Assembly: GCA_002414225.1 (NCBI GenBank)
Contig: DHYV01000040.1
Span: forward strand, 49,656 to 113,655
DNA length: 64,000 nt
Reading direction: 5' to 3'
Source of the DNA: Desulfobulbaceae bacterium UBA5121
GTDB taxonomy: Bacteria; Desulfobacterota; Desulfobulbia; Desulfobulbales; UBA5123
Under the pieces are notes generated by a model. It was not told the origin of the DNA. It searched no databases and worked only from the letters and a program-made list of their open reading frames with translations. Shown here piece by piece: positions 1-64,000 of this stretch (positions within the stretch are counted from its first letter, which is position 1; every line of letters begins with the position of its first letter). The translations under genes were made by a program, and so were the position numbers.

Positions 1-1
1 G

Positions 2-184
2 GCCCTGCTCGAACAGCTCAAGCCTGGCGGCCGCCTGGTGCTGCCAGTGGGCTCTCCTTACGGTTACCAGGAGCTGGTCGCCATCACCCGGCGCGCGGAC
101 GGGGTGCTGGAGCGCCGCGATGTGCTTGGGGTGGCCTTCGTGCCGCTCACTGGCGGCCACGGCCAAGGCCGTGGACAGCATTGA
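2..184 (+). CDS. pcm: protein-L-isoaspartate O-methyltransferase, C-terminal fragment (5' end outside window)
   Basis: Frame 2 reads ALLEQLKPGGRLVLPVGSPYGYQELV...LGVAFVPLTGGHGQ, with TGA at 182-184. The LKPGGRLV.PVG and V.FVPLTG tail is typical of the Pcm C-terminus. Absent from the ORF track because it is truncated. Confidence 0.6.
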   Translation, partial: ALLEQLKPGGRLVLPVGSPYGYQELVAITRRADGVLERRDVLGVAFVPLTGGHGQGRGQH

Positions 185-324
185 CCCGCAGGGTGGTTCA
201 TAGCGTCTTTGTCGCTGATTTGTCAGGCGCCAGGCCGGCGTTGCCATTTTCCTTTCGAGCCGCTACCATGGAAAGGTGAAGGCAGGGGGGGTGCCATCAT
301 GGCCATGAAACTAGGGAGGGGGGG

Positions 325-924
325 ATGGACGGAATAACACTGTTCGGGGTGATGCTTCTGGTGGGGGGAGTGGGGCCGGCATTGCTGGCCGTGGTGATCT
401 ACAATCGGCTGGTCGGCCTGCGCAACCGCTTCAAGAACGCCTTTGCCCAGATCGACGTACAGTTGCGCCGCCGCTATGACCTCATCCCCAATCTGGTCCA
501 GGTGGCCAAGGAATACCTCCGCCACGAACGGGAAACCCTCGAAGCTGTGATCGCCGCCCGCAATCAGGCGGCGGGTGCGGTGCGCCAGGCGGCCGCCGAT
601 CCGACCAACAGCGCGGCCCTGGCTGGACTGGCGGCCGCCGAGTCGACCCTGGCCGGCACCATGAGCCGGCTCTTCGCCGTGGTGGAATCCTACCCGGAAC
701 TCAAAGCCAATGCCAACATGATGCAGTTGAGCGAGGAACTTGCCTCCACTGAAAACCGCATCGCCTTTGCCCGCCAGGCATTTAACGACGCGGTGATGGT
801 GTACAACACCGGCCGCGAACTCTTTCCGGCGGTCCTCCTGGCCGGGCTGCTCGGCTTTGCCCCGGCATCCTTTCTCGAACCGCCGGAGGAATGCCAGCGC
901 GAGGCGCCCCGGGTTTCCTTCTAG
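325..924 (+). CDS. lemA: LemA family membrane protein
   Basis: 199 aa with an N-terminal TM helix, then YNRLVGLRNRFKNAFAQIDVQLRRRYDLIPNLV, the LemA signature region. Confidence 0.8.
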   Translation: MDGITLFGVMLLVGGVGPALLAVVIYNRLVGLRNRFKNAFAQIDVQLRRRYDLIPNLVQVAKEYLRHERETLEAVIAARNQAAGAVRQAAADPTNSAALAGLAAAESTLAGTMSRLFAVVESYPELKANANMMQLSEELASTENRIAFARQAFNDAVMVYNTGRELFPAVLLAGLLGFAPASFLEPPEECQREAPRVSF

Positions 925-982
925 CGTCCCGGCGGCGGGTTTTATCCGGGGTGGTTGGAACCGTCGCCCTCTCGCCGTCGTT

Positions 983-1861
983 CTATCGAGGCGCGACGGC
1001 GTCGTTCTTCTCCGGTGCCGCTGTGGTGATGGCGGCCGGACGGACGTCCGTCCGGCGGCTGTGGGCCACCAGCCGGGCGGTGAGCGAGCCGATGACGATC
1101 TTGGCTTTGATGAGCAGCGGCAGCCGGTCGGCATCGTTGGAGAGCCAGATCTCCGGGTCGCCGGTTTTGGTGTACAGACCCTTGAAGGTGAGATGCGGAC
1201 GGATCCGGATGGCGTCCATGGGGCCGAAAACGCTTCGTAGCCGCGCCTCCTTTTCAACCGTCAGTTCGACCTCGTGCCGTTTTCCGTCGGCAAAGGTGGG
1301 CACCATGGCCGTGCTGCCCACCGCGAGCGGCAGCGTGCGCATGATCATGAAGGAGGCGAACTCGTTGTAGGTGGGGCCGGTCACCGTGTACACCTTGGCA
1401 GGCTCGTCGTTTCGACGGTAAGTAATGGTGCCGGTGCGCTGGTCGTAGAGGGTCAGTCTTTTCTTCTGGCGGCGGCCCTCGTGCTGGTCGACGTGGTAGC
1501 GGGTCGGCAGTCGCTCTGCACCCTCCACCATCGTCTCGAAGCGGTCATCAACCGGATAGACGGCGTTGAGGGGGCCGACGGAGCGGACCGAAACCCGGAT
1601 GGCGAAGCGGGTGCCGTCGCGTTCATCGGGCGCCAGGTGGATGACCAGCCGGCCGGCGACGATCCCCAGCCAGGTAATTTCGTAGGTGAGGGTTTCTTCG
1701 CCCGAGTAGGTGCTCTGTAGGAGGGCTGGATCGGGCGCCGGCCGGCTGGCGCCGGCAGCGGCGCCTGCGAGGAGCTGTATCCCCAGGGTGAGCAGCGTCG
1801 CAAGGAGAAAAGGCTTGAGTTTTGTCCGAACTCCTCTATCATGAAACCGGCGGCCGGGCAT
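983..1861 (-). CDS. DUF3108-like secreted/outer-membrane protein
   Basis: 292 aa. Signal-like LLATLLTLGIQLLAGAAAGAS and YEITWLGIVAGRLVIHL, recalled as DUF3108-type. Family assignment is from memory only. Confidence 0.5.
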   Translation of the reverse strand: MPGRRFHDRGVRTKLKPFLLATLLTLGIQLLAGAAAGASRPAPDPALLQSTYSGEETLTYEITWLGIVAGRLVIHLAPDERDGTRFAIRVSVRSVGPLNAVYPVDDRFETMVEGAERLPTRYHVDQHEGRRQKKRLTLYDQRTGTITYRRNDEPAKVYTVTGPTYNEFASFMIMRTLPLAVGSTAMVPTFADGKRHEVELTVEKEARLRSVFGPMDAIRIRPHLTFKGLYTKTGDPEIWLSNDADRLPLLIKAKIVIGSLTARLVAHSRRTDVRPAAITTAAPEKNDAVAPR

Positions 1862-2158
1862 GTTTTCTGGTATCCTTATCAGGTTGTATTCGAGCTGGCT
1901 ATGATGCCTATGGGTGCCTTGCCCGGCCCGCGGCCCGAATCGTCGTGTCGCGTCGGCAGGTAGTGGTCCTGCCGTGGTGGAGGCGAGCGAACGGCCGGGG
2001 GCGGTATTACCGGAGCGTTACAGGCGTTATACCATGGTGGGCTGAAACTAACCCGTGGAAGTTTTTACGGCCGGGGCATATCGTATTTAGCGTATTTTGC
2101 GGTTGATGTGGCGGTAGTGGCTGGCCACTGCCGGGTCAATCTTTGGAGGTAGGTCAGT

Positions 2159-2515
2159 ATGGAGTTCAGGCAACCCGATGAGTCGGACAGCCCCCTCACC
2201 GATGAGCAAAGCAAGATCTACGAAGAGGCGATCGCCGTTCTGCGCGAGGAAACCGACGCCGGCTACACCTTTGACAAGGCATGCGAGCGGCTCAAGGATA
2301 TCGAGCCCGAGCTGCGGGCCGTGATCATTGACGATTTTTTGAAGATTCTCATCGCCGAGGACCATTTCGGCAGTGGCAAGGGGCTCGACGACATCGCCCT
2401 CTGTCTCGGTCTGCCCTACGAGACGGTGGAAACCGCCCGTGCCGAGATGTTGGAAGAGGTGGGCCAGGAGATGGCCGTTCAATACAGGAAGAACATCGCC
2501 GAAACCACCCATTGA
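2159..2515 (+). CDS. hypothetical acidic protein (118 aa)
   Basis: Protein-like composition and GGAGG-type RBS (tggaggtaggtcagtATG). No recognisable motif. Confidence 0.45.
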   Translation: MEFRQPDESDSPLTDEQSKIYEEAIAVLREETDAGYTFDKACERLKDIEPELRAVIIDDFLKILIAEDHFGSGKGLDDIALCLGLPYETVETARAEMLEEVGQEMAVQYRKNIAETTH

Positions 2516-2610
2516 GCCAGGCCCGCCCGGCCTTCATCGCCGACAGCGAGTTGTTCCCTTTTTATCCACCCTCTTGAACCGGGGTGGATATTTTTTACCC
2601 GGTCCGGAGC

Positions 2611-2637
2611 ACCGGCAGCACCGGCAGCACCGGCAGC
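2611..2637. repeat. tandem 9-mer ACCGGCAGC x3, with degenerate flanking copies
   Basis: Read directly: ggagc accggcagc accggcagc accggcagc gccggcggg. Lies in the intergenic space upstream of the sensor kinase. Confidence 0.9.
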
Positions 2638-2789
2638 GCCGGCGGGGTGGGGCTGTCCTTTGCGGTGGCTTTGGTTCTATTCCCCCGCTGGCGCGGGAGT
2701 TGCACGTTTTCTTGCCAAGGCGGCGGGGGCTGGGTGTCTGCCCGTCGGGAAGATTGGCTGGTAAACGCAACGAGAGGGGGAGGGATTTC

Positions 2790-4655
2790 ATGCGCGGCAA
2801 AGGCACGTGGCAACAGTCCCGGCTGCTCTTCTTTTCGCCCTGGCTGCTCGCTGCGGCCGTGGGGATCCTGGCCCTTATCGTGGTCACCTTCGCGGTCAAT
2901 AACCTCCACCGCGAAAAGAGGCTGGTGGCCGTTAACCTCCTTCACAAGGGGCGGTCGCTGGCCCGTTTCGTGGGGGCCGGTGCTCGGGCTTCGATGATGA
3001 TGGGCCGACCCGACGGCGGCCAGATCCAGCACCTCATCGAAGAGGCCACCGCCGATCGGGATATCGTCTACATCGCTGTGGTGGACAGTGCCGGCCGGGT
3101 GCTGGCTCACAGCGACGCCCGGCGGGTCGGCCAGCCCTTGGGACGTGACATCGCTCTCCTCCAGGGGCTGGCCGCAGACGGTGGGGCGCATTTCGTTTCC
3201 CTGAGCGTGGCCGGCAAGGAAGAGCGGGTTTTCGAGGTGGTGAGACCCTTTGCCCCACTTCGCCATGGCCATGGCCGGGGCCGTTTCCGTTTCCCGGGCA
3301 TGGGTCGGGGTACGGAGGCGGCGGCAAACCGCCTCGCCACCACCACCAACGGCACGGCCTGCCCCAGCGCGGCCGGCGAGGGTGGAAATCGGCCGGGGGG
3401 GAGGGCCGACGACTGGTGCCGCCTTCTGGATGCCTCCGGTTCCAGCGGCCTCCTGGTCTTGGTGGGGCTCGATCCCGCCGAGCAGGAAACACTGGTCCGC
3501 CAGGGCCGTTTTCATCTGGCGGCCATGTCCGTGGCGCTGTTGCTGGTGGGGGCAGGGGGGTGGCTGTCGCTTTTCGTTTTTCAGGGCTACCGGGTGGCCC
3601 GGGAAACCCTCAAGCACGTGCAGGCATTTGCCGGGCTGCTCATCGGCCGGTTGCCGGTGGGGGTCATCGCCACCGACGAGGCCGGGATGATCAAGACCTG
3701 CAATCCGGTGGCCGTCGCCCTTCTCGGCAAGGGTGGTGAGGGGGTGGTGGGGGCGGCTCCGGAGGAGGTTCTCCCCGCCGCGTTGGCGGAATTCTTCGCC
3801 GGTCCTGGCCCGGCCGACGAGTGGCTCAACCGTGAGGTGGCCCTCTCCGGCGGTGGTGACCGGGAACTCTCGCTGCGGGTGAGTTCCGTGCCCGTTGTCG
3901 AGGAGGGGAAGGAGAAGATCACCGGCCGGGTGGTGCTTCTCGACGACGTTACCGAACTCAAGGGACTTGAGGCGCGGATCCGTCGCCACGAGCAGTTGGC
4001 CGCTTTGGGCAAGATGGCGGCCGGGGTGGCCCACGAGGTGCGAAACCCCTTGAGTTCCATCAAGGGCTTCGCCACCCTGCTGGGCGCCAAGTTCGCCGCC
4101 GGCAGCGAGGAGCACGAGTCGGCCCGGCTGCTGGTGAGCGAGGTGGAGCGGCTCAACCGCAGTATCACCGAGTTGCTCAACTACGCCCGGCCTCTGCCCC
4201 TGCAACCGGTGCCGGTCGAGGTCGGCATTGCCGTCGAGGAGAGCCTCAAGCTTGTCCGCGCCGACGCCGACGCCCTCGGCGTGACGGTGGCCACCGGGAT
4301 CGCAGGCGACCTGCCGTCGGTGCTCGCCGACCCGGACCGCTTGAGCCAGGTATTGTTGAACCTCCTGCTTAACGCCTTGCAGGCCATGACTGATGGCGGT
4401 ACGCTTACCGTGACGGCCGGGCCGGGGCAGGCGCCAGGGATGGTGGATATCGTGCTCCGTGACACCGGACCGGGTATCCCCGAGGCGGTGCGCGACAGGG
4501 TCTGCGACCCCTACTTTACCACCAAGGCGGGCGGTGTCGGTCTTGGACTCGCCATGGTGGTAAAGATTGTCGACGAACATCGCGGGGCGCTCCGCATCGA
4601 CAGCCGCGAAGGGGAGGGGACCACGGTGACCGTTTCCCTGCCCGCGGCCGCCTGA
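2790..4655 (+). CDS. sensor histidine kinase (two TM, periplasmic domain, PAS-like, HisKA, HATPase_c); no adjacent response regulator
   Basis: Start chosen at MRGKGTWQQSRLLFFSPWLLAAAVGILALIVV, after an agggggaggg RBS. H-box AAGVAHEVRNPLSSIKGF, N-box LLNLLLNALQAM, G-boxes RDTGPGI and GVGLGLAMV. The track ORF from 2373 is an upstream extension. Confidence 0.85.
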   Translation: MRGKGTWQQSRLLFFSPWLLAAAVGILALIVVTFAVNNLHREKRLVAVNLLHKGRSLARFVGAGARASMMMGRPDGGQIQHLIEEATADRDIVYIAVVDSAGRVLAHSDARRVGQPLGRDIALLQGLAADGGAHFVSLSVAGKEERVFEVVRPFAPLRHGHGRGRFRFPGMGRGTEAAANRLATTTNGTACPSAAGEGGNRPGGRADDWCRLLDASGSSGLLVLVGLDPAEQETLVRQGRFHLAAMSVALLLVGAGGWLSLFVFQGYRVARETLKHVQAFAGLLIGRLPVGVIATDEAGMIKTCNPVAVALLGKGGEGVVGAAPEEVLPAALAEFFAGPGPADEWLNREVALSGGGDRELSLRVSSVPVVEEGKEKITGRVVLLDDVTELKGLEARIRRHEQLAALGKMAAGVAHEVRNPLSSIKGFATLLGAKFAAGSEEHESARLLVSEVERLNRSITELLNYARPLPLQPVPVEVGIAVEESLKLVRADADALGVTVATGIAGDLPSVLADPDRLSQVLLNLLLNALQAMTDGGTLTVTAGPGQAPGMVDIVLRDTGPGIPEAVRDRVCDPYFTTKAGGVGLGLAMVVKIVDEHRGALRIDSREGEGTTVTVSLPAAA

Positions 4656-4707
4656 GCCGCCGAATCCCCCCCCCTGCCGCCGGTCAACCCTCGTTCATGG
4701 AGTTGCC

Positions 4708-5364
4708 ATGTACCTCGTGACCACTGCCACAGAGATGGAAATGGAGCCGCTCCGCCGGCAACTTGCCTCCTTCGGGAGCGTTGCGTTCCTGGTCACCGGG
4801 GTCGGCATCCTCGAGACGGCGATCAGTCTGGGCCGTTACCTCGACCAGCATTCCGGGGAAGTGGCGGCGGTGATCAACCTCGGGGTGGCCGGCGCCTTTG
4901 TCGATTCCGGCGTCGGGCTGCTTGACTGCTGCCTGGCGAGCCGCGAGGTTCTGGGGGATTTCGGCATCTGCACCGCCGGCGGCATTACCCCCTTCAATGG
5001 CGAAACCATGGCTGCGAATACCGTTTTCCCCATGGACCCGGAACTGCGCGCTCGGGCCGAGGCGATTCTCGTGGCGGCGGGCCATGTGGTTCACAGCGGC
5101 GCCTTTGTCACCGTCAACTGCGTGAGCGGCACCGAACGGCGCGGCCTCTTCCTCCGCGACTGCCACCAGGCCCTCTGTGAGAACATGGAGGGGGCGGCCG
5201 TGGCCCGTCTCTGTCAACTCCACGACATCTCCTGTCTTGAACTGCGGGCGATCAGCAATCTGGTGGAGGACCGCGACCTGTCGCGCTGGCGGCTCTCCGA
5301 GGCGGTGGCGGCCTGTGGTGCGGCAGCCGAGGCCTTGATCCCCTCTCTCATCGGAATCCCGTGA
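4708..5364 (+). CDS. mqnB: futalosine hydrolase (PNP/MTAN fold)
   Basis: 218 aa with VTGVGILETA and NLGVAGAF nucleosidase-fold motifs. Its stop overlaps the start of mqnD (GTGATG). Confidence 0.7.
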   Translation: MYLVTTATEMEMEPLRRQLASFGSVAFLVTGVGILETAISLGRYLDQHSGEVAAVINLGVAGAFVDSGVGLLDCCLASREVLGDFGICTAGGITPFNGETMAANTVFPMDPELRARAEAILVAAGHVVHSGAFVTVNCVSGTERRGLFLRDCHQALCENMEGAAVARLCQLHDISCLELRAISNLVEDRDLSRWRLSEAVAACGAAAEALIPSLIGIP

Positions 5365-6242
5365 TGCCTTCAACGCCCGCGCCGCTTACCATCGGCTATT
5401 CGCCCTGTCCCAACGATACCTTTATCTTCCACGCCCTGCTGCACGGCGCGGTGGGCCGCGAGGCATCCTTGTGTTTCGCGCCCGAGGCGCTGGCCGACGT
5501 GGAAACCTTGAACGAGTGGGCGTTCGCCCGCCGGCTCGATGTCACCAAGCTCTCCTTCCATGCCTTTGGCCACGTGCTCGACGACTACGTGCTTCTCGAC
5601 GCCGGCAGTGCGCTGGGCCGGGGCTGCGGGCCGCTGCTGGTGGCGCGCGAGCAATGCGAGGTGGCGGCGCTGGCCGGAAAGAAAATCGCCATTCCCGGCC
5701 GTTACACCACCGCCGCCATGCTGCTCCGCCTCTTTGCCCCCCACTGTGACAATCTGGTGGTGATGCGTTTCGATCGGATCATGCCGAGTATCGCCGCCGG
5801 CGAGGTGGACGCCGGGGTGATTATCCACGAAAGCCGTTTTACCTATCCCTTCCACGGCCTCACCCTGGTGCGGGATCTGGGCGAATGGTGGGAAGGTGAG
5901 TCGGGTCACCCCATTCCCTTGGGCGGCATTGTTGCCCGGCGGGCGCTGGGCGATGCGGTGATCGCCGCGGTGGCCCGTCTTGTCGCCGCCTCGGTGCGCT
6001 GGGCCTTTGCCCACCCCGGCGACTCCCGCGACTACATCCGCGCGCACGCCCAGGAGATGGACGAGGAGGTGACCCGCCGGCACATCAACCTCTACGTCAA
6101 CGATTTTTCCTGCCAGTTGGGCGAGGCTGGCCGGGCGGCAGTGGCCGAGTTCCTGCGCCGCGGCCGGATGACGGGGGTGCTGCCCGCCGGCCGGGATGAC
6201 TGGTTTGCCGGCCCGGTGGCGGTGGACGACAATGGGGCTTGA
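5361..6242 (+). CDS. mqnD: 1,4-dihydroxy-6-naphthoate synthase
   Basis: LTIGYSPCPNDTFIFHALLHG is the characteristic MqnD N-terminus (SPCPNDTF). 293 aa. The start could be GTG 5361 or ATG 5364. Confidence 0.8.
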   Translation: MMPSTPAPLTIGYSPCPNDTFIFHALLHGAVGREASLCFAPEALADVETLNEWAFARRLDVTKLSFHAFGHVLDDYVLLDAGSALGRGCGPLLVAREQCEVAALAGKKIAIPGRYTTAAMLLRLFAPHCDNLVVMRFDRIMPSIAAGEVDAGVIIHESRFTYPFHGLTLVRDLGEWWEGESGHPIPLGGIVARRALGDAVIAAVARLVAASVRWAFAHPGDSRDYIRAHAQEMDEEVTRRHINLYVNDFSCQLGEAGRAAVAEFLRRGRMTGVLPAGRDDWFAGPVAVDDNGA

Positions 6243-6266
6243 CAACTTTGTCAAAAGGGCTATATA
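6239..6266 (+). promoter_or_regulatory. sigma70-like promoter candidate (TTGACA-16 nt-TATATA)
   Basis: ttgaca at 6239-6244 overlaps the mqnD stop. A 16-nt spacer is followed by tatata at 6261-6266. A second TATAAT lies at 6375-6380, 22 nt before the ilvB ATG. Confidence 0.4.
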
Positions 6267-6319
6267 TTTCGTCTCTTGTGGTAAAAAACCCATCAATCAG
6301 ATCACTTAGCCACGGTATT

Positions 6320-6363
6320 CGGGCCGGCGGGCAAAACGGGTGTTGGCCCGTGTTTTTGTTTTT
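6320..6363 (+). terminator. intrinsic terminator/attenuator-like hairpin plus U-tract between mqnD and ilvB
   Basis: cgggcc(6320-6325)...ggcccg(6345-6350) is followed by tgtttttgttttt. Confidence 0.55.
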
Positions 6364-6401
6364 CGGAACGCACGTATAATCCAAAAGATAGGGAAGATAT
6401 C

Positions 6402-8102
6402 ATGAAAGTCACAGGTGCCCAGGCATTCATCAAATGCCTCGAAGAGCAAGGGGTAGAGGTCATTTTCGGGTTTCCCGGAGGTGCGGTGATTGACCTCTAT
6501 GACGAGATATTGAAACAGGACAAGATTACCCACGTCCTGGTCCGCCACGAGCAGGCCGCAGTCCACGCCGCCGACGCCTACGGTCGGGTGAAGGGTGACG
6601 TGGGGGTCGCGCTGGTGACCTCGGGGCCCGGTGCCACCAACACCGTTACCGGTATCGCTTCTGCCTACTGTGACTCCATCCCCATGGTGGTCTTCACCGG
6701 TCAGGTACCCACCATGCTCATCGGCAACGACGCATTCCAGGAGGTGGACATCGTCGGCATCACCCGACCGGTGACCAAGCACAACTATCTGGTCAAGAAG
6801 GCCGCCGATCTGGTGCCCACCATCCGCGAGGCATTCCATCTGGCCCGCACCGGCCGGCCCGGGCCGGTGCTGATCGATCTGCCCAAGGACGTGATTTCCG
6901 CCACCATCAATTTCCCCGACCCGGCGCCGGTGAAGATGCGGACCTATCGGCCCACCTACGAGCCCCATCCGGGCCAGGTGGAAAAGGCGTGCCGGGCGAT
7001 CCTTGCCGCCAAGAAGCCGGTGATCTATGCCGGCGGCGGGGTCATCGCCTCCAATTCCAACGAGGAAGTGACCGAACTCGCCACCAAGCTCAACATCCCG
7101 GTGACCATGACCCTTATGGGACTGGGCGGTTTCCCCGGCACCCATGAGCTTTCCATGGGCATGCTGGGCATGCACGGCACCTATTACTCCAATATGGCGG
7201 TGGCCAACTGCGACGTGCTGATCGCCATCGGCGCCCGTTTCGACGACCGGGTCACCGGCCGTGTCGACGCCTTTGCCCCCCATGCCAAGATCATCCATGT
7301 GGACATCGACCCCACCTCGATCAGCAAGAACGTCACCGTCGATATCCCCATCGTCGCCGACTGCAAGCACGCTCTGTCGGCCATGAATACCTGGTTTGCC
7401 CGCAGCTCCGAGTGCGACTTCAAGGCCGTCTCCGAGCAGCACGGGCCCTGGCTCAAGGAAATCTCCGCCTGGAAGAAGAAGCATCCCCTGGGCTATGTCA
7501 TGGACGAGAACGTCATCAAGCCGCAGTTCGTGGTCCAGAAGCTCCACGAACTCACCAAGGGCGAGGCCATCATCACCACCGAGGTGGGCCAGAACCAGAT
7601 GTGGGCGGCGCAGTTCTACCACTTCAATAAGCCGCGCCACTTCATGACCTCCGGTGGCCTGGGCGTTATGGGATACGGTTTCCCGGCCGCCATCGGTGCC
7701 CAGATGGCGGCCCCGGGTCGGACCGTCATCGATGTGGCCGGCGACGGCTCCATCCAGATGAACATCCAGGAACTCGCCACGGCCCGCCAGTACAAGTGCC
7801 CGGTGAAGATCGCCATTTTGAACAACAACTACCTGGGCATGGTGCGGCAGTGGCAGGAGCTCTTCTACGACAAGAAGTACTCTGCCACCGGCCTGGAAGT
7901 GGCCCCCGATTTCGTCGCCCTGGCCCAGGCATATGGTGCCGTGGGGCTGCGCGCCACCAAGCCCAGCGAGGTTGAGCCGGTGATCAAGGAGGCCCTGGCC
8001 ACCGACAACACGGTGATCATGGATTTCGTCATCGCCAGGGAGGAAGGCGTCTTCCCCATGGTGCCTGCCGGCAAGGCCACCACCGAGATGCTGCTGGTTT
8101 AA
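6402..8102 (+). CDS. ilvB: acetolactate synthase, large (catalytic) subunit
   Basis: 566 aa. FGFPGGAV, GGLGVMGYGFPAAIGAQ and the ThDP motif GDGSIQMNIQELAT...ILNNNYLGMV. Confidence 0.95.
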   Translation: MKVTGAQAFIKCLEEQGVEVIFGFPGGAVIDLYDEILKQDKITHVLVRHEQAAVHAADAYGRVKGDVGVALVTSGPGATNTVTGIASAYCDSIPMVVFTGQVPTMLIGNDAFQEVDIVGITRPVTKHNYLVKKAADLVPTIREAFHLARTGRPGPVLIDLPKDVISATINFPDPAPVKMRTYRPTYEPHPGQVEKACRAILAAKKPVIYAGGGVIASNSNEEVTELATKLNIPVTMTLMGLGGFPGTHELSMGMLGMHGTYYSNMAVANCDVLIAIGARFDDRVTGRVDAFAPHAKIIHVDIDPTSISKNVTVDIPIVADCKHALSAMNTWFARSSECDFKAVSEQHGPWLKEISAWKKKHPLGYVMDENVIKPQFVVQKLHELTKGEAIITTEVGQNQMWAAQFYHFNKPRHFMTSGGLGVMGYGFPAAIGAQMAAPGRTVIDVAGDGSIQMNIQELATARQYKCPVKIAILNNNYLGMVRQWQELFYDKKYSATGLEVAPDFVALAQAYGAVGLRATKPSEVEPVIKEALATDNTVIMDFVIAREEGVFPMVPAGKATTEMLLV

Positions 8103-8135
8103 GTCTCACGCACTGAAAGCTAATGGGGTAACCAT

Positions 8136-8618
8136 ATGAAACATACAATTTCCGTACTGTTGCAGAACAAACCGGGGGTGCTCTCCCGGGTCACCGGCCT
8201 TTTCAGCGGCCGGGGGTTCAATATCGAAAGCCTGTCGGTCAATCAGACCCTGGAGCCCGACGTCTCCTGCCTTACCCTGGTCACCGACGGCGACGATGCC
8301 ATCATCGAGCAGATTACCAAGCAGCTCCACAAGCTCATCGACGTCATCAAGGTCACCGACAACAGCGAGGCCGACTGCGTTGAGCGGGAGATGATCCTCA
8401 TCCGGGTCAAGGCCGAGGCGCACACCCGGGCCGAGGTGCTGCGGATCATCGATATCTTCCGGGGCAAGGTGGTGGACGTCGGACCCAAGACCTACATGAT
8501 CGAGATGACCGGCAATGCCACCAAGCTGCAGGCCGTGGTCGATCTGCTGCGGCCCATCGGGATCCAGGAGATCGTTCGCACCGGGACCATCGCCATGATC
8601 CGGGCCAAGAAGAACTGA
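8136..8618 (+). CDS. ilvN: acetolactate synthase, small (regulatory) subunit
   Basis: 160 aa. MKHTISVLLQNKPGVLSRVTGLFSGRGFNIESLSV is the ACT-domain N-terminus typical of IlvN/IlvH. Confidence 0.95.
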   Translation: MKHTISVLLQNKPGVLSRVTGLFSGRGFNIESLSVNQTLEPDVSCLTLVTDGDDAIIEQITKQLHKLIDVIKVTDNSEADCVEREMILIRVKAEAHTRAEVLRIIDIFRGKVVDVGPKTYMIEMTGNATKLQAVVDLLRPIGIQEIVRTGTIAMIRAKKN

Positions 8619-8642
8619 AAGACAGGATTAACGCCTTTCCCC

Positions 8643-8679
8643 GCCGGGGGAGCGAGGCACTGCCCCCCGCTCCCCCGGC
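8643..8679 (+). terminator. GC-rich perfect 12-bp stem-loop after ilvN (no U-tract)
   Basis: gccgggggagcg (8643-8654) pairs with cgctcccccggc (8668-8679), 25 nt after the ilvN stop. Confidence 0.35.
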
Positions 8680-8848
8680 AAGCAGCATGGACTGACTGCC
8701 GCGTCAGGCGCCCCCCTTTCTGGGGCTTCCGGCGCGGCAGTTGGTCATTTTATTGTCTGGCACAACGGTTTTCTTCTCGCCGTAGCCGCCGCCTCGGTCC
8801 CATCGACTCCGCCCTGCTTCGGGCGAGGACGCTTTCCATTGGGGTTTT

Positions 8849-9493
8849 ATGAAAGAACCGCGTATTCCCGTGGCCCTGGAGGGGTATCCGTTCATCGGCT
8901 TCGCCGCCTTTGTCACCCTCCTGCTCACCATTGCCCATTTCCATTTCTTCGCTCTTCTCTCCTTGATGGTTACAGCATTTGTCCTGTACTTCTTCCGGGA
9001 TCCGTCACGGATTTTCTCTGATGAGAAGGACGTGCTTCTTTCGCCGGCCGACGGCAAGGTCATCGTCATCGACAAGATTTTCGACGACCGTTTCGTCAAG
9101 GAGCATGTCTACAAGGTGAGCATCTTCATGAACGTCTTCAACGTTCACGTCAACCGGGTTCCCTTCAGCGGCGAGGTGACCGGCATCCACTACGCGCCGG
9201 GCCGTTTCTACTCGGCGGACAGCGAACGCGGTGCCCTGGAGAACGAGTCCTGCGGGATCATCCTCAGGGCCGAAAGCGGCAGCCGCTTGGCCGTGGTTCA
9301 GGTCGCCGGCCTCATCGCCCGTCGCATCGTCTGCTGGGCGCGGATGGGTGACCGTCTCGTGCGGGGCGAACGTTACGGTCTCATCCGTTTCGGTTCCCGG
9401 GTGGATCTCTATTTGCCCCTACAGGTGCAGTTGGAGGTCAAGGTCGGGCAGAAGGTGCGGGCCGGCGAAACCGTACTCGGTTACCTTTCCTGA
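8849..9493 (+). CDS. psd: phosphatidylserine decarboxylase (short type)
   Basis: 214 aa. SPADGKV, FMNVFNVHVNR and IRFGSRVDLYLP, which contains the Gly-Ser pyruvoyl-forming site. Confidence 0.9.
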   Translation: MKEPRIPVALEGYPFIGFAAFVTLLLTIAHFHFFALLSLMVTAFVLYFFRDPSRIFSDEKDVLLSPADGKVIVIDKIFDDRFVKEHVYKVSIFMNVFNVHVNRVPFSGEVTGIHYAPGRFYSADSERGALENESCGIILRAESGSRLAVVQVAGLIARRIVCWARMGDRLVRGERYGLIRFGSRVDLYLPLQVQLEVKVGQKVRAGETVLGYLS

Positions 9494-9646
9494 CCGGCGG
9501 GGCCGCGTTCTGTTGCGGCCGTTGTCGCCGACGGCCGGGAAGCGAATTTTCGCTGCATGCCCGTACCGGAAATAGAGTAAGATATCCCACGTGATTGCCG
9601 GACCGGATCGGTTCGGAACCCTAATCATGGCAACGGGAGGAATGAG

Positions 9647-10429
9647 ATGACGAAACAGAGCGAGCAGCACGACGGTGGCGCCCAATCCCATCCCAGAGGG
9701 ACCATCTGCCTCTTGCCGAGCCTGCTCACCACGGTGAGTCTGTTCAGCGGTTTTTACGGGATCGTCTCCGCCATCAACGGCAACTACTTCCACGGTGCGG
9801 TGGCCATCGTGGTTTCTGCGGTATTCGACGGCCTGGATGGCCGGGTGGCCCGGCTTACCGGCACGGCCAGTCGTTTCGGCATGGAGTACGACTCGCTCTG
9901 CGATCTGGTCGCCTTCGGGGTGGCGCCGGCGGTGCTCGCCTATCTCTGGACCCTGCGGGAGTATGGCCGCTACGGCTGGCTTGCCGCCTTCCTCTATGTA
10001 GCCACAACTGCCTTGCGGTTGGCGCGGTTCAACACCCAGGACTCGGCCTCGGCCTCCAAGGAGTTCACCGGCCTGCCCTGTCCGGCCGCCGCCTGCATGA
10101 TCGCCACCTCCATCTTCTTCTGTCTCTTTGTTGAGGTGGGGAGCCCGGTGAAGGATTTCGGCATGCTGATCCTGGTCTACGCCCTTTCCTACCTGATGGT
10201 CAGCACCCACCGCTACCAGAGCTTCAAACACCCCGAAACAACCATGGCCAAGGCATTCCACGTCCTGGTGGCCATGGTGCTGGTGATCATCCTCATCGCC
10301 ACCGAGCCGCAGATCACCCTCTTCTTCGTCCTGCTGCTCTATGTGGCCTCGGGGCCATTGACCGGCCTGTTCGGGCTGCTGTTCAGGGAAAAAAAAACCG
10401 TAGTCAACTCTGAAAAACTGGTGCGCTAG
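9647..10429 (+). CDS. pssA: CDP-diacylglycerol--serine O-phosphatidyltransferase
   Basis: CDP-alcohol phosphatidyltransferase motif [26 protein letters not shown], with multiple TM helices. Confidence 0.9.
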
Positions 10430-10553
10430 CGGCTGGGGTCGTCGTTGTTCCCGGCGCCACGTCCGGTGTAAATCTTTAAAAAAAATAAAAAATTCCGGCC
10501 ACCAGGGCGGTCTGCCCCAGCCGGAAGCTCTCCTCAAACGGAGCCATAGCCAC

Positions 10554-12077
10554 ATGTCGGAGAAGATCTTCATATTCGATACGACCCTGCGGGACGGCGA
10601 ACAGTCGCCCGGAGCCAGCATGAACATGCAGGAGAAGTTCCGTCTCGCCCAGCAGCTGGTCAAGCTCAACGTCGATGTCATCGAGGCGGGCTTCCCCGTT
10701 GCCTCGGCCGGCGACTTCGACTGCGTCAAGAACATCGCCGACAACCTGCGTGGCGTGCAGGTGGCGGGGCTCGCCCGCTGCCACGAAAAGGACATCGACA
10801 CCGCCTGGGAGGCGCTTAAAAAAGGCGAGAACCCCCGCATCCACACCTTCCTCGCCACCTCGGACATCCATCTCAAGCACAAGCTGCGCATGAGTCGAGA
10901 GCAGGTGCTGGAACGGGCGGTGGCCATGGTGCGCCGCGCGGCTCGGTATACCTCCAACGTTGAGTTCTCGGCCGAGGACGCCTCGCGCAGCGATCTCGGT
11001 TTCGTCTGCCAGGTCTTCACCGCGGTGATCGAGGCCGGCGCCACCACCCTGAACTTCCCGGACACCACCGGCTACGCGCTCCCCGATGAATTTGGCGCCC
11101 AGATTCGTTACCTTATGGAGCATATCCCCAATATTCACAAGGCGGTGGTCAGTGTCCACTGCCACAACGATCTGGGGCTCGCGGTGGCCAACTCGCTCGC
11201 CGCCGTCGCCAATGGCGCCCGGCAGGTGGAGTGCACCCTCAACGGTATCGGCGAGCGGGCCGGCAATACCGCCATGGAAGAGGTGGTGATGGCGCTCCGC
11301 ACCCGGGCCGACCGGCTCCCTTACCACACCGAGGTGGTCACCGAGCACATCCACGCCTCAAGCCGCATGGTCACCACCATCACCGGGCTGCCGGTGCAGC
11401 CCAATAAGGCCATTGTCGGCGCCAACGCCTTTGCCCACGAGTCGGGCATCCACCAGGACGGAGTGCTCAAGGAGCGCACCACCTACGAGATCATGAATCC
11501 CAGCGACATCGGGCTTACCAAGGGCAATCTGGTGCTGGGCAAGCACTCGGGCCGCCACGCCCTCAAGGATCGGGTGGAGGCCATGGGCTACACCCTTACC
11601 GCCGAGGAACTCGACCGGGTCTTTGTGCGGTTCAAGGAGGTGGCCGACGTTAAAAAGGAGATGTTCGACGAGGACCTCGAGTCCATTGTCATGGACGAGG
11701 TGCTTCGCATCCCCGAGGCATACGAACTCCTGTCGCTGCTGGTGATGAGCGGCAGCCGGGGGCTGCCCACCGCGGCGGTGAAATTGAAGGTGGACGGCCG
11801 GGAGGTGGAGAAGGCGGTGATCGGCATCGGTCCCATCGACGCCTGTTTCCGGGCCATCGCCGATCTTACCGAAACCAGCAGCAAGCTCCTCTACTTCGCG
11901 GTCAGTTCCATTTCCGGCGGTACCGATGCCCAGGGCGAAGTGATGGTGCGCATCGAGGACAACGGCAAGGTGGTGGTGGGCCAGGGCGCGGACCCGGACA
12001 TCATCATCGCCGCTGCCAACGCCTATCTCAACGGCTTGAATCGGCTGGTCTTCCTTAAACGAGGCGGCCGCGGGTGA
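10554..12077 (+). CDS. leuA: 2-isopropylmalate synthase
   Basis: [30 protein letters not shown] and a C-terminal LeuA dimerisation/regulatory domain. 507 aa. Confidence 0.95.
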
Positions 12078-12100
12078 CGAGCCGTTCGGTTCGCAGCCCC

Positions 12101-12137
12101 GGCATCGGCAAGCGCTTGCCGATGCCCTGTTCTTTCG
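12101..12137 (+). terminator. stem-loop terminator after leuA
   Basis: ggcatcggcaagcgcttgccgatgcc is a near-perfect palindrome, followed by ctgttctttc. Confidence 0.5.
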
Positions 12138-12221
12138 GAGCGGCCACCCGCTTAAGGACGACAATTTGTTTTATGTAATTCGGTCAACACAAAATTAGAC
12201 ACCAAGAGGAATCAACGAACC

Positions 12222-13250
12222 ATGAGTAAGTCAACCCGTACCTTTAACGTTGCCGTTGCCGGCGCCACCGGTGCCGTGGGCGGCGCCATGCTCGATGTCC
12301 TGGAACGGCGGAATTTCCCTGTCAAGGAACTGCGCCTGCTCGCCTCGGAGCGCTCGGTGGGCAAGAAACTTACCTTTCGCGGCCAGGAGATCGCTGTTCA
12401 GCAGTTGACCAAGGACGCCTTCACCGGCATCGACGTGGCGCTCTTTTCGGCCGGCGGCGACCGGTCGCTCGAGTTCGCGCCGGCCGCCGCCGCCGCGGGC
12501 GCGGTGGTGGTGGACAATTCCAGCGCCTTCCGCATGGACCCCGAGATCCCCCTGGTGGTGCCCGAGGTCAACCCCCACGCCATCGCCCAGTACAAGAAGC
12601 GCGGCATCATCGCCAACCCCAACTGCTCCACCATCCAGATGCTGGTGGCCTTGAAGCCCATCCATGACAAGGTGGGGATCAAGCGCATCGTGGTTTCCAC
12701 CTATCAGGCGGTTTCGGGCACCGGCGCCAAGGCCATCGAGGAACTCAAGCAGCAGGTGCTCGACTACGCCGCCGGCAAGTCCATGGCGCACAAGGTTTAT
12801 CCCCACCAGATCGCCTTCAACTGCCTGCCCCACATCGATTCCTTCCTGGCCAACGGCTATACCAAGGAAGAGATGAAGATGGTCAACGAAACCCGCAAGA
12901 TGTTCGAGGACAACTCCATCGGGGTCACCGCCACCACGGTGCGGGTGCCGGTTTTCTACGGCCATTCCGAGTCGGTGAACATCGAAACCAAGGAGAAGAT
13001 CAGCAGTTCCGAGGTCAAGGCACTCCTTGCCAACGCACCCGGGGTGAAGCTGGTTGACGACCCTGCCAACGCCAAGTACCCCCTCGCCACCGACTGCGCC
13101 GGCAACTTCGAAACCCTGGTGGGGCGCATCCGCGAGGACGAGTCCATCGCCAACGGCATCAACCTCTGGGTGGTGGCCGACAACATCCTCAAGGGTGCGG
13201 CCCTCAACGCGGTGCAGATCGCCGAGATCCTCATCGACAAGTATATCTAG
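12222..13250 (+). CDS. asd: aspartate-semialdehyde dehydrogenase
   Basis: VAGATGAVG Rossmann motif and active-site NPNCSTIQM. 342 aa. Confidence 0.95.
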   Translation: MSKSTRTFNVAVAGATGAVGGAMLDVLERRNFPVKELRLLASERSVGKKLTFRGQEIAVQQLTKDAFTGIDVALFSAGGDRSLEFAPAAAAAGAVVVDNSSAFRMDPEIPLVVPEVNPHAIAQYKKRGIIANPNCSTIQMLVALKPIHDKVGIKRIVVSTYQAVSGTGAKAIEELKQQVLDYAAGKSMAHKVYPHQIAFNCLPHIDSFLANGYTKEEMKMVNETRKMFEDNSIGVTATTVRVPVFYGHSESVNIETKEKISSSEVKALLANAPGVKLVDDPANAKYPLATDCAGNFETLVGRIREDESIANGINLWVVADNILKGAALNAVQIAEILIDKYI

Positions 13251-13277
13251 GCGCGGGCTGCGGCCGATGACGCCAAC

Positions 13278-13322
13278 CGTTCGGACCGCAGGCCGCAAGC
13301 CTTCGGTCCGAACGCTTTTTTT
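13278..13322 (+). terminator. rho-independent terminator after asd
   Basis: cgttcggaccg...cggtccgaacg stem with an inner aggc/gcct extension, followed by ttttttt (13316-13322). Confidence 0.8.
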
Positions 13323-13334
13323 GAGGTCCGCCTG

Positions 13335-13928
13335 GTGAGAATCATTGCTGGGACCGCCAGGGGACGGCGGCTGGCGACCCCGGCCCGCGGGGGGGCGGTG
13401 CAGACCATCCGTCCCACCGCCGACCGGGCGCGGGAGGCGCTGTTCAGCATCATCGCCCGCGAGGTGGCGGGTGCGGCGGTGGCCGATCTCTTTGCCGGCA
13501 CCGGCGCCCTGGGCCTTGAGGCATTGAGCCGCGGGGCCGCCTCGGCCCTCTTTGTCGACCGGCAGCGACAGGCCCTTGACCTTATCCGGGAGAACATCGA
13601 CCGTTGCGGCTTTGCCGACCGGGCCGCGGTGGTCCAGCGGGATCTGGGGCGGGGAATCGTCTTGCCGGCCGGAACCCTTCCCGCCGCAGGCTTTGCCCTG
13701 GTGTTTCTCGACCCGCCTTACGGGAAGGGGCTCGCCCAGAAGATCCTCGCCGAACTGGGGGGCACCGCCGGGGTGGTGGCCGTCGGCGGCCTGGTGGTCG
13801 CCGAAGAGATGCGGGGGGCCGTATTTGCCCAACACTACGGGCCGCTTTGCCTCCAGGAGCAGCGTTGCTACGGCGACACCGGCTTCTGGTTCTTCCGCGT
13901 CCGGCACCCCATGGGTCCGAATCCGTGA
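13335..13928 (+). CDS. rsmD: 16S rRNA (guanine966-N2)-methyltransferase
   Basis: GTG start. MRIIAGTARGRRL..PTADRAREALF...DLFAGTGALGLEALSRGA...FLDPPY, the RsmD motifs. Confidence 0.85.
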   Translation: MRIIAGTARGRRLATPARGGAVQTIRPTADRAREALFSIIAREVAGAAVADLFAGTGALGLEALSRGAASALFVDRQRQALDLIRENIDRCGFADRAAVVQRDLGRGIVLPAGTLPAAGFALVFLDPPYGKGLAQKILAELGGTAGVVAVGGLVVAEEMRGAVFAQHYGPLCLQEQRCYGDTGFWFFRVRHPMGPNP

Positions 13929-13994
13929 CCATGGGGTACGTGGCGCGGATCTGGCGCCCGGACGAACGCTGACGGATGCAGGAGGGAGAGATCC

Positions 13995-14528
13995 ATGACC
14001 GCCTACGAGCCCTTTGTGGCGCCCAAGACCAGTGAGCGGATTGCCGTCTATCCCGGCACTTTTGATCCCATCACCCGAGGCCACCTCGACATCATCCATC
14101 GTGCCCTCAGCCTCTTCGACCGGGTGATCGTGGCGGTGGGGATCAACGCCGCCAAGCAGCCGCTTTTTTCCCTGGAGGAGCGGATGGCGATGATCCGCGA
14201 CTGCTTTCCGGCCGACGAAAAGCGCATCGAGGTGGACGCGGTGACCGGCCTGCTGGTGGACTACGCCTACACCAAGGGGGCGCGGGCCATTATCCGGGGG
14301 TTGCGGGCGGTTTCCGACTTTGACTACGAGTTCCAGCTGGCGCTCATGAACCGGCGCATCGAGCGGGAGGTTGAAACCGTTTTTCTGATGACCGGCTTCC
14401 GCTGGATCTACATCAGTTCGAGCATTATCAAGGACGCGGCGCGGCACGGCGGCGACGTGGGCGGCCTGGTGCCGGACCATGTCTGTGAAAGGCTGCGGGA
14501 GCGGTTCATGATGCCCGGCAACGGTTGA
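13995..14528 (+). CDS. coaD: pantetheine-phosphate adenylyltransferase
   Basis: VYPGTFDPITRGHLD (T/HxGH motif) and ISSSIIKD. 177 aa. Confidence 0.9.
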   Translation: MTAYEPFVAPKTSERIAVYPGTFDPITRGHLDIIHRALSLFDRVIVAVGINAAKQPLFSLEERMAMIRDCFPADEKRIEVDAVTGLLVDYAYTKGARAIIRGLRAVSDFDYEFQLALMNRRIEREVETVFLMTGFRWIYISSSIIKDAARHGGDVGGLVPDHVCERLRERFMMPGNG

Positions 14529-14568
14529 AGAGGACCGGGGTGCGATGCGTTGCAGCGGGGGAAGGGAG

Positions 14569-14973
14569 ATGAACCGGCGTGAGGTGCTCGGCGAGGGCTG
14601 GAAATGGCTGCGCCTGGCCGTTGCCGCAGCGCTCCTCTACCCCCTGCTGCGTTTCCTCGGTTTCAAGGTGCCCCGGAAACCCCGCCGGGTGGAGGTGCAC
14701 AAGTCGCTCAAGGTCACCGGTTTCATCATCGAACACGAGTTCATCATCTTCGACGGGGCCAAGGGGCCCTGGGCCGTCTCCCGCAAGTGTACCCACCTGG
14801 GCTGCCGGCTCAACTACCGGGAAAAGGAGCACATCCTCCTCTGTCCCTGTCACCAGAGCCGTTTCTCCCCTCAGGGCCGGCGCCTGGCCGGCCCGGCACA
14901 GCGCAATCTTCCCACCTTTCCGGTGGCCGCCCTTCACGAAGGCGAGGACAAGGGCTACGTGGTAACCCTCTGA
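14569..14973 (+). CDS. Rieske [2Fe-2S] protein (small, membrane-anchored)
   Basis: CTHLGCRLNY and CPCHQSRF cluster-binding boxes. Start chosen at MNRREVLGEG (twin-Arg-like NRRE, RBS gggggaagggag). The track start at 14545 is also possible. Confidence 0.8.
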   Translation: MNRREVLGEGWKWLRLAVAAALLYPLLRFLGFKVPRKPRRVEVHKSLKVTGFIIEHEFIIFDGAKGPWAVSRKCTHLGCRLNYREKEHILLCPCHQSRFSPQGRRLAGPAQRNLPTFPVAALHEGEDKGYVVTL

Positions 14974-14983
14974 AAGGCGAACA

Positions 14984-15856
14984 ATGGCTGTTCTGTGGCG
15001 AGGCAAAGAGATCGATGTGAAGGCTGCCTTCAGCGGGGTGGCCTGGGGCGAGAAAAGCCTGGTGGCGCTCTACGTCTCGGTTCTCTCCGGCATCGTCGTC
15101 GCCCTCCAGTACAACCCGGCCGAGCCGCTCTATTCCGCCACCATCATGGATCTCCTGGTGCCCTTCGGCGCCTTCTGGCGGTCGCTCCACTTCTACTCAA
15201 GCCAGCTCTTCTTCCTGTTCATCGTCTGTCACCTGCTCGCCGTCCTTCTCGACCGCTTCCCGGTGACCATGTCCTTCAGGAAGTGGCTGCCGCTGGTCTG
15301 CTCGCTGCCGGTGGTGGTGCTGGTGCTTTTCACCGGTTATGTGCTGCGGGGGGATGTCACCGGCGAGATGGCCGGCTTCATCGCCGAAAATATCGTCCTC
15401 TCCGTGCCGGTGGCTGGCCGCTGGCTGAACAACCTGCTCTTTGCCATCAGCAGTGACGGCATGCAGCGGGTCTACGTCAACCACCTCATCGGCCTCGGCG
15501 TGCTCTGGGGGGTGCTCTCCTGGGACCACCTGCGCCGTTACCGGGTGTCGTGGCGCCAGCATGGTGCCCTGCTGGTGGCGTTGCTGGTCGCCTGTCTGGC
15601 GTTGACCGCGCCCATGGAAACCGAACACCTGGGGGTGTTCCGCATCGCCGGCCCCTGGTTCTTCCTCGGCGTTCAGGAACTGCTCCGTTATGTGCCGCCG
15701 GTCTGGGCCGGGGTGGTCTTTCCCCTTACCCTGGTCGTTGCCCTCTGCCTCCTCGGTTCGCCGGAGAGGCGGACCGCCGACCGGGCAGTGCGTTTTTCGC
15801 TGCTCTGGCTGGGGACGTATGCTATCCTTAGCCTGGTAATGATTCTCGGCCACTGA
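14984..15856 (+). CDS. cytochrome b (b6-like N-terminal part fused to a subunit-IV-like C-terminal part)
   Basis: Helix-B pair LHFYSSQLFFLFIVCH has 13 residues between the His. Helix-D pair RVYVNHLIGLGVLWGVLSWDH has 14 between. The C-terminal GPWFFLGVQELLRYVP aligns with the PEWY/Qo region. Confidence 0.75.
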   Translation: MAVLWRGKEIDVKAAFSGVAWGEKSLVALYVSVLSGIVVALQYNPAEPLYSATIMDLLVPFGAFWRSLHFYSSQLFFLFIVCHLLAVLLDRFPVTMSFRKWLPLVCSLPVVVLVLFTGYVLRGDVTGEMAGFIAENIVLSVPVAGRWLNNLLFAISSDGMQRVYVNHLIGLGVLWGVLSWDHLRRYRVSWRQHGALLVALLVACLALTAPMETEHLGVFRIAGPWFFLGVQELLRYVPPVWAGVVFPLTLVVALCLLGSPERRTADRAVRFSLLWLGTYAILSLVMILGH

Positions 15857-16031
15857 TGCCGGATACGCCCCAGTCCCGGGGCCACCGACCGTTTTCCCCG
15901 GGCAGTGGGTGAGCTGGAAGGAGAGTCCCGTCGGTGTCCGTTCCGCATTCCTTATACTCGTCTGCCCGAGACGCGTCCTGCGCCGGCCGTTGCCTTCTGG
16001 GCGGTGTGCGCTTCCTGCCTGGAGGCTTTCG

Positions 16032-17450
16032 ATGAAATTGGGATCTCTCTCCGGCCCACGCCTCTGCTTGTTGCTGCTGGTCCTGGTCCTGGCCTTTGGC
16101 GTCCGTTTTCTCTACCTCTCCGAGGCCGTCTATGCCAATCCCCTGAGAGGAGACGCGTCACAGTATTTCGCATCGGCCTACAACTTGTTTCACAACGGTG
16201 TCTACTCTTCGCAGATTTCCGGCCTGTCGAGTGACAAAGGTCTCCGGTCCGACGCATCCCGCGGCCCCGGGTATCCGTTTTTTCTGATGCCCTTTCTCAC
16301 CGTTTCGCAAGATCTGCCCGCATTTTTCAACAACGTTTTCCTCGTCCAGGCGGTCATCGGCACCTTGTCGGTGGGATTGACCTTTTGGCTGGGCTATATG
16401 ATCTTCGGCGCCCCCGGGGGGCTTTTCGCCGCCCTGCTCCTGGCGCTTACCCCCCAGGTGATCGCCCTGGAGGGGAACCTTCTTTCGGAAACCCTGTTCA
16501 CCTTTTCTCTGCTCGTTGCGGTCGTCGTGTTGGTATCGGAAATAAGGGAGGCGTCGATGGTCAAGCTTTTCGGCGCCGGTTTTTTCTTTGGCGTAGCCGC
16601 CTTGGTGCGTCTTTCGGCTCTGCCCATCGGCCCTTTTGTCGGCCTGTTCAGGCTGGCCAGGCATGCCAGCGGCAAGTCCCTGTTCCGTTGGGCCCGCTTC
16701 AGATGCTATCTGTTGTTCCTGGTCGGTTTCCTAACCGCCGTGGGGCCGTTTTTCGTCCGTAACACCGTGGTGCTGGGGAGCCCACTGCCCAAGAGTTCAA
16801 AGGCCTGGGAGAATTTCCTCATGGGCAGCTATCCTGATTACATTTACAAGAATGGGGGGACGTACGGCTACCCTTACCGCGATGACCCGGCGTATCCACG
16901 GATGTTCGAGGACAAGGACGAGGCGTGGCGGATCATCGGAGAGCGATTCCGGGCCGAGCCCTGGAAGTATCTGCGCTGGTATCTTTTGGGTAAGATTGTC
17001 GGTATGTGGCAATGGGATCAGGGGGTTGGCGGCACCGGCGATGTGTATGTTTTCCCCCTGGAGTCTTACCCCTTTCAGTCCGATGCGGTTCTTGCCGTTA
17101 TCCATTTGGTGATGCGAATCCTTCATGTGCCGCTTCTCCTTGCCGCCCTTGCCGGCGTGGTGTATTTCCTCCGCTCTCTCAGGAGTTCCTGGCGGCGTGA
17201 CCGCGAGGATGGCCCAGGTACGGCGCGCAGGCAGGCAATGCTCCTGTTTTTTGGAATGCTTCTTTTGCAGACCGTGCTCCTGATCATTCTCTTCCCGGTT
17301 CCTCGGCTCATGGTTCCCTTTACCCCCTACATGCTGCTCTTTGCCTTTTTCGGCCTGCAGCAGACAGGCCGGCTCCTTGGCGACTGGCGGTCGCTGCGGC
17401 GAGAACGGCGCCAACCTGTGTCGTGGCAGAGAAACGGCGCATTGCATTGA
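16032..17450 (+). CDS. glycosyltransferase family 39 (ArnT/PMT-like, polyprenyl-phosphate-sugar dependent), polytopic membrane protein
   Basis: Start at MKLGSLSGPRLCLLLLVLVLAFGVRFLYL. Many TM helices. The early RGDASQYF..A and GPGYPFF loop is typical of GT39/PMT_2 proteins. Confidence 0.7.
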   Translation: MKLGSLSGPRLCLLLLVLVLAFGVRFLYLSEAVYANPLRGDASQYFASAYNLFHNGVYSSQISGLSSDKGLRSDASRGPGYPFFLMPFLTVSQDLPAFFNNVFLVQAVIGTLSVGLTFWLGYMIFGAPGGLFAALLLALTPQVIALEGNLLSETLFTFSLLVAVVVLVSEIREASMVKLFGAGFFFGVAALVRLSALPIGPFVGLFRLARHASGKSLFRWARFRCYLLFLVGFLTAVGPFFVRNTVVLGSPLPKSSKAWENFLMGSYPDYIYKNGGTYGYPYRDDPAYPRMFEDKDEAWRIIGERFRAEPWKYLRWYLLGKIVGMWQWDQGVGGTGDVYVFPLESYPFQSDAVLAVIHLVMRILHVPLLLAALAGVVYFLRSLRSSWRRDREDGPGTARRQAMLLFFGMLLLQTVLLIILFPVPRLMVPFTPYMLLFAFFGLQQTGRLLGDWRSLRRERRQPVSWQRNGALH

Positions 17451-17465
17451 ATCGACTCGGAGTCC

Positions 17466-19031
17466 ATGATCGCGTCGCAGAACACCGTCGTCCTCGTGAA
17501 TCCCAATCTGGTGGTGCAACGAAGCGACCTCTTCACCACCGGCATCGTCTACATGCCCATCGGTCTTGCCTCGTTCGCGGCGGTGGTGCGGGAGGCAGGG
17601 TTTTCCTGCCAGGTGGTCGATGCCTTTGGCGAGGCTCCCAATCAGTGCTGGCGCGCGGACGGCTTCCTTTATCGCGGGCTCACCTTTGCCCAGGTGACCG
17701 AACGGATTAACGATGGGGTACTGGCGGTGTGCCTCTCGGCCATGAACCTCACCCATCACGGCTCCCTGGTCGGCCTGCTGCGGGCCATCCGTCAGGGCCG
17801 ACCGCGGGCCAGGCTGGTGGTGCTGGAGAACAGCCAGGCGGTGACCGCCTACAACCTCCATGCCGTGCGGCGGGAACTCTTCGCGGCCGGGGCGGACTAC
17901 ATTCTCCGTGGTGAACCGGAAGAGCGTGGCCTGGCGTTGTTCGCGGCCATGGCGGCGGGCCGGCCGGTGGCCATCCCGGGCGTGGAAGGGGGGGGCGGGC
18001 CGGCAGGCGAGGAGGGGAGCGAGACCTCGGCCGCGCCGCTCCCCAAGATCGGCGCTCTGGACCGTCTGCCCTTTCCGGCCTGGGAGTTCTTCCCGCTCGA
18101 GAACTACTGGCGGCTCGGCTACGCCCATGGGCCGCTTTCATCCCGCCGCTACCTGCCGCTCCTCACCTCGCGGGGCTGTCCTTACCGCTGCCGCTTCTGC
18201 GTGGTACCATCCACCAACGATGGCGCCTGGCGGGCCCGGTCGGCCAGTGACGTGGTGGACGAGATGGAGGTCGCCCTGCACCGCTTCGGGGTGACGGAGT
18301 TTCATGTCGAGGATCTCAACCCCACGGTGAGCGAGGAGCGCATCAAGAAACTCTGCCACGAGATCCTGCGGCGCGGGCTCAAGGTGGCGTTCAAGTTCTG
18401 CGCCGGCACCAAGATCGAAACCATCCGTTCCGAGGAAACCATCGAGCTGCTGGCCCGGGCGGGCTGCAGGTATCTCTCCATGTCGCCGGAGAGCGGCTCG
18501 GCAAGGGTGCTCGCCCTGATGCACAAGCCCTTTGACGCGGGTCACGCCCTGCGCATGCTCCGGGCCATGAATCGTGCCGGCATCCGTTCCCAGGCATGTT
18601 TCGTCCTCGGGTTTCCCGGAGAAACCGACGAAGACCGCTCCGAGACCGAGGCCATGGTCCACCAGCTGGTCCGAGAGGGGGTGGACGAGATCGCGCTCTT
18701 CGTGGCAAGCCCGGTTCCGGGTTCCGCCATTGCCGCCGAGTTTGCCGGCCAGTGCGATGACTGCTCGGCGCTCACCTTTTCGCCTGCCTGGCGGCAGGAC
18801 TATGCCAGGCTCAACGCTTTCCGCCTGGGGCTCTACCGGAAGTTTCTGGGCTGGAAACTTCGCTACCACTTCTTTTCCGTGCTGCGCCAGGCGGCGAATT
18901 TTCTCCGCCGTCGTTTCGAGACCAAGATGGAAATGGTACCCTTCCGCGCCCTCCATACCCTGCTGCTCGACCGCGGCATCATCGGCACTCGTCTCGGTGG
19001 TCAGCTGCCCCCAGGGGGCGGGGAGGGCTGA
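17466..19031 (+). CDS. B12-binding-domain radical SAM protein (class B)
   Basis: The N-terminal Rossmann-like VVLVNPN...YMPIGLASFAAVV resembles cobalamin-binding domains. Radical SAM motif LTSRGCPYRCRFC. 521 aa. Confidence 0.8.
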   Translation: MIASQNTVVLVNPNLVVQRSDLFTTGIVYMPIGLASFAAVVREAGFSCQVVDAFGEAPNQCWRADGFLYRGLTFAQVTERINDGVLAVCLSAMNLTHHGSLVGLLRAIRQGRPRARLVVLENSQAVTAYNLHAVRRELFAAGADYILRGEPEERGLALFAAMAAGRPVAIPGVEGGGGPAGEEGSETSAAPLPKIGALDRLPFPAWEFFPLENYWRLGYAHGPLSSRRYLPLLTSRGCPYRCRFCVVPSTNDGAWRARSASDVVDEMEVALHRFGVTEFHVEDLNPTVSEERIKKLCHEILRRGLKVAFKFCAGTKIETIRSEETIELLARAGCRYLSMSPESGSARVLALMHKPFDAGHALRMLRAMNRAGIRSQACFVLGFPGETDEDRSETEAMVHQLVREGVDEIALFVASPVPGSAIAAEFAGQCDDCSALTFSPAWRQDYARLNAFRLGLYRKFLGWKLRYHFFSVLRQAANFLRRRFETKMEMVPFRALHTLLLDRGIIGTRLGGQLPPGGGEG

Positions 19032-19975
19032 TGGCCGGGACTCCGCCGACCGCTCTTTTCGAGGAGCCCGCCTGCCCCGTCTGTGGCGGGCGGGAGTACC
19101 GGGTATTGCGGCCGCCATGCTACCCCGCGGGGCTCACCGAGGAGGATGTTCGCGCCGTCTATACCTCGTCGAGTGACGCCAAGCTCCAGGACCAGCTGGT
19201 CGGCTGCCGTGGCTGTGGGCTCGTTTATCTCTCGCCGCGGTTGAAGAGTGAGTTCATCCTCCGTGGCTATGGCGACAACGTCGATCCCACCTTCATTCGG
19301 CAGAACCCCTTCCGGATCAGAACCTTCACCAAGGCGTTGACCAGGCTGCGTCACCGGTTCGGCATCGAGCCGGGCCGTATTTCCGGCCGGGTGCTCGACA
19401 TCGGCTGTGCCGGCGGCGCCTTCCCCAAGGCCGCCGCCGACCTCGGTTTTCCGGTGACCGGTATCGAACCCAGCCGTTGGCTCTGTGAGCAGGGGCGCAT
19501 GGCCTACGGCCTTGATCTCCGCCCCGGGGTGCTTGAAGACTACTCCTGGCAGCCCGGCGAGTTCTCCCTGGTCACGCTATGGGACGTGGTGGAGCACCTC
19601 ACCGATCCGGCCGTGACCCTGCGGGCCATCCGGCCGATCCTGGCCGACGACGGTTATCTGGTGATCAACTATCCCGACATCAACAGCCTGGCGAGCCGGT
19701 TGCTGGGCAGCCGATGGCCCATGCTGCTCAACGTCCACCTCTTCTACTTCACCCGGCGGACCATCACCCTGTTTCTCGAAAAGCAAGGCTTTGCCGTGCT
19801 GGAGATCACCCCCTTCTTTCAGACCCTGGCCCTGGACTATGCCCTGGGACGGGCCGCGGCCTATTTCCCGCCGGTGCGGCTTTTGCAAAAGGTGGCGCTC
19901 TGGTTGGGCGATTCCAGCTTGCCCTTGACCTACAACATCGGCCAGAATCTGGTGGTGGCCAGGAAGAGGGTGTGA
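19031..19975 (+). CDS. class I SAM-dependent methyltransferase with N-terminal zinc ribbon
   Basis: CPVCGG...CRGCG cysteine pairs and SAM motif I VLDIGCAGGAF. Its start overlaps the upstream stop (ATGA). Confidence 0.8.
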   Translation: MAGTPPTALFEEPACPVCGGREYRVLRPPCYPAGLTEEDVRAVYTSSSDAKLQDQLVGCRGCGLVYLSPRLKSEFILRGYGDNVDPTFIRQNPFRIRTFTKALTRLRHRFGIEPGRISGRVLDIGCAGGAFPKAAADLGFPVTGIEPSRWLCEQGRMAYGLDLRPGVLEDYSWQPGEFSLVTLWDVVEHLTDPAVTLRAIRPILADDGYLVINYPDINSLASRLLGSRWPMLLNVHLFYFTRRTITLFLEKQGFAVLEITPFFQTLALDYALGRAAAYFPPVRLLQKVALWLGDSSLPLTYNIGQNLVVARKRV

Positions 19976-20631
19976 TGGAGGGGATCGCGGCGATCATCTT
20001 TGACATGGACGGCGTGCTGCTGCTCTCAAGCCGTATCCATGCCCGGGCATTTGCCCGAGTGTACCAGGAGCTGGGGGTAAAGGGGCCGCCCTACCGGGAG
20101 ATCGCCGGCATGCGTACCGACGAAGCCCTGCGCTACGTGCTGGCCCGACATGGCACGCCCGCCGGCGCCGGGCAGCTCGCCGCCCTGGTGGCCCGCAAGC
20201 GGGATCTGGCCCATGCGCTGCTCGCCAGCGAGCCGCCGCTGGCGCCGGACTGTCGCGCCCAGCTCGCCAGACTGCGCGGCCGTTTTCGCCTCGCCCTGGC
20301 CTCCTCGGCCTCGGAGCGCAACGTGGCACTCTTCCTTGCGGCAAGCGGGGCAGCCGAACTCTTTGACGTGGTCATCGCCGGTGACGCCGTGGCCAGGGCC
20401 AAGCCCGAGCCCGACATTTACCTGGCCGCCCTTAAGGCCCTGGGCTGTCCGCCCGCCGGGGCGCTGGTGGTGGAGGATGCGGTGAACGGCGTCGTCGCGG
20501 CCCGTCGGGCCGGCATACGGGTGGTGGGGATTTCCTCCACCCATGCCGCCGAGGAACTCCTTGCCGCCGGCGCCTGGCAGGTGGCTGCTTCCCTCGCGGA
20601 CCTGGTACGGTTGGTGTTGTCCCATGGCTAG
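19975..20631 (+). CDS. HAD-superfamily hydrolase (beta-phosphoglucomutase/phosphatase subfamily)
   Basis: Start at MEGIAAIIFDMDGVLL (DxD nucleophile motif), with VVEDAVNGVVAARRAG near the C-terminus. TGATG overlap with the upstream gene. Confidence 0.8.
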   Translation: MEGIAAIIFDMDGVLLLSSRIHARAFARVYQELGVKGPPYREIAGMRTDEALRYVLARHGTPAGAGQLAALVARKRDLAHALLASEPPLAPDCRAQLARLRGRFRLALASSASERNVALFLAASGAAELFDVVIAGDAVARAKPEPDIYLAALKALGCPPAGALVVEDAVNGVVAARRAGIRVVGISSTHAAEELLAAGAWQVAASLADLVRLVLSHG

Positions 20632-21424
20632 AATTATTCCCATCACGCAGCTGCAGGGCGGTTGTTTCGCCCCCGACCCGTGCCGATGGACTGCGGTGAT
20701 CCCGGCCGCCGGCCGGGGGAGCCGGCTCGGCTACCGCCACCCCAAGATCCTCTATCCCGTGGCGGGCCGGCCGATTCTGGACTGGCTGGTGGAGCTGCTC
20801 TCGCCGTTTTGCTCGCGCCTGGTCTTTGTCGTCTCCCCGGAGGGCAGGGAACAGGTAGCGGCCCACCTTGAACGGCTCGGCACCGGGGTCTGCCTGTTTC
20901 TCACCCAGGAGGAGCCCACCGGCATGGGGGACGCGGTGCTGCTCGCCGAGGCTGCGGTCACCACCCCCAACACCCTGGTGATCTGGGGCGACCAGGTGGG
21001 CATCGCCCAGGCCACCGTTCTCGCCTGCATGAAGGCCCATGCGCGCTCCCCGGCGCCGCTGCTGACCCTGCCGACGGTGATCAGGGAGCGGCCGTACATC
21101 AGTATCGAGAGGGACGGGGAGGGCAGGATCACCCGTATCGGCCAGCGCCGGGAGGAGGCGATCCCCCTTGCCCGCGGAGAAAACGACTGCGGCCTCTTTT
21201 GTTTTGCCTCCCATGTCCTTTTTGCCGCCCTGCGAACGGCGAAGCGGGAGGGGCTGGGTGTTGGTGCCGCCACCGGCGAGTTCAACCTCCTGCCCATCAT
21301 TCCGATGCTTGACGGCGAAGAGGGGCGGGTGATCACCGTGCGCCTCGCCAACCATGAGGAGGCCATCGGGGTCAACACTCAGGAAGACGCGCAACGGCTC
21401 GCGGAACTGTTAGGGAAGAGATAA
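20624..21424 (+). CDS. nucleotidyltransferase (NTP_transferase fold; sugar-/acid-phosphate nucleotidylyltransferase)
   Basis: Start at MARIIPI. Signature VIPAAGRGSRLG. 266 aa. Overlaps the HAD gene by 8 nt. Confidence 0.75.
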   Translation: MARIIPITQLQGGCFAPDPCRWTAVIPAAGRGSRLGYRHPKILYPVAGRPILDWLVELLSPFCSRLVFVVSPEGREQVAAHLERLGTGVCLFLTQEEPTGMGDAVLLAEAAVTTPNTLVIWGDQVGIAQATVLACMKAHARSPAPLLTLPTVIRERPYISIERDGEGRITRIGQRREEAIPLARGENDCGLFCFASHVLFAALRTAKREGLGVGAATGEFNLLPIIPMLDGEEGRVITVRLANHEEAIGVNTQEDAQRLAELLGKR

Positions 21425-23418
21425 TGGCTGCCGAAAGCTTGAAAGTAGTGGTTTTTTCCGGGGGGAGGGGTACCGGCGAGATCTGTCACGCCCTGCTCAA
21501 ACATCCTCAGATCTCACTCACCGTCCTGGTCAACGCCTATGACGATGGGCTTTCGACCGGGCGCTTGCGGGCCTTTATCCCCGGCATGCTGGGGCCTTCG
21601 GACGTCCGCAAGAACATCGCCCGGTTCATGGAATGCGCCGACAGCTGCCAGCGAGCCTTGCAGCGGCTGGTGGAGTACCGCCTTCCCGACCCCTTTACCT
21701 ATGATCAGGGGCTGGCAATTCTCGAGGCCATGGTCCGCAACCGTCCGCCCGAGCTGGCACCGCTCACCGAGTGGTACCGCGAACTCAACTTCCGTCAATT
21801 CGAGGCCATGGCCGGCTACGCCAGGGCCTTTCTGGACTATGCCGGCGAGCGGGCGGCCGCCGGCACGCGGTTCGACTTCGCCGACTGCTCCATCGGCAAC
21901 ATCCTCTTCTCGGGCTGCTACCTCGCCTGCGGCCAGGACTTCAACCGCACCGTGGCGGCGTTCAGCGCCTTCTGTCGCAGCCGGGCCCGGGTGCTCAACA
22001 TCACCTGCGGGGAAAATCTGGTCTTGGTGGGTCTCAAGGAGGGAGGGCAGATCCTCGCCAACGAGGCGGAACTGGTTTCACCGCAGGACTTCTCGCAGGT
22101 CAACGATATCTATCTCCTGGCGCGTTACCTCTCCAAAGAGGAACTGGCCCGGCTCCGCGAGGCCGAGTCCTGCGCGGCACGCGCTTCCTTCTTGGCGGGC
22201 CTGAGCGTGACCCCGCAGCTCGACGAGGCGGCCGGTGAGGCCCTGACCAGTGCCGACATCATCATCTACGGGCCCGGCACCCAGCACTCTTCCCTTTTCC
22301 CCTCGTATCTCACCCGAGGGGTGGCGGAGGCCATTGCCGGCAACGCCAACGCCGAGAAGATCTTCGTCTCCAATATCCAGAAGGATCATGAAATCCAGGG
22401 CGAAACCGCCAACAGCCTGATCCGCAAACTGCTCTTCTTTCTCAACCGCAAGGGCGAGGTGAGCTTTCCCCATCAGCGGCTGGTGACCACCTTTTTCCTC
22501 CAGTTCCCCAAGGATGGGAGCGCGGCGCCCGAGCGCTATGTGACCTTTGACCGGGACGAGTTTCCCTCGGTGATGGGCAAGGTGGTGCTGGCCGACTGGG
22601 AGGCGCGGCAGGGGGTGCATCTCGGCGGCCGGGTGCTCGACGAACTGCTCAGCCTCGTCAACCTGCGTTGGGAGCGGCAACTGCGGCCCTTCCACTACAT
22701 GGTTTCCATCGTGGTGCCGGCCTTGAACGAGGTGGCCACCGTTGCCGCGGTGTTGGAAGAACTGAAGCTCCTCGACTTCCAGCATCTCGGTATCGGCAAG
22801 GAGATTATCGTGGTGGACGGCGGCTCCGACGACGGCACCTACGAGGCGGCCACGGCGGTGCCGGACGTCAAGGTCTATCGGCTTGCCGGCCGGCGGGGAC
22901 GGGGGGCGGCGTTGCGCCATGGCGTCGACAAGGCGAGCGGCAACATCATTGCCTTTTTCCCGAGCGACGGCGAGTATGCGGTCGGCGATCTCCGGTCGGT
23001 GGTCGCCCCGGTGGTCAACAACGATTTCCCGGCGGTGTTCGGGAGCCGCGCCTTCAAGTGCGTGAGTCTCTCCGACCGGCTGCACACCATCTACCAGGGC
23101 AATCGCGTGGGCTATCTGTTGAGCAAGTACGGAGGCATGCTGATCAGCATCGTGGGCCTCCTGCTCTACAACCGCTATGTCAACGACGCCCTCACCGGGG
23201 TCAAGGCCTTTGACGCCGGGCTGCTGAAGGGGCTCAGGCTGCGCGCCACCGGGGTGGAGTTGGAAACCGAGCTGGTGGCCCGGCTCTCCCAGGCCGGGGT
23301 CTTTATTCTGGAGGTGCCGGTCGATTTCTATCCCCGGACCCGCCGGCAGGGGAAGAAGATCCGCGCCAAGGACGGTTTCGCGGCCCTGTGGAACCTGTTC
23401 CGGTGCCGCTTCAAGTGA
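21424..23418 (+). CDS. fusion protein: N-terminal CofD/YvcK-family (UPF0052) domain + C-terminal family-2 glycosyltransferase domain
   Basis: N-terminal VVFSGGRGTGEI, NAYDDGLSTGRLR and IIYGPGTQHSSLFPSYL match the three CofD/YvcK-family boxes. C-terminal VSIVVPALNE, IIVVDGGSDDGT and FFPSDGEY are GT2 motifs. TAATG overlap with the upstream gene. Confidence 0.75.
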   Translation: MAAESLKVVVFSGGRGTGEICHALLKHPQISLTVLVNAYDDGLSTGRLRAFIPGMLGPSDVRKNIARFMECADSCQRALQRLVEYRLPDPFTYDQGLAILEAMVRNRPPELAPLTEWYRELNFRQFEAMAGYARAFLDYAGERAAAGTRFDFADCSIGNILFSGCYLACGQDFNRTVAAFSAFCRSRARVLNITCGENLVLVGLKEGGQILANEAELVSPQDFSQVNDIYLLARYLSKEELARLREAESCAARASFLAGLSVTPQLDEAAGEALTSADIIIYGPGTQHSSLFPSYLTRGVAEAIAGNANAEKIFVSNIQKDHEIQGETANSLIRKLLFFLNRKGEVSFPHQRLVTTFFLQFPKDGSAAPERYVTFDRDEFPSVMGKVVLADWEARQGVHLGGRVLDELLSLVNLRWERQLRPFHYMVSIVVPALNEVATVAAVLEELKLLDFQHLGIGKEIIVVDGGSDDGTYEAATAVPDVKVYRLAGRRGRGAALRHGVDKASGNIIAFFPSDGEYAVGDLRSVVAPVVNNDFPAVFGSRAFKCVSLSDRLHTIYQGNRVGYLLSKYGGMLISIVGLLLYNRYVNDALTGVKAFDAGLLKGLRLRATGVELETELVARLSQAGVFILEVPVDFYPRTRRQGKKIRAKDGFAALWNLFRCRFK

Positions 23419-23435
23419 GAGAGGAGAGGAAGAGG

Positions 23436-24161
23436 ATGGCCAAGATCTCCATCGTGATTCCGGCGTATAACGAAGAGGGCTTCATCGGCCGGCTCCTGGC
23501 GCGGATCAACCAGGTTGATACCGAGGGAGCGGGCTTTGCGAAGGAGGTCATCGTGGTGGATGACGGTTCCACCGACGCCACGGCCGCCATCGTCGCGGAC
23601 TTTGGCGGCGTGACCCTGATCCGTCAGGCGAACCGGGGCAAGGGGGCGGCGGTTCAGCGCGGGGTCAGCGAGGCCACCGGTGACTTCATCCTGGTGCAGG
23701 ACGCCGACCTTGAATACGATCCCATGGACTACCTGCCCCTGCTCAAGATCCTGGCGGCGAGTGAGGCGCCGGTAGCGGTGTACGGCAGCCGTATCCTGGG
23801 GCAGCTCCGGGACCGGGGCTGGTCGCTGCTGCCGGGGCGTCACCCCCGGCAGGGCTTCGGTCCCTATGTGGCCGGGCTGCTGCTGACCCTCTGGACCTTT
23901 TTTCTCTACGGTCGTTGGATCTCCGATACCCTTACCGCCTACAAGATCTATCCCACGTCGCTGTTGAAAAGCTTCAGGGTCAAGACCAGCGGCTTTGAAA
24001 CCGACCACGAACTTACCGCCAAGCTCATCCGCGCCGGGGTGCGGATCCGCGAGGTTCCCATTCGCTATGAGCCGCGCAGCGCGGCGGAAGGGAAGAAGAT
24101 CGGCGCCAGGGACGGCTTTGTCGCCGTGTGGACCCTGTTGCGGTTCCGTTTCCGATCGTAA
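23436..24161 (+). CDS. family-2 glycosyltransferase (polyprenyl-phosphate hexose synthase-like, soluble/peripheral)
   Basis: MAKISIVIPAYNEE, VIVVDDGSTD and VQDADLEYDP (DxD). 241 aa. RBS gagaggagaggaagagg. Confidence 0.8.
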   Translation: MAKISIVIPAYNEEGFIGRLLARINQVDTEGAGFAKEVIVVDDGSTDATAAIVADFGGVTLIRQANRGKGAAVQRGVSEATGDFILVQDADLEYDPMDYLPLLKILAASEAPVAVYGSRILGQLRDRGWSLLPGRHPRQGFGPYVAGLLLTLWTFFLYGRWISDTLTAYKIYPTSLLKSFRVKTSGFETDHELTAKLIRAGVRIREVPIRYEPRSAAEGKKIGARDGFVAVWTLLRFRFRS

Positions 24162-24203
24162 GTGCACGGACCGTTCGCCGTGGCCCCGCGGGGGAAGCGG
24201 TTT

Positions 24204-25631
24204 CTAGGCAGCGGGGCCTGCCACCGGCAGGAAGAGGGTGAAGGTGGAGCCGACGCCAGGAGTGCTTTCCACCTCGGTGCGGCCGCCGTGGGAGTGGGTC
24301 ACCGCCTCGACCAGGCTCAATCCCAGCCCCAGGCCGCGCTGACTGCGGCTCCGGTCGCCGCGGTAGAGCCGATCGAAGATGTGGGGCAGATCCTGTTCGG
24401 CGATGCCGGCGCCGTTATCGCTGACCTCGACGGCGATCTCCTCCTCCTGCCGCCGGGCGGTGACCGAAACCTGGCCGCCGACCGGGGTGTACTTGATGGC
24501 GTTGTCGAGGAGGTTGGCGACGACCTGGCGCATCCGGTCGCTGTCCGCCCTCACGGAGAGCGTCGGCGGCACCTGGCAGAGAACGGTGATCTCCTTGTCG
24601 TCCGCCACGTACTGGTAGAGATCCACCACCTCGTTCAACAGTTCCGCCACGTCAATCTCCTTGATCCGCAGCCGCATCACCCCTGTCTCCGCCTCGGAGA
24701 TGTCCATCAGGGTCGAGAGCATGGTGGTGAGCCGCTCCGACTCCTCGCCACAGTCCATCAGCGCCTCACGCAGGGCCTCGGGGTCGGACTCGGCCTGCAG
24801 GGCGGTTTCGATGGTCGCCCGCAGCCGGGTTGCCGGGGTGCGCAGGTCATGGGCAACGTTGTCCAGGGCGTCACGCATGCCGGTGATCAGGCTGCTGATT
24901 TTCTCCAGCATGCCGTTGAAGAGATGGACGAGGTCGTTTAATTCGTCGCCGGTGCGCGGGTCCGGCACCCGGGCGTCCAGCCGGCCGGTGTCGATGCTCC
25001 GTACGGTGTGGATCAGTTCGCGGATGGGGCGCAAGGCCCTGGAGGCGAGGAAAAAACCGCCACAGAAACCGAAGATGACCGCCGGCAGCAGGATGAAGGC
25101 AAATTTTTTGCGAAAGTTAGCCCGGTGCCGTTCACGGAGGGCGGCATCCTTGCCTACCTGGAGGATGATGCCGCCGGGCAGCACGCGGCTGGCGAACTCC
25201 GCGCCCTGCACCCGGTCCGTGGCCGGCAGTTCTCCCCAGGAAACGGCCCCGGGCTCCAGACTGGTGGCCAAGTCGAAGTGGATGACGTCGGCGCGTTCCC
25301 AGCCCAGCGGCAGGGTCAGCACCAGGGTGTTGCCCCTGTGATTGAGAACCCGCACGATGAACCCGTTGTGGTGATTGCTCAACTCCTCCTGATGGATGGC
25401 GGCGATCAGTGCCGCCTCCCCTAGCTGCTCGCCTTGGAGGCTGTACTCCTGGAGTTTTGCCAGGACGATGTCACGGTCTTCTTCGAGAAAGGTCAAGCGA
25501 AGCGGAATGAAGACCAGGGCGAAGAGAACCACGGCGCTCGAGATGAAGACCGAAGAGTACCAGAGGGCGAGCCGGAAATTGAGGGAACGCAGCAGGCGTT
25601 TAATCGGCCTTGATGACATAGCCAACGCCAC
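24204..25631 (-). CDS. sensor histidine kinase (CusS/heavy-metal-sensor-like: 2 TM, HAMP, HisKA, HATPase_c)
   Basis: H-box NVAHDLRTPATRL, LLDNAIKYTP, SDNGAGI and GLGLGLSLV. Overlaps the upstream regulator gene. Confidence 0.85.
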   Translation of the reverse strand: MALAMSSRPIKRLLRSLNFRLALWYSSVFISSAVVLFALVFIPLRLTFLEEDRDIVLAKLQEYSLQGEQLGEAALIAAIHQEELSNHHNGFIVRVLNHRGNTLVLTLPLGWERADVIHFDLATSLEPGAVSWGELPATDRVQGAEFASRVLPGGIILQVGKDAALRERHRANFRKKFAFILLPAVIFGFCGGFFLASRALRPIRELIHTVRSIDTGRLDARVPDPRTGDELNDLVHLFNGMLEKISSLITGMRDALDNVAHDLRTPATRLRATIETALQAESDPEALREALMDCGEESERLTTMLSTLMDISEAETGVMRLRIKEIDVAELLNEVVDLYQYVADDKEITVLCQVPPTLSVRADSDRMRQVVANLLDNAIKYTPVGGQVSVTARRQEEEIAVEVSDNGAGIAEQDLPHIFDRLYRGDRSRSQRGLGLGLSLVEAVTHSHGGRTEVESTPGVGSTFTLFLPVAGPAA

Positions 25632-26274
25632 GGATGGTACGGATCAGTTTATGGTCGTAGTTGCGGTCGATCTTGTTGCGCAGCCGGCAGACCAGGACGT
25701 CCATGACGTTGGTCTGCGGCGTGAAGTTGTAGTGCCAGACATGTTCGATGATCATCGCCTTGGAAAGCACCCGGCCCTGGTTGCGCATCAGGTAGGCGAG
25801 CAGGGCGAATTCCCTGGGCTGCAGGTCGATGGGCTGGCCGTCGCGGGTCACCTCGCGCTTGAGGATGTCGAGCGCGAGGTCGCCGACGGTGAGGGTGGTT
25901 GCCTCGCCGCTTTTGGCAGACCGGCGGATGAGCGCCTGGACCCTGGCCAGGAGTTCGGGAAACGAAAAGGGTTTGACCAGGTAGTCGTCGCCGCCCGCCT
26001 GGAGGCCCTTGACCCGGTCTTCCACCGAGCGCTTGGCGCTCAGGATGATCACCGGCGTGTCGACGTGCCGCCGCCGCAGCTCGTCGAGCAGGGCGAGGCC
26101 GTCGAGTCCGGGGAGCATGATGTCGAGAATTGCCGCGTCATAGGGGGCCTGCAGGGCGAGTTGCAGCCCCTTGGGGCCGTTGTCTGCCTGATGCACGGTA
26201 TAGCCTTCCTGTCTGAAACCGGTGGCGATGTATGAGGCGATCTTGATGTCGTCCTCCACTACGAGAATGTTCAT
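25600..26274 (-). CDS. OmpR-family response regulator (CusR-like)
   Basis: MNILVVEDD, ILDIMLPGLDG and the winged-helix C-terminus IRTIRGVGYVIK. 224 aa. Confidence 0.9.
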   Translation of the reverse strand: MNILVVEDDIKIASYIATGFRQEGYTVHQADNGPKGLQLALQAPYDAAILDIMLPGLDGLALLDELRRRHVDTPVIILSAKRSVEDRVKGLQAGGDDYLVKPFSFPELLARVQALIRRSAKSGEATTLTVGDLALDILKREVTRDGQPIDLQPREFALLAYLMRNQGRVLSKAMIIEHVWHYNFTPQTNVMDVLVCRLRNKIDRNYDHKLIRTIRGVGYVIKAD

Positions 26275-26523
26275 GGGGATCTCCCGTTGGCGTCATGTCG
26301 GCAGAGATCGGGGATTGTCGGCGGCGCCTCAGCAGTGTATGGTGGTTGTTTTGCCGGACGGGGCGATCAACCCGTCACGGTCGTGGGCCTGTAAAGTGCG
26401 TGCGTTTCCTGCGGAATGTCCCTCCCAGGCATGTGGCGTGCTCCTTGCCCCGCTGCAGGTAGCCCTGCCAGGTGGGAACGGTTATCAAATGAAAAAACTA
26501 ACCTTATAAAATACGGTTGTTTC

Positions 26524-27276
26524 ATGGATAATGCAAGAGGGAAGCATGAGTCGTTTTCTGTGGCGGCGTGGTTTTGGATTACCGCCGGCCTTCTGGTGGC
26601 CACCCTGCTGTTTTTCGAGTTCACCAATCTGGACCTGCAATTACAGCGCCTTCTCTACGATCCGCATACCCGCACCTGGCTGGTTGACGGCAACGCGCCG
26701 CTGCCCCGGCTCTTCTTCTACAGCGGGGTGAAATGGGTGCTGGCCATTGGCGGGGCGGTGCTCTTCTTCCTCCTGCTGGCCGGTTTTCGCGTGGCGCGGC
26801 TGCGCCCCTGGCGGCGGGTATTCTTCTTCATGATCCTCTGCATGGGCATGGTGCCGCTCCTGGTGGCCGGAGCCAAGAACGTTACCAACGTCTTCTGTCC
26901 TTCGGATCTGGCGCTGTTTAACGGCAACAAGCCCTACGTGCGCCTCTTCGAGCCCATGCCGGCCGGTATTGACGGGTGCGGCTGCTGTTTCCCGGCTGGC
27001 CATGCCTCGGGCGGTTTTGCGCTGATGGCTCTCTATTTTCTCTCCGCCCGCCGGCGTCGGCGGGCTCTTGGCCTTGCGGCGGGGATCGGACTTGGCTGGA
27101 TAATGGGGATCTACCAGATGGCCAAAGGGGCGCATTTTCTCTCCCACACCATCGTCACCATGGAACTGGCCTGGATGCTTATCCTACTTTTTTACGCGCT
27201 TCTGTACCGGGGCTGGCGAACGCCATTGGCGCGGGCGGTCTGTACCCCGGCGGACGGGGTGACGGAAGGCCGCTAG
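26524..27276 (+). CDS. PAP2-family membrane phosphatase
   Basis: Start at MDNARGK. Motifs KNVTNVFCPSD, CFPAGHASGGF and SHTIVT, consistent with the KxxxxxxRP / PSGH / SRxxxxxH pattern in degenerate form. Multiple TM helices. Confidence 0.7.
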   Translation: MDNARGKHESFSVAAWFWITAGLLVATLLFFEFTNLDLQLQRLLYDPHTRTWLVDGNAPLPRLFFYSGVKWVLAIGGAVLFFLLLAGFRVARLRPWRRVFFFMILCMGMVPLLVAGAKNVTNVFCPSDLALFNGNKPYVRLFEPMPAGIDGCGCCFPAGHASGGFALMALYFLSARRRRRALGLAAGIGLGWIMGIYQMAKGAHFLSHTIVTMELAWMLILLFYALLYRGWRTPLARAVCTPADGVTEGR

Positions 27277-27284
27277 GGCGGGGG

Positions 27285-28202
27285 TTATCTTCCGTTCTCG
27301 CGCAATACGTGGGAGAAGGCCGAATCAATGGTAGGGTGCTGGAAGGCGAAACCGTGTCCGACGAGTTTGGCGGGCACCACCCGCTGGCCTTCGAGGAGTA
27401 CGGAGCCGAATTCGCCCAGGGCGAGCCGGACCAGGAAGGCGGGAACGGCGGGAAGCAGCGGCCGGTGCAGGAGGCGGGCGAGCGAGCGGCTCATCTCGCG
27501 GTTGGTGACCGGCTGGGGCGCGGTACAGTTGACCGGGCCGTTGATGGCCGGGGTCTGAATGAGGAAGAGAAAGGCGCGGACCAGATCGTCCAGGTGGATC
27601 CAGGAAAAGTACTGGCTGCCGCGGCCGAGCGGGCTGCCGAGCCCCCAGCGGAAGGCGGTGAGCATGCGGCTCAGGGCCCCGCCGTCCGGGCCGATGACCA
27701 CCCCGATCCGGCAGGGGATCACCCGCACCCCGTACTGTTCGGCGCCGCGGGCCGCCGCCTCCCATTCGCGGGTAAGGACGGCCAGGAAATCGTCGCCGTT
27801 GGCTCCGGCTTCGTCGATTGTCTCCCCTCCCCGCAGGCCGTAGTAGCCCACCGCCGAGCCATTGAGCAGGGTGGTGGGCCGGTCGCGGCGGGTGGCGAGT
27901 CCGGCGACGATGTTGCGGGTGGTTTCGATGCGGCTGGTCCGCAGCAGTTCCTTGCTCTCTTCGTTCCAGCGTCTGAAGATGGACGCCCCGGCCAGGTTGA
28001 TGACCACCTCATGGCTGGCCAGGGCCTCCTGCCAGTCACCGGGGCGCACCGGATCGCCGACCAGATAGGAAAGGGCAGGGGAGAAGTGATGCCGCTGTGG
28101 CTGGCGGCGGGTCAGCACGGTCACGGTGTGACCGGCGGCGAGCAACTGGTCGGTTAGTGCCCGGCCGAGGAAGCCGGTACCGCCGGAGATGAAGACGTGC
28201 AT
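27285..28202 (-). CDS. TIGR01777/YfcH-type NAD-dependent epimerase-like protein (SDR fold + DUF1731)
   Basis: MHVFISGGTGFLGRAL Rossmann motif. 305 aa. The C-terminal region is typical of YfcH-like proteins. Confidence 0.75.
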   Translation of the reverse strand: MHVFISGGTGFLGRALTDQLLAAGHTVTVLTRRQPQRHHFSPALSYLVGDPVRPGDWQEALASHEVVINLAGASIFRRWNEESKELLRTSRIETTRNIVAGLATRRDRPTTLLNGSAVGYYGLRGGETIDEAGANGDDFLAVLTREWEAAARGAEQYGVRVIPCRIGVVIGPDGGALSRMLTAFRWGLGSPLGRGSQYFSWIHLDDLVRAFLFLIQTPAINGPVNCTAPQPVTNREMSRSLARLLHRPLLPAVPAFLVRLALGEFGSVLLEGQRVVPAKLVGHGFAFQHPTIDSAFSHVLRENGR

Positions 28203-28362
28203 GGTCTGGTCTCGCTGGCGAGGGTTGAACGGGACGGGAACGCGCCTCGTGGGCAGATTGTAGCACAGATCGTCGCGGGGTAAGGGTGATTTTTTGCGTC
28301 GTGGCCGTACGGCGTCGCCTGCCGGGCGGCCGGCGGGGAAGCGTAAAAATGGAGATGGAACG

Positions 28363-29673
28363 GTGAGTCAGGAAGAGCAGGTCGTCATCGACAAGCTGGT
28401 GGTTGGCGGTCAGGGGCTCGGCCGGCTGGCCGATGGCATGGTGGTGCTGGTGGAGGGCGTGCTGCCGGGCGAACGGGTGACGGTGCATCCCGGGGCCAGG
28501 CGCGGCGGCTACCGGCAGGCGGAGCTGGTAGCGGTGCTCGAGCCCTCGCCGGACCGGGTGGTACCGCCCTGTCCCCATTTCGGCCGCTGCGGTGGCTGCG
28601 ACTTCCAGCATGTCGCCTCCCCCCGTCAGGCGTCCGTCAAGGGCGAGATCTTCCTGGAGCAGCTGACGCGGCAGGGGCTCCAGGAGCCGCCTGTCCTTCT
28701 GGCGCCGCTCGCCGCGCCTGATCCCTTCCATTACCGGCAGCGTATCCGGCTCCAGGTGGCAGGCCGCGAGTTCGGCTTTCGCCGTGCCCGTTCGCACCAA
28801 CTTGAACCGGTGACGGCCTGCCTGCTGGCCAGGCCCGAGATCAACGAGGTGCTCGGCCGGCTGGAGTCAAGCCCTACCCTGGTCCGGCTCCTCCGCCAGG
28901 GGCTTGAAATCGAACTCATGGCTAGTCCCCGTGACGGCGACGTGGTGCTCCTGGTACACTTTCAGCGCAAGCCCCGGCCCGCCGACTGCCAGGCCGCCCA
29001 GGCAGCGGTGGTCGAAACCGGGGTGACCGGCCTGCTGCTTGTCGCCGCCGGCCACGGCGTGGTGGGCCCCTTTGGTGGCGACGCCGAGGCATTGCTGCGC
29101 CGTTTCGTCCTCCCCGGCCGTGGTCCGGGGGGGCGGGATCTTCTCCTTGCCGTGGAGCCGGGTGGTTTCAGCCAGGTGAACCCGGCCCAGAACGTCAATC
29201 TGGTGGGAGAGCTGCTTGCCTGGGCCGGCCGCCCCGGCCGGGTGCTGGACTGCCACTGCGGCATGGGAAATTTTTCTCTGCCCCTGGCGGCGGTGGCCGA
29301 CGAGGTGATAGGCTGCGACGTGCAGGGCGCCGCCATCCGCAGCGGCCGTCGCAACGCCACGGCCAACGGTCTCGGCAACTGCCGTTTTGAAAAGCGGTCG
29401 GCCCGCGATTTCGTCGGCGAATTGGTGGCGGCCGGCGAAACCTTCGACACCGTGCTCCTCGATCCGCCCCGCCAGGGCTGCGCCGACATCGTCCCGCAGC
29501 TTCCCTCCCTCAAGCCCCAGCGGCTTATTTACATCTCCTGCGATCCCGCCACCCTGGTGCGCGATCTCGCCACCTTCAGCGGCCTGGGCTATGCCACGCG
29601 CCGGCTGCGGGTGGTGGACATGTTCCCCCAGACCCATCACCTGGAAGCCATCGCCCTCATCGAGCCGCGGTGA
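28363..29673 (+). CDS. rlmD: 23S rRNA (uracil-C5)-methyltransferase, RlmD/RumA type
   Basis: GTG start after a ggagatgg RBS. TRAM-like N-terminus, Fe-S cysteines CPHFGRCGGCDFQH, SAM site LDCHCGMGNFSLPLA and catalytic YISCDPATL. Confidence 0.8.
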   Translation: MSQEEQVVIDKLVVGGQGLGRLADGMVVLVEGVLPGERVTVHPGARRGGYRQAELVAVLEPSPDRVVPPCPHFGRCGGCDFQHVASPRQASVKGEIFLEQLTRQGLQEPPVLLAPLAAPDPFHYRQRIRLQVAGREFGFRRARSHQLEPVTACLLARPEINEVLGRLESSPTLVRLLRQGLEIELMASPRDGDVVLLVHFQRKPRPADCQAAQAAVVETGVTGLLLVAAGHGVVGPFGGDAEALLRRFVLPGRGPGGRDLLLAVEPGGFSQVNPAQNVNLVGELLAWAGRPGRVLDCHCGMGNFSLPLAAVADEVIGCDVQGAAIRSGRRNATANGLGNCRFEKRSARDFVGELVAAGETFDTVLLDPPRQGCADIVPQLPSLKPQRLIYISCDPATLVRDLATFSGLGYATRRLRVVDMFPQTHHLEAIALIEPR

Positions 29674-29688
29674 AAGCGGCCCCGTTGT

Positions 29689-30942
29689 TCAGGAGCCGGC
29701 GCCCGACCGGTCGTGAAGGGCGGCGAGGAGGTCGAGGAGGCGGTCGCGGGTGTTGGCGGCCTGGTTAAGGATGAGCACGAAGCCGTCCGGCCCCTTGTCG
29801 CCGTTCAGGTAGCCCGCATAGGCGTAGACGCCGGTGAGGGTGCCTGATTTGACCCGGCGGCTGTTTTTAAGGGGCAGCAGCGTGCTGTGGGGGGCAAAGG
29901 CATTGAGGATGGCCAGGAGGCCCCGCGGGGTGATGCGGTTGCGGCGTGACAGCCCCGACCCTTCTTCCACCTCCACGGTTTGGGGGGCAAGGCCCAGCTC
30001 GTCGTGGAGAAAATGGCCGAGGGCGGTGCGGCCCTTGGCCCAAGTGGCGGGGTAGCCGGCACGTTTGGCGCCCATGGCGAGGAAGAGCTGGTTGGCGATG
30101 AAGTTGTTGGAGTAGAGGAGCATGGCGGTGACGAGTTCGGGCAGCCGTTTGCTCGACCGGTGGCAGAGCAGGGGCGCGAGGCCCGCCGGCACCCGGCCCG
30201 CCCGGATGCGGCCCGTGCCCGCGATTCCCTGGCGCTGCTGGATGGCCCGGAAGAGTTCGCCCACGTGGCGGAGCACCCGGGCGTGGTCGTCGCCGATGTT
30301 GATGCGGTGCTCGCCAGGATGAAGCCCCCGGCCGAGTTCGGTCATCAGCGGCAGGGTGGGGGTCTGGGGTTCGGCGGAGCGCACCGTGTGGTCGGCCGCC
30401 ACCACGATGTTGACGGTGTTGAAGTTGACCGCCAGCGCCCCGTTGGCGGCGTCGTAAGGGTTGAGGCTCACCCCGGCGCCGTCCGCCGGGTGGGCGAGGG
30501 CAAAGGTCGAGTCGTCGAGGACGATGTCGTCGATCTCCCGCACCCCGGCCCGGGCGAACTCCGCCATCACCTCTGCCACCTCTTCGGAAACCAGCATCGG
30601 GTCGCCCAGCCCCTGGATGTACAGGGTGTGGTCGGGGCTCTGGAAGAAACGGGTTTCGAAGCGGTATTCCGGACCGAGGACGTGAAAGGCGGCAAGCGCG
30701 GTGCCGAGTTTCCAGGTGCTGGCCGGGATCAGGAGTTGATCCGGGTTGCGGCTGCAGATGATCGCGCCGTCCCTGGTCAACACCAGGCCGCCGTTGCTTA
30801 CCAGCCGGTCGAGGGCGGCGGGCCGGCAGCCGGCGGCCGCAGTGGCGGCGCCGGGCCAGCCCAGGATGGCCACGATGAGGAGGAGGCAGCGGAGGCAGCG
30901 GCCGAGGGCGGTGGCGTTCGCCTGGATCTGGTCTTCCCCCAT
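29689..30942 (-). CDS. dacB: D-alanyl-D-alanine carboxypeptidase/endopeptidase (PBP4, peptidase S13)
   Basis: Start at MGEDQIQ with a signal peptide. SxxK box PASTWK, SxN box YSNNF and KSG box RVKSGTLTG. Confidence 0.8.
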   Translation of the reverse strand: MGEDQIQANATALGRCLRCLLLIVAILGWPGAATAAAGCRPAALDRLVSNGGLVLTRDGAIICSRNPDQLLIPASTWKLGTALAAFHVLGPEYRFETRFFQSPDHTLYIQGLGDPMLVSEEVAEVMAEFARAGVREIDDIVLDDSTFALAHPADGAGVSLNPYDAANGALAVNFNTVNIVVAADHTVRSAEPQTPTLPLMTELGRGLHPGEHRINIGDDHARVLRHVGELFRAIQQRQGIAGTGRIRAGRVPAGLAPLLCHRSSKRLPELVTAMLLYSNNFIANQLFLAMGAKRAGYPATWAKGRTALGHFLHDELGLAPQTVEVEEGSGLSRRNRITPRGLLAILNAFAPHSTLLPLKNSRRVKSGTLTGVYAYAGYLNGDKGPDGFVLILNQAANTRDRLLDLLAALHDRSGAGS

Positions 30943-30997
30943 CTGGTGCCGTTCCTCTTCGGGTGGAGCCTGCTTCGCGCGTCCTTGGCCCGTCGGC

Positions 30998-32344
30998 TCA
31001 GACCTTGGGCAGATCCCTGGTGGCCGCGGCGATGGCCTCTGCCGGCAGGTCGTAGTCGTGCAGCTCGCCGGCAGAAAATTTCTCATAGCTTGACAGATCG
31101 AGCAGTCCGTGTCCGGAGAGATTGAAGAGGATGGTCTTGGGCTCGTTCTTGTCAATGGTCGCCTCGATGATCGCCGCCCGGACCGCGTGGCAGGATTCGG
31201 GTGCCGGGATGATGCCCTCGGTGCGGGCAAAAAGGGTGCCTGCCTCGAAACATTCCAGTTGGTGGAGGCTCACCGCCTCCATGAGTCCCTCGCGGAGCAT
31301 GGCGCTGATGATCGGCGCCATGCCGTGGTAGCGGAGCCCGCCGGCATGGATGCCGGGCGGGGTGAAGTTGTGGCCCAGGGTGTACATGTAGAGGAGCGGG
31401 GTGCGGCGGGCCACGTCGCAGAAGTCGTAACCGTAGACGCCCTTGGTCATGGTGGGGCAGGAGGCGGGTTCGACCCCGACGAAGCGGATCGGTTTGCCCT
31501 CCAGTTTGTCGGGCAGGAAGGGAGTGGCGAGCCCGGCGAAATTGGAGCCGCCGCCGCAGCAGCCGATGATCACGTCCGGGGTTTCGCCGATCATGGCGAG
31601 CTGCTTCTTGGCCTCAAGACCGATGATGGTCTGATGAAGGCAGACGTGATTGAGCACCGATCCCAGGGCGTACTTGGTGTCGTCGCGGGAGGAGGCATCC
31701 TCCAGGGCCTCGCTGATGGCAATACCCAGCGAACCAGGGGTGTCGGGATCGCGTGCGAGGACGGCGCGGCCGGTGGCGGTTATGTCGCTGGGGCTGGGGG
31801 TGATGGCGGCGCCATAGGTGTTCATCATCACCTTGCGGTAGGGCTTCTGGTCGAAGGAGACCCGAACCATGTAGACCATGCATTCGAGGCCGAACTTGCT
31901 GGTGGCAAACGACAGGGCGCTGCCCCACTGGCCGGCCCCGGTTTCGGTGGCCAGCCGTTTGACCCCTTCCCGCTGGTTGTAATATGCCTGGGCCACGGCG
32001 CTGTTGGTCTTGTGGCTGCCCGAGGGGGAAACCCCCTCGTTCTTGAAGAAGATCTTGGCCTTGGTGCCGAGAGCCCGCTCCAGATTTTCGGCCCGCACCA
32101 GGGGCGCCGGCCGCCAGATGCGGAGGATTTCCTGGACCTCGGTGGGGATGTCGATCCAGCGCTGGTCGCTCATCTCCTGTTCAAGGAGCCCCACCGGAAA
32201 GATGGGGGCGAGTTTTTCCGGTCCCATCGGCTGCATGGTTTCCGGGTCCAGGGGCGGGGCGATGCCGTTGGGGATATCGGGAAGCACGTTGTACCATTGC
32301 CGGATCATCTCGTCTTCGGGGAGCTGGATCTTTTTCTGTTGCAT
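30998..32344 (-). CDS. TrpB-like PLP enzyme (tryptophan synthase beta, TrpB2 type), stand-alone
   Basis: Start at [16 protein letters not shown]-lysine motif GSHKTNSA, and [10 protein letters not shown]. No trpA nearby. Confidence 0.85.
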
Positions 32345-32603
32345 TGCGTCACCTCTGGTTCGTTTGCCTGTCACGCCGGCAAGGGCCGCGGGCGTGTCGG
32401 CCGCCGGGCGGAGGGGATGGCGTAGTTACGTGGCAGATGGAGAGCCAAGCAGCGGCCGGCGACTGGTCCGCCGTGCAGTTGACCCTGGCGTATTTAAGCG
32501 AATTCGTTCTAATTTACGCAATTCGTTTCCGGCTGGCAAGCCTCTTTCTTGAGGGCGCGAGAGGACGGGGCAGCCCCTCGGTCGGCGCTGGCGCAGGGAA
32601 TGG

Positions 32604-33602
32604 CTACAGCGAATTGCCGCCGGGGGCGGCCGGCATCTTGCGGATCCGCTCCAGTTGATCGGCAAGGTCGCGGATCTCCTGCTGCCAGTAGGCGCGGGAA
32701 CCGAAGTCGGTGGCCACCCGGCTGAGGCCGTCCTCGGTGGCCTGCAGGGCACACCAGGCCGTGTAGTGGATGAAGCGCATGGCCCGGAGCGGTTCGATGA
32801 GGCGCAAGGAGCGGCGGTCAAAGTCGCGGAAGGTCTCGTAACCTTCGAGGAAAAGGTCGATCTCGGCCAGGGATTCCTCGGCATGGCCCGGCAGCAGCAT
32901 CCAGAAGTCCTGCACCGGAGGACCGCTGGCCATGTCGTCGAGGTCGATGAGATAGAACGACTCGCCGGGCCGGTAGATGAGATTTGAAAAATGGCAGTCG
33001 CCGTGGATGCGGATCCGCTCGGTGCCGGCGAAGAGCGGCGTGATCTCGGCGATGAGGGCGTCGGTCACCTCCCGAAGGGGGGCAGCGAGGTCGACGGGGA
33101 CGAGGTCTGATGCCAGGATGGCGTCCACCTGTTGCCGGGTGGAGTGGTCCGGGGCCATGACGATCCGGTTGGCCGGGGCGCGGCGGGCGCCCACCACGTG
33201 GGCGCGGCCGATGAGGCGGCCAAGCTCGAGCCACTGGTCGTCGGAGTACTCGTCGAAGCTGCGCCCCCCCTTCTTGGGGAAGAGGGCAAAGCGCAGGTCG
33301 CCGCATCGGCCCAGGGTGGCGCCGTCGGCAAGCGGCAGGGGGGCGATCACCGGCAGCTCCTCCGCCGCGAGTTCCAGGAGCAGGTCGTGCTCGTCCTCAA
33401 GCGCGGCCAGCGACCAGCGGCCCGGCCGGTAGAACTTGGCGATCAGGCCACTGCCGTCAGCGTCCTGCAGTTCGAAGACCCGGTTGATATAGCTGTTCAA
33501 TGGGCGGCAGAGGTTGGTGCAGCGGCGGCCCGAAACCTTTTCGACGACATCGAGCACCGTATGCGGCGGCAGGGAATGGAAGGTGAGGCTGTTGTGCGGC
33601 AT
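32604..33602 (-). CDS. srkA: stress-response Ser/Thr kinase SrkA (YihE)/aminoglycoside-phosphotransferase-fold kinase
   Basis: LNSYINRVFELQ, RIHGDCHFSNLIY and YLIDLDD catalytic motifs. 332 aa. Confidence 0.75.
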   Translation of the reverse strand: MPHNSLTFHSLPPHTVLDVVEKVSGRRCTNLCRPLNSYINRVFELQDADGSGLIAKFYRPGRWSLAALEDEHDLLLELAAEELPVIAPLPLADGATLGRCGDLRFALFPKKGGRSFDEYSDDQWLELGRLIGRAHVVGARRAPANRIVMAPDHSTRQQVDAILASDLVPVDLAAPLREVTDALIAEITPLFAGTERIRIHGDCHFSNLIYRPGESFYLIDLDDMASGPPVQDFWMLLPGHAEESLAEIDLFLEGYETFRDFDRRSLRLIEPLRAMRFIHYTAWCALQATEDGLSRVATDFGSRAYWQQEIRDLADQLERIRKMPAAPGGNSL

Positions 33603-33793
33603 GGCGGAGCAAAAGTCCTTATGAAGTGAAGTCCTGCCCTAGGGGGATTGGCCGTATGCTGCGGTTTGTCGCGGGCCAGGCCAGGAAGACATGCCTGGGT
33701 GACTGGGTGATTTTCTGTTCCGCAACAAACCAAAGAACACTGCGGGGCTTTACCGTTGGTATCTCATATCGACATTGGGGGACAGCAGGCAGC

Positions 33794-34393
33794 TCATCCC
33801 CTGGGGTCATGGATGCCTATTCCCATTATGTCACCGTGGGAAATCTCGATGTTGAGTTTGATTCCTGATTTGTTGATGGCTTTTCTGACACCACATTTTT
33901 TGGTGTTTATGTCATGGAAAAAAACAACCTCCCTGGCCAAGGGCAGGTAGTTGATTATGTCGTTCCTGACCGCCTGGTAAGAATGGTCACCATCAATGAG
34001 TATAAAATGATATGCTTCTTTTGAAGCTTGTTTGATGATATCTTGGGCAGAGCTGTTTCCGTCTATAAGGGTAAAAGACATATTTTTTGATAAATAGTGG
34101 TCTCTCACCTTCAGTAATGAAGCATTCTCCGGGTTGTGGATAAGCCATGTTACGGTTGTGTATATTGGTATCCTGTTGTTTTGTTCACACAATTCTTTCA
34201 ATGCTATTGCCCATAAACCTTTAAATGCGCCTATTTCGAGGAAAGATATATAATTGCTGTCTACTTCCGATATGCGCTGATTCAGATAACACAGACAATC
34301 AAGAAATTCTCTCCTGTTCTGGCTTCCGTCGTAATCTGTCGTGTTTCCCCCGATTATTTCCCTGTATGCCTCGTCTATTTTGTCCAGGTCCAT
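33794..34393 (-). CDS. class I SAM-dependent methyltransferase (Methyltransf_24/CmcI-like) in an AT-rich islet
   Basis: FLEIGAFKGLW (motif I) and FILIDGDHSY. 199 aa. Codon usage and base composition are visibly AT-rich relative to the flanks. Confidence 0.7.
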   Translation of the reverse strand: MDLDKIDEAYREIIGGNTTDYDGSQNRREFLDCLCYLNQRISEVDSNYISFLEIGAFKGLWAIALKELCEQNNRIPIYTTVTWLIHNPENASLLKVRDHYLSKNMSFTLIDGNSSAQDIIKQASKEAYHFILIDGDHSYQAVRNDIINYLPLAREVVFFHDINTKKCGVRKAINKSGIKLNIEISHGDIMGIGIHDPRG

Positions 34394-34987
34394 GTGGTGT
34401 GCCGTCCTCTAAAAAAGATATTTGCTCTGGGTAATCCCAGTTTCCCCGGATGTTATCTTGAGTTGCTCAAAAGAATAATGACGGAAGTGCGACCAAAAAG
34501 ACGCGGAACGCTCTCGGCGCTATCATGGTCTCGTCAAAAGTATTAACCCATAAATTTGGTGCGCGTTGATTTCGTCGCCAACAAGCGAACGCGGGGCCAG
34601 GCGACCGTTTGCACCGCAAACGCTGTTGGGTTGGGGCAACCGCGGCACTGTGTCACAACGGCTGTGATTATAGTCAATTTTGACGTATTTGGGAATGATA
34701 TGGCGCATCTTCTCCGCCAGACGGAACTGGAACGCCACCCCCTCCATCCAGCCTCTGAAGGAGGAGATGCCGTTTCTGGCGGAAAGTTCGGGAGGGTGCA
34801 GCCGATGGTGGTCGGGGGGGCGTGTCGGTCGATCTCAGGCTATCTTTAAGGATGTGAAAACATGTGGACAGTGGGGCGTCGGGTATGGTGAAAATTGGGT
34901 ATGTTGCCTGGAGTGGGGCCTTGATCGGCTCGATGTGATTCCATGTGGCTGTTCGTTTGCGAAAACCGTTCTTTAAGGAGGAAGGTT

Positions 34988-35305
34988 ATGGCTGAAAAAC
35001 CCATCAACTGCTGGCAGTACAAGGGGTGCGGCCGGGAGCCGGGCGGCAGTAACGTCCGGGAACTCGGAGTCTGCCCGGCGGCAACGGAGAAGAGCATGGA
35101 CGGTATTCATCGCGGCGACAACGCCGGCCGTTCCTGCTGGATCATCGCCGGCACTTACTGCGGGGGCAAGGTGCAGGGCAGTTATGCCTTGAAGAGCGCC
35201 AACTGCGCCAAGTGTGATTTTTTCAATCTGGTTTTGGCTGAAGAAAAAACGAGCCTCCAGGAGGCAACCCATCTGTTGCAGGCCCTGACCATCGTCAGCC
35301 GCTGA
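34988..35305 (+). CDS. stand-alone two-CW-type cysteine-rich domain protein (105 aa)
   Basis: Strong RBS aaggaggaagg, 4 nt before the ATG. MAEKPINCWQYKGCGREPGG...GVCPAA...GRSCWIIAGTYCGG...CAKCDFF, with two CW dipeptides and 7 Cys. Family recalled from memory. Confidence 0.6.
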   Translation: MAEKPINCWQYKGCGREPGGSNVRELGVCPAATEKSMDGIHRGDNAGRSCWIIAGTYCGGKVQGSYALKSANCAKCDFFNLVLAEEKTSLQEATHLLQALTIVSR

Positions 35306-35454
35306 AACCGCCGCGCGTCGGCGCCCCCACCGCGGGCAGGGAACCTGCCCGTCGCGACGAATCGTCGTTTCGCTCTCCTTGTCGTGGTCCGCCCGCTTCG
35401 TTTCGTGCCGCCGTCCCTGACCCGACGACAACGGCACGGGGGAAAGGGGTGCGG

Positions 35455-36774
35455 CTAGAGGAGGTTGCTCGCCAGCTCCGCCAACATGGATCGCTCCCCC
35501 TTTTCAAGATTGATGTGCGCGTAGAGCTTCTGGCCCTGCATTTTGGCGAGCAGGTAGCTCAGGCCGTTGGAGTGGCTGTCGAGGTAGGGATGATCGATCT
35601 GGAAGATGTCGCCGGTAAGGACGATCTTGGTTCCCTCGCCGGCCCGGGTGATGATGGTCTTGACCTCGTGGGGAGTGAGATTCTGGGCCTCGTCGACGAT
35701 GAAGAAAATTTTCACCAGCGACCGGCCCCGGATATAGGCCAGGGGGGCGATGACCAACTGTTCCTCCTTGAGCAGATCATTGGTGTTCCAACTGCGGAGG
35801 TTGTCCCCGGCCATCTGGATGACGCCCAGGTTGTCGAAAATGGGCTGCATGTAAGGTTCGAGCTTCGAGTGGACATCGCCCGGCAGGTAGCCGAGATCGC
35901 GGTTGGCCAGCGGCACCACCGGCCGGGCCATAAAGATCTGCCGGTAGTCGTCCCGCTGATGAAGCGCCGCCGCCAGGGCGAGCAACGTTTTGCCGGTGCC
36001 GGCCTTGCCCGAGATGGTGACCAGCTGGATCTCCTTGTTCAGCAGGGCGTTGAGGGCAAAGGTCTGTTCGGCGTTACGCGGCTGGACGCTGGCCGCCCGC
36101 TCCCTGTCCACCCGCCTTACCTCGCTCGACTCGCCGTCAAAGCATGCCAGGGCCGACTGCCGGCCGTTTCTGAGCACCAGATACTCGTTGGCGCGCAGTC
36201 CAAGCTCCGGGGCAAGCTCGTCGGCAGGGACCGAGGCCGTGCCGTTGTATAGTTTGTGGATCGCCTCGCCACTCACCCCCTCCACCACCCGGTGCCCCGC
36301 ATAGAGGGCGCCCGGATCCTTGACGTGATCGTTCTTGAAGTCCTCGGCCATCAGGCCGACGGCCTTGGCCTTCATCCGCAGGTTGACGTCCTTGGAAACC
36401 AGGGTGACCTGCCGGCGCGTTTCTTCCCTGGCCAGATGGTAGGCGATGTTCAGGATGTGGTGGTCGGCCTTGGTGGCGGCGAAGTTGATCTGCAGCTCCG
36501 GATGCATCTCCTTTTCGAGTTTGATGGCGATCAACCCCTGTCCCTCGCCGATCCGCACCCCGCCGTTGAAGAGCTTATCGCCGCTTAAGGCATCGAGGGC
36601 GCGGAGGAACTCCCTGGCATGGTAGTTGACCGACTCGTGGCCCTTCTTGAAGCGGTCGAGTTCCTCCAGGACGGTGATGGGAATGGCGATGTCGTGCTCC
36701 TGAAAACGATAGATGCAGGAGCTGTCGTGGAGGATGACGTTGGTGTCGAGGACCATGAGCTTGCCGTTGTTCAT
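35455..36774 (-). CDS. PhoH2-type protein (N-terminal PIN domain + PhoH ATPase)
   Basis: PIN MVLDTNVILHD, Walker A ISGKAGTGKTLLAL and Walker B IFFIVDEAQNL. 439 aa. Confidence 0.85.
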   Translation of the reverse strand: MNNGKLMVLDTNVILHDSSCIYRFQEHDIAIPITVLEELDRFKKGHESVNYHAREFLRALDALSGDKLFNGGVRIGEGQGLIAIKLEKEMHPELQINFAATKADHHILNIAYHLAREETRRQVTLVSKDVNLRMKAKAVGLMAEDFKNDHVKDPGALYAGHRVVEGVSGEAIHKLYNGTASVPADELAPELGLRANEYLVLRNGRQSALACFDGESSEVRRVDRERAASVQPRNAEQTFALNALLNKEIQLVTISGKAGTGKTLLALAAALHQRDDYRQIFMARPVVPLANRDLGYLPGDVHSKLEPYMQPIFDNLGVIQMAGDNLRSWNTNDLLKEEQLVIAPLAYIRGRSLVKIFFIVDEAQNLTPHEVKTIITRAGEGTKIVLTGDIFQIDHPYLDSHSNGLSYLLAKMQGQKLYAHINLEKGERSMLAELASNLL

Positions 36775-36922
36775 GCGGGGGTGCCTCCTGGAGTGGGTTT
36801 GCGGCCCGCTGTCATTGGGTGGTCAGCGAGGCGATGGACATGGTGGTAACGGCCGGGCCGTGCCTGACATCGCAGTAAAGGAGATGTCGGTTGTTTTTCA
36901 GGACCGCGCGGCAGGGCCGGGA

Positions 36923-37969
36923 TCAGACATGGTCATGGACGACCTCAAAGGCAAGGGTCGACCGGGTCACCCGGCTGCGTCCCGTGGCGATGAAGACGAG
37001 CCACCACAGGGCCTGGAAGAAGACTATGGCCCCGGGATGCCAGAGGGAGGCGAGTCCGGCAAGGATGTCGTCCGGCTGCCGGGGCTCGTCCGGCAGCAGC
37101 AGGGTGAGCAGCCATATGTAGACAACGGCGGCCAACCCCATGAGTTGGTAGGCGGAAATCCGGCCTTCCCCCCGGTGGTCGGCCCGCAGGGTTTCGGAGG
37201 CAAAGCGCCAGAGCTGGCTGAAGGTGATGAGCAGCACGATGGTGAGGCGGTAGGCGCCGTTGAGATAGAGATGGAGGCCGGCCAGGGCACCAGCGGTGAG
37301 GACCACGCAGCTCATGGCCTGGACCGGGACCAGGGGCTCGCCGGCGAGCCCCCCCTCGTAGGCCGCCTTTTTGGTCTGACCCGAGAAGACCGTGGCGTGG
37401 CGGGCAAAGAGCCGTTGCAGGGCCGGGTGGCAGCGGCGGAGCGGCTTGCCGTAGCAACAGCCGAAGCTCAGGCAGGCGAGCCGTCCGAGCCCTTCGCCCC
37501 AGAGGTAGGCGATGGCCATGGCGGCAAGGGTCGGGGTGAGGGGCAGGGGGGGGAGTGGCAGCGGCAACAGGCCATTGGCAAAGGTGATGATCAGCGGGGC
37601 GGCGAGGATGCCGACAAAGGCGGCGCCGCCAACGGTGAAGGTGTAAGGCTTCTTCTCGACCAGGCGGGCGATGAGGCGTGAGGCGGGCAGGCAGAGGGCG
37701 AGCAGCAGGAAGGCGACCAGGAGGATACTCGTCGCCGGCACGCCGATGGCCCGCAGGAGGACGAAGAACAGGGCCACGGCCAGGGCCTGGGCGGTGGCGG
37801 TGAAGAGGCCGTAGTAGGTGTAGTTGATCCCCTGCCAGGTGCTCGGGCAGGATTTCCGGGCCGGCACGGCGGCCACGATCTGCCAGCGTTCGCAGGGCAG
37901 GGTGCGGATCCCCCAGGCGAGAAGAAGAGCGAGCAGAAGACCGGTGGAAATGACGAAGAGTTCGGCCAT
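36923..37969 (-). CDS. Lgt-family (prolipoprotein diacylglyceryl transferase-fold) membrane protein, paralogue of unknown substrate
   Basis: Start at MAELFVISTGLLLALLLAWG. GEGLGRLACLSFGCCYGKP matches the Lgt GRxGCxxxGCCYG box. About 8 TM helices. 348 aa. Confidence 0.6.
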   Translation of the reverse strand: MAELFVISTGLLLALLLAWGIRTLPCERWQIVAAVPARKSCPSTWQGINYTYYGLFTATAQALAVALFFVLLRAIGVPATSILLVAFLLLALCLPASRLIARLVEKKPYTFTVGGAAFVGILAAPLIITFANGLLPLPLPPLPLTPTLAAMAIAYLWGEGLGRLACLSFGCCYGKPLRRCHPALQRLFARHATVFSGQTKKAAYEGGLAGEPLVPVQAMSCVVLTAGALAGLHLYLNGAYRLTIVLLITFSQLWRFASETLRADHRGEGRISAYQLMGLAAVVYIWLLTLLLPDEPRQPDDILAGLASLWHPGAIVFFQALWWLVFIATGRSRVTRSTLAFEVVHDHV

Positions 37970-37991
37970 GGGGAAAGGGCTCCTGTTTGCG

Positions 37992-39014
37992 TTAGGGATG
38001 AGTGGTGGGCGGTGGCTCGCGGCGGCAGGCAAGGGGCGAGCGGACCCGGATATCGGTTTCCACCATGGTGCGTCGAAAGCCCCGGGAAAAGCGGCTGGCT
38101 GCATCGACGCGGTGCATGTTGGCGATGAGGTCCGGCGCAAAGCGGACCCGGTCGCGTTCAAAGAGGAGGATCACCGTGGAGCTGCCGGGCCGGAAGATGG
38201 CCTTCGGTTGCCCCCTGGTCACGAACATGTCGGGCAGGAGTCCCCTGGGGAACTGGTAGGCGTGGCTGCTGTAACACTGGCGGATGTCCCCGATCATCAG
38301 CGCCACCACCTCGATCATCGCCACGTGGCCGACTCCGGTGCCGCCCGGGCAGTCGGTGTCGATCACGGTCACCGTGCGGCGGTTTTTTGAAAAGGGGGTG
38401 GCCAGGGCGACGGTGGCGCTGGGGTTACAGGCATGGCAGTCGCCACCCACCAGGAAGTGGTCCTCGACGCGGCCGGCCACCGGGGTGTGGGTGTAGTGGT
38501 ACTTCTCCGGGGTGAGCCGGAAGAGGGCATAGTCGCCGTCGGCAAAGGTGTCGAGCCACTGCCGGCGCTGGTCGCCGAAGAGCTCGCTGAAGTGGAAGAA
38601 CTTTTCCTTGACGAAGAACCGGTTCTCCTCGGCAAGCGAGCCTAGCAGCACCCGGGCGTCGGCGGGACTCACCACCACGTCTGCTTCCTCCGGCATCGGG
38701 CGGCACTCCCAGTAGCGGATCTGGCGTTCGAAGATCTGCCGCGGCGTGCGGAGTGCGGCCAGCGGGGCGACGCACTCGTTGAGATCAACGCCTAAGTCGT
38801 GGAGGAAGCGGTGGTGCCGCTTCAGGCTGGCCGGCAGGTGGAGGTCGTAATGGAGAAAGCCCAGGAGGTGGGAGACGCGGCGGGAGGTGAGGGCGCGGAA
38901 GAGCCGCGGAGTGCTCTCCCGGTGGCGGTGGTAGAGGGCGGTGACGATCCGGTCGGCAAAGAGCCGCTCGGTGACCACCCGGCCGGTGTCGCGGTCGATG
39001 AACTGGTGTTCCAT
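37992..39014 (-). CDS. phosphatidylserine-decarboxylase-family (pyruvoyl) protein, divergent second copy
   Basis: SPADARV, KYHYTHTPVAGRV and IFRPGSSTVILLFE correspond to the SP.DG / YHR.H.P..G / GST boxes of PF02666-type enzymes. 340 aa with a long N-terminal extension relative to psd at 8849. Confidence 0.65.
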   Translation of the reverse strand: MEHQFIDRDTGRVVTERLFADRIVTALYHRHRESTPRLFRALTSRRVSHLLGFLHYDLHLPASLKRHHRFLHDLGVDLNECVAPLAALRTPRQIFERQIRYWECRPMPEEADVVVSPADARVLLGSLAEENRFFVKEKFFHFSELFGDQRRQWLDTFADGDYALFRLTPEKYHYTHTPVAGRVEDHFLVGGDCHACNPSATVALATPFSKNRRTVTVIDTDCPGGTGVGHVAMIEVVALMIGDIRQCYSSHAYQFPRGLLPDMFVTRGQPKAIFRPGSSTVILLFERDRVRFAPDLIANMHRVDAASRFSRGFRRTMVETDIRVRSPLACRREPPPTTHP

Positions 39015-39032
39015 GGCCTTTCTCCTTGGTTC

Positions 39033-41423
39033 CTATGGCTGCTGGCAGTGCTCCCTGATGTCTTCGGCAAGCGAGAGGACGATGAGGGCGATCATCTTGC
39101 TGGTCGCGTCAAGCGAGAGGGTGTTGTTGATCACCGCCGGTTGTTTCTCCTTGATGAAGGTCTCGAACTCCTGGCCGCCCAGGATCTGGCCCGCGACCTC
39201 CCGGAAGAAGGGGGACGCCGCTTGGCTGAGGCGAGCGGCGACATCCTCGCTGAAGAAGGCGAGCGACTCGGCGAGGTACTGCTGTCGCAGTTCCCCCCGG
39301 TAATACCGTTCCGCCGCCAGGTTGAACTCCCGGGCCGGGTGGTCGAGCGGCGTCTTGCCGCCCAGCCGGGCCAAGATGCCGCTGGTGAGTCTCCCCACCG
39401 CTGCATGTTCTGCCGGTCGGTCGAGGCGGAGTCGGAGCTTCGTGAGGGTTTCTCGTTGGTGGTCGCAGAGTTCCGGGGCCTGGGCGCTGATGAAGGCGAC
39501 CAGGGCGCGCCGGAAGTCGGCCACGTGGATGCGGAGATAGCCCGGATAGCGCTGGCTGTTGCGGCTGCTCGCGGTCAGGGCGCAGATGGATTTAAGTAGC
39601 CGGTTGCCGGTCTGCTTGCGGATATAGAAGGTGGGCAGGTCGATGGCCGCGGCAAAGAAGATCTGGCGCCGTTCGCTCTCGGTGGTGGGGTCGTCGGGGA
39701 TGTCGGCATGGGTGATCTTGCCGGCGGCGATGAGGGCAAAGGCAAAGGCGGTGATCAGCTGCTGGAGATTGGCCGCCTCGGCCAGGTCGTCGCCCAGATT
39801 GGCAAAGAGGCTGTAGTGGCGCGACTCGAAACCGCTAAAGCCCATTCGGGAATACTCTCGGGGCCGGCAGAGGAGGTAGATGGCCATCTGGGCGTCAAAG
39901 ACCCCCTGGTCGGCGAGATCCTTTTTCAACCGATCGAAGTTGCCCATGGTGCCGTCCAGCGCCGGACACTGGTTGGTGCTCAGCAGGCAAACCAGATAGT
40001 CGAGCAGCCGGAAGTCGGGAACAAAATCACCTTTGAGCCGGAACAGGGCACTTACGGCCCGGTCGAGGAGCGGCGGACCAAAGGGGGTGAGGGGATGGCG
40101 ACAGAGCTTGAGATCCGCCTTTTTCTTCCAGCGTCGCCAGATCATCCGCAGGTGGGTGAAATCGAGCTGGTGAGGGAGAAAGGCGAGAAGTTTTTCCGGG
40201 TGAAAGTCACTGAAGGCAAAGCGGTACGGCGCGCCGCTGTACGTGCCCACGAAGAGGGGCAGAAAGTGCTCGCTGATTTTGACCACCAGATCGGCGAGGT
40301 ACTTCTCCTGACTGGCGGTGAGACCGCCGCCACGGGCGCGGGAGGCGGTGAGCCGCCGGCTGCCCAGCGAGATGTGGGTGCCGTTGTTGGCCAGGCTGAT
40401 GTTGGAGGGGGTGGGCAGCACCACCAAATTCCGGGTGATGATCCCTGCCTCCTTGAGTTTGGCAACCGCGTTCAACTGGCTCCGCGACATGGTCTGGTGG
40501 CAGAGCGCCATGTAGCGGTTTTTCTCCTCGCCCCGGTCCCAGCCGGAGAGGCAGGGGCTCATGAACAGCTCGCGGTAGAAGGCGTCCGGGATGAGGGTGT
40601 TGAGCTGCTGCTGGCGCACCGGCGGGTGGGGGGCGAAGTAGATCACCGCCTCCTGGCCGGTTTCGCAGAGGCCGAACTTCCGGTTGGCATAGGAGCAGAG
40701 GAGCTGGGTGAGCAGGAAGCGTTTGCCGGTTTCGCGGGCCAGTTCCTCGCCCATGGTGCGTTTTCCGCTCTGGGCGATGACGACATGGAAGGAGAAGGTT
40801 TCGGGCGAGGTGTTGTCGTTCGAGAAGTGGGCGAGGAGAGCTTCGCCGGTCTTGCGGACCGCAAGCGGCGTGCCTGGTTCGGCGATGGCGTTGGCCAGCG
40901 AAAGTTTAAGGAGGTAGCTCACCGGCACCCGGCACCAGGGTGCCCCGTTTTTAAAGAAGAGAAAGCGGGCGCTGTCCGCCCGCGGCGGACTTGCCGGGAC
41001 GCCCTTGTCGGCGGCCAGGTCTTCCTGGAAGATGGCGGCGGCAAAGGGGGAGAGGCGGCCGGTGGGGAAGCGGACCCAGCTGTTCTCCCAGACCCTGTCG
41101 TGGTTGCTGGCGAGGAAGTCCTCCAGGGCCGAAAGGGTTCGGCGGGAGGTGTCGCCCGCGCGGGAGCGTTTGCTGACATCCTTGAAAAAGTTTGAAAACT
41201 CGATGGCCAAGGGCAAATCGGTGTTTTCCCGGTTGCCGATCACCACCGCCTGGAGTTCGTTTTCATTGCCGGCGGTGACATCCCGGTCGGTGAAGGGCAG
41301 GGCGGCGGCGAAGTCGGCGGCCGCGGTCGGGGGGAGTTCAAGAATGGTCTGGATGTCCTCGCTGGAGAGGATGGGGCTCTCCGGCGGCGCGGGATCGGCA
41401 AGGGTGCTTGAGAAATCGTACAT
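39033..41423 (-). CDS. large conserved-looking hypothetical protein (796 aa), no assignable domain
   Basis: Uninterrupted ORF with protein-like composition. No TM helix or signal peptide. Distinctive stretches VWENSWVRFP, PTPSNISLANNGTHISLGS and FHPEKLLAFLPHQLDFTHLRMIWRRWKKK. The start codon lacks a clear SD. Confidence 0.6.
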   Translation of the reverse strand: MYDFSSTLADPAPPESPILSSEDIQTILELPPTAAADFAAALPFTDRDVTAGNENELQAVVIGNRENTDLPLAIEFSNFFKDVSKRSRAGDTSRRTLSALEDFLASNHDRVWENSWVRFPTGRLSPFAAAIFQEDLAADKGVPASPPRADSARFLFFKNGAPWCRVPVSYLLKLSLANAIAEPGTPLAVRKTGEALLAHFSNDNTSPETFSFHVVIAQSGKRTMGEELARETGKRFLLTQLLCSYANRKFGLCETGQEAVIYFAPHPPVRQQQLNTLIPDAFYRELFMSPCLSGWDRGEEKNRYMALCHQTMSRSQLNAVAKLKEAGIITRNLVVLPTPSNISLANNGTHISLGSRRLTASRARGGGLTASQEKYLADLVVKISEHFLPLFVGTYSGAPYRFAFSDFHPEKLLAFLPHQLDFTHLRMIWRRWKKKADLKLCRHPLTPFGPPLLDRAVSALFRLKGDFVPDFRLLDYLVCLLSTNQCPALDGTMGNFDRLKKDLADQGVFDAQMAIYLLCRPREYSRMGFSGFESRHYSLFANLGDDLAEAANLQQLITAFAFALIAAGKITHADIPDDPTTESERRQIFFAAAIDLPTFYIRKQTGNRLLKSICALTASSRNSQRYPGYLRIHVADFRRALVAFISAQAPELCDHQRETLTKLRLRLDRPAEHAAVGRLTSGILARLGGKTPLDHPAREFNLAAERYYRGELRQQYLAESLAFFSEDVAARLSQAASPFFREVAGQILGGQEFETFIKEKQPAVINNTLSLDATSKMIALIVLSLAEDIREHCQQP

Positions 41424-41570
41424 GAACGACGCTCTGGGGCCGGCTCTTGACGGAAACGGTTCGGTCTTCGCCCTCTCTTTCTTATTGGATCATAGAGCGC
41501 CAATGTTAGCGGCGGGATAGGATTTGGTCTGGGGACGGTTAGTAATGGTTCCGGAAGGTGCCGGACGGTC

Positions 41571-42097
41571 GTGGCCTGCGGGAAACGGTCAATGGGCCGC
41601 ATCCCGCGGTTGCGGAAGCGCCTCTTCGGCCTTTTGTTGCTAGAGTATTTTACAGCATTCGGGCCAGAGGCCGCGGGTAGCGGCGACCGCATCTTTGTGG
41701 ACATTCTTCGCGCCGCTCAACAATACGGCCTTGAGGGGGCTGATTCGGCATGGCGCAAAGCCTTGTCGCAGGGGACGCGGCAGGGGGAGGGCATTCTCAA
41801 CATCATTGCTCGCCAAGGAGAGCCGGAGGCCCCGGAAACGATCACACCGACGGAAAAGCTGCTGTTACGGGAAGAGCCGTTGGCCGACTGTGGCCGTTAC
41901 GACAGGTTGCGTAAGGGGGAGGTGTCCCATGCCGCGCCATGAGTGTCGCAACCTTCCGGGCTCTCAAGCTGTACGGGATGGCTGATGTGTTTGACGAGGC
42001 AGTGGAGCAGGGAGTTCGCCGGAAACACACAATCAATGAAATACTCGCTGATCTCTGTCGCGTCGAGGAGGGGGGGGCAATTTTCGCTGCTTATTGA
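41571..42097 (+). mobile_element. IS21-family relic: C-terminal remnant of istA plus a 52-codon N-terminal remnant of istB
   Basis: ...ILNIIARQGEPEAPETITPTEKLLLREEPLADCGRYDRL resembles an IstA C-terminus. Overlapping ATG at 41939 gives MSVATFRALKLYGMADVFDEAVEQGVRRKHTINEILADLCRVEEGG, an IstB N-terminal helper motif, which then stops after a G8-9 run. No intact transposase or Walker ATPase follows. Confidence 0.6.
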
Positions 42098-42156
42098 CAG
42101 TCTGGCCAGCAAGAACTGCCGAGGACGTCGGTTCGGGGCACGAGCGGGGAGGCGGC

Positions 42157-42193
42157 GGTCAAGGCGCGTCGCATCTGGCGGCGCGCCTTGACC
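42157..42193 (-). terminator. perfect 12-bp GC-rich stem-loop 9 nt downstream of the MCP stop (no U-tract)
   Basis: ggtcaaggcgcg (42157-42168) pairs with cgcgccttgacc (42182-42193). Confidence 0.4.
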
Positions 42194-42201
42194 GCGGTGG
42201 C

Positions 42202-43974
42202 TTAGAAGTCTTCGAACTCCTCTTCGTCAAAGGGGATGACCTCTGCTGGTTTTGCCGTTGCCGACCTGTCAGCCGGTTGCGGCCGGGCAGGCGCCGAAGG
42301 CCGGGCGGTGAGGGCCTTGACGGGTTTTGCCGTTGGCCGGGGCGTAAGCTGCTTGGCCTGCGGTGCTCGGCCCGGCGTTTGCGGTTTGCGTTGCGGCCCC
42401 GCGGTCGGCGCCGATTGGGCGGGCATCTTGGCGCCGACGACCGCCGCCAGGTGGCGGACGGTTTCGTTGAGTTCGCGGGCCTGGCCCGAGAGTTCCTCGC
42501 TTGCCGAGGCGGTTTCCTCTGAAACCGAGGCGTTGGCCTGGGTGACCTTGTCCACCTGACCCACCGCGTCGTTGATCTGGGTAACTCCCAGGGCCTGTTC
42601 GTCGCTGGCCACGGCGATTTCCTGGGCGAGCTGGCTGACCTTCTTGACCCCTTCGACGATCTCGGTGAGGATTCTCTGTACCTCCTCGGCGGCGGCCACC
42701 CCGTTGTCAGCGTTGTTCTGGGACTCCTCGATGAGGCTGGCGGTTTCATGGCTCGCCTTGGCGCTCCGCTGGGCAAGAGAGCGCACCTCGTCGGCCACCA
42801 CCGCAAAACCTGCCCCCGCCTCACCGGCCCGGGCCGCCTCCACCGCCGCATTCAAGGCGAGCAGGTTGGTCTGGAAAGCGATCTGGTCGATGGTCTTGAC
42901 GATGGAGGCGGTTTCGTCCGAGGACGCCTTGATCCGGCTGATGGCCTCGCCCATCCGGGTCATGCTCTGCAGGGCGGTTTCCGCCGAACGGCGGACGGTT
43001 TCGGCCATGTTACTCGTCTGGGAGACGTTTTCGGCGTTGGACTTGGTCATCGCCGACATCTCCTCAAGCGAGGCGGAGGTTTCCTCAAGGCTGGATGCCT
43101 GGTCAGCCACCCCCTCGGCCAGGCGGTTGCTGGAGTTGGCCACCATGTTGGCCGCGTCGAGCAGGTTGGCGGCCCCGCCGGTGATGTCGCCGATGATCCG
43201 GCTGACCGGCTTGATCACCGAGTTGGCGACGATCCTGATCACCAGGGTGGCAAAAAGGGCGCCCATCACCACCAGGCCGATGAGCACCACCTGGCTCGCC
43301 TTGCCGATGGCGTCGGCGAGCTGCCGATCGGCGGCGTCCAGGGACTGGATGACTTCGAAGGCGCCGTGGATTTCCCCTTCCTTCCATCCCTCCATCCTGA
43401 CCCCGGTGGGATCGAGGCCGCGGTCGTTCCCCCACAGCTGCTGTGAGGTGTCGGGGCTGCCATGGCAGAGCAGGCAGGTCTTGGTGAGCCGCACGGCCCG
43501 GAAGTAACGGACCGCGTTGGATGCCTGGTCAACCTCGGAGTATTCGTCGAGGTTCCGTTCCATCATCATGGTGAGCACCCGGCTTTCGAACTGGTCCGGC
43601 TCGTTCTTGGGATCGCGGGGCGAAAACTTGGGTACCTTGAAGACATAACCGCCCTCGCTGGCCTTTTTCATCGCCGCCCGCCAGGCGGTGAGCACCGGTA
43701 CCGTGGCGAGCATCTTGTCGCGTTCGCCGTGGTCGGCGTACTCACGGAGCTGGGCCTGGGTAAAGACACCCAGAGCCCATTTGCCCTCCACTTCCTGGCG
43801 GGTGGCCTCGGCGGTGAGACAGATGGCGCGGGCCTTGTCGGTGAAACTCGTCAGGGTCTTCTGTCGTGCCTCCCGGCTGTACATGGAAAAGAGGATGGCC
43901 AGCAGAATGGTGGGCAGCAGGACGCCGACTGCAACGATTTTCCCGCGCAGGGCCAGTTTTTTGAGATCGATCAT
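42202..43974 (-). CDS. methyl-accepting chemotaxis protein with periplasmic haem-c (CxxCH, DUF3365/Tll0287-like) sensor domain
   Basis: Start at MIDLKKLALRGKIVAVGVLL. Sensor region TKTCLLCHGSPDTS...IHGAFEVI. MCP signalling hairpin AFQTNLLALNAAVEAARAGEAGAGFAVVADEVRSLAQRSA. Long Pro/Ala-rich tail ending EEFEDF. Confidence 0.85.
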   Translation of the reverse strand: MIDLKKLALRGKIVAVGVLLPTILLAILFSMYSREARQKTLTSFTDKARAICLTAEATRQEVEGKWALGVFTQAQLREYADHGERDKMLATVPVLTAWRAAMKKASEGGYVFKVPKFSPRDPKNEPDQFESRVLTMMMERNLDEYSEVDQASNAVRYFRAVRLTKTCLLCHGSPDTSQQLWGNDRGLDPTGVRMEGWKEGEIHGAFEVIQSLDAADRQLADAIGKASQVVLIGLVVMGALFATLVIRIVANSVIKPVSRIIGDITGGAANLLDAANMVANSSNRLAEGVADQASSLEETSASLEEMSAMTKSNAENVSQTSNMAETVRRSAETALQSMTRMGEAISRIKASSDETASIVKTIDQIAFQTNLLALNAAVEAARAGEAGAGFAVVADEVRSLAQRSAKASHETASLIEESQNNADNGVAAAEEVQRILTEIVEGVKKVSQLAQEIAVASDEQALGVTQINDAVGQVDKVTQANASVSEETASASEELSGQARELNETVRHLAAVVGAKMPAQSAPTAGPQRKPQTPGRAPQAKQLTPRPTAKPVKALTARPSAPARPQPADRSATAKPAEVIPFDEEEFEDF

Positions 43975-44180
43975 CGGGATGTTCCTCGGGAGAGGTGGAT
44001 GATAGTGGCGGTGGGATGTACGCAGAAGAGAGATGTGCTCGGGGAGGAGCATTCCGACGGAACGGCGGGGACATTCGTCGGAACCGCGCCGTGCGGGGTC
44101 GCCGACCCGGCTGGAGCGATTCCAGCATCAAATGTATATCATGTATACATAACGTTTTTCAGACTTTTTGGCAATAGCCC

Positions 44181-44212
44181 GCGCCGCCGCTGCGGGGCGT
44201 CAGCGGCGGCGC
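44181..44212 (-). terminator. perfect 12-bp GC stem-loop abutting the coaBC stop (no U-tract)
   Basis: gcgccgccgctg (44181-44192) pairs with cagcggcggcgc (44201-44212), 1 nt from the stop codon. Confidence 0.4.
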
Positions 44213-44213
44213 T

Positions 44214-45425
44214 TCAGTCCTTCAACAGCTTGACGATCCGGTTCCAGATGCGGTGGGCGGTTTCGTCCTTGGTGAGCAGCGGCAGTTCTTCCACGGCATC
44301 GTTGCGGTCGAGGAGGGTGACGCGGTTGGTATCCACGGCAAAGCCGCAGTCGCTGGCGGTAATGTCGTTGACCACCATGAGATCGAGGTTTTTGGCCCGG
44401 AGTTTGCGTCGCCCTTCATTGAGGTGTTCACGGCTCTCGGCGGCAAACCCCACCAGCAGGGGGCAGGGCCTGTTGCCCCGGCGCTCGCCCAGGGTGAGGA
44501 GGATGTCCGGATTGGCGGCAAGGGCGATGGTGGCCGTCGTGGTGGCTTTTTTGAGCTTGTGGCTCGCCTGCTCGGCGGGCCGGAAGTCGGAAACCGCCGC
44601 GGCCTTCACCACCACGTCCATCTCGCTCGCGCGGTCCAGCACTGCCTGGTGCATCTCAAGCGCGGTGGTGATCCGGATCATTTCGACACCCGGCGGGGCG
44701 GCGAGGTCGGTGGGGCCGCTCACCAGGGTGACCCGGGCGCCGCGCTGGCTTGCCGCGGCGGCAACGGCGTAGCCCATCTTGCCGGTGGAACGGTTGCTCA
44801 GGAAACGGACCGGGTCCAGGGGTTCGCGGGTGGGGCCGGCGGTGACCAGCACCGCCCGGCCTGCGAGATCCTGGGCGGCAAAGGTGGCGAGGATGGCGTG
44901 CCGCACCGTTTCCCACTCCGCCAGGCGGCCGGGGCCCTCCTCGCCGCAGGCCATGTTGCCTGATGCAGGCTCCACCACCCGGTAGCCGTGACCGCGCAGG
45001 GTGGCGAGGTTGGCGGTGGTGGCGGGGTGGAGGAACATCTTGCTGTTCATGGCCGGGCAGACCATCACCGGCGCCTCGGTGGCCAGGGCCACGGTGGCGA
45101 GCAGGTCGTCGGCCAGGCCGTGGGCCAGGCGGGCGATGGTGGTGGCGGTGGCCGGTGCCACCAGCAGCAGGGCGCAGCGTCGGGCCAGATCGATATGCGG
45201 GATGGTCTCCGGCGCCGTCGCATCGAACATGCCGGTATGGACCCGGCTGCCGGAGAGGGCAGCAAAGGTGAGCGGCGAGACGAAGCGAGCCCCGGCCGCG
45301 GTCATGATCACCGTCACCCGGGCGCCGTCCCGACGCAAGGATCGCACCCAGTCCGCCACCTTGTAGGCGGCGATGCTGCCGGTGACTCCGACAACGATCT
45401 CCCTATCGTTCAGCGGTAATGGCAC
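44214..45425 (-). CDS. coaBC: bifunctional phosphopantothenoylcysteine decarboxylase / phosphopantothenate--cysteine ligase
   Basis: Flavoprotein N-domain VGVTGSIAAYK and PAMN. C-terminal CoaB motif ISNRSTGKMG. 403 aa. Confidence 0.9.
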   Translation of the reverse strand: MPLPLNDREIVVGVTGSIAAYKVADWVRSLRRDGARVTVIMTAAGARFVSPLTFAALSGSRVHTGMFDATAPETIPHIDLARRCALLLVAPATATTIARLAHGLADDLLATVALATEAPVMVCPAMNSKMFLHPATTANLATLRGHGYRVVEPASGNMACGEEGPGRLAEWETVRHAILATFAAQDLAGRAVLVTAGPTREPLDPVRFLSNRSTGKMGYAVAAAASQRGARVTLVSGPTDLAAPPGVEMIRITTALEMHQAVLDRASEMDVVVKAAAVSDFRPAEQASHKLKKATTTATIALAANPDILLTLGERRGNRPCPLLVGFAAESREHLNEGRRKLRAKNLDLMVVNDITASDCGFAVDTNRVTLLDRNDAVEELPLLTKDETAHRIWNRIVKLLKD

Positions 45426-45458
45426 GGCAAGTCTCCCTTCCGTTTACCCCGACTCACC

Positions 45459-46028
45459 TTACTTGAAGACCTCTTCCGCCGTCGGAGCGGCAGCCGGCGC
45501 GGCGGCAGCACCGCTCGGGTTGGCGGCGATCTCCTCGGCCACATAGATGTTGACCTGGGTCTTAATGCCGAAGTCGCCGTTGGCAATGGTGACCATGCAG
45601 GTCTTGTGGGGTTTGATGAACACCAGCAGGTTGCTCTTCTGCTTGATGGAACCGGTCATCTTCCAGCCGTTGTTGACCATGCTGGCCTGGAAAAAGTCGG
45701 TGAGCGAGTTGACCTCCACCCGGCCGGTGAAGTTCAGGATGCCGCCGGCAAAGGAGTCGGTGCGGATGGACATGCTCTTGTCGCGGTTCCAGGTGAGTTC
45801 GCCGGGGACGAGGAGATCCTTGAAGTCGGTGGGGTAATACGGCTGGCTGCTGGCGGTTGGCTGTTCCGTTGCCGCCGGGGCGCTGGCCGGCGGTGGGGCG
45901 GCGGGGGCGGTGGCATCGGTGGAGGGACCACCGAGGTTCAATTCCGCGCAGCCGCCCAGAAAGAAGAGGAAGCTTGCGGCAAGCAGCAACGAGGTCAGTC
46001 GAAGGGTTTTGGATCCGGAAAGGTGCAT
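45459..46028 (-). CDS. lipoprotein of unknown function
   Basis: Start at MHLSGSKTLRLTSLLLAASFLFFLGGC, with lipobox L-G-G-C. Ala/Pro-rich linker followed by a globular C-terminal domain. Confidence 0.65.
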   Translation of the reverse strand: MHLSGSKTLRLTSLLLAASFLFFLGGCAELNLGGPSTDATAPAAPPPASAPAATEQPTASSQPYYPTDFKDLLVPGELTWNRDKSMSIRTDSFAGGILNFTGRVEVNSLTDFFQASMVNNGWKMTGSIKQKSNLLVFIKPHKTCMVTIANGDFGIKTQVNIYVAEEIAANPSGAAAAPAAAPTAEEVFK

Positions 46029-46145
46029 GGGTGTTCCTCCTGATGGCGGACACGACCGGCGGCGTGCCCTTTGGGCTGTTTGAATCGGCGTGACAAATAC
46101 CAAAAAATGTCTGGCGCCGGTCTTGGCGTCGGGCGGGCCGGCGGG

Positions 46146-46655
46146 TTACAGTTCCTTGAGAACGAATTCCGCAAGGTTTTTGCGCTGCGAAGTCTGACGA
46201 CGGTGCTGGGGATGGCCGACGGCCAGCACCGCCATCAGCTCAAGGGCTTCCGGCAGTTCGAGGATGGCGGTCACCGCGGCGGCGTTCTGGAGAATCTGGC
46301 CGAGCCAAACCGCGCCGAGGCCAAGAGCCTCGGTGGCGAGCAGCATGTTCTGAATACAGGCTCCGGCGGCCTGGTGGTCCTTGACCTCGTTGTACATGGC
46401 GGCCGGGTCGAGATAGACGGCGATGAGGGCCGGAGCGGCCAGAACGATATGGCCGTAGTGGGTCTGCTCGGCGAGTCGGCGGCGGACCGCTGCGTCGCGG
46501 ATGATAACAAAGCGCCAGGGCTGATTGTTGAGGCCCGAGGGCGCCCATATGCCGGCCCGGATGATTTCCCGGAGTTCGTCGGGGCGAACTTCCTCGTCGG
46601 TGTATTCGCGGATGGAGCGCCGTTGCTGGATGGCGTCGAGAATGGGTGACGGCAT
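46146..46655 (-). CDS. nitroreductase-family protein
   Basis: Start at MPSPILDAIQQRRSIREYT, with WAPSGLNNQPWRF. 169 aa. Confidence 0.8.
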   Translation of the reverse strand: MPSPILDAIQQRRSIREYTDEEVRPDELREIIRAGIWAPSGLNNQPWRFVIIRDAAVRRRLAEQTHYGHIVLAAPALIAVYLDPAAMYNEVKDHQAAGACIQNMLLATEALGLGAVWLGQILQNAAAVTAILELPEALELMAVLAVGHPQHRRQTSQRKNLAEFVLKEL

Positions 46656-46935
46656 GGCAGTTGTCCTGCGGGGGTGACGCACGAGCCCGAAGGAGGGAGA
46701 GGCGTCGGTCTTGGAGCGAACATGGATAAGGCAAAAAAGAGCAGGAGGGTGCGTCGTTCTCCGGGCGCCGGCAACGGCCTCCCGATCTCCTCGCGCAAGG
46801 AGCGCGAATCGGTTCCGCAATCCTGAACAAGATAGTCCGGCCTGTTGGAATTTGTCAAATCATTTACGCGTTTGTGGCGTGGCGTTGCGCGTTGGCGGAG
46901 AATCTGTTAGAAGGGTCCACGGGAGGGACGAGAGG

Positions 46936-47772
46936 TTGACCAAGAACAAGAAAAAAGCGATTCCGCCGCCGGTGCTGACGGCCGGTGCGCGTCTGGTGGA
47001 CACCCACTGCCATCTCGACATGGACGCCTATGGCGACGACCTCGATCAGGTGTTGTGCCGGGCGCGGGCCGCCGGCGTGGGCCGGGTGATAACCATCGGT
47101 ATCGACGTGGCCAGTTCCCGGGCCGCGGTGGCTCTGGCCCAGCAGCACCGGGGAATCTTTGCCGCGGTGGGGGTCCACCCCCATCACGTGGCAGAGGTCG
47201 ATGATCGAGCTTATGCGGAGTTGCGGCAACTGGCGGCCCACCCCAGGGTGGTCGCCTACGGCGAGGTCGGCATGGACGGGGTCAAGGGGTATGTGCCCCT
47301 TGACCTGCAGCGCGACCATTTCCGCCGCCAGGTGGTACTGGCCAAGGAACTCGGCCTGCCGCTCATTGTCCACGACCGCGAAACCCATGCCGAGGTGCTC
47401 GCCATCCTGCAGGAGGCGGCGCCCTTTCCGGCCGGCGGGGTCATGCACTGCTTTTCCGGTGATGCGGCCCTGGCCCGGGAGGTGCTCGCGCTGGGGTTTT
47501 ACGTCTCGGTGCCCGGTGTGGTAACCTTCAACAACGCCGCGGTGCTGCAGGAGGTGGTGGCCGCCGTGCCGTTGAACGCCCTGCTGGTTGAAACCGACGG
47601 CCCCTTCCTGGCGCCGGCGCCTTGGCGGGGCAAGCGAAACGAGCCGGCCCACGTGCTCTACACCGCGGCCAAGGTGGCCGCGGTCAAGGGGGTGAGCCTT
47701 GACGAGGTGGCCCGCCAGACCACGGCCAATGCCGAGTCCCTGTTCGGATTGGCGGAGGGTGAACAAGGATGA
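46936..47772 (+). CDS. tatD: TatD-family metal-dependent hydrolase
   Basis: VDTHCHLD, GEVGMD, VHDRE, HCFSG and ETDGPFL. TTG start after gggagggacgagagg is a best guess. The track start at 46711 is implausibly far upstream. Confidence 0.8.
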   Translation: MTKNKKKAIPPPVLTAGARLVDTHCHLDMDAYGDDLDQVLCRARAAGVGRVITIGIDVASSRAAVALAQQHRGIFAAVGVHPHHVAEVDDRAYAELRQLAAHPRVVAYGEVGMDGVKGYVPLDLQRDHFRRQVVLAKELGLPLIVHDRETHAEVLAILQEAAPFPAGGVMHCFSGDAALAREVLALGFYVSVPGVVTFNNAAVLQEVVAAVPLNALLVETDGPFLAPAPWRGKRNEPAHVLYTAAKVAAVKGVSLDEVARQTTANAESLFGLAEGEQG

Positions 47773-48461
47773 GTGGTATTGCGGAAAATTTGATCATCAT
47801 CCGGGAGCGCATCGCGGCGGCGGCCCGGCGGGCTGGCAGGAATCCCGGTGAGGTGCGGCTGGTGGCGGTGAGCAAGCGGGTGGGGCTTGACCAGATCCGG
47901 GAGGCCATGGCTGCGGGCCAAACCCTCTTTGGAGAGAACTACCTGCAGGAGGCGGAACTCAAGGTGAAGGCCCTCGGAAGACGGGTGAAATGGCACTTCA
48001 TCGGTCATCTCCAGTCCAACAAGGCCAAACTCGCCAGCGAGTTCTTCGACTGTGTCGAAACCGTCGACCGGCTGAAGCTCGGCGCTACCCTGGACCGGCA
48101 TCTGGCTGCGGTCGGCCGGCGGCTGCCGGTCCTGGTCCAGGTCAATGTAGGCCGGGAATCCCAGAAGTCGGGGGTGTTGCCCGAGGATGCCGAAACCCTG
48201 TTGCGCGGGCTTGGCGAACTTGAGAACATCGAGGCGCGGGGGCTCATGGCCATGCCGCCCCTCTGCCACGATCCCGAAACGTCGCGACCTTATTTTCGCG
48301 AGCTTCGGCAGCTGGCCGACACCCTGGCCGCCAAGGGGCTTTTTGCCGGCAGCGGGCCGGTGGAGTTGTCCATGGGCATGTCGGGTGACTTCGAGGTGGC
48401 GGTGGAAGAGGGCGCCACCCTGGTGCGGGTAGGTACCGCCCTCTTCGGCGAACGTCGGTAA
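47769..48461 (+). CDS. yggS: YggS-family PLP-binding (PLP homeostasis) protein
   Basis: LVAVSKRV (PLP Lys), HFIGHLQSNK and LSMGMSGDFEVAVEEGATLVRVGTALFG. ATGA overlap with tatD. Confidence 0.9.
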   Translation: MSGIAENLIIIRERIAAAARRAGRNPGEVRLVAVSKRVGLDQIREAMAAGQTLFGENYLQEAELKVKALGRRVKWHFIGHLQSNKAKLASEFFDCVETVDRLKLGATLDRHLAAVGRRLPVLVQVNVGRESQKSGVLPEDAETLLRGLGELENIEARGLMAMPPLCHDPETSRPYFRELRQLADTLAAKGLFAGSGPVELSMGMSGDFEVAVEEGATLVRVGTALFGERR

Positions 48462-48477
48462 CGGCCCGAGCGGCCGG

Positions 48478-49041
48478 TTACTTGTACCGCTTGTGGCATT
48501 CCTTGATGCGTTGATCTATTTCGCCCGCCAGCGCCGTGGCCGCGGGCCAGTTGCCGGTCGTTGCCGCTTCGGTGCAAAGCGTCAGCGCAGTCAGGCAATC
48601 CTCCCACTCCTGTCGCCACTCCCTTTCGGTAAAGAGCCGGTATTCCGCGCCCAGGGCGAGGAGCGCCCGGCAGTCGGTCGCGTCCGGTGGTTCTGCCGAG
48701 GCGATGCGGCTGCGCGTCGCCCGCCAGAGCCGGCTGAGTTCCTTCTTGATCCTTTTGGCGTCGCTGCTGCCCGTGGCGCGTGGCTTCGTCGCCGGGGCCG
48801 GGGGCTCTGGTGGTTTTCCTGCCGCCGGGCTGTCGGTTTCGAGCAGGGGCATCTTGGCGGCGATGGTGAAGTAGGCGCTCCCAGCCTTGAGTTCGCTCTT
48901 GGCCTTCAGGAAAGTGGGCTGGCCGACCGCCACCCGGGCCGAGCCGATGCGGAGCCGGCCCGTTTCGAGGTCGTCGGCCAGGGCGCGGAGGTCGCGGGCC
49001 AGATCGGTGAGGCTCAGTGAGGAGGTCGGCGGTCGGGTCAT
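48478..49041 (-). CDS. amphi-Trp-like N-terminal domain + C-terminal XXXCH-type domain protein (GAK-system-associated family, tentative)
   Basis: N-terminal LADDLETGRLRIGSARVAVGQPTFLKAKSELKAGSAYFTIAAK resembles amphi-Trp domains. The C-terminus ends ...GNWPAATALAGEIDQRIKECHKRYK, a CH..YK ending recalled from 'GAK system XXXCH domain' proteins. From memory only. Confidence 0.45.
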   Translation of the reverse strand: MTRPPTSSLSLTDLARDLRALADDLETGRLRIGSARVAVGQPTFLKAKSELKAGSAYFTIAAKMPLLETDSPAAGKPPEPPAPATKPRATGSSDAKRIKKELSRLWRATRSRIASAEPPDATDCRALLALGAEYRLFTEREWRQEWEDCLTALTLCTEAATTGNWPAATALAGEIDQRIKECHKRYK

Positions 49042-49074
49042 CTGCCTATCCGATTAATGGAGATTCGCGGGGGG

Positions 49075-49108
49075 AGAAAAAAGCCGTTTCCGGCGAGGAA
49101 AACGGCTT
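49075..49108 (-). terminator. rho-independent terminator of tRNA-His
   Basis: Minus strand reads aagccgttttcc-tcgcc-ggaaacggctt followed by ttttttc, 13 nt after the tRNA 3' end. Confidence 0.8.
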
Positions 49109-49121
49109 GAATCGGCAAAAG

Positions 49122-49199
49122 TGGGGTGAGCGATGGGACTTGAACCCACGACCTCCGAGGCCACAACCCGGTGCTGCCACCAGCTGAGCTACGCTCACC
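49122..49199 (-). tRNA. tRNA-His (anticodon GTG) with encoded G-1 and CCA
   Basis: Reverse complement GGTGAGCGTAGCTCAGCTGGTGGCAGCACCGGGTTGTGGCCTCGGAGGTCGTGGGTTCAAGTCCCATCGCTCACCCCA. The anticodon stem CCGGG/CCTGG-type (with a G-U pair) encloses the loop TTGTGGC. T-arm GTGGGTTCAAGTCCCAT. The extra 5' G pairs with C73, a His identity feature. Confidence 0.9.
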
Positions 49200-49293
49200 A
49201 CAGAATGTACCGCTTTGGCTCGGCACTAGGCTGCCGAACCGACGAAACCCTTATAATAGATTGCCTACCGTTTGGCAAGGGCAAAACAGCGGC

Positions 49294-49953
49294 TCAGTCC
49301 AACTCTTTGTTGCAATGTTTGCACGTCTTGGCCTGTGATTTGACGATCTCGGCGCAGTGGGGGCATTCCTTCTTGAAATTGGCCTTGAGGAGTTCCTTGA
49401 TGGCAATGTTCACCCGTTGCTCGATTTCGGGGTTGGCGAAATCATGGTTGCGAAGGGCATCGATACAGCTCAGGTCGTTCACCCCCACCAGACACTCGCA
49501 TGCCTGTTTGCGGTGGGCCTGGCCGGCTTTTTCGTCCAGAAGCAGGGCCATCACCGGCGTGCAGTCGTGGTCGGCCACGCAGGTGGCGAGTTTGGCCAGG
49601 GCCTCCTTTTCCTGGTCGTAACGGGCGTTCTGGGACTTGATTTTTTCCGGATCGAGAACGCTGCCGGTGAAGGCGTCCTTGCCTTGGACCATCATCGCCG
49701 AGCCGGAGGTCTCGCCCGGGACCAGCATGTACCGGCAGGAGGAGGAGTGGCCGTAAAGTTCTTCGAAACGCTTCCAGCTGTTGACGAAGATCGGGCAGTC
49801 GTCGTTGAGGCAGATAAAGAGAACCTCGGTTCCCCAGCCCAGGCCGTCCCCGACATGGAAGGGCGGCGCCTCGCAGCAGGAGAGGCGTGTATTGCAGTGC
49901 GGACAGTAGTGTTCTTCTTTCAGGTATTTCAGGCAGGTGTCAAGATCCAGCAT
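49294..49953 (-). CDS. hypothetical protein with N- and C-terminal zinc-ribbon motifs
   Basis: Start at MLDLDTCLKYLKEEHYCPHCNTRLSCC after a ggagga RBS. C-terminus CPHCAEIVKSQAKTCKHCNKEL. The central region is helical-repeat-like. Confidence 0.6.
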   Translation of the reverse strand: MLDLDTCLKYLKEEHYCPHCNTRLSCCEAPPFHVGDGLGWGTEVLFICLNDDCPIFVNSWKRFEELYGHSSSCRYMLVPGETSGSAMMVQGKDAFTGSVLDPEKIKSQNARYDQEKEALAKLATCVADHDCTPVMALLLDEKAGQAHRKQACECLVGVNDLSCIDALRNHDFANPEIEQRVNIAIKELLKANFKKECPHCAEIVKSQAKTCKHCNKELD

Positions 49954-50291
49954 GGTATGTGCTCCTCCAGAAGGGTCGTTGATATGTCGTGTCGGGAGGT
50001 GGCGCGCAACGGAGCGGGCAAGGCAAGAAAGGGCTCTGGGTCGCCGACTTCCCCCGGGCCCCGTGGGGTGGGGCACTTGGAAACGGAAAGAAACGCAATC
50101 TGACAAGTTACATGAAAAGCCGAGCGCGGTCAATGGTGATCGGCTTTTCATGTCCGACTGCAGGCAGGGGCGTCCGGGCGTCCGGGAGGAACCACGCCAC
50201 GAAGAGGAGGAAGGGAGGCGACGGGATGCCCCGGTTGCCACCGCCGGCGACTTGAGGTCATCGGCGTGGCAATCGGAGCGGAGGCATAATG

Positions 50292-50471
50292 TCAGCTGGC
50301 CTCCTGGCGTGAAACCATCCGCAGTTTTTCAAGACGTTTCCGGTAGCCGAAGTAACCGCCCAGGATGGCGGCAGCACCCAGGATGACGGTGGGGATATTG
50401 TCGTAGACTATTCCGAACACGATCATCGTAACGCCCAGTGCCTCCAGGAAAATGGCCAATGGTCTTGTCAT
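50292..50471 (-). CDS. small membrane protein (59 aa, 2 predicted TM helices), below the ORF-track cutoff
   Basis: Minus strand gggagggagaccATG, then MTRPLAIFLEALGVTMIVFGIVYDNIPTVILGAAAILGGYFGYRKRLEKLRMVSRQEAS*. Strong SD and hydrophobic hairpin architecture. Confidence 0.5.
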   Translation of the reverse strand: MTRPLAIFLEALGVTMIVFGIVYDNIPTVILGAAAILGGYFGYRKRLEKLRMVSRQEAS

Positions 50472-50722
50472 GGTCTCCCTCCCAGGTAGAATTTTGTGCC
50501 TTGTATACCAGATTGTCCTTTATAAGTACAGAAATAATTTTGGGCCATCCCCGCAAACCCTCGCCTGGTAAGGGAAAGGCGTTCAAGCCCAGAGAGCGGC
50601 GGCGCGGGAAGGGTAGCGGAAGGAACGGGTTGGGCAGCGGTGGGGACGGAGCTGGATGCGTATTTTGTTCGTTAGGCTTGCGGGGGAGGGAATTTCTCCC
50701 GGCTGGCTGTCGGCCGGTTTGT

Positions 50723-52309
50723 TCAGCTGTATTCCCTGGTCTTGTGGAAGACGATGTCCGGGAACTGCTCCATGGTGTGGTTGAGCCACCAGCCGCTCGC
50801 CGCGAGATAGGTGAGGTGACCCTCGCTGTCCATGGCCAGGTTGGCCTGGTTGCGGGCCCTGAATTCGTCGAGTTTCTTGCGGTTGTCGCAGCTCACCCAG
50901 CGGGCGGTGGCGTACTCCACCGGCTCGGAAATCGCATCAACCCCGTACTCGGCCTTGAGCCGGGCCAGGGTTACCTCGAACTGGAGCACCCCGACGGCAC
51001 CCAGGATGTAGTCGCTGCCCAGGAGCGGCCTGAAGAGCTGTACCGCCCCTTCTTCAGCCATTTGCTCCAGTCCCTTGTTCAGCTGCTTGGCCTTGAGGGG
51101 ATCCTTCAGGAGAACCCGCCGGAAGTGCTCGGGAGCGAAGTTGGGGATGCCGGTGAATTTGAGCGGCTCCTTGTCGGTGAAGGTGTCGCCGATCTTGATG
51201 GTGCCGTGGTTGTGGATGCCGATGATGTCGCCGGGAAATGCCTCCTCGACGTTGGTCCGGTCCTGGGCCATGAAGATGGTGGCATTGGCCAGGGTGAGTT
51301 CCTTGCCCAGCCGGTGGTGGACCACCTTCATGCCCCGGTTGAACTTGCCCGAGCAGATACGAAAGAAGGCGATGCGGTCCCGGTGGGCCGGGTTCATGTT
51401 GGCCTGGATCTTGAAAGTAAATCCCGAGAAGGTTTCCTCGGTGGGGGCGACCTCGCGGCTTGCCGCAGGGCGCGGGCCGGGAGGCGGTGCCAGTTCGACG
51501 AAGGCATCCAGGAGTTCCCTGACCCCGAAGTTGTTGACCGCGCTGCCGAAAAAGACCGGCGTCTGGCTTGCCTTGAGGTACTCGTGATGCTCGAAGGGGT
51601 TGGCCGCCCCCTCGAGAAGTTCGATGTCCTCGCGGAGCTTGTCCGCCTGGCTGCCCAGAAGTTTGTCAAGCTGCGGGTCGTCGAGCCCGGTGACCACGAT
51701 GCCGTCCCTGGGCCGGCTTTCCTGGCTCGGCGTGAAGAGATGGAGCTGCTGGCGGTAGATATCGTAGACGCCCTTGAAGGTCTTGCCCATGCCGATGGGC
51801 CAGGAGAGCGGCGTGCACTCGATCTGGAGCTTCTCCTCGATGTCGCTCAATATCTCCAGCGGGTCGAGTCCCTCGCGGTCGAGTTTGTTGATGAAGGTGA
51901 TCACCGGCGTGTTGCGCATCCGGCAGACCTCCATGAGCTTTTCGGTCTGGGCCTCAACCCCCTTGGCGCTGTCGATCACCATCAGGGCGCTGTCGACAGC
52001 GGTGAGCACCCGGTAGGTGTCCTCTGAGAAGTCCTGATGGCCCGGGGTGTCCAGTAGGTTGATCTCGAAGTCGCGGTAGTTGAACTTCATCACCGACGAG
52101 GTCACCGAAATACCGCGTTCCTTTTCAATGCTCATCCAGTCGCTCACCGCGTGGTTGGCGGTTTTGCGCGACTTGACGGCGCCTGCCATCTGGATGGCGC
52201 CGCCAAAGAGGAGGAGCTTTTCGGTAAGGGTGGTCTTGCCCGCGTCGGGATGGCTGATGATGCCAAAGGTGCGGCGGCGTTCGATTTCTTTTTGCAGCTG
52301 GCGACTCAC
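50723..52309 (-). CDS. prfC: peptide chain release factor 3
   Basis: GTG start ([31 protein letters not shown]). G-motifs DTPGHQDF and NKLD. 528 aa, the usual RF3 size. The track ORF to 53221 is an upstream run-on. Confidence 0.9.
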
Positions 52310-52675
52310 TGGGAATACCTTGCGTGTTCCGGGGATTAACGATGGCACCGCCGGTCTGCCGGCAGGGCAGAGGAAACGGTGCCGGTGGCCACAATGAAAA
52401 ACGGGCCGGAATCCGGCCCGCGGTGCATACATAGCCGAAAAATCGCAGTTTGTCCAGAGGTTGCCGTGGGCCGGCCGGGAATTTGCCGTCCCTTGACGCG
52501 GAGAGGCGGAACGGCCGGTCTGGCACATGCGGCGTGGCCGGTTTTCGGTTGACATCAGGATGTTGTCATTTTTAATTGATGCTAAAGGGTTGCCAGAAGC
52601 ATCAAGTGTCTTGAGCAACGAAACCTTGCCGTGGTGCCGCGGTTTGCCCGGCGTAATGTTTTCCGGAGAACGGTC

Positions 52676-53446
52676 ATGGTGGATCATTACCAAAGATTTG
52701 ACCTCAGCAATAAGGTTGCGGTGGTCACCGGCGCCAGCGAGGGAATTGGCCGCGACATTGCCATTGGTTTGGCCGAGGCTGGTGCGGACGTCATTGTCTG
52801 CAGCCGGCGGGAAGCTAAACTGTTGGAGGTTAAAGAAATTGTCGAGAGAAATGGCCGCCGGGCCGAAACCTGCGTCGTTGATCTGCGGAACGTTGCTGAT
52901 ATTCAAAGCTTGAAGGCCTTTGTCAAGGCGACGACAGGCAAGGTCGACATCCTCGTCAACAACGCCGGTTACGCCGTCACCAAACCGGCATGGGAGGTTT
53001 CCGAAAACGACTGGGACACGATGGTGGATACGGGGTTCAAGGGCCTCTTCTTCTGCTGCCAGGCCATCGGCTCGATCATGGGCGAACATGGCTATGGGAA
53101 GATCATCAACCTCAGCTCCACTTTCAGCGAGAGCATCGTGCCGGGGCGGTCGGTTTATGGCGGCATAAAGGCGGGAATCAACCATCTTACCGAGGCTCTG
53201 GCCATGGAGTGGGCCCCGCACGGGATCAGGGTGAACGCGCTGGCGCCCACCGCGGTCAACACCCCCAGTCGTCAGTCGACGCTGCAGGGGCCGATATTGG
53301 AAAAGGTGCTGGCGCGCATCCCCTTGGGCCGGCTCGCCACCCCCGATGATCTGATTGGGGCGGTAATCTTTCTTGCCAGTGCCGCCTCGGACTTCGTTAC
53401 CGGCCAGACGCTCTTTGTTGACGGTGGGTGGGTGGCGGCGAGTTGA
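52676..53446 (+). CDS. SDR-family oxidoreductase
   Basis: Start at [29 protein letters not shown], and catalytic YGGIKAG (YxxxK). 256 aa. Confidence 0.85.
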
Positions 53447-53696
53447 CCGCGAAAATTCTCCGGTGGCGGTGACGCGTCCCCAACCAGAGACGATACTGCG
53501 CCGGCGTGCGCGTCCGGGGGCAGAACCGAGGGGGGGCGGCCGCGGCGGGGGATATTTCTCTCATGTGCGTCGCCGCCAGCCGGCAGAGGCGAGACGGATA
53601 TCGCCGATTTCTCAGGCCCCTGGCCGGCAGTGCCGCTCGCCCCAAGTCAATGGCCATGGCCTTGCGGGTGGAAGCCTTCCTGTTGCTCAATGCTGG

Positions 53697-54230
53697 TCAG
53701 CATCGGTGGTAGTCGGCGGGGCGGTCGGTGGCCGGGTACGGGGCCGCGGCGCGGGAGACGATGAAAGCGATGATCAGGATGCCCGGAATGTTGAGGATCA
53801 GCCTGCTCGCCATGAACCGCCATCCCATGGCGGACGCCTCGAAGAGCAGCATGGGGATTTTGATCGAGGACCAGGCGCCGATGAAGATAAGGATGTTGAA
53901 GGGGCTGCACCCCTTGGCGAGCAAGGTCGCCGCCACCGGAAAGGCGGCGTAGAGCGGCCCCGCCGAAAAGGCCCCCAGGCTGAGGGAGAGCATCGCGCCG
54001 GTTGTCCCGGACCGCTCCCCCAGCAAGCGAATGATCGTCTTCTTGGGCACCCAGACGTCGAAAAGGCCGAGGAGCAGGAAGATCGGCGGGATGATGGTGA
54101 CCATCTCAAGGAAGTTCTGCCACGAGACGGACATGGCCTTGGCGCCCATCTTGGGCTGCCAGAGGGACAGAACCACCTGGGCCAGGGCCAGGAGCAGGAA
54201 CAGTCTGTATCTGCGAACCACGCTGTTCAT
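53697..54230 (-). CDS. permease, second half of a split two-gene DUF318/ArsP-like permease
   Basis: 177 aa, polytopic. 4-nt overlap with the upstream half. Family recalled from the 'two-component membrane permease' naming. Confidence 0.55.
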   Translation of the reverse strand: MNSVVRRYRLFLLLALAQVVLSLWQPKMGAKAMSVSWQNFLEMVTIIPPIFLLLGLFDVWVPKKTIIRLLGERSGTTGAMLSLSLGAFSAGPLYAAFPVAATLLAKGCSPFNILIFIGAWSSIKIPMLLFEASAMGWRFMASRLILNIPGILIIAFIVSRAAAPYPATDRPADYHRC

Positions 54231-54703
54231 TGCAGGATGCCTCCCATGGCGAAGGCGACGCCGAAGGAGAAGAGAAAGGCCAGGCCGTTGCGGAGCAGTG
54301 ACGCCCTGACCCCGAAGTGCTCGATCTCAAGCGGCAGGGTCAGAACCCCCACCGCCATCAGGGTGCAGACGAAGACCGCGATCTGGACCACGCCGCCGCC
54401 GTGCCGGTAGAGAGCAGCGGCGAGGGGGAAGGCCACGAAGCCGGGAATCAGGGTAATGGCGCCCAGCAGAGCTGCGGCCAGGACGCCGAACCAGCCCGAC
54501 TGCCGGCCGAAGAGGAGGTCGATTTTCTCCGGGCTGATCAGGGCCAGGGTAAGGCCGATGACCAGCAGGATGACGAGGATCTGGGGCAGGATGCCGGCAA
54601 AGGCGTTCCATGCCTTGATGACGGATTTTTTGGTGTTTTCCCTGTCCTTGGCGTAGGAGACGGCCAGGAGCAGCAGGGCGAGACAATAGAGGGTGAGGGT
54701 CAT
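54227..54703 (-). CDS. permease, first half of a split two-gene DUF318/ArsP-like permease
   Basis: 158 aa, polytopic (MTLTLYCLALLLLAVSYAKD...). RBS aaggag. Confidence 0.55.
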   Translation of the reverse strand: MTLTLYCLALLLLAVSYAKDRENTKKSVIKAWNAFAGILPQILVILLVIGLTLALISPEKIDLLFGRQSGWFGVLAAALLGAITLIPGFVAFPLAAALYRHGGGVVQIAVFVCTLMAVGVLTLPLEIEHFGVRASLLRNGLAFLFSFGVAFAMGGILQ

Positions 54704-55097
54704 GTTCAGCTCCTTTTGTGTAGCATGCTAACTATTTACTCAAAAGAATCACCAGCCAGGACTGGTCCATGCCTGGCTGGCCTTTTCCGTGAGAACCACC
54801 CTCCTCCGTCGGCCGGACCACGGTGCCGAGGTGATGGGCTGCCGAGACCCACCGGTGCGGACTGCGACAGGGGCTCCATGTCCGCGAGGTGGGCCAGATG
54901 CCGGGCCGGGTCGCGGGTGACCCCGGTGCCTTCCGTTCAGGGTGGCGACGGAGGCTCTCACGGCGAGGTTGCGCTGGCAGATGAAGCTTTGCAAGGAGGC
55001 AAGGGGTGGCATGGCGGATCATTTGGTGAATTTTGTTCGTATGCTAACAAAAAATCTTACCTTGGCAAGGGAATAATCTCGTCCGGGTCTTCCCTGC

Positions 55098-55904
55098 TCA
55101 GAACAGCTTGCCGTCCCGGCTGTGTTTGACGATGAGAGCGCGGAACATCTCCACCATCCCCTGACAGAGCAGATAGATGGCATCGACGCCGAGGTTGTCG
55201 GCGGCGGTTTCGTCGAAGAGCAGGTTCAATTTGGCGCCGAGGCCCGGCTCCGGCGCCCAGTAGTTGACCACCAGGGGCAGCCGGGGCAGGGGATGGAGAC
55301 GCAGCGAGCGGTCGGCCCCGGTGCCGGGAAGCGGCCGCGAACCGAAGAGGTCGAGGAGCTCGAAGAAGAGGTCGGGGTGGGCATTGGCCAGTTGCTGCAG
55401 TCCCGTTTCGCAGCGGTGGGCGAAGAAGCGGCTCCAGTCGCCGCCTTTGGGCAGTTGGGCAAAGGCGACCAGGCGGCCGGTGGGATGCCTTCCCTGGCCG
55501 TTGATGATGTAGTTCAGAAGCGGCACCTGGACCCAGAGGTTGCTGTGGCATTCGGAACGCAGCTCGCCGGTGGCGTTCACCACGAATTCCTTGCCCAGGC
55601 AGGGGATCGCCAGCCCTTCCGGCACGGTTCTGCCGCCCAGCCGCTCCGCCACGGAGGCGAAGTCAACGGCAGCAATGGCCTGCTTGAGGGCGTGCAGCCG
55701 TTCCTGCTGTTCCTCGGCAATGCTTTTGCGGACCACGACTTTGCCGCGCACCGCCTCGATGGCCCGGTCCGAAGCATGGGGACACTCTTCGATGGATTTT
55801 TGGCCTTGGATGACTGCCACTGCGAAGGCCATGCAGGAGGGCAGCAGACAGGCACGGCAGTTTGATTTGTCGAGCAGTCGATAGAGTTCCAAAGGGTTTT
55901 TCAT
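55098..55904 (-). CDS. RnfB-type Fe-S-cluster domain + DUF3786-like domain protein
   Basis: N-terminal LDKSNCRACLLPSCMAFAVAVIQGQKSIEECPH, a 4-Cys PF04060-like domain as in the RnfB N-terminus and CODH/ACS subunits. 268 aa. RBS gaggagag. Confidence 0.65.
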   Translation of the reverse strand: MKNPLELYRLLDKSNCRACLLPSCMAFAVAVIQGQKSIEECPHASDRAIEAVRGKVVVRKSIAEEQQERLHALKQAIAAVDFASVAERLGGRTVPEGLAIPCLGKEFVVNATGELRSECHSNLWVQVPLLNYIINGQGRHPTGRLVAFAQLPKGGDWSRFFAHRCETGLQQLANAHPDLFFELLDLFGSRPLPGTGADRSLRLHPLPRLPLVVNYWAPEPGLGAKLNLLFDETAADNLGVDAIYLLCQGMVEMFRALIVKHSRDGKLF

Positions 55905-56054
55905 GGCGAGCTCTCCTCATGGTGGTCGAAGGCGACAAGAGCTGGTGGCCGTTCCTTGCCGTGTCGCCCGCGGTTGGTGGACTCCGAGGAGAACAGAATT
56001 TCACCGCAAAGACATCAGCCGATCGGCTGATGTCGGCAATTTTCGGTAAAAAAA

Positions 56055-56897
56055 TCAGATAAGCCGGTGGCGGGCGGCCCAGACCGCTGCCTGTGCCCGG
56101 TCGTGGATCCCCAGTTTGTCGTAGACGTGGCTGACATGGGTCTTGACCGTATGGAGGCTGATGGCAAGGTGGCGGGAGATCTGGGGGTTGCTGGCGCCGT
56201 TGGCCAGGAGGACAAGGATTTCAAGCTCCCGACTGGTGAGCGCCGTTGCCGCGTCCGGCCGAGGCGCCGCCGGATGGCCGGCGGCGGGGGGAAGATGCAG
56301 CTCAAGGGTTGCGGTGCAGTTGCCGTCCCGGTCGAGAACCGGATAAACCGCCTTCTGCTCAACGGGGGCGGCAAGCCCGGGGCAGTCGCCGGGCGGTACC
56401 CCTCCCTGACTGAGGGCGGCGGCAAAGGCAAGACAGCTCGGTTGGCCGCATTGCCCACAGTTGGTGCGGGGCAGGATCCGGTAGATGGCCAGCGGTGTCG
56501 GGGCCGGCGATTGCCGGTACCTGGGGCGGATCTCGTGCCGGCGGGCATGCAGGTCGTTGCAGAAGGCAACCAGTCGTCGGCAAAAGTCCCGGACTCGGGC
56601 CTGATCGGCAAAGGATGCGGCGAGGATCTCCAGGGGATAGAGGGTACAGCGGGCCCCGTGGAAGTCGATCTGGATGCGTTCCGGGGTTTGCCAGTACCTG
56701 GCCCCGGCAACGCTGGCGTTGATGAACGGGAAGAGGGGCGAGAGGTCGCGGTCCACCTCGAACCTGATCCCGAGTTGGGCACCGGGCCAGGCAAAGGCCC
56801 CGGACCTTGTGATCTGCAGATTCCGGTAGCCGGAGAGAAACGCCTCGCCGCGCTCCGGTTGGGAACGTGGTTGTCTGAGCATGATCGTTTTGTACAA
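56055..56897 (-). CDS. LuxR-family transcriptional regulator with internal RnfB-type Fe-S-cluster domain
   Basis: Central LPRTNCGQCGQPSCLAFAAALSQGGVPPGDCPG (4 Cys). C-terminal HTH LTSRELEILVLLANGASNPQISRHLAISLHTVKTHVSHVYDKLG. The N-terminal ~140 aa are unassigned. Confidence 0.7.
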   Translation of the reverse strand: MYKTIMLRQPRSQPERGEAFLSGYRNLQITRSGAFAWPGAQLGIRFEVDRDLSPLFPFINASVAGARYWQTPERIQIDFHGARCTLYPLEILAASFADQARVRDFCRRLVAFCNDLHARRHEIRPRYRQSPAPTPLAIYRILPRTNCGQCGQPSCLAFAAALSQGGVPPGDCPGLAAPVEQKAVYPVLDRDGNCTATLELHLPPAAGHPAAPRPDAATALTSRELEILVLLANGASNPQISRHLAISLHTVKTHVSHVYDKLGIHDRAQAAVWAARHRLI

Positions 56898-57393
56898 TGA
56901 AACCGATTTTTCGACAAGAGGCGGCCGCCCGATCTTCTTTCCTTAAATTCGAGAAAAGCAGGAGATTCTCTGGCGGAGCCAACGGCGTAAAAAATGTTGT
57001 TGAGTACCAGCTGGGGCGGCAGCGGCACGCCATCAGGGGGATGCCCTCCCGCCCCGTCCGGGGCGGGAGGGGGGGCGGCACTGCCGTTCCGGCGCCCGGT
57101 TGACTGCGCCGCCACGCGGCCGAAGGTGCACGACCGCAGGATACATTAGGCCGCGGACTTTTTTCCCCCTTTCGATCACCGGTCGTCGCATCCCATCCGG
57201 CCACCCACGAACAGCTTCATGAGCGAAGATATTCGGAACCGCTCCTGTCTTTTCAGTGCAGCGTTGTTTTCCTGATGGTGGAGCTTGCTTTTTGATTTTG
57301 GCTGTGGGCAGAATGGGAACAAGTTGGGCGGTTTTGGTTTGTCAGGAAAGAGGGTTCACGTTCACGTACCATCAACGAAGGAGGAGGATTCCG

Positions 57394-58731
57394 ATGCAAC
57401 AGCGCAACAGGTTCAAGCAACTAGGCGTTTGGGCGGCCTTTCTCGTGGCGACCGCCGCCGTTCCGGGACTGGCGGTCGCCGACCCCTGTGAGTCTTGCCA
57501 CATGCAGAAAAATCCCGGACTCTTTCTCCAGTGGAAGAACTCCAAACACGCGGCAAACGGCGTCTCCTGTATCGACTGCCACCGCGCTGCGGCCACCGAT
57601 CCCGATGCCTTTTCCCATCACGGGGCCACCATCGCCACCCTGGTGACCCCCAAGGACTGCGGCCAGTGCCATGCCAAGGAGACCGAGCAGACCACCAACT
57701 CCTATCATGCCCATGCCGGAGAAATCCTTGAATCAGCGGATGCCTACCTGGCCCATGTGGCCGGCGGCGAGCCGGTGGCCATTGCCGGCTGCGCCGTCTG
57801 CCACGGCGCCAAGATCAAGATCGACCCCAAGTCTCCCAACCGCCTCGATCGCAAGACCTGGCCCAACTCGGGGATAGGCCGGATCAATCCGGACGGCTCC
57901 AAGGGCGCCTGCAACGCCTGCCACGTCCGCCATTCCTTTTCAGTGGCTCAAGCCCGGCAGCCGGAGAACTGCGGCAAATGCCATCTGGGCCCCGATCATC
58001 CGCAAAAGGAGATCTACGAGGAGTCCAAGCACGGCATCGCTTACTATGCCAATCGGGAGAAGATGAATCTGGACAAGAATTCCTGGGTTGTGGGGGTTGA
58101 CTACTACGAGGCGCCGACCTGCGCCACCTGCCATATGTCGGCCACCCCGGACCAGCCGGTCACCCATGATGTCGGCAACCGGATCTCCTGGACCTTGCGG
58201 CCACCCATCTCCAAGCACAAGGACGACTGGCAGCAGAAACGTAAAAACATGCAGGATGTCTGTCTCAACTGTCATCAGCAGCGATTCGTGGACGGCCACT
58301 ACTACCAGTACGACGCCATGGTGGAACTCTACAACGAAAAGTTCGGCAAGCCCGCCACCGAGATCATGAACATCATTAAGAAGAAGGGGTTGTTGGCCCG
58401 ACCGGCGGATTTTGCCAACAAGGTCGAGTGGGAGTACTGGGAACTCTGGCACCACGAGGGGCGGCGGGCCAGAATGGGCGCGGCGATGATCGGTCCGGAC
58501 TACACCTGGTGGCACGGGATCTACGACGTGGCCCAGAACTTCTACTTCAAGTTCCTGCCCGAGGCACGCCACTTCAACGATCCTGATGTGAACGCCTACA
58601 TCGACAATCTGCTGAAGAACAACCCCATGCATGACTGGGTGAACAAGCCGACCAAGGAACTCAAGGCGGCCATCCGCAGCGGTGAGCTGCAGAAGGTCTA
58701 CGACAAGTTGTTCGCGGCCGATAAGCAGTAG
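57394..58731 (+). CDS. octahaem c-type cytochrome, hydroxylamine-oxidoreductase (HAO) family-like, secreted
   Basis: Start at MQQRNRF after aggaggagga. Signal peptide ...VPGLAVA. Eight CxxCH motifs: CESCH, CIDCH, CGQCH, CAVCH, CNACH, CGKCH, CATCH, CLNCH. 445 aa. Confidence 0.8.
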   Translation: MQQRNRFKQLGVWAAFLVATAAVPGLAVADPCESCHMQKNPGLFLQWKNSKHAANGVSCIDCHRAAATDPDAFSHHGATIATLVTPKDCGQCHAKETEQTTNSYHAHAGEILESADAYLAHVAGGEPVAIAGCAVCHGAKIKIDPKSPNRLDRKTWPNSGIGRINPDGSKGACNACHVRHSFSVAQARQPENCGKCHLGPDHPQKEIYEESKHGIAYYANREKMNLDKNSWVVGVDYYEAPTCATCHMSATPDQPVTHDVGNRISWTLRPPISKHKDDWQQKRKNMQDVCLNCHQQRFVDGHYYQYDAMVELYNEKFGKPATEIMNIIKKKGLLARPADFANKVEWEYWELWHHEGRRARMGAAMIGPDYTWWHGIYDVAQNFYFKFLPEARHFNDPDVNAYIDNLLKNNPMHDWVNKPTKELKAAIRSGELQKVYDKLFAADKQ

Positions 58732-58749
58732 CGCCCGTCGTGGCGTTGT

Positions 58750-58795
58750 AAAAAAAACAGGCCAGGAACCTGCCATGGGTTCCTGGCCTGTTTTT
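58750..58795 (+). terminator. bidirectional rho-independent terminator
   Basis: aaaaaaaa, then caggccaggaacc-tgccatg-ggttcctggcctg, then ttttt. A perfect 13-bp stem flanked by A- and T-tracts. Confidence 0.85.
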
Positions 58796-59039
58796 GCGTC
58801 GGCGTTGCGCCTTGGCGTCATCGCACCGCCGGTTTCGTCCTGGGCGGCCTGGCAGGTGCGGGGGCCTGGCTCGCCGGCCTGGCGATCCAGGTGGTGCAGC
58901 ACGGCGGGTACGGCCAGGAAACCCGGCAGTGTGCAGTAGACCGCCACGACCGCAGATCCCATGGCCGCCTTTTGACCAGGCGCGAGCGGCGAATGAGAGG
59001 GGCTTGCCGGCCACTGGGCAAGGGGGCGACGCTTCGGTT

Positions 59040-60812
59040 CTATTCCACCATCTTGAGCATCTCGTCGATGATGTTTAAGCCCGCCTGCCAGAACTGCGGA
59101 TCGGTCAGTTCAACGCCGAACGGTTTCACCAGTTCGTAAGGGGTGTTGGCGCCGCCGGACCGGAGCAGATCCAGATACTTGGGCACGAACGCCGCCCCCT
59201 CCTGTCTGTAGAGGCCGTAAAGCGAGAGAACCAGCAGCTCGCCAAAGGCGTAGGAGTAGACATAGCCCGGGGTGCTCAGAAAATGCGGAATGTAGGACCA
59301 CCAGATGGAGTAGTCCGGGGTCATGGTCACCGCGTCGCCGAACATGGCCTGCTGGGTTTCCATCCAGTAGGTGGAGAGCCGATCGCTGGACAGCTCGCCT
59401 TCCTCGCGCCTGCCGTTGTGGGCCAGATGCTCGAAGCGGTTCATGGAAACCTGGCGGAAGACGGTGGCGAAGATCGATTCGAGCTTCTGGCAGATGAAGG
59501 CCCGCTTCTCGCCGGCATCACCGATCTGGGCAAGCTGGGAGTTGAAGAGAAGGAGTTCGGCGAACACCGAGGCGGTTTCGGCGAGCACCAGGGTGGTGTG
59601 GCTGTTGTAGTAGCCGCGGGCCGCGGCCAGGTACTGGTGAACGCCGTGGCCGAGTTCGTGGGCCACGGTGGAGACATCGCGGATGTTGCCGGTGTAGTTG
59701 ACCATCACGTAGGGGTGGACCTGCGGGATGCAGGGGTGGGCAAAGGCGCCGCCGCGCTTGCCCTCGGCGAGCGGCGCGTCGATCCAGCGCCGGTCAAAGA
59801 AGAACGAGGCGATTTCGGCCATTTCCGGTGAAAAGTCGCCAAATGCCTTGAGCACCATCTCCCGGGCCTGGCCCCAAGGCACGGCGGAGGAGGGCAGGAG
59901 GGGGAGCGGGGCGTAGCGGTCGTAGTCCACCAATTCGGGCAGCTCGAGCAGCTCGCGCTTGATCCGGTAGTAGCGCTGGGGGATGTCGTAGCGGCCGGTG
60001 ACCGCCTCCACCAGCACCTCCACGGTGCGGTGGTCGAGTTCGTTGGCGAGATTCATGGAGGCCACCCACGACGGGTAGCCGCGCAGCCGGTCGTCGATCA
60101 TCTTGTCGGCGGCCAGGGTGTTGAAGATGTGGGTGAGGATGTGGAGCTGACCGCGCAGCCCCTCGGTGAGGTCGGCGGCCGCCTGGCGCCGCATCTCGCG
60201 GTCGGCGTGGTAGAGGTCGGCGAGCACCTCTTCCTCGCCGCGCGCGGCCTCGCCGAATTTCAGGTGACCCATCACCTTGTCAAAGAGGGTGGTCCAGCTC
60301 GCGCGGCCCACCGGAGCGCGTTCGAGGAGCAGGGTTTCCTCCACCGAGGAGAGCAGGTGTTGGGCGTAGCGGCGCATGCTGGTGAGATAGTGGCGGTAGG
60401 GGGCGAGAAGCGGGTCGGCAAGCAGCACGCTCGCCGCGGCCTCGTCCACCTTGTTCCATTCGAGTTCGAAGAAGATGGTACGTTTGCCGAATCGGCTGCC
60501 GAGTTCGCGGATCTTCTGCAGGAAGGCGCCGGCCTCGGCCGACTTGGTGCGGGTGGCGAAGTTGAGGTAGGCAAAGGTGGCAAGCCTGCCCAGCCGGGTT
60601 TCGAGTTCTTCGAGGTCGGTGACCAGGGCGAGGAGTTCGGCGGCGGCGAGTTTCGCCACCCGCCCCTTGTAGCGCTCCTCGATCCGTACCGCCGCCTCCT
60701 CGCAGCCTTCGATGTCAATGGTAACGGCGTCGTCGTTGCTTCCCTGGTAGAGATCGTTTAGATTCCAGTTGACCCCGGTGGTCCCCAACTGGGCGTTCAG
60801 TTCTTCGGACAT
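59040..60812 (-). CDS. pepF: oligoendopeptidase F family (M3B) metallopeptidase
   Basis: Start at MSEELNAQLGTTGVNWNLNDLY. Zinc motif VAHELGHGVHQYL. 590 aa. The 1422-aa track ORF is this gene plus an antisense run-on. Confidence 0.85.
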   Translation of the reverse strand: MSEELNAQLGTTGVNWNLNDLYQGSNDDAVTIDIEGCEEAAVRIEERYKGRVAKLAAAELLALVTDLEELETRLGRLATFAYLNFATRTKSAEAGAFLQKIRELGSRFGKRTIFFELEWNKVDEAAASVLLADPLLAPYRHYLTSMRRYAQHLLSSVEETLLLERAPVGRASWTTLFDKVMGHLKFGEAARGEEEVLADLYHADREMRRQAAADLTEGLRGQLHILTHIFNTLAADKMIDDRLRGYPSWVASMNLANELDHRTVEVLVEAVTGRYDIPQRYYRIKRELLELPELVDYDRYAPLPLLPSSAVPWGQAREMVLKAFGDFSPEMAEIASFFFDRRWIDAPLAEGKRGGAFAHPCIPQVHPYVMVNYTGNIRDVSTVAHELGHGVHQYLAAARGYYNSHTTLVLAETASVFAELLLFNSQLAQIGDAGEKRAFICQKLESIFATVFRQVSMNRFEHLAHNGRREEGELSSDRLSTYWMETQQAMFGDAVTMTPDYSIWWSYIPHFLSTPGYVYSYAFGELLVLSLYGLYRQEGAAFVPKYLDLLRSGGANTPYELVKPFGVELTDPQFWQAGLNIIDEMLKMVE

Positions 60813-60980
60813 GGATCGACTCCCTCGTGCCTGGCCAGGCGGCAGGCCATGGTATGGGTACGTTTTTTTGTTGAATGCCTCTCGCTTAAAACTTCCAACC
60901 GCTCCATTTATAGCATACCCACGCCCACAGGCAAGCCGGAAAGGTTGGCCAAAGGCTCTGCCGGCCGGCGAGGAGAAGCC

Positions 60981-61928
60981 ATGTCTGCTTCGGTAACCAC
61001 GCGTATCGACGCCAATCGCTGTACCGGCTGCGGCCGCTGTGTGACCGTCTGTCCCGACCACGCCCTCGGCCTGCACCGGGGCGTGGCCGAGGTGACCGGT
61101 GGCAGCTGCCTTGCCTGCGGCCACTGTGGAGCCGTCTGCCCCACCGGCGCGGTGACGGTGGCGGCCATCGACCCCGCTTCCCTGGCCTTTTCCTCCTTTG
61201 CCCTTGACCGCGACCACTGCCTCGCGCCGGGCGATTTCGACCCGGCAGCCCTGGCGCGCCTCATGGCCTCGCGCCGATCCTGCCGCCACTACACCGGGCA
61301 GCCGGTGCCGCGGGGAGTGCTCGACGACCTCATCAAGATTGGCGCCTTGGCGCCCTCGGGCACCAACAGCCAGCGCTGGACCTTCACCGTGCTGGCGAGC
61401 CGCGCCGAGGTGCTGGCCCTGGGGGAGGGGATCGGGGCCTTCTTCGCCCGGCTCAACCGCCGGGCCGCGAACCCCTTGCTCCGCAACCTTCTGGCCCTCG
61501 TCGGCCAGCCGGCCCTGCGGGATTATTTCCGCCGCCACTCGGGCGGTGTCGCGGCAGCGCTTGCCGCCTGGCGCGACGAGGGCCGCGACCTCCTCTTCCA
61601 CGGCGCCACCGCCCTCATCCTGGTGGGGTCGCGACCCGGGGCGAGCTGCCCCATGGAAGACGCGCTGCTCGCCACCCAGAACATTCTCCTTGCCGCCCAT
61701 GCCATGGGACTTGGTTCCTGCCTGATCGGCTACGCGGTTGAGGCGTTGCGCCGCGATCGCGCCAGCCGGCGGCTCCTCGATCTCCCCCCCGACGAGCCCG
61801 TACATGCGGTGATCGCCCTGGGCTACCCGGCGGAACGATACCTGCGACTCACCGGCCGAAAAAAAACCGTGGTCCGCTATTCGGGCCTGGGGGCGGCGGC
61901 CGGGGGAGAGGCCCCCGCCTGCGGCTAA
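60981..61928 (+). CDS. 2x[4Fe-4S] ferredoxin domain fused to a nitroreductase-family domain
   Basis: Start at MSASVTTRIDANR after aggaga. CTGCGRCVTVCP and CLACGHCGAVCP, then RRSCRHYT...APSGTNSQRWTF. Confidence 0.8.
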   Translation: MSASVTTRIDANRCTGCGRCVTVCPDHALGLHRGVAEVTGGSCLACGHCGAVCPTGAVTVAAIDPASLAFSSFALDRDHCLAPGDFDPAALARLMASRRSCRHYTGQPVPRGVLDDLIKIGALAPSGTNSQRWTFTVLASRAEVLALGEGIGAFFARLNRRAANPLLRNLLALVGQPALRDYFRRHSGGVAAALAAWRDEGRDLLFHGATALILVGSRPGASCPMEDALLATQNILLAAHAMGLGSCLIGYAVEALRRDRASRRLLDLPPDEPVHAVIALGYPAERYLRLTGRKKTVVRYSGLGAAAGGEAPACG

Positions 61929-62138
61929 AAAAGATTTGCGGCCCTCGCCAAAGAACGATATAGATTTTGAGGCGGTGTGGGGGGCGTCGCGGGAGGGGGC
62001 TCGGGGCAAGCGACAGCCTCGGGGCCGTATCCCGCAAGCGGTTGGGGCGTTCCGGCCAGGCGATTTCCCTCCGGCTTCCCCGGCTTTGCGCCGTGTCACA
62101 CCGCTACCCTGCCAATCCACATTTTTTTGATCGAGTCC

Positions 62139-63971
62139 ATGAACAAACCCGTCACCGCGCCTGTTTACGACGAAACAAAGATCAAGACCCTGAGTTCGCT
62201 GGAGCACATCCGCCTGCGGCCCGGCATGTACATCGGTCGACTGGGCAATGGCTCGCATCCTGACGATGGCGTCTACATCCTCCTCAAAGAGGTGATCGAC
62301 AACGCCGTTGACGAGTTCATCATGGGCTCCGGCAAGCGGGTGGATGTCTCGCTTGGCGAGGACGGCATTGTCCGGGTCCGCGACTTCGGCCGCGGCATCC
62401 CGCTCGGCAAGGTGGTGGAATGCGTGTCGGTGATCAACACCGGCGCGAAGTACAACACCGACGTCTTCCAGTTCTCGGTGGGGTTGAACGGCGTGGGCAC
62501 CAAGGCGGTAAACGCCCTCTCCGAGTACTTCCGGGTGGTTTCGCACCGTGACGGCGAGTTTGCCGCCGCAACCTTTTCCAAGGGCACCCTGGGGGAAACC
62601 GACCGGGGGACCACCACCGAGAAGAACGGCACCCTGATCGAATTCCGTCCCGATCCACTCCTCTTCGAAAACTACGTCTTCAACCGGGAGTTCATCGAGA
62701 AGCGCCTCTGGCGTTATGCCTATCTGAACGCCGGCCTCAAGCTCTATCTCGACAAGGAGTGTTTTTTTTCGGCCAACGGCCTCCTCGATCTCCTCGACAA
62801 CGAGATCGACGGCACCCAGCTCTACGATCCCATCCACTTCAAGGACTCCACCCTGGAGTTCGCCTTCTCTCACACCGAAGGCTACGGGGAGTCGTACTTC
62901 TCGTTTGTCAACGGTACCTTCACCAACGAGGGCGGCACTCATCTCTCCGCCTTCCGGGAGGGGATTTTGAAGGGGGTCAACGACTACTCGGGCAAGAAGT
63001 TCACCGGCGAGGACGTGCGCGAAGGCGTGGTGGGCACGGTGGCGGTGAAGATCAAGGATCCGATCTTCGAATCGCAGACCAAGAACAAGCTCGGCAATAC
63101 CGATATCCGCGCCTGGATCGTCAACGCGGTCAAGGATCAGGTCACCGACTACCTCTACAAGAACACCGAGGTGGCCGAGGTGATGCTCGACAAGATTCAG
63201 CAGAGCGCCCGGGTCCGCAAGGAACTCCAGCACGTCCGCAAGGAGGCCAAGGCCAAGGCCAAGAAGGTGGCGCTGAAGATCCCGCAGCTCAAGGACTGCA
63301 AGCACCATCCCCGGCCCGGCTCCCCGTCGCCCGAGGGTCGCGAGAACATGATCTTCCTCACCGAGGGGCAGTCGGCCTCGGGCTCCATCGTCAGTTCCCG
63401 CGATCCCATGACCCAGGCGGTATTTTCGCTGAAGGGCAAGCCGATGAACGTCTTCGGTCAGCAGCTCGCCCTCCTCTACAAGAACGAGGAGATGTACAAT
63501 ATCATGCGGGCCTTGAACATCGAGGAGTCGGTGGGGGGCCTACGGTACGATAAGATCATCCTCGCCACCGACGCCGACGTCGACGGCCTCCATATCCGGA
63601 ACCTTATCCTCACCTTCTTCCTCCACTACTTTGAGAGCGTGATCAAGCGCGGCCATATCTACATCCTCGAAACGCCGCTCTTTCGGGTGCGCACCAAGGG
63701 GGAGACGGTCTACTGCTACTCCGAAGCCGAGCGGAGCGCGGCGGAAAAAAGGCTCGCCGGCAAGGGCCAGAAGCGGCTGCAGGTGGAGGTGACCCGTTTC
63801 AAGGGGCTGGGCGAGATCTCGCCGCCCGAGTTCAAGCAGTTCATCGGCAGCGACATGCGACTTCAGCAAGTTTCCATCGACCGATTGAGCGAGGTGCCCA
63901 TGCTGCTTGAGTTCTACATGGGCAAGAATACCCCGGAGCGCAAGCAGTATATCATGGAACATTTAGCATAG
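62139..63971 (+). CDS. parE: type IIA topoisomerase subunit B (short ParE/GyrB-like form)
   Basis: Start at MNKPVTAPVYDE. LEHIRLRPGMYIG, GLNGVGTKAVNALS, Toprim LTEGQSASGS and ATDADVDGLHI. 610 aa. A probable partner-subunit ATG at 63987 runs off the window. Confidence 0.8.
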   Translation: MNKPVTAPVYDETKIKTLSSLEHIRLRPGMYIGRLGNGSHPDDGVYILLKEVIDNAVDEFIMGSGKRVDVSLGEDGIVRVRDFGRGIPLGKVVECVSVINTGAKYNTDVFQFSVGLNGVGTKAVNALSEYFRVVSHRDGEFAAATFSKGTLGETDRGTTTEKNGTLIEFRPDPLLFENYVFNREFIEKRLWRYAYLNAGLKLYLDKECFFSANGLLDLLDNEIDGTQLYDPIHFKDSTLEFAFSHTEGYGESYFSFVNGTFTNEGGTHLSAFREGILKGVNDYSGKKFTGEDVREGVVGTVAVKIKDPIFESQTKNKLGNTDIRAWIVNAVKDQVTDYLYKNTEVAEVMLDKIQQSARVRKELQHVRKEAKAKAKKVALKIPQLKDCKHHPRPGSPSPEGRENMIFLTEGQSASGSIVSSRDPMTQAVFSLKGKPMNVFGQQLALLYKNEEMYNIMRALNIEESVGGLRYDKIILATDADVDGLHIRNLILTFFLHYFESVIKRGHIYILETPLFRVRTKGETVYCYSEAERSAAEKRLAGKGQKRLQVEVTRFKGLGEISPPEFKQFIGSDMRLQQVSIDRLSEVPMLLEFYMGKNTPERKQYIMEHLA

Positions 63972-64000
63972 AGCCTGTAAGGACTTATGGAAACCTCTCA

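Follow-up and report, generated by a model that had tools for sequence, protein, structure and literature searches.

A Candidate Fe-S-Based LuxR-Type Regulator and a Palindrome Predicted to Tie It to a Neighbouring DUF3786 Gene

Introduction

Transcription factors that carry Fe-S clusters are central to the sensing of O2, NO, redox state, and iron in bacteria. To our knowledge, nearly all of the characterised representatives come from the FNR, Rrf2, SoxR, and Wbl groups, and few of them have been described in strict anaerobes. The locus considered here raises the question of whether a further kind of Fe-S regulator exists, what it might sense, and which gene it might control. It was analysed within a 64-kb stretch of DNA, referred to below as the window. 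Two neighbouring genes on the same strand encode proteins with a common four-cysteine module. One of these proteins ends in a LuxR-type DNA-binding domain and the other carries a domain known only as DUF3786. On the far side of the regulator gene, a cytochrome gene is transcribed divergently. The features of the locus are collected in Table 1.

Table 1. Coordinates of the features discussed in the text (window numbering)
Feature	Position	Strand	Basis and details
Two overlapping half-size ArsP_1-type permease genes	53697..54703 (54227-54703, 53697-54230)	-	Pfam
FeS-DUF3786 protein gene	55098..55904	-	268 aa; ORF and Pfam
PF04060 four-Cys module of the DUF3786 protein	55776..55874	-	C16, C19, C24, C41
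Perfect 24-bp palindrome GACATCAGCCGA/TCGGCTGATGTC	56011..56034	.	Predicted operator; core 56014-56031
Regulator CDS	56055..56882	-	275 aa from ATG; ORF, Pfam, and public gene calls
LuxR/GerE-type HTH DNA-binding domain	56070..56252	-	PF00196
Conserved beta-hairpin linker KAVYPVxDxxGNLxSTVxL	56292..56357	-	Alignment A1; Fe-S module to HTH
PF04060 four-Cys module of the regulator	56370..56495	-	C147, C150, C155, C172
N-terminal alpha/beta domain of the regulator	56508..56828	-	About residues 24-130 (280-aa numbering)
Octahaem HAO-family cytochrome c gene	57394..58731	+	8 CxxCH motifs, PF13447; divergent from the regulator

Architecture of the Regulator and Its Partner

The first-pass annotation of this DNA had described a 280-residue regulator with a four-cysteine module and a LuxR-type HTH but no receiver domain, encoded next to a DUF3786-like protein. 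This description stands. Both open reading frames are present, and PF04060, PF12654, and PF00196 all score above threshold. The length of 280 residues corresponds to an alternative TTG start at 56897 (56055-56897, minus strand), which adds five residues to the product of the public gene calls, where translation begins at the ATG at 56882. PF00196 (GerE) covers residues 219-274 (E 1.3e-18; 66.8 bits, cut-off 23.5). The receiver domain PF00072 gave no Pfam match, and the NCBIfam response-regulator models matched only residues 210-280 or so, far under their cut-offs. There was also no Pfam match at E<=0.01 to the CRP/FNR, Rrf2, MerR/SoxR, or WhiB families. In Foldseek searches, the HTH was matched by the C-terminal domains of VraR and LiaR with target TM scores of 0.92-0.95 and an rmsd of 0.6-0.9 A; when NarL is included, the target TM is 0.9 and the rmsd lies below 1.2 A.

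According to Pfam and the family alignments A1 and A2, the N-terminal domain is followed by a four-Cys module of the type found in the corrinoid iron-sulfur protein (CoFeSP) and then by the HTH. The AF2 model of the whole protein has a pLDDT of 85. The linker before the HTH is specific to the LuxR-fused family and is modelled as two strands (residues 181-188 and 194-202). The full architecture is recurrent, as it is common to about 64 clusters at 90% identity, all of them apparently from Thermodesulfobacteriota. A genome scan with HTH peptides of A2 returned 80 loci, among which 14 are true members of the family (L001-L014). The source organism of the window is known solely from a MAG, but the cultivable Desulfosarcina cetonica carries the regulator as well (locus L089). 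A full-text literature search found no characterised regulator that combines these three domains, which agrees with the initial impression of novelty.

The partner protein matches PF12654 (DUF3786) at residues 81-253 over the complete profile (positions 1-176 of 176; E 6e-40; 137 bits, cut-off 27). The DUF3786 family comprises more than 1,100 clusters, every one of which is unnamed, and our search for literature and structures found neither a solved structure nor a family study.

The Four-Cysteine Modules

PF04060 is matched by both proteins, at residues 142-173 of the regulator (E 2.5e-13; 49.9 bits) and at residues 11-43 of the DUF3786 protein (E 9.9e-13; 48 bits), with a cut-off of 23 bits. 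The peptides and the shared cysteine pattern noted at the outset are found in both. In each module the spacing is C-x2-C-x4-C-x16-C, identical to that of CoFeSP, and translating the window in all six frames yields the motif NC..C....C.AF(13)C in these two genes only. The cysteines of the regulator family are invariant in 30 family members and in 63 module sequences (alignments A1, A2, and A4). The DUF3786 protein bears the same predicted cluster-binding domain as the regulator.

The modules had been called paralogous and RnfB-type, and both parts of this label need qualification. Fifteen of 32 residues are identical between the window copies, and the two module families, compared profile against profile, match with a probability of 99.5% (E 2.8e-23). 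Judged by sequence, the modules are homologous, but they did not arise by recent duplication; they represent separate lineages that are found together in many genomes. The reference to RnfB is imprecise. Neither TIGR01944 nor the PRK equivalogs for rnfB are matched over their full length; TIGR01944 scores only 27.4 and 22.6 bits (cut-off 68.7), and the aligned part is confined to the 35-60-residue four-Cys region. The best solved relatives of the regulator module in a PDB profile search are CoFeSP large subunits (4djd_C, E 1.8e-12), with weaker RnfB matches (E 2e-4 to 1e-3), and the module of the DUF3786 protein finds CoFeSP at E 6e-11. In Foldseek, the modelled regulator module superposes on 4djd_C over 40 columns with an rmsd of 0.7 A. 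By these comparisons, the nearest relative of the module is the [4Fe-4S] domain at the N terminus of CoFeSP, not RnfB.

PF04060 has been listed among the sensory domains of sigma-54 activators (PMC6615313). A search of the literature on PF04060 found no functional account of the domain.

The N-Terminal Domain and the Stand-Alone Family

The N-terminal domain had been described as an unassigned region of about 140 residues. Residues 1-135 indeed have no Pfam match, even at E<=10. The region is not, however, unique to the regulator, as the N-terminal domain and the Fe-S module together make up a widespread stand-alone unit with 279 representatives at E<=1e-30. Regulator residues 6-200 align over the whole length of these 175-190-aa proteins, and P52, N55, and P120 are invariant in alignment A4 together with the four cysteines (residue 1 being Met6 of the 280-aa frame). 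NCBI names the stand-alone proteins "(Fe-S)-binding protein", and JGI "ArsR family metal-binding transcriptional regulator". An N-terminal extension of about 95 residues on some module proteins has no Pfam match.

Within the regulator, this domain contains the conserved motif DLSPLFPYINA, with D51, P57, and N60. Its predicted model has a pLDDT above 90. Searches with the full-length model were swamped by HTH matches, and the HTH-free part was modelled and searched separately. The Foldseek matches were TBP repeats (1ais_A and 1mp9_A; about 80 columns, rmsd 2.0-2.5 A, weak E of 0.05-0.1), and this model comparison hints weakly at a TBP-like fold. An origin from a diverged DUF3786 domain was ruled out (hhalign probability 0.2%).

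The unit also occurs in other contexts. In other proteins it is joined to a DNA-binding domain of the MarR type, and in P0307 the module is fused to a class-V cysteine desulfurase. Stand-alone modules adjoin genes for RACo and a pterin-binding methyltransferase in L090. In L091, they lie between thioredoxin and DsbD genes, and two stand-alone copies belong to an ars-type operon with ArsR, Acr3, a methyltransferase, and an ArsP_1 permease.

The Predicted Operator and the Conserved Partner Gene

Synteny and a conserved DNA motif help to identify the likely target of the regulator. A DUF3786 gene adjoins the regulator gene in 16 of 22 loci, and in three further loci a CGGC-domain gene follows the regulator directly. 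The literature on CGGC and DUF3795 yielded nothing functional. The partner gene and the nearby site described below are both missing in the three loci L002, L003, and L088.

In the window, the palindrome lies between the regulator and DUF3786 genes, and its centre is 118 bp upstream of the DUF3786 ATG. The core is the local version of an 18-bp family-wide motif, ATCNCCC-N4-GGGNGAT. This motif stands upstream of the partner gene and beside the regulator in 19 of the 22 loci, including those with divergent arrangements, and the site centre typically lies 65-130 bp upstream of the start codon of the partner. A position weight matrix (PWM) built without the window copy places the site at 56011 first in the whole window with 18.1 bits; the next best site reaches 11.7 bits, and the maximum in random windows is 11.1 +/- 2.6 bits. 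The strict motif has 15 matches across the family loci (370 kb), each of them beside the regulator except that of L003. Unrelated LuxR loci (940 kb) contain two matches, of which the one in L018 turned out to mark a true PAS-LuxR/DUF3786 locus. A metagenome scan with the motif only gave mostly chance matches, with 6-7 of 80 being informative, and added three further sites that adjoin DUF3786 genes. No convincing sigma-70 promoter was identified for the DUF3786 gene of the window. Both lines of evidence, the conserved partner and the conserved operator, point to the DUF3786 gene as the target.

Other neighbours are more variable. Downstream of the DUF3786 gene, beyond a gap of 394 bp, the split ArsP permease genes have their own promoter-like site (55068-55041), and it is uncertain whether they are co-regulated with DUF3786. 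They were rejected as a conserved partner, as no other LuxR-fused member among L001-L014 is adjoined by such genes. ArsP genes are also found near the stand-alone module of L091 and in L084. Stress-related neighbours recur: L215 has a cluster of FDP, rubredoxin, desulfoferrodoxin, rubrerythrin, and Fur genes, L084 has a Prismane-family gene and AhpC, and the window has its HAO-type cytochrome.

A Proposed Local Regulatory Circuit

The balance of the evidence tips slightly towards a local, Fe-S-based one-component regulator that controls the adjacent DUF3786 gene through the palindrome. The sensor would be a two-part structure, in which a small alpha/beta domain, probably TBP-like, precedes the CoFeSP-type four-Cys domain. 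By homology with the solved CoFeSP structures, the latter should hold a [4Fe-4S] cluster. Comparative genomics suggests that the LuxR/GerE HTH, as a dimer, binds the 18-bp palindrome and in this way controls transcription of the FeS-DUF3786 gene next to it. DNA binding or the activation of transcription would then depend on whether the cluster is present or lost, oxidised or reduced, or nitrosylated, and the expression of DUF3786 would presumably follow the cellular redox state, oxidative or nitrosative stress, or the Fe-S status.

As far as sequences can tell, an Fe-S-based one-component sensor is the most plausible reading of the protein, and this reading is strengthened by the fusion of the same module to MarR elsewhere. 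A different sensor, a PAS domain, is found combined with an HTH of this subfamily (55-68% identity), with the palindrome, and with a DUF3786 target. This alternative sensor keeps three invariant cysteines, which points to a cysteine- or cluster-based signal.

Alternative Explanations

It is conceivable, although rather unlikely, that the module reports the supply of Fe-S clusters or electrons and not the presence of oxidants. The pair would then form a feedback loop for Fe-S or cofactor handling, in which the DUF3786 protein would be the regulator's partner for receiving or exchanging a cluster or electrons, or the regulator would gauge the capacity for assembling clusters of this type. The presence of the same module in the regulator and its target fits such a loop, as do the cysteine desulfurase fusion of P0307 and the stand-alone modules beside RACo and methyltransferase genes (L090) or thioredoxin and DsbD genes (L091). 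The homologous domain of CoFeSP is, moreover, an electron-entry cluster. Nevertheless, the DUF3786 partners in L006 and L010 have no Fe-S module, CGGC genes replace DUF3786 at some loci, and versions of the regulator with a PAS sensor exist.

A sensor of NO, O2, or N-oxides acting mainly on the divergent cytochrome gene seems quite improbable. The first-pass annotation had named this gene as the obvious candidate target, and its identification of the cytochrome is sound: besides the eight CxxCH motifs, there are matches to PF13447 (101.6 bits), PDB 4qo5 (E 4e-45), and HAO itself (1fgj, E 4e-22), although the protein falls far below the equivalog model for hydrazine dehydrogenase (72 bits, cut-off 900). 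The divergent arrangement across a 511-bp spacer would suit such a target, and the cytochrome family handles nitrite, hydroxylamine, and NO. The spacer contains one consensus left half-site, ATCCCCC, on the minus strand near 57029-57035, and in other genomes, relatives of the regulator have stress-related genes close by. However, tblastn (E<=1e-5) detected no cytochrome homologue in genome loci L001-L014, and the gene lists of six further family loci, among them that of the 75%-identical relative L093, contain none; the only conserved neighbours are the DUF3786 and CGGC genes. The spacer also has no operator, as its best PWM score is -0.4 bits versus 18.1 bits for the site on the DUF3786 side. 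Synteny and the PWM scan led us to reject the cytochrome as a conserved target, and these sequence comparisons do not support its membership of a conserved system.

Still harder to sustain is the view that the palindrome serves solely as an intrinsic terminator or as a structural DNA or RNA element and that the adjacency of the genes reflects shared ancestry without direct regulation. In co-directional loci, the palindrome lies just past the stop codon of the regulator (within about 30-100 bp), often with a T-run behind it, so it could act as a terminator as well. The right arm of the L013 copy can join a canonical hairpin with a T-tract, and copies of the palindrome border some REC-LuxR genes at the 3' end. 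On the other hand, it is located between divergently transcribed genes in five loci (L008, L010, L011, L013, and L089) and so must be more than a terminator. At position 4/15, 11 of 21 sites are non-complementary, which indicates that selection does not act on RNA pairing of the arms. The remaining positions are nearly invariant, and covariation therefore cannot distinguish a DNA site from an RNA hairpin; nevertheless, sequence beyond what pairing demands is kept across regulators that are only 35-55% identical. Only three T residues follow the window copy, a terminator scan of the coding strand made no call, and no Rfam family matches the palindrome or the GC hairpin, either at the gathering threshold or at E<=1.

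Least probable, and very doubtful, is a true sensor in the TBP-like domain, binding a metal(loid), organoarsenical, or corrinoid above a merely structural four-Cys domain, as might be read from the JGI label, the two copies in the ars-type operon of L091, the ArsP-type permeases near the regulator in the window and in L084, and the domain's own conserved motif, because the permease association is not kept among LuxR-fused members, no residues of the module are conserved as strictly as the four cysteines, and the alternative PAS sensor has three invariant cysteines of its own.

Wider Significance

The clusters of CoFeSP-type domains are electron-transfer clusters, and we know of none that serves as a sensor. 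A local Fe-S regulator of the DUF3786 gene would provide a candidate sensor module that is built on a CoFeSP-type [4Fe-4S] domain and occurs joined to DNA-binding domains of at least two kinds. It would come with a concrete predicted regulon, consisting of the 18-bp operator and one adjacent gene, and would offer a first functional handle on the DUF3786 family. More tentatively, and with considerable doubt, one may envisage the locus as one instance of an unstudied circuit widespread in strict anaerobes, in which one HTH subfamily and its palindromic operator are combined with cysteine-rich DUF3786 or CGGC targets and with interchangeable sensors, either a TBP-like domain plus a CoFeSP-type [4Fe-4S] domain or a PAS domain with three cysteines. 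In that event, Fe-S or low-potential redox stress would elicit a new response with DUF3786 as its effector, and the CoFeSP-type domain would represent a class of transcriptional sensor not recognised before, present also on MarR and possibly on sigma-54 regulators.

Comparison with Known Systems

The closest relative of the module is found in the large subunit of CoFeSP (AcsC/CdhE; PDB 4djd, 2ycl, and 4c1n), with which it has PF04060 and the spacing C-x2-C-x4-C-x16-C in common. In CoFeSP, this domain feeds electrons to the corrinoid inside the enzyme, whereas the window modules are joined to an HTH or to DUF3786, and the window proteins contain neither a TIM barrel nor a corrinoid-binding domain. 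RnfB/RsxB also begins with a PF04060 domain; unlike RnfB, the window proteins lack a membrane anchor and ferredoxin-type Fer4 repeats, and they fall short of TIGR01944.

A precedent for such a regulator is OrpR of Desulfovibrio vulgaris, a local sigma-54 activator that senses redox state through a [4Fe-4S] cluster (PMC8359166). Both are one-component local regulators from the same phylum with an Fe-S sensor, which is a prediction in the present case. The OrpR regulon is very small and made up of adjacent operons (PMC8359166), as is predicted for the window regulator. The domains are different, however. In OrpR, the cluster resides in a PAS domain, which is combined with an AAA+ sigma-54 activator module and a Fis-type HTH (PMC8359166), whereas the window regulator combines a putative TBP-like domain and a CoFeSP-type module with a LuxR HTH. 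The PAS-LuxR relatives (L018 and P0076) are architecturally nearer to the sensor of OrpR.

The principle proposed here, in which a cysteine-ligated cluster controls a dimeric HTH at a palindrome, is the same as in FNR, NsrR/IscR/RsrR, SoxR, and the WhiB-like proteins. These classical Fe-S factors nevertheless have no sequence relationship to the regulator and differ from it in their cluster domains as well as in their DNA-binding domains. The HTH itself is 43-52% identical to the C-terminal domains of NarL, FixJ, VraR, and LiaR and superposes on them with an rmsd of 0.6-1.1 A. Those proteins are response regulators with a phosphorylated receiver, which the window regulator does not have. A G/C-cored inverted repeat, the form of the operator predicted here, is typical of this class.

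Domain Architecture and the Fe-S Module

The first-pass annotation placed two paralogous Fe-S domains in adjacent proteins, one of them a LuxR-family regulator. Both ORFs lie where it put them, the peptides that it quoted are exact, and its pattern fits both proteins. The families proposed for HMM confirmation (PF04060, PF12654, and PF00196) were all found by Pfam, which also bears out the description of the regulator as a LuxR-type HTH protein without a receiver domain. In public gene calls, the regulator starts at an ATG at 56882 and comprises 275 aa. The four-cysteine peptides of the two proteins are identical at 15 of 32 residues, and the core motif is absent from the rest of the six-frame translation of the window.

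Features located in the window (E-values from Pfam)
Feature	Position	Strand	Details
Two half-size ArsP_1-type permease genes	53697-54703	-	158 and 177 aa; 4-bp overlap
FeS-DUF3786 gene	55098-55904	-	ORF, 268 aa
PF04060 "FeS" in FeS-DUF3786 protein	residues 11-43		E 9.9e-13
PF12654 DUF3786 in FeS-DUF3786 protein	residues 81-253		E 6e-40
Palindrome	56011-56034		perfect, 24 bp; regulator-DUF3786 spacer
Regulator gene	56055-56897	-	ORF, 280 aa counted from TTG start
PF04060 in regulator	residues 142-173		E 2.5e-13
PF00196 GerE in regulator	residues 219-274		E 1.3e-18
Octahaem HAO-family cytochrome gene	57394-58731	divergent from regulator	eight CxxCH motifs
tRNA-His (GTG)	49122-49198	-	sole RNA gene detected in window

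The label "RnfB-type" holds as far as PF04060 is concerned but is otherwise loose. The NCBIfam rnfB model gives 27 and 23 bits for the two proteins against a cut-off of 68.7. The regulator-family profile matches the N-terminal [4Fe-4S] domain of the large subunits of the corrinoid iron-sulfur protein (CoFeSP) far better (E ~1e-12) than RnfB chains (only 2e-4 to 1e-3), and CoFeSP is likewise preferred by the DUF3786-family profile. The cysteine spacing C-x2-C-x4-C-x16-C is retained, and all four cysteines are invariant in alignments of 30 regulator-family members and of 63 module sequences. In the AlphaFold model, the module superposes on the CoFeSP chain 4djd_C with an rmsd of 0.7 A over 40 columns. 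Homology with the solved CoFeSP structures points to a [4Fe-4S] cluster on the regulator's four cysteines. The modules of the two proteins are homologous, as had been proposed (hhalign 99.5%, E 2.8e-23), but a recent local duplication is ruled out, because each copy belongs to its own lineage and these lineages co-occur across many genomes.

The N-Domain and Its Stand-Alone Family

The N-terminal domain of the regulator was rightly called unassigned, with no Pfam match to residues 1-135 even at E<=10, but it is not unique to the regulator. In an HTH-free profile search, the N-domain and the Fe-S module were found to make up a widespread protein of their own, 175-190 aa long, named "(Fe-S)-binding protein" by NCBI and "ArsR family metal-binding transcriptional regulator" by JGI. 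Its hosts include Thermodesulfobacteria, Armatimonadota, Chloroflexota, Clostridia, and others, and an exhaustive search (E<=1e-30) gave 279 representatives of the family. In P0278 (313 aa), the same pair of domains is joined to a MarR winged helix, and in P0307 (582 aa) its fusion partner is a class-V (NifS/IscS-like) cysteine desulfurase. Four further module proteins (P0267, P0268, P0270, and P0276) carry an N-terminal extension of ~95 aa in which Pfam finds nothing.

AlphaFold modelled the regulator with confidence, the pLDDT being 85 for the full-length protein and 90 for its N+FeS part. The predicted topology of the N-domain is beta-beta-alpha-beta4-alpha. Among solved structures, single TBP repeats match it best (~80 columns, 2.0-2.5 A rmsd), and further proteins of the TBP-like fold class are also matched; the E-values are weak (0.05-0.1). 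Kinship with DUF3786 is ruled out (hhalign probability 0.2%).

Two genomic contexts of the stand-alone protein may be mentioned. An ars-type operon (L091:3086-9478) contains two 187-aa copies together with an ArsR HTH, an SBF/Acr3 transporter, a SAM methyltransferase, an ArsP_1 permease, thioredoxins, and DsbD, and is adjoined by a B12-binding radical SAM gene; such a context may be the origin of the JGI label. At L090:7001-10693, a pterin-binding/CdhD-like gene and the gene for RACo, the reductive activator of CoFeSP, lie directly downstream of the module protein, which is a corrinoid/Wood-Ljungdahl context.

Gene Neighbourhoods and the Predicted Operator

The full N-domain/FeS/LuxR architecture occurs in ~64 clusters, whose named sources are all Thermodesulfobacteriota (Desulfobulbaceae, Electrothrix, NaphS2, Desulfosarcina, Desulfatibacillum). 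Of 22 independent regulator loci, 16 have a DUF3786 gene directly next to the regulator; this gene may or may not encode an Fe-S module of its own, and it is co-directional in most of these loci and divergent in five. Three separate loci have a CGGC-domain gene (PF08821) after the regulator, and three have neither partner. Tandem DUF3786 pairs in which only one gene encodes the Fe-S module are present at L005:11022-12525 and L013:8186-9637, and both partner families meet at L096:422-2137, where FeS-DUF3786 is followed by a CGGC-domain gene. At L084:5656-7545, the divergent neighbour of the regulator is a Prismane-family gene for 629 aa, the size class of hybrid-cluster protein or CODH, after which come two AhpC/TSA fragments, an ArsP_2 permease, and a CbiA/ParA ATPase.

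The palindrome in the regulator-DUF3786 spacer is shared by the corresponding spacers of other loci, with the consensus ATCNCCC-N4-GGGNGAT. A strict form of the pattern matches 15 times in family loci (370 kb), once per locus and, except in L003, always beside the regulator; unrelated LuxR loci (940 kb) contain two matches. With a PWM trained without the window's own site, the top score in the 64-kb window is at 56011 (18.1 bits; runner-up 11.7), against a best score of 11.1 +/- 2.6 bits in random windows. In most cases, 65-130 bp separate the site centre from the start codon of the partner gene downstream. When metagenome contigs were scanned with the motif alone, most matches were due to chance, yet three further sites precede FeS-DUF3786 genes by 60-230 bp, and a CGGC gene comes after one of these genes. 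The sequences argue that the palindrome is more than a terminator: it stands between divergent genes in five loci, and 11 of 21 sites have non-complementary bases at motif position 4/15. No Rfam family matches it.

The window core (56014-56031) departs symmetrically from the consensus at positions 5 and 14 (ATCAGCC...GGCTGAT), and in the 75%-identical relative L093 (2010-2027) only one arm is changed (ATCACCC...GGCTGAT), as if the two half-sites had drifted step by step. At L112:1240, L118:172, and L156:5708, LuxR-HTH genes without a DUF3786 gene in the vicinity have near-identical palindromes, ATCACCCATATGGGTGAT and ATCCCCCAAATGGGGGAT, directly at their 3' ends; the genes at L118 and L156 have the appearance of REC-LuxR response regulators. 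These copies may reflect recognition by a broader HTH subfamily or a double role as terminator.

Outside the family, the HTH is closest to that of PAS-LuxR proteins (225-240 aa, HTH identity 55-68%), which have three invariant cysteines, C-x10-C-x3-CP. At L018:9542-11335, L215:5001-6615, and L216:491-2105, the PAS-LuxR gene is followed by an FeS-DUF3786 gene, with the palindrome or a one-mismatch variant between them; L018, one of the two matches in the LuxR loci taken as unrelated, is in fact a genuine case. The L215 pair adjoins a gene cluster for a flavodiiron protein, rubredoxin, desulfoferrodoxin, rubrerythrin, and Fur. Because these loci share the HTH, the operator, and DUF3786, the three form a conserved core, and the sensor is variable but always Cys-rich.

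Proposed Circuit and Possible Targets

Beyond the established architecture, invariant cysteines, synteny, and the conservation and position of the operator, a directly testable circuit can be proposed, in which the HTH of a dimeric regulator would bind the palindrome and the state of the [4Fe-4S] cluster would control the DUF3786 gene, with O2, NO, redox, and Fe-S supply as candidate signals. In a variant that is kept alive, the regulator would serve as Fe-S or electron-supply feedback; it draws on the fusion of the module to a cysteine desulfurase and on the fact that the target protein has this module too.

The divergent octahaem cytochrome gene was correctly recognized (octahaem protein 4qo5, E 4e-45; HAO, E 4e-22), but its role as the candidate target is not borne out: no multihaem cytochrome lies beside the regulator in any other locus examined, L093 included, and no stretch of the regulator-cytochrome spacer exceeds -0.4 bits with the PWM. 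It may be a genome-specific extra target, although nothing in the analysis supports this idea. The 511-bp spacer holds a perfect G+C-rich inverted repeat, CCCTCCCGCCCCG-TC-CGGGGCGGGAGGG, at 57044-57071 (a single occurrence in the window; 0 expected by chance), right beside a lone consensus half-site ATCCCCC. In L093, the upstream neighbour is an EI24-family gene. On the other side, 394 bp downstream of DUF3786, the ArsP_1-type pair looks like a split permease and has its own promoter-like site with an extended -10 (55068-55041); such a split permease is beside the regulator in none of the other loci examined, including L093.

Comparison with Known Regulators

The first-pass annotation knew of no characterised regulator with this architecture, and full-text literature searches turned up no paper that characterises a regulator with this sensor module and no study of DUF3786 as a family. 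PF04060 has been counted, without any study, as a sensory domain in clostridial sigma-54 activators (PMC6615313). The closest characterised functional analogue is OrpR of Desulfovibrio, which regulates locally and senses redox through a [4Fe-4S] cluster; that cluster, unlike here, lies in the PAS domain of a sigma-54 activator (PMC8359166). One-component regulation based on Fe-S is already known; what is new is the sensor module, its combination with HTH domains of the LuxR and MarR types, and the predicted DUF3786 target.
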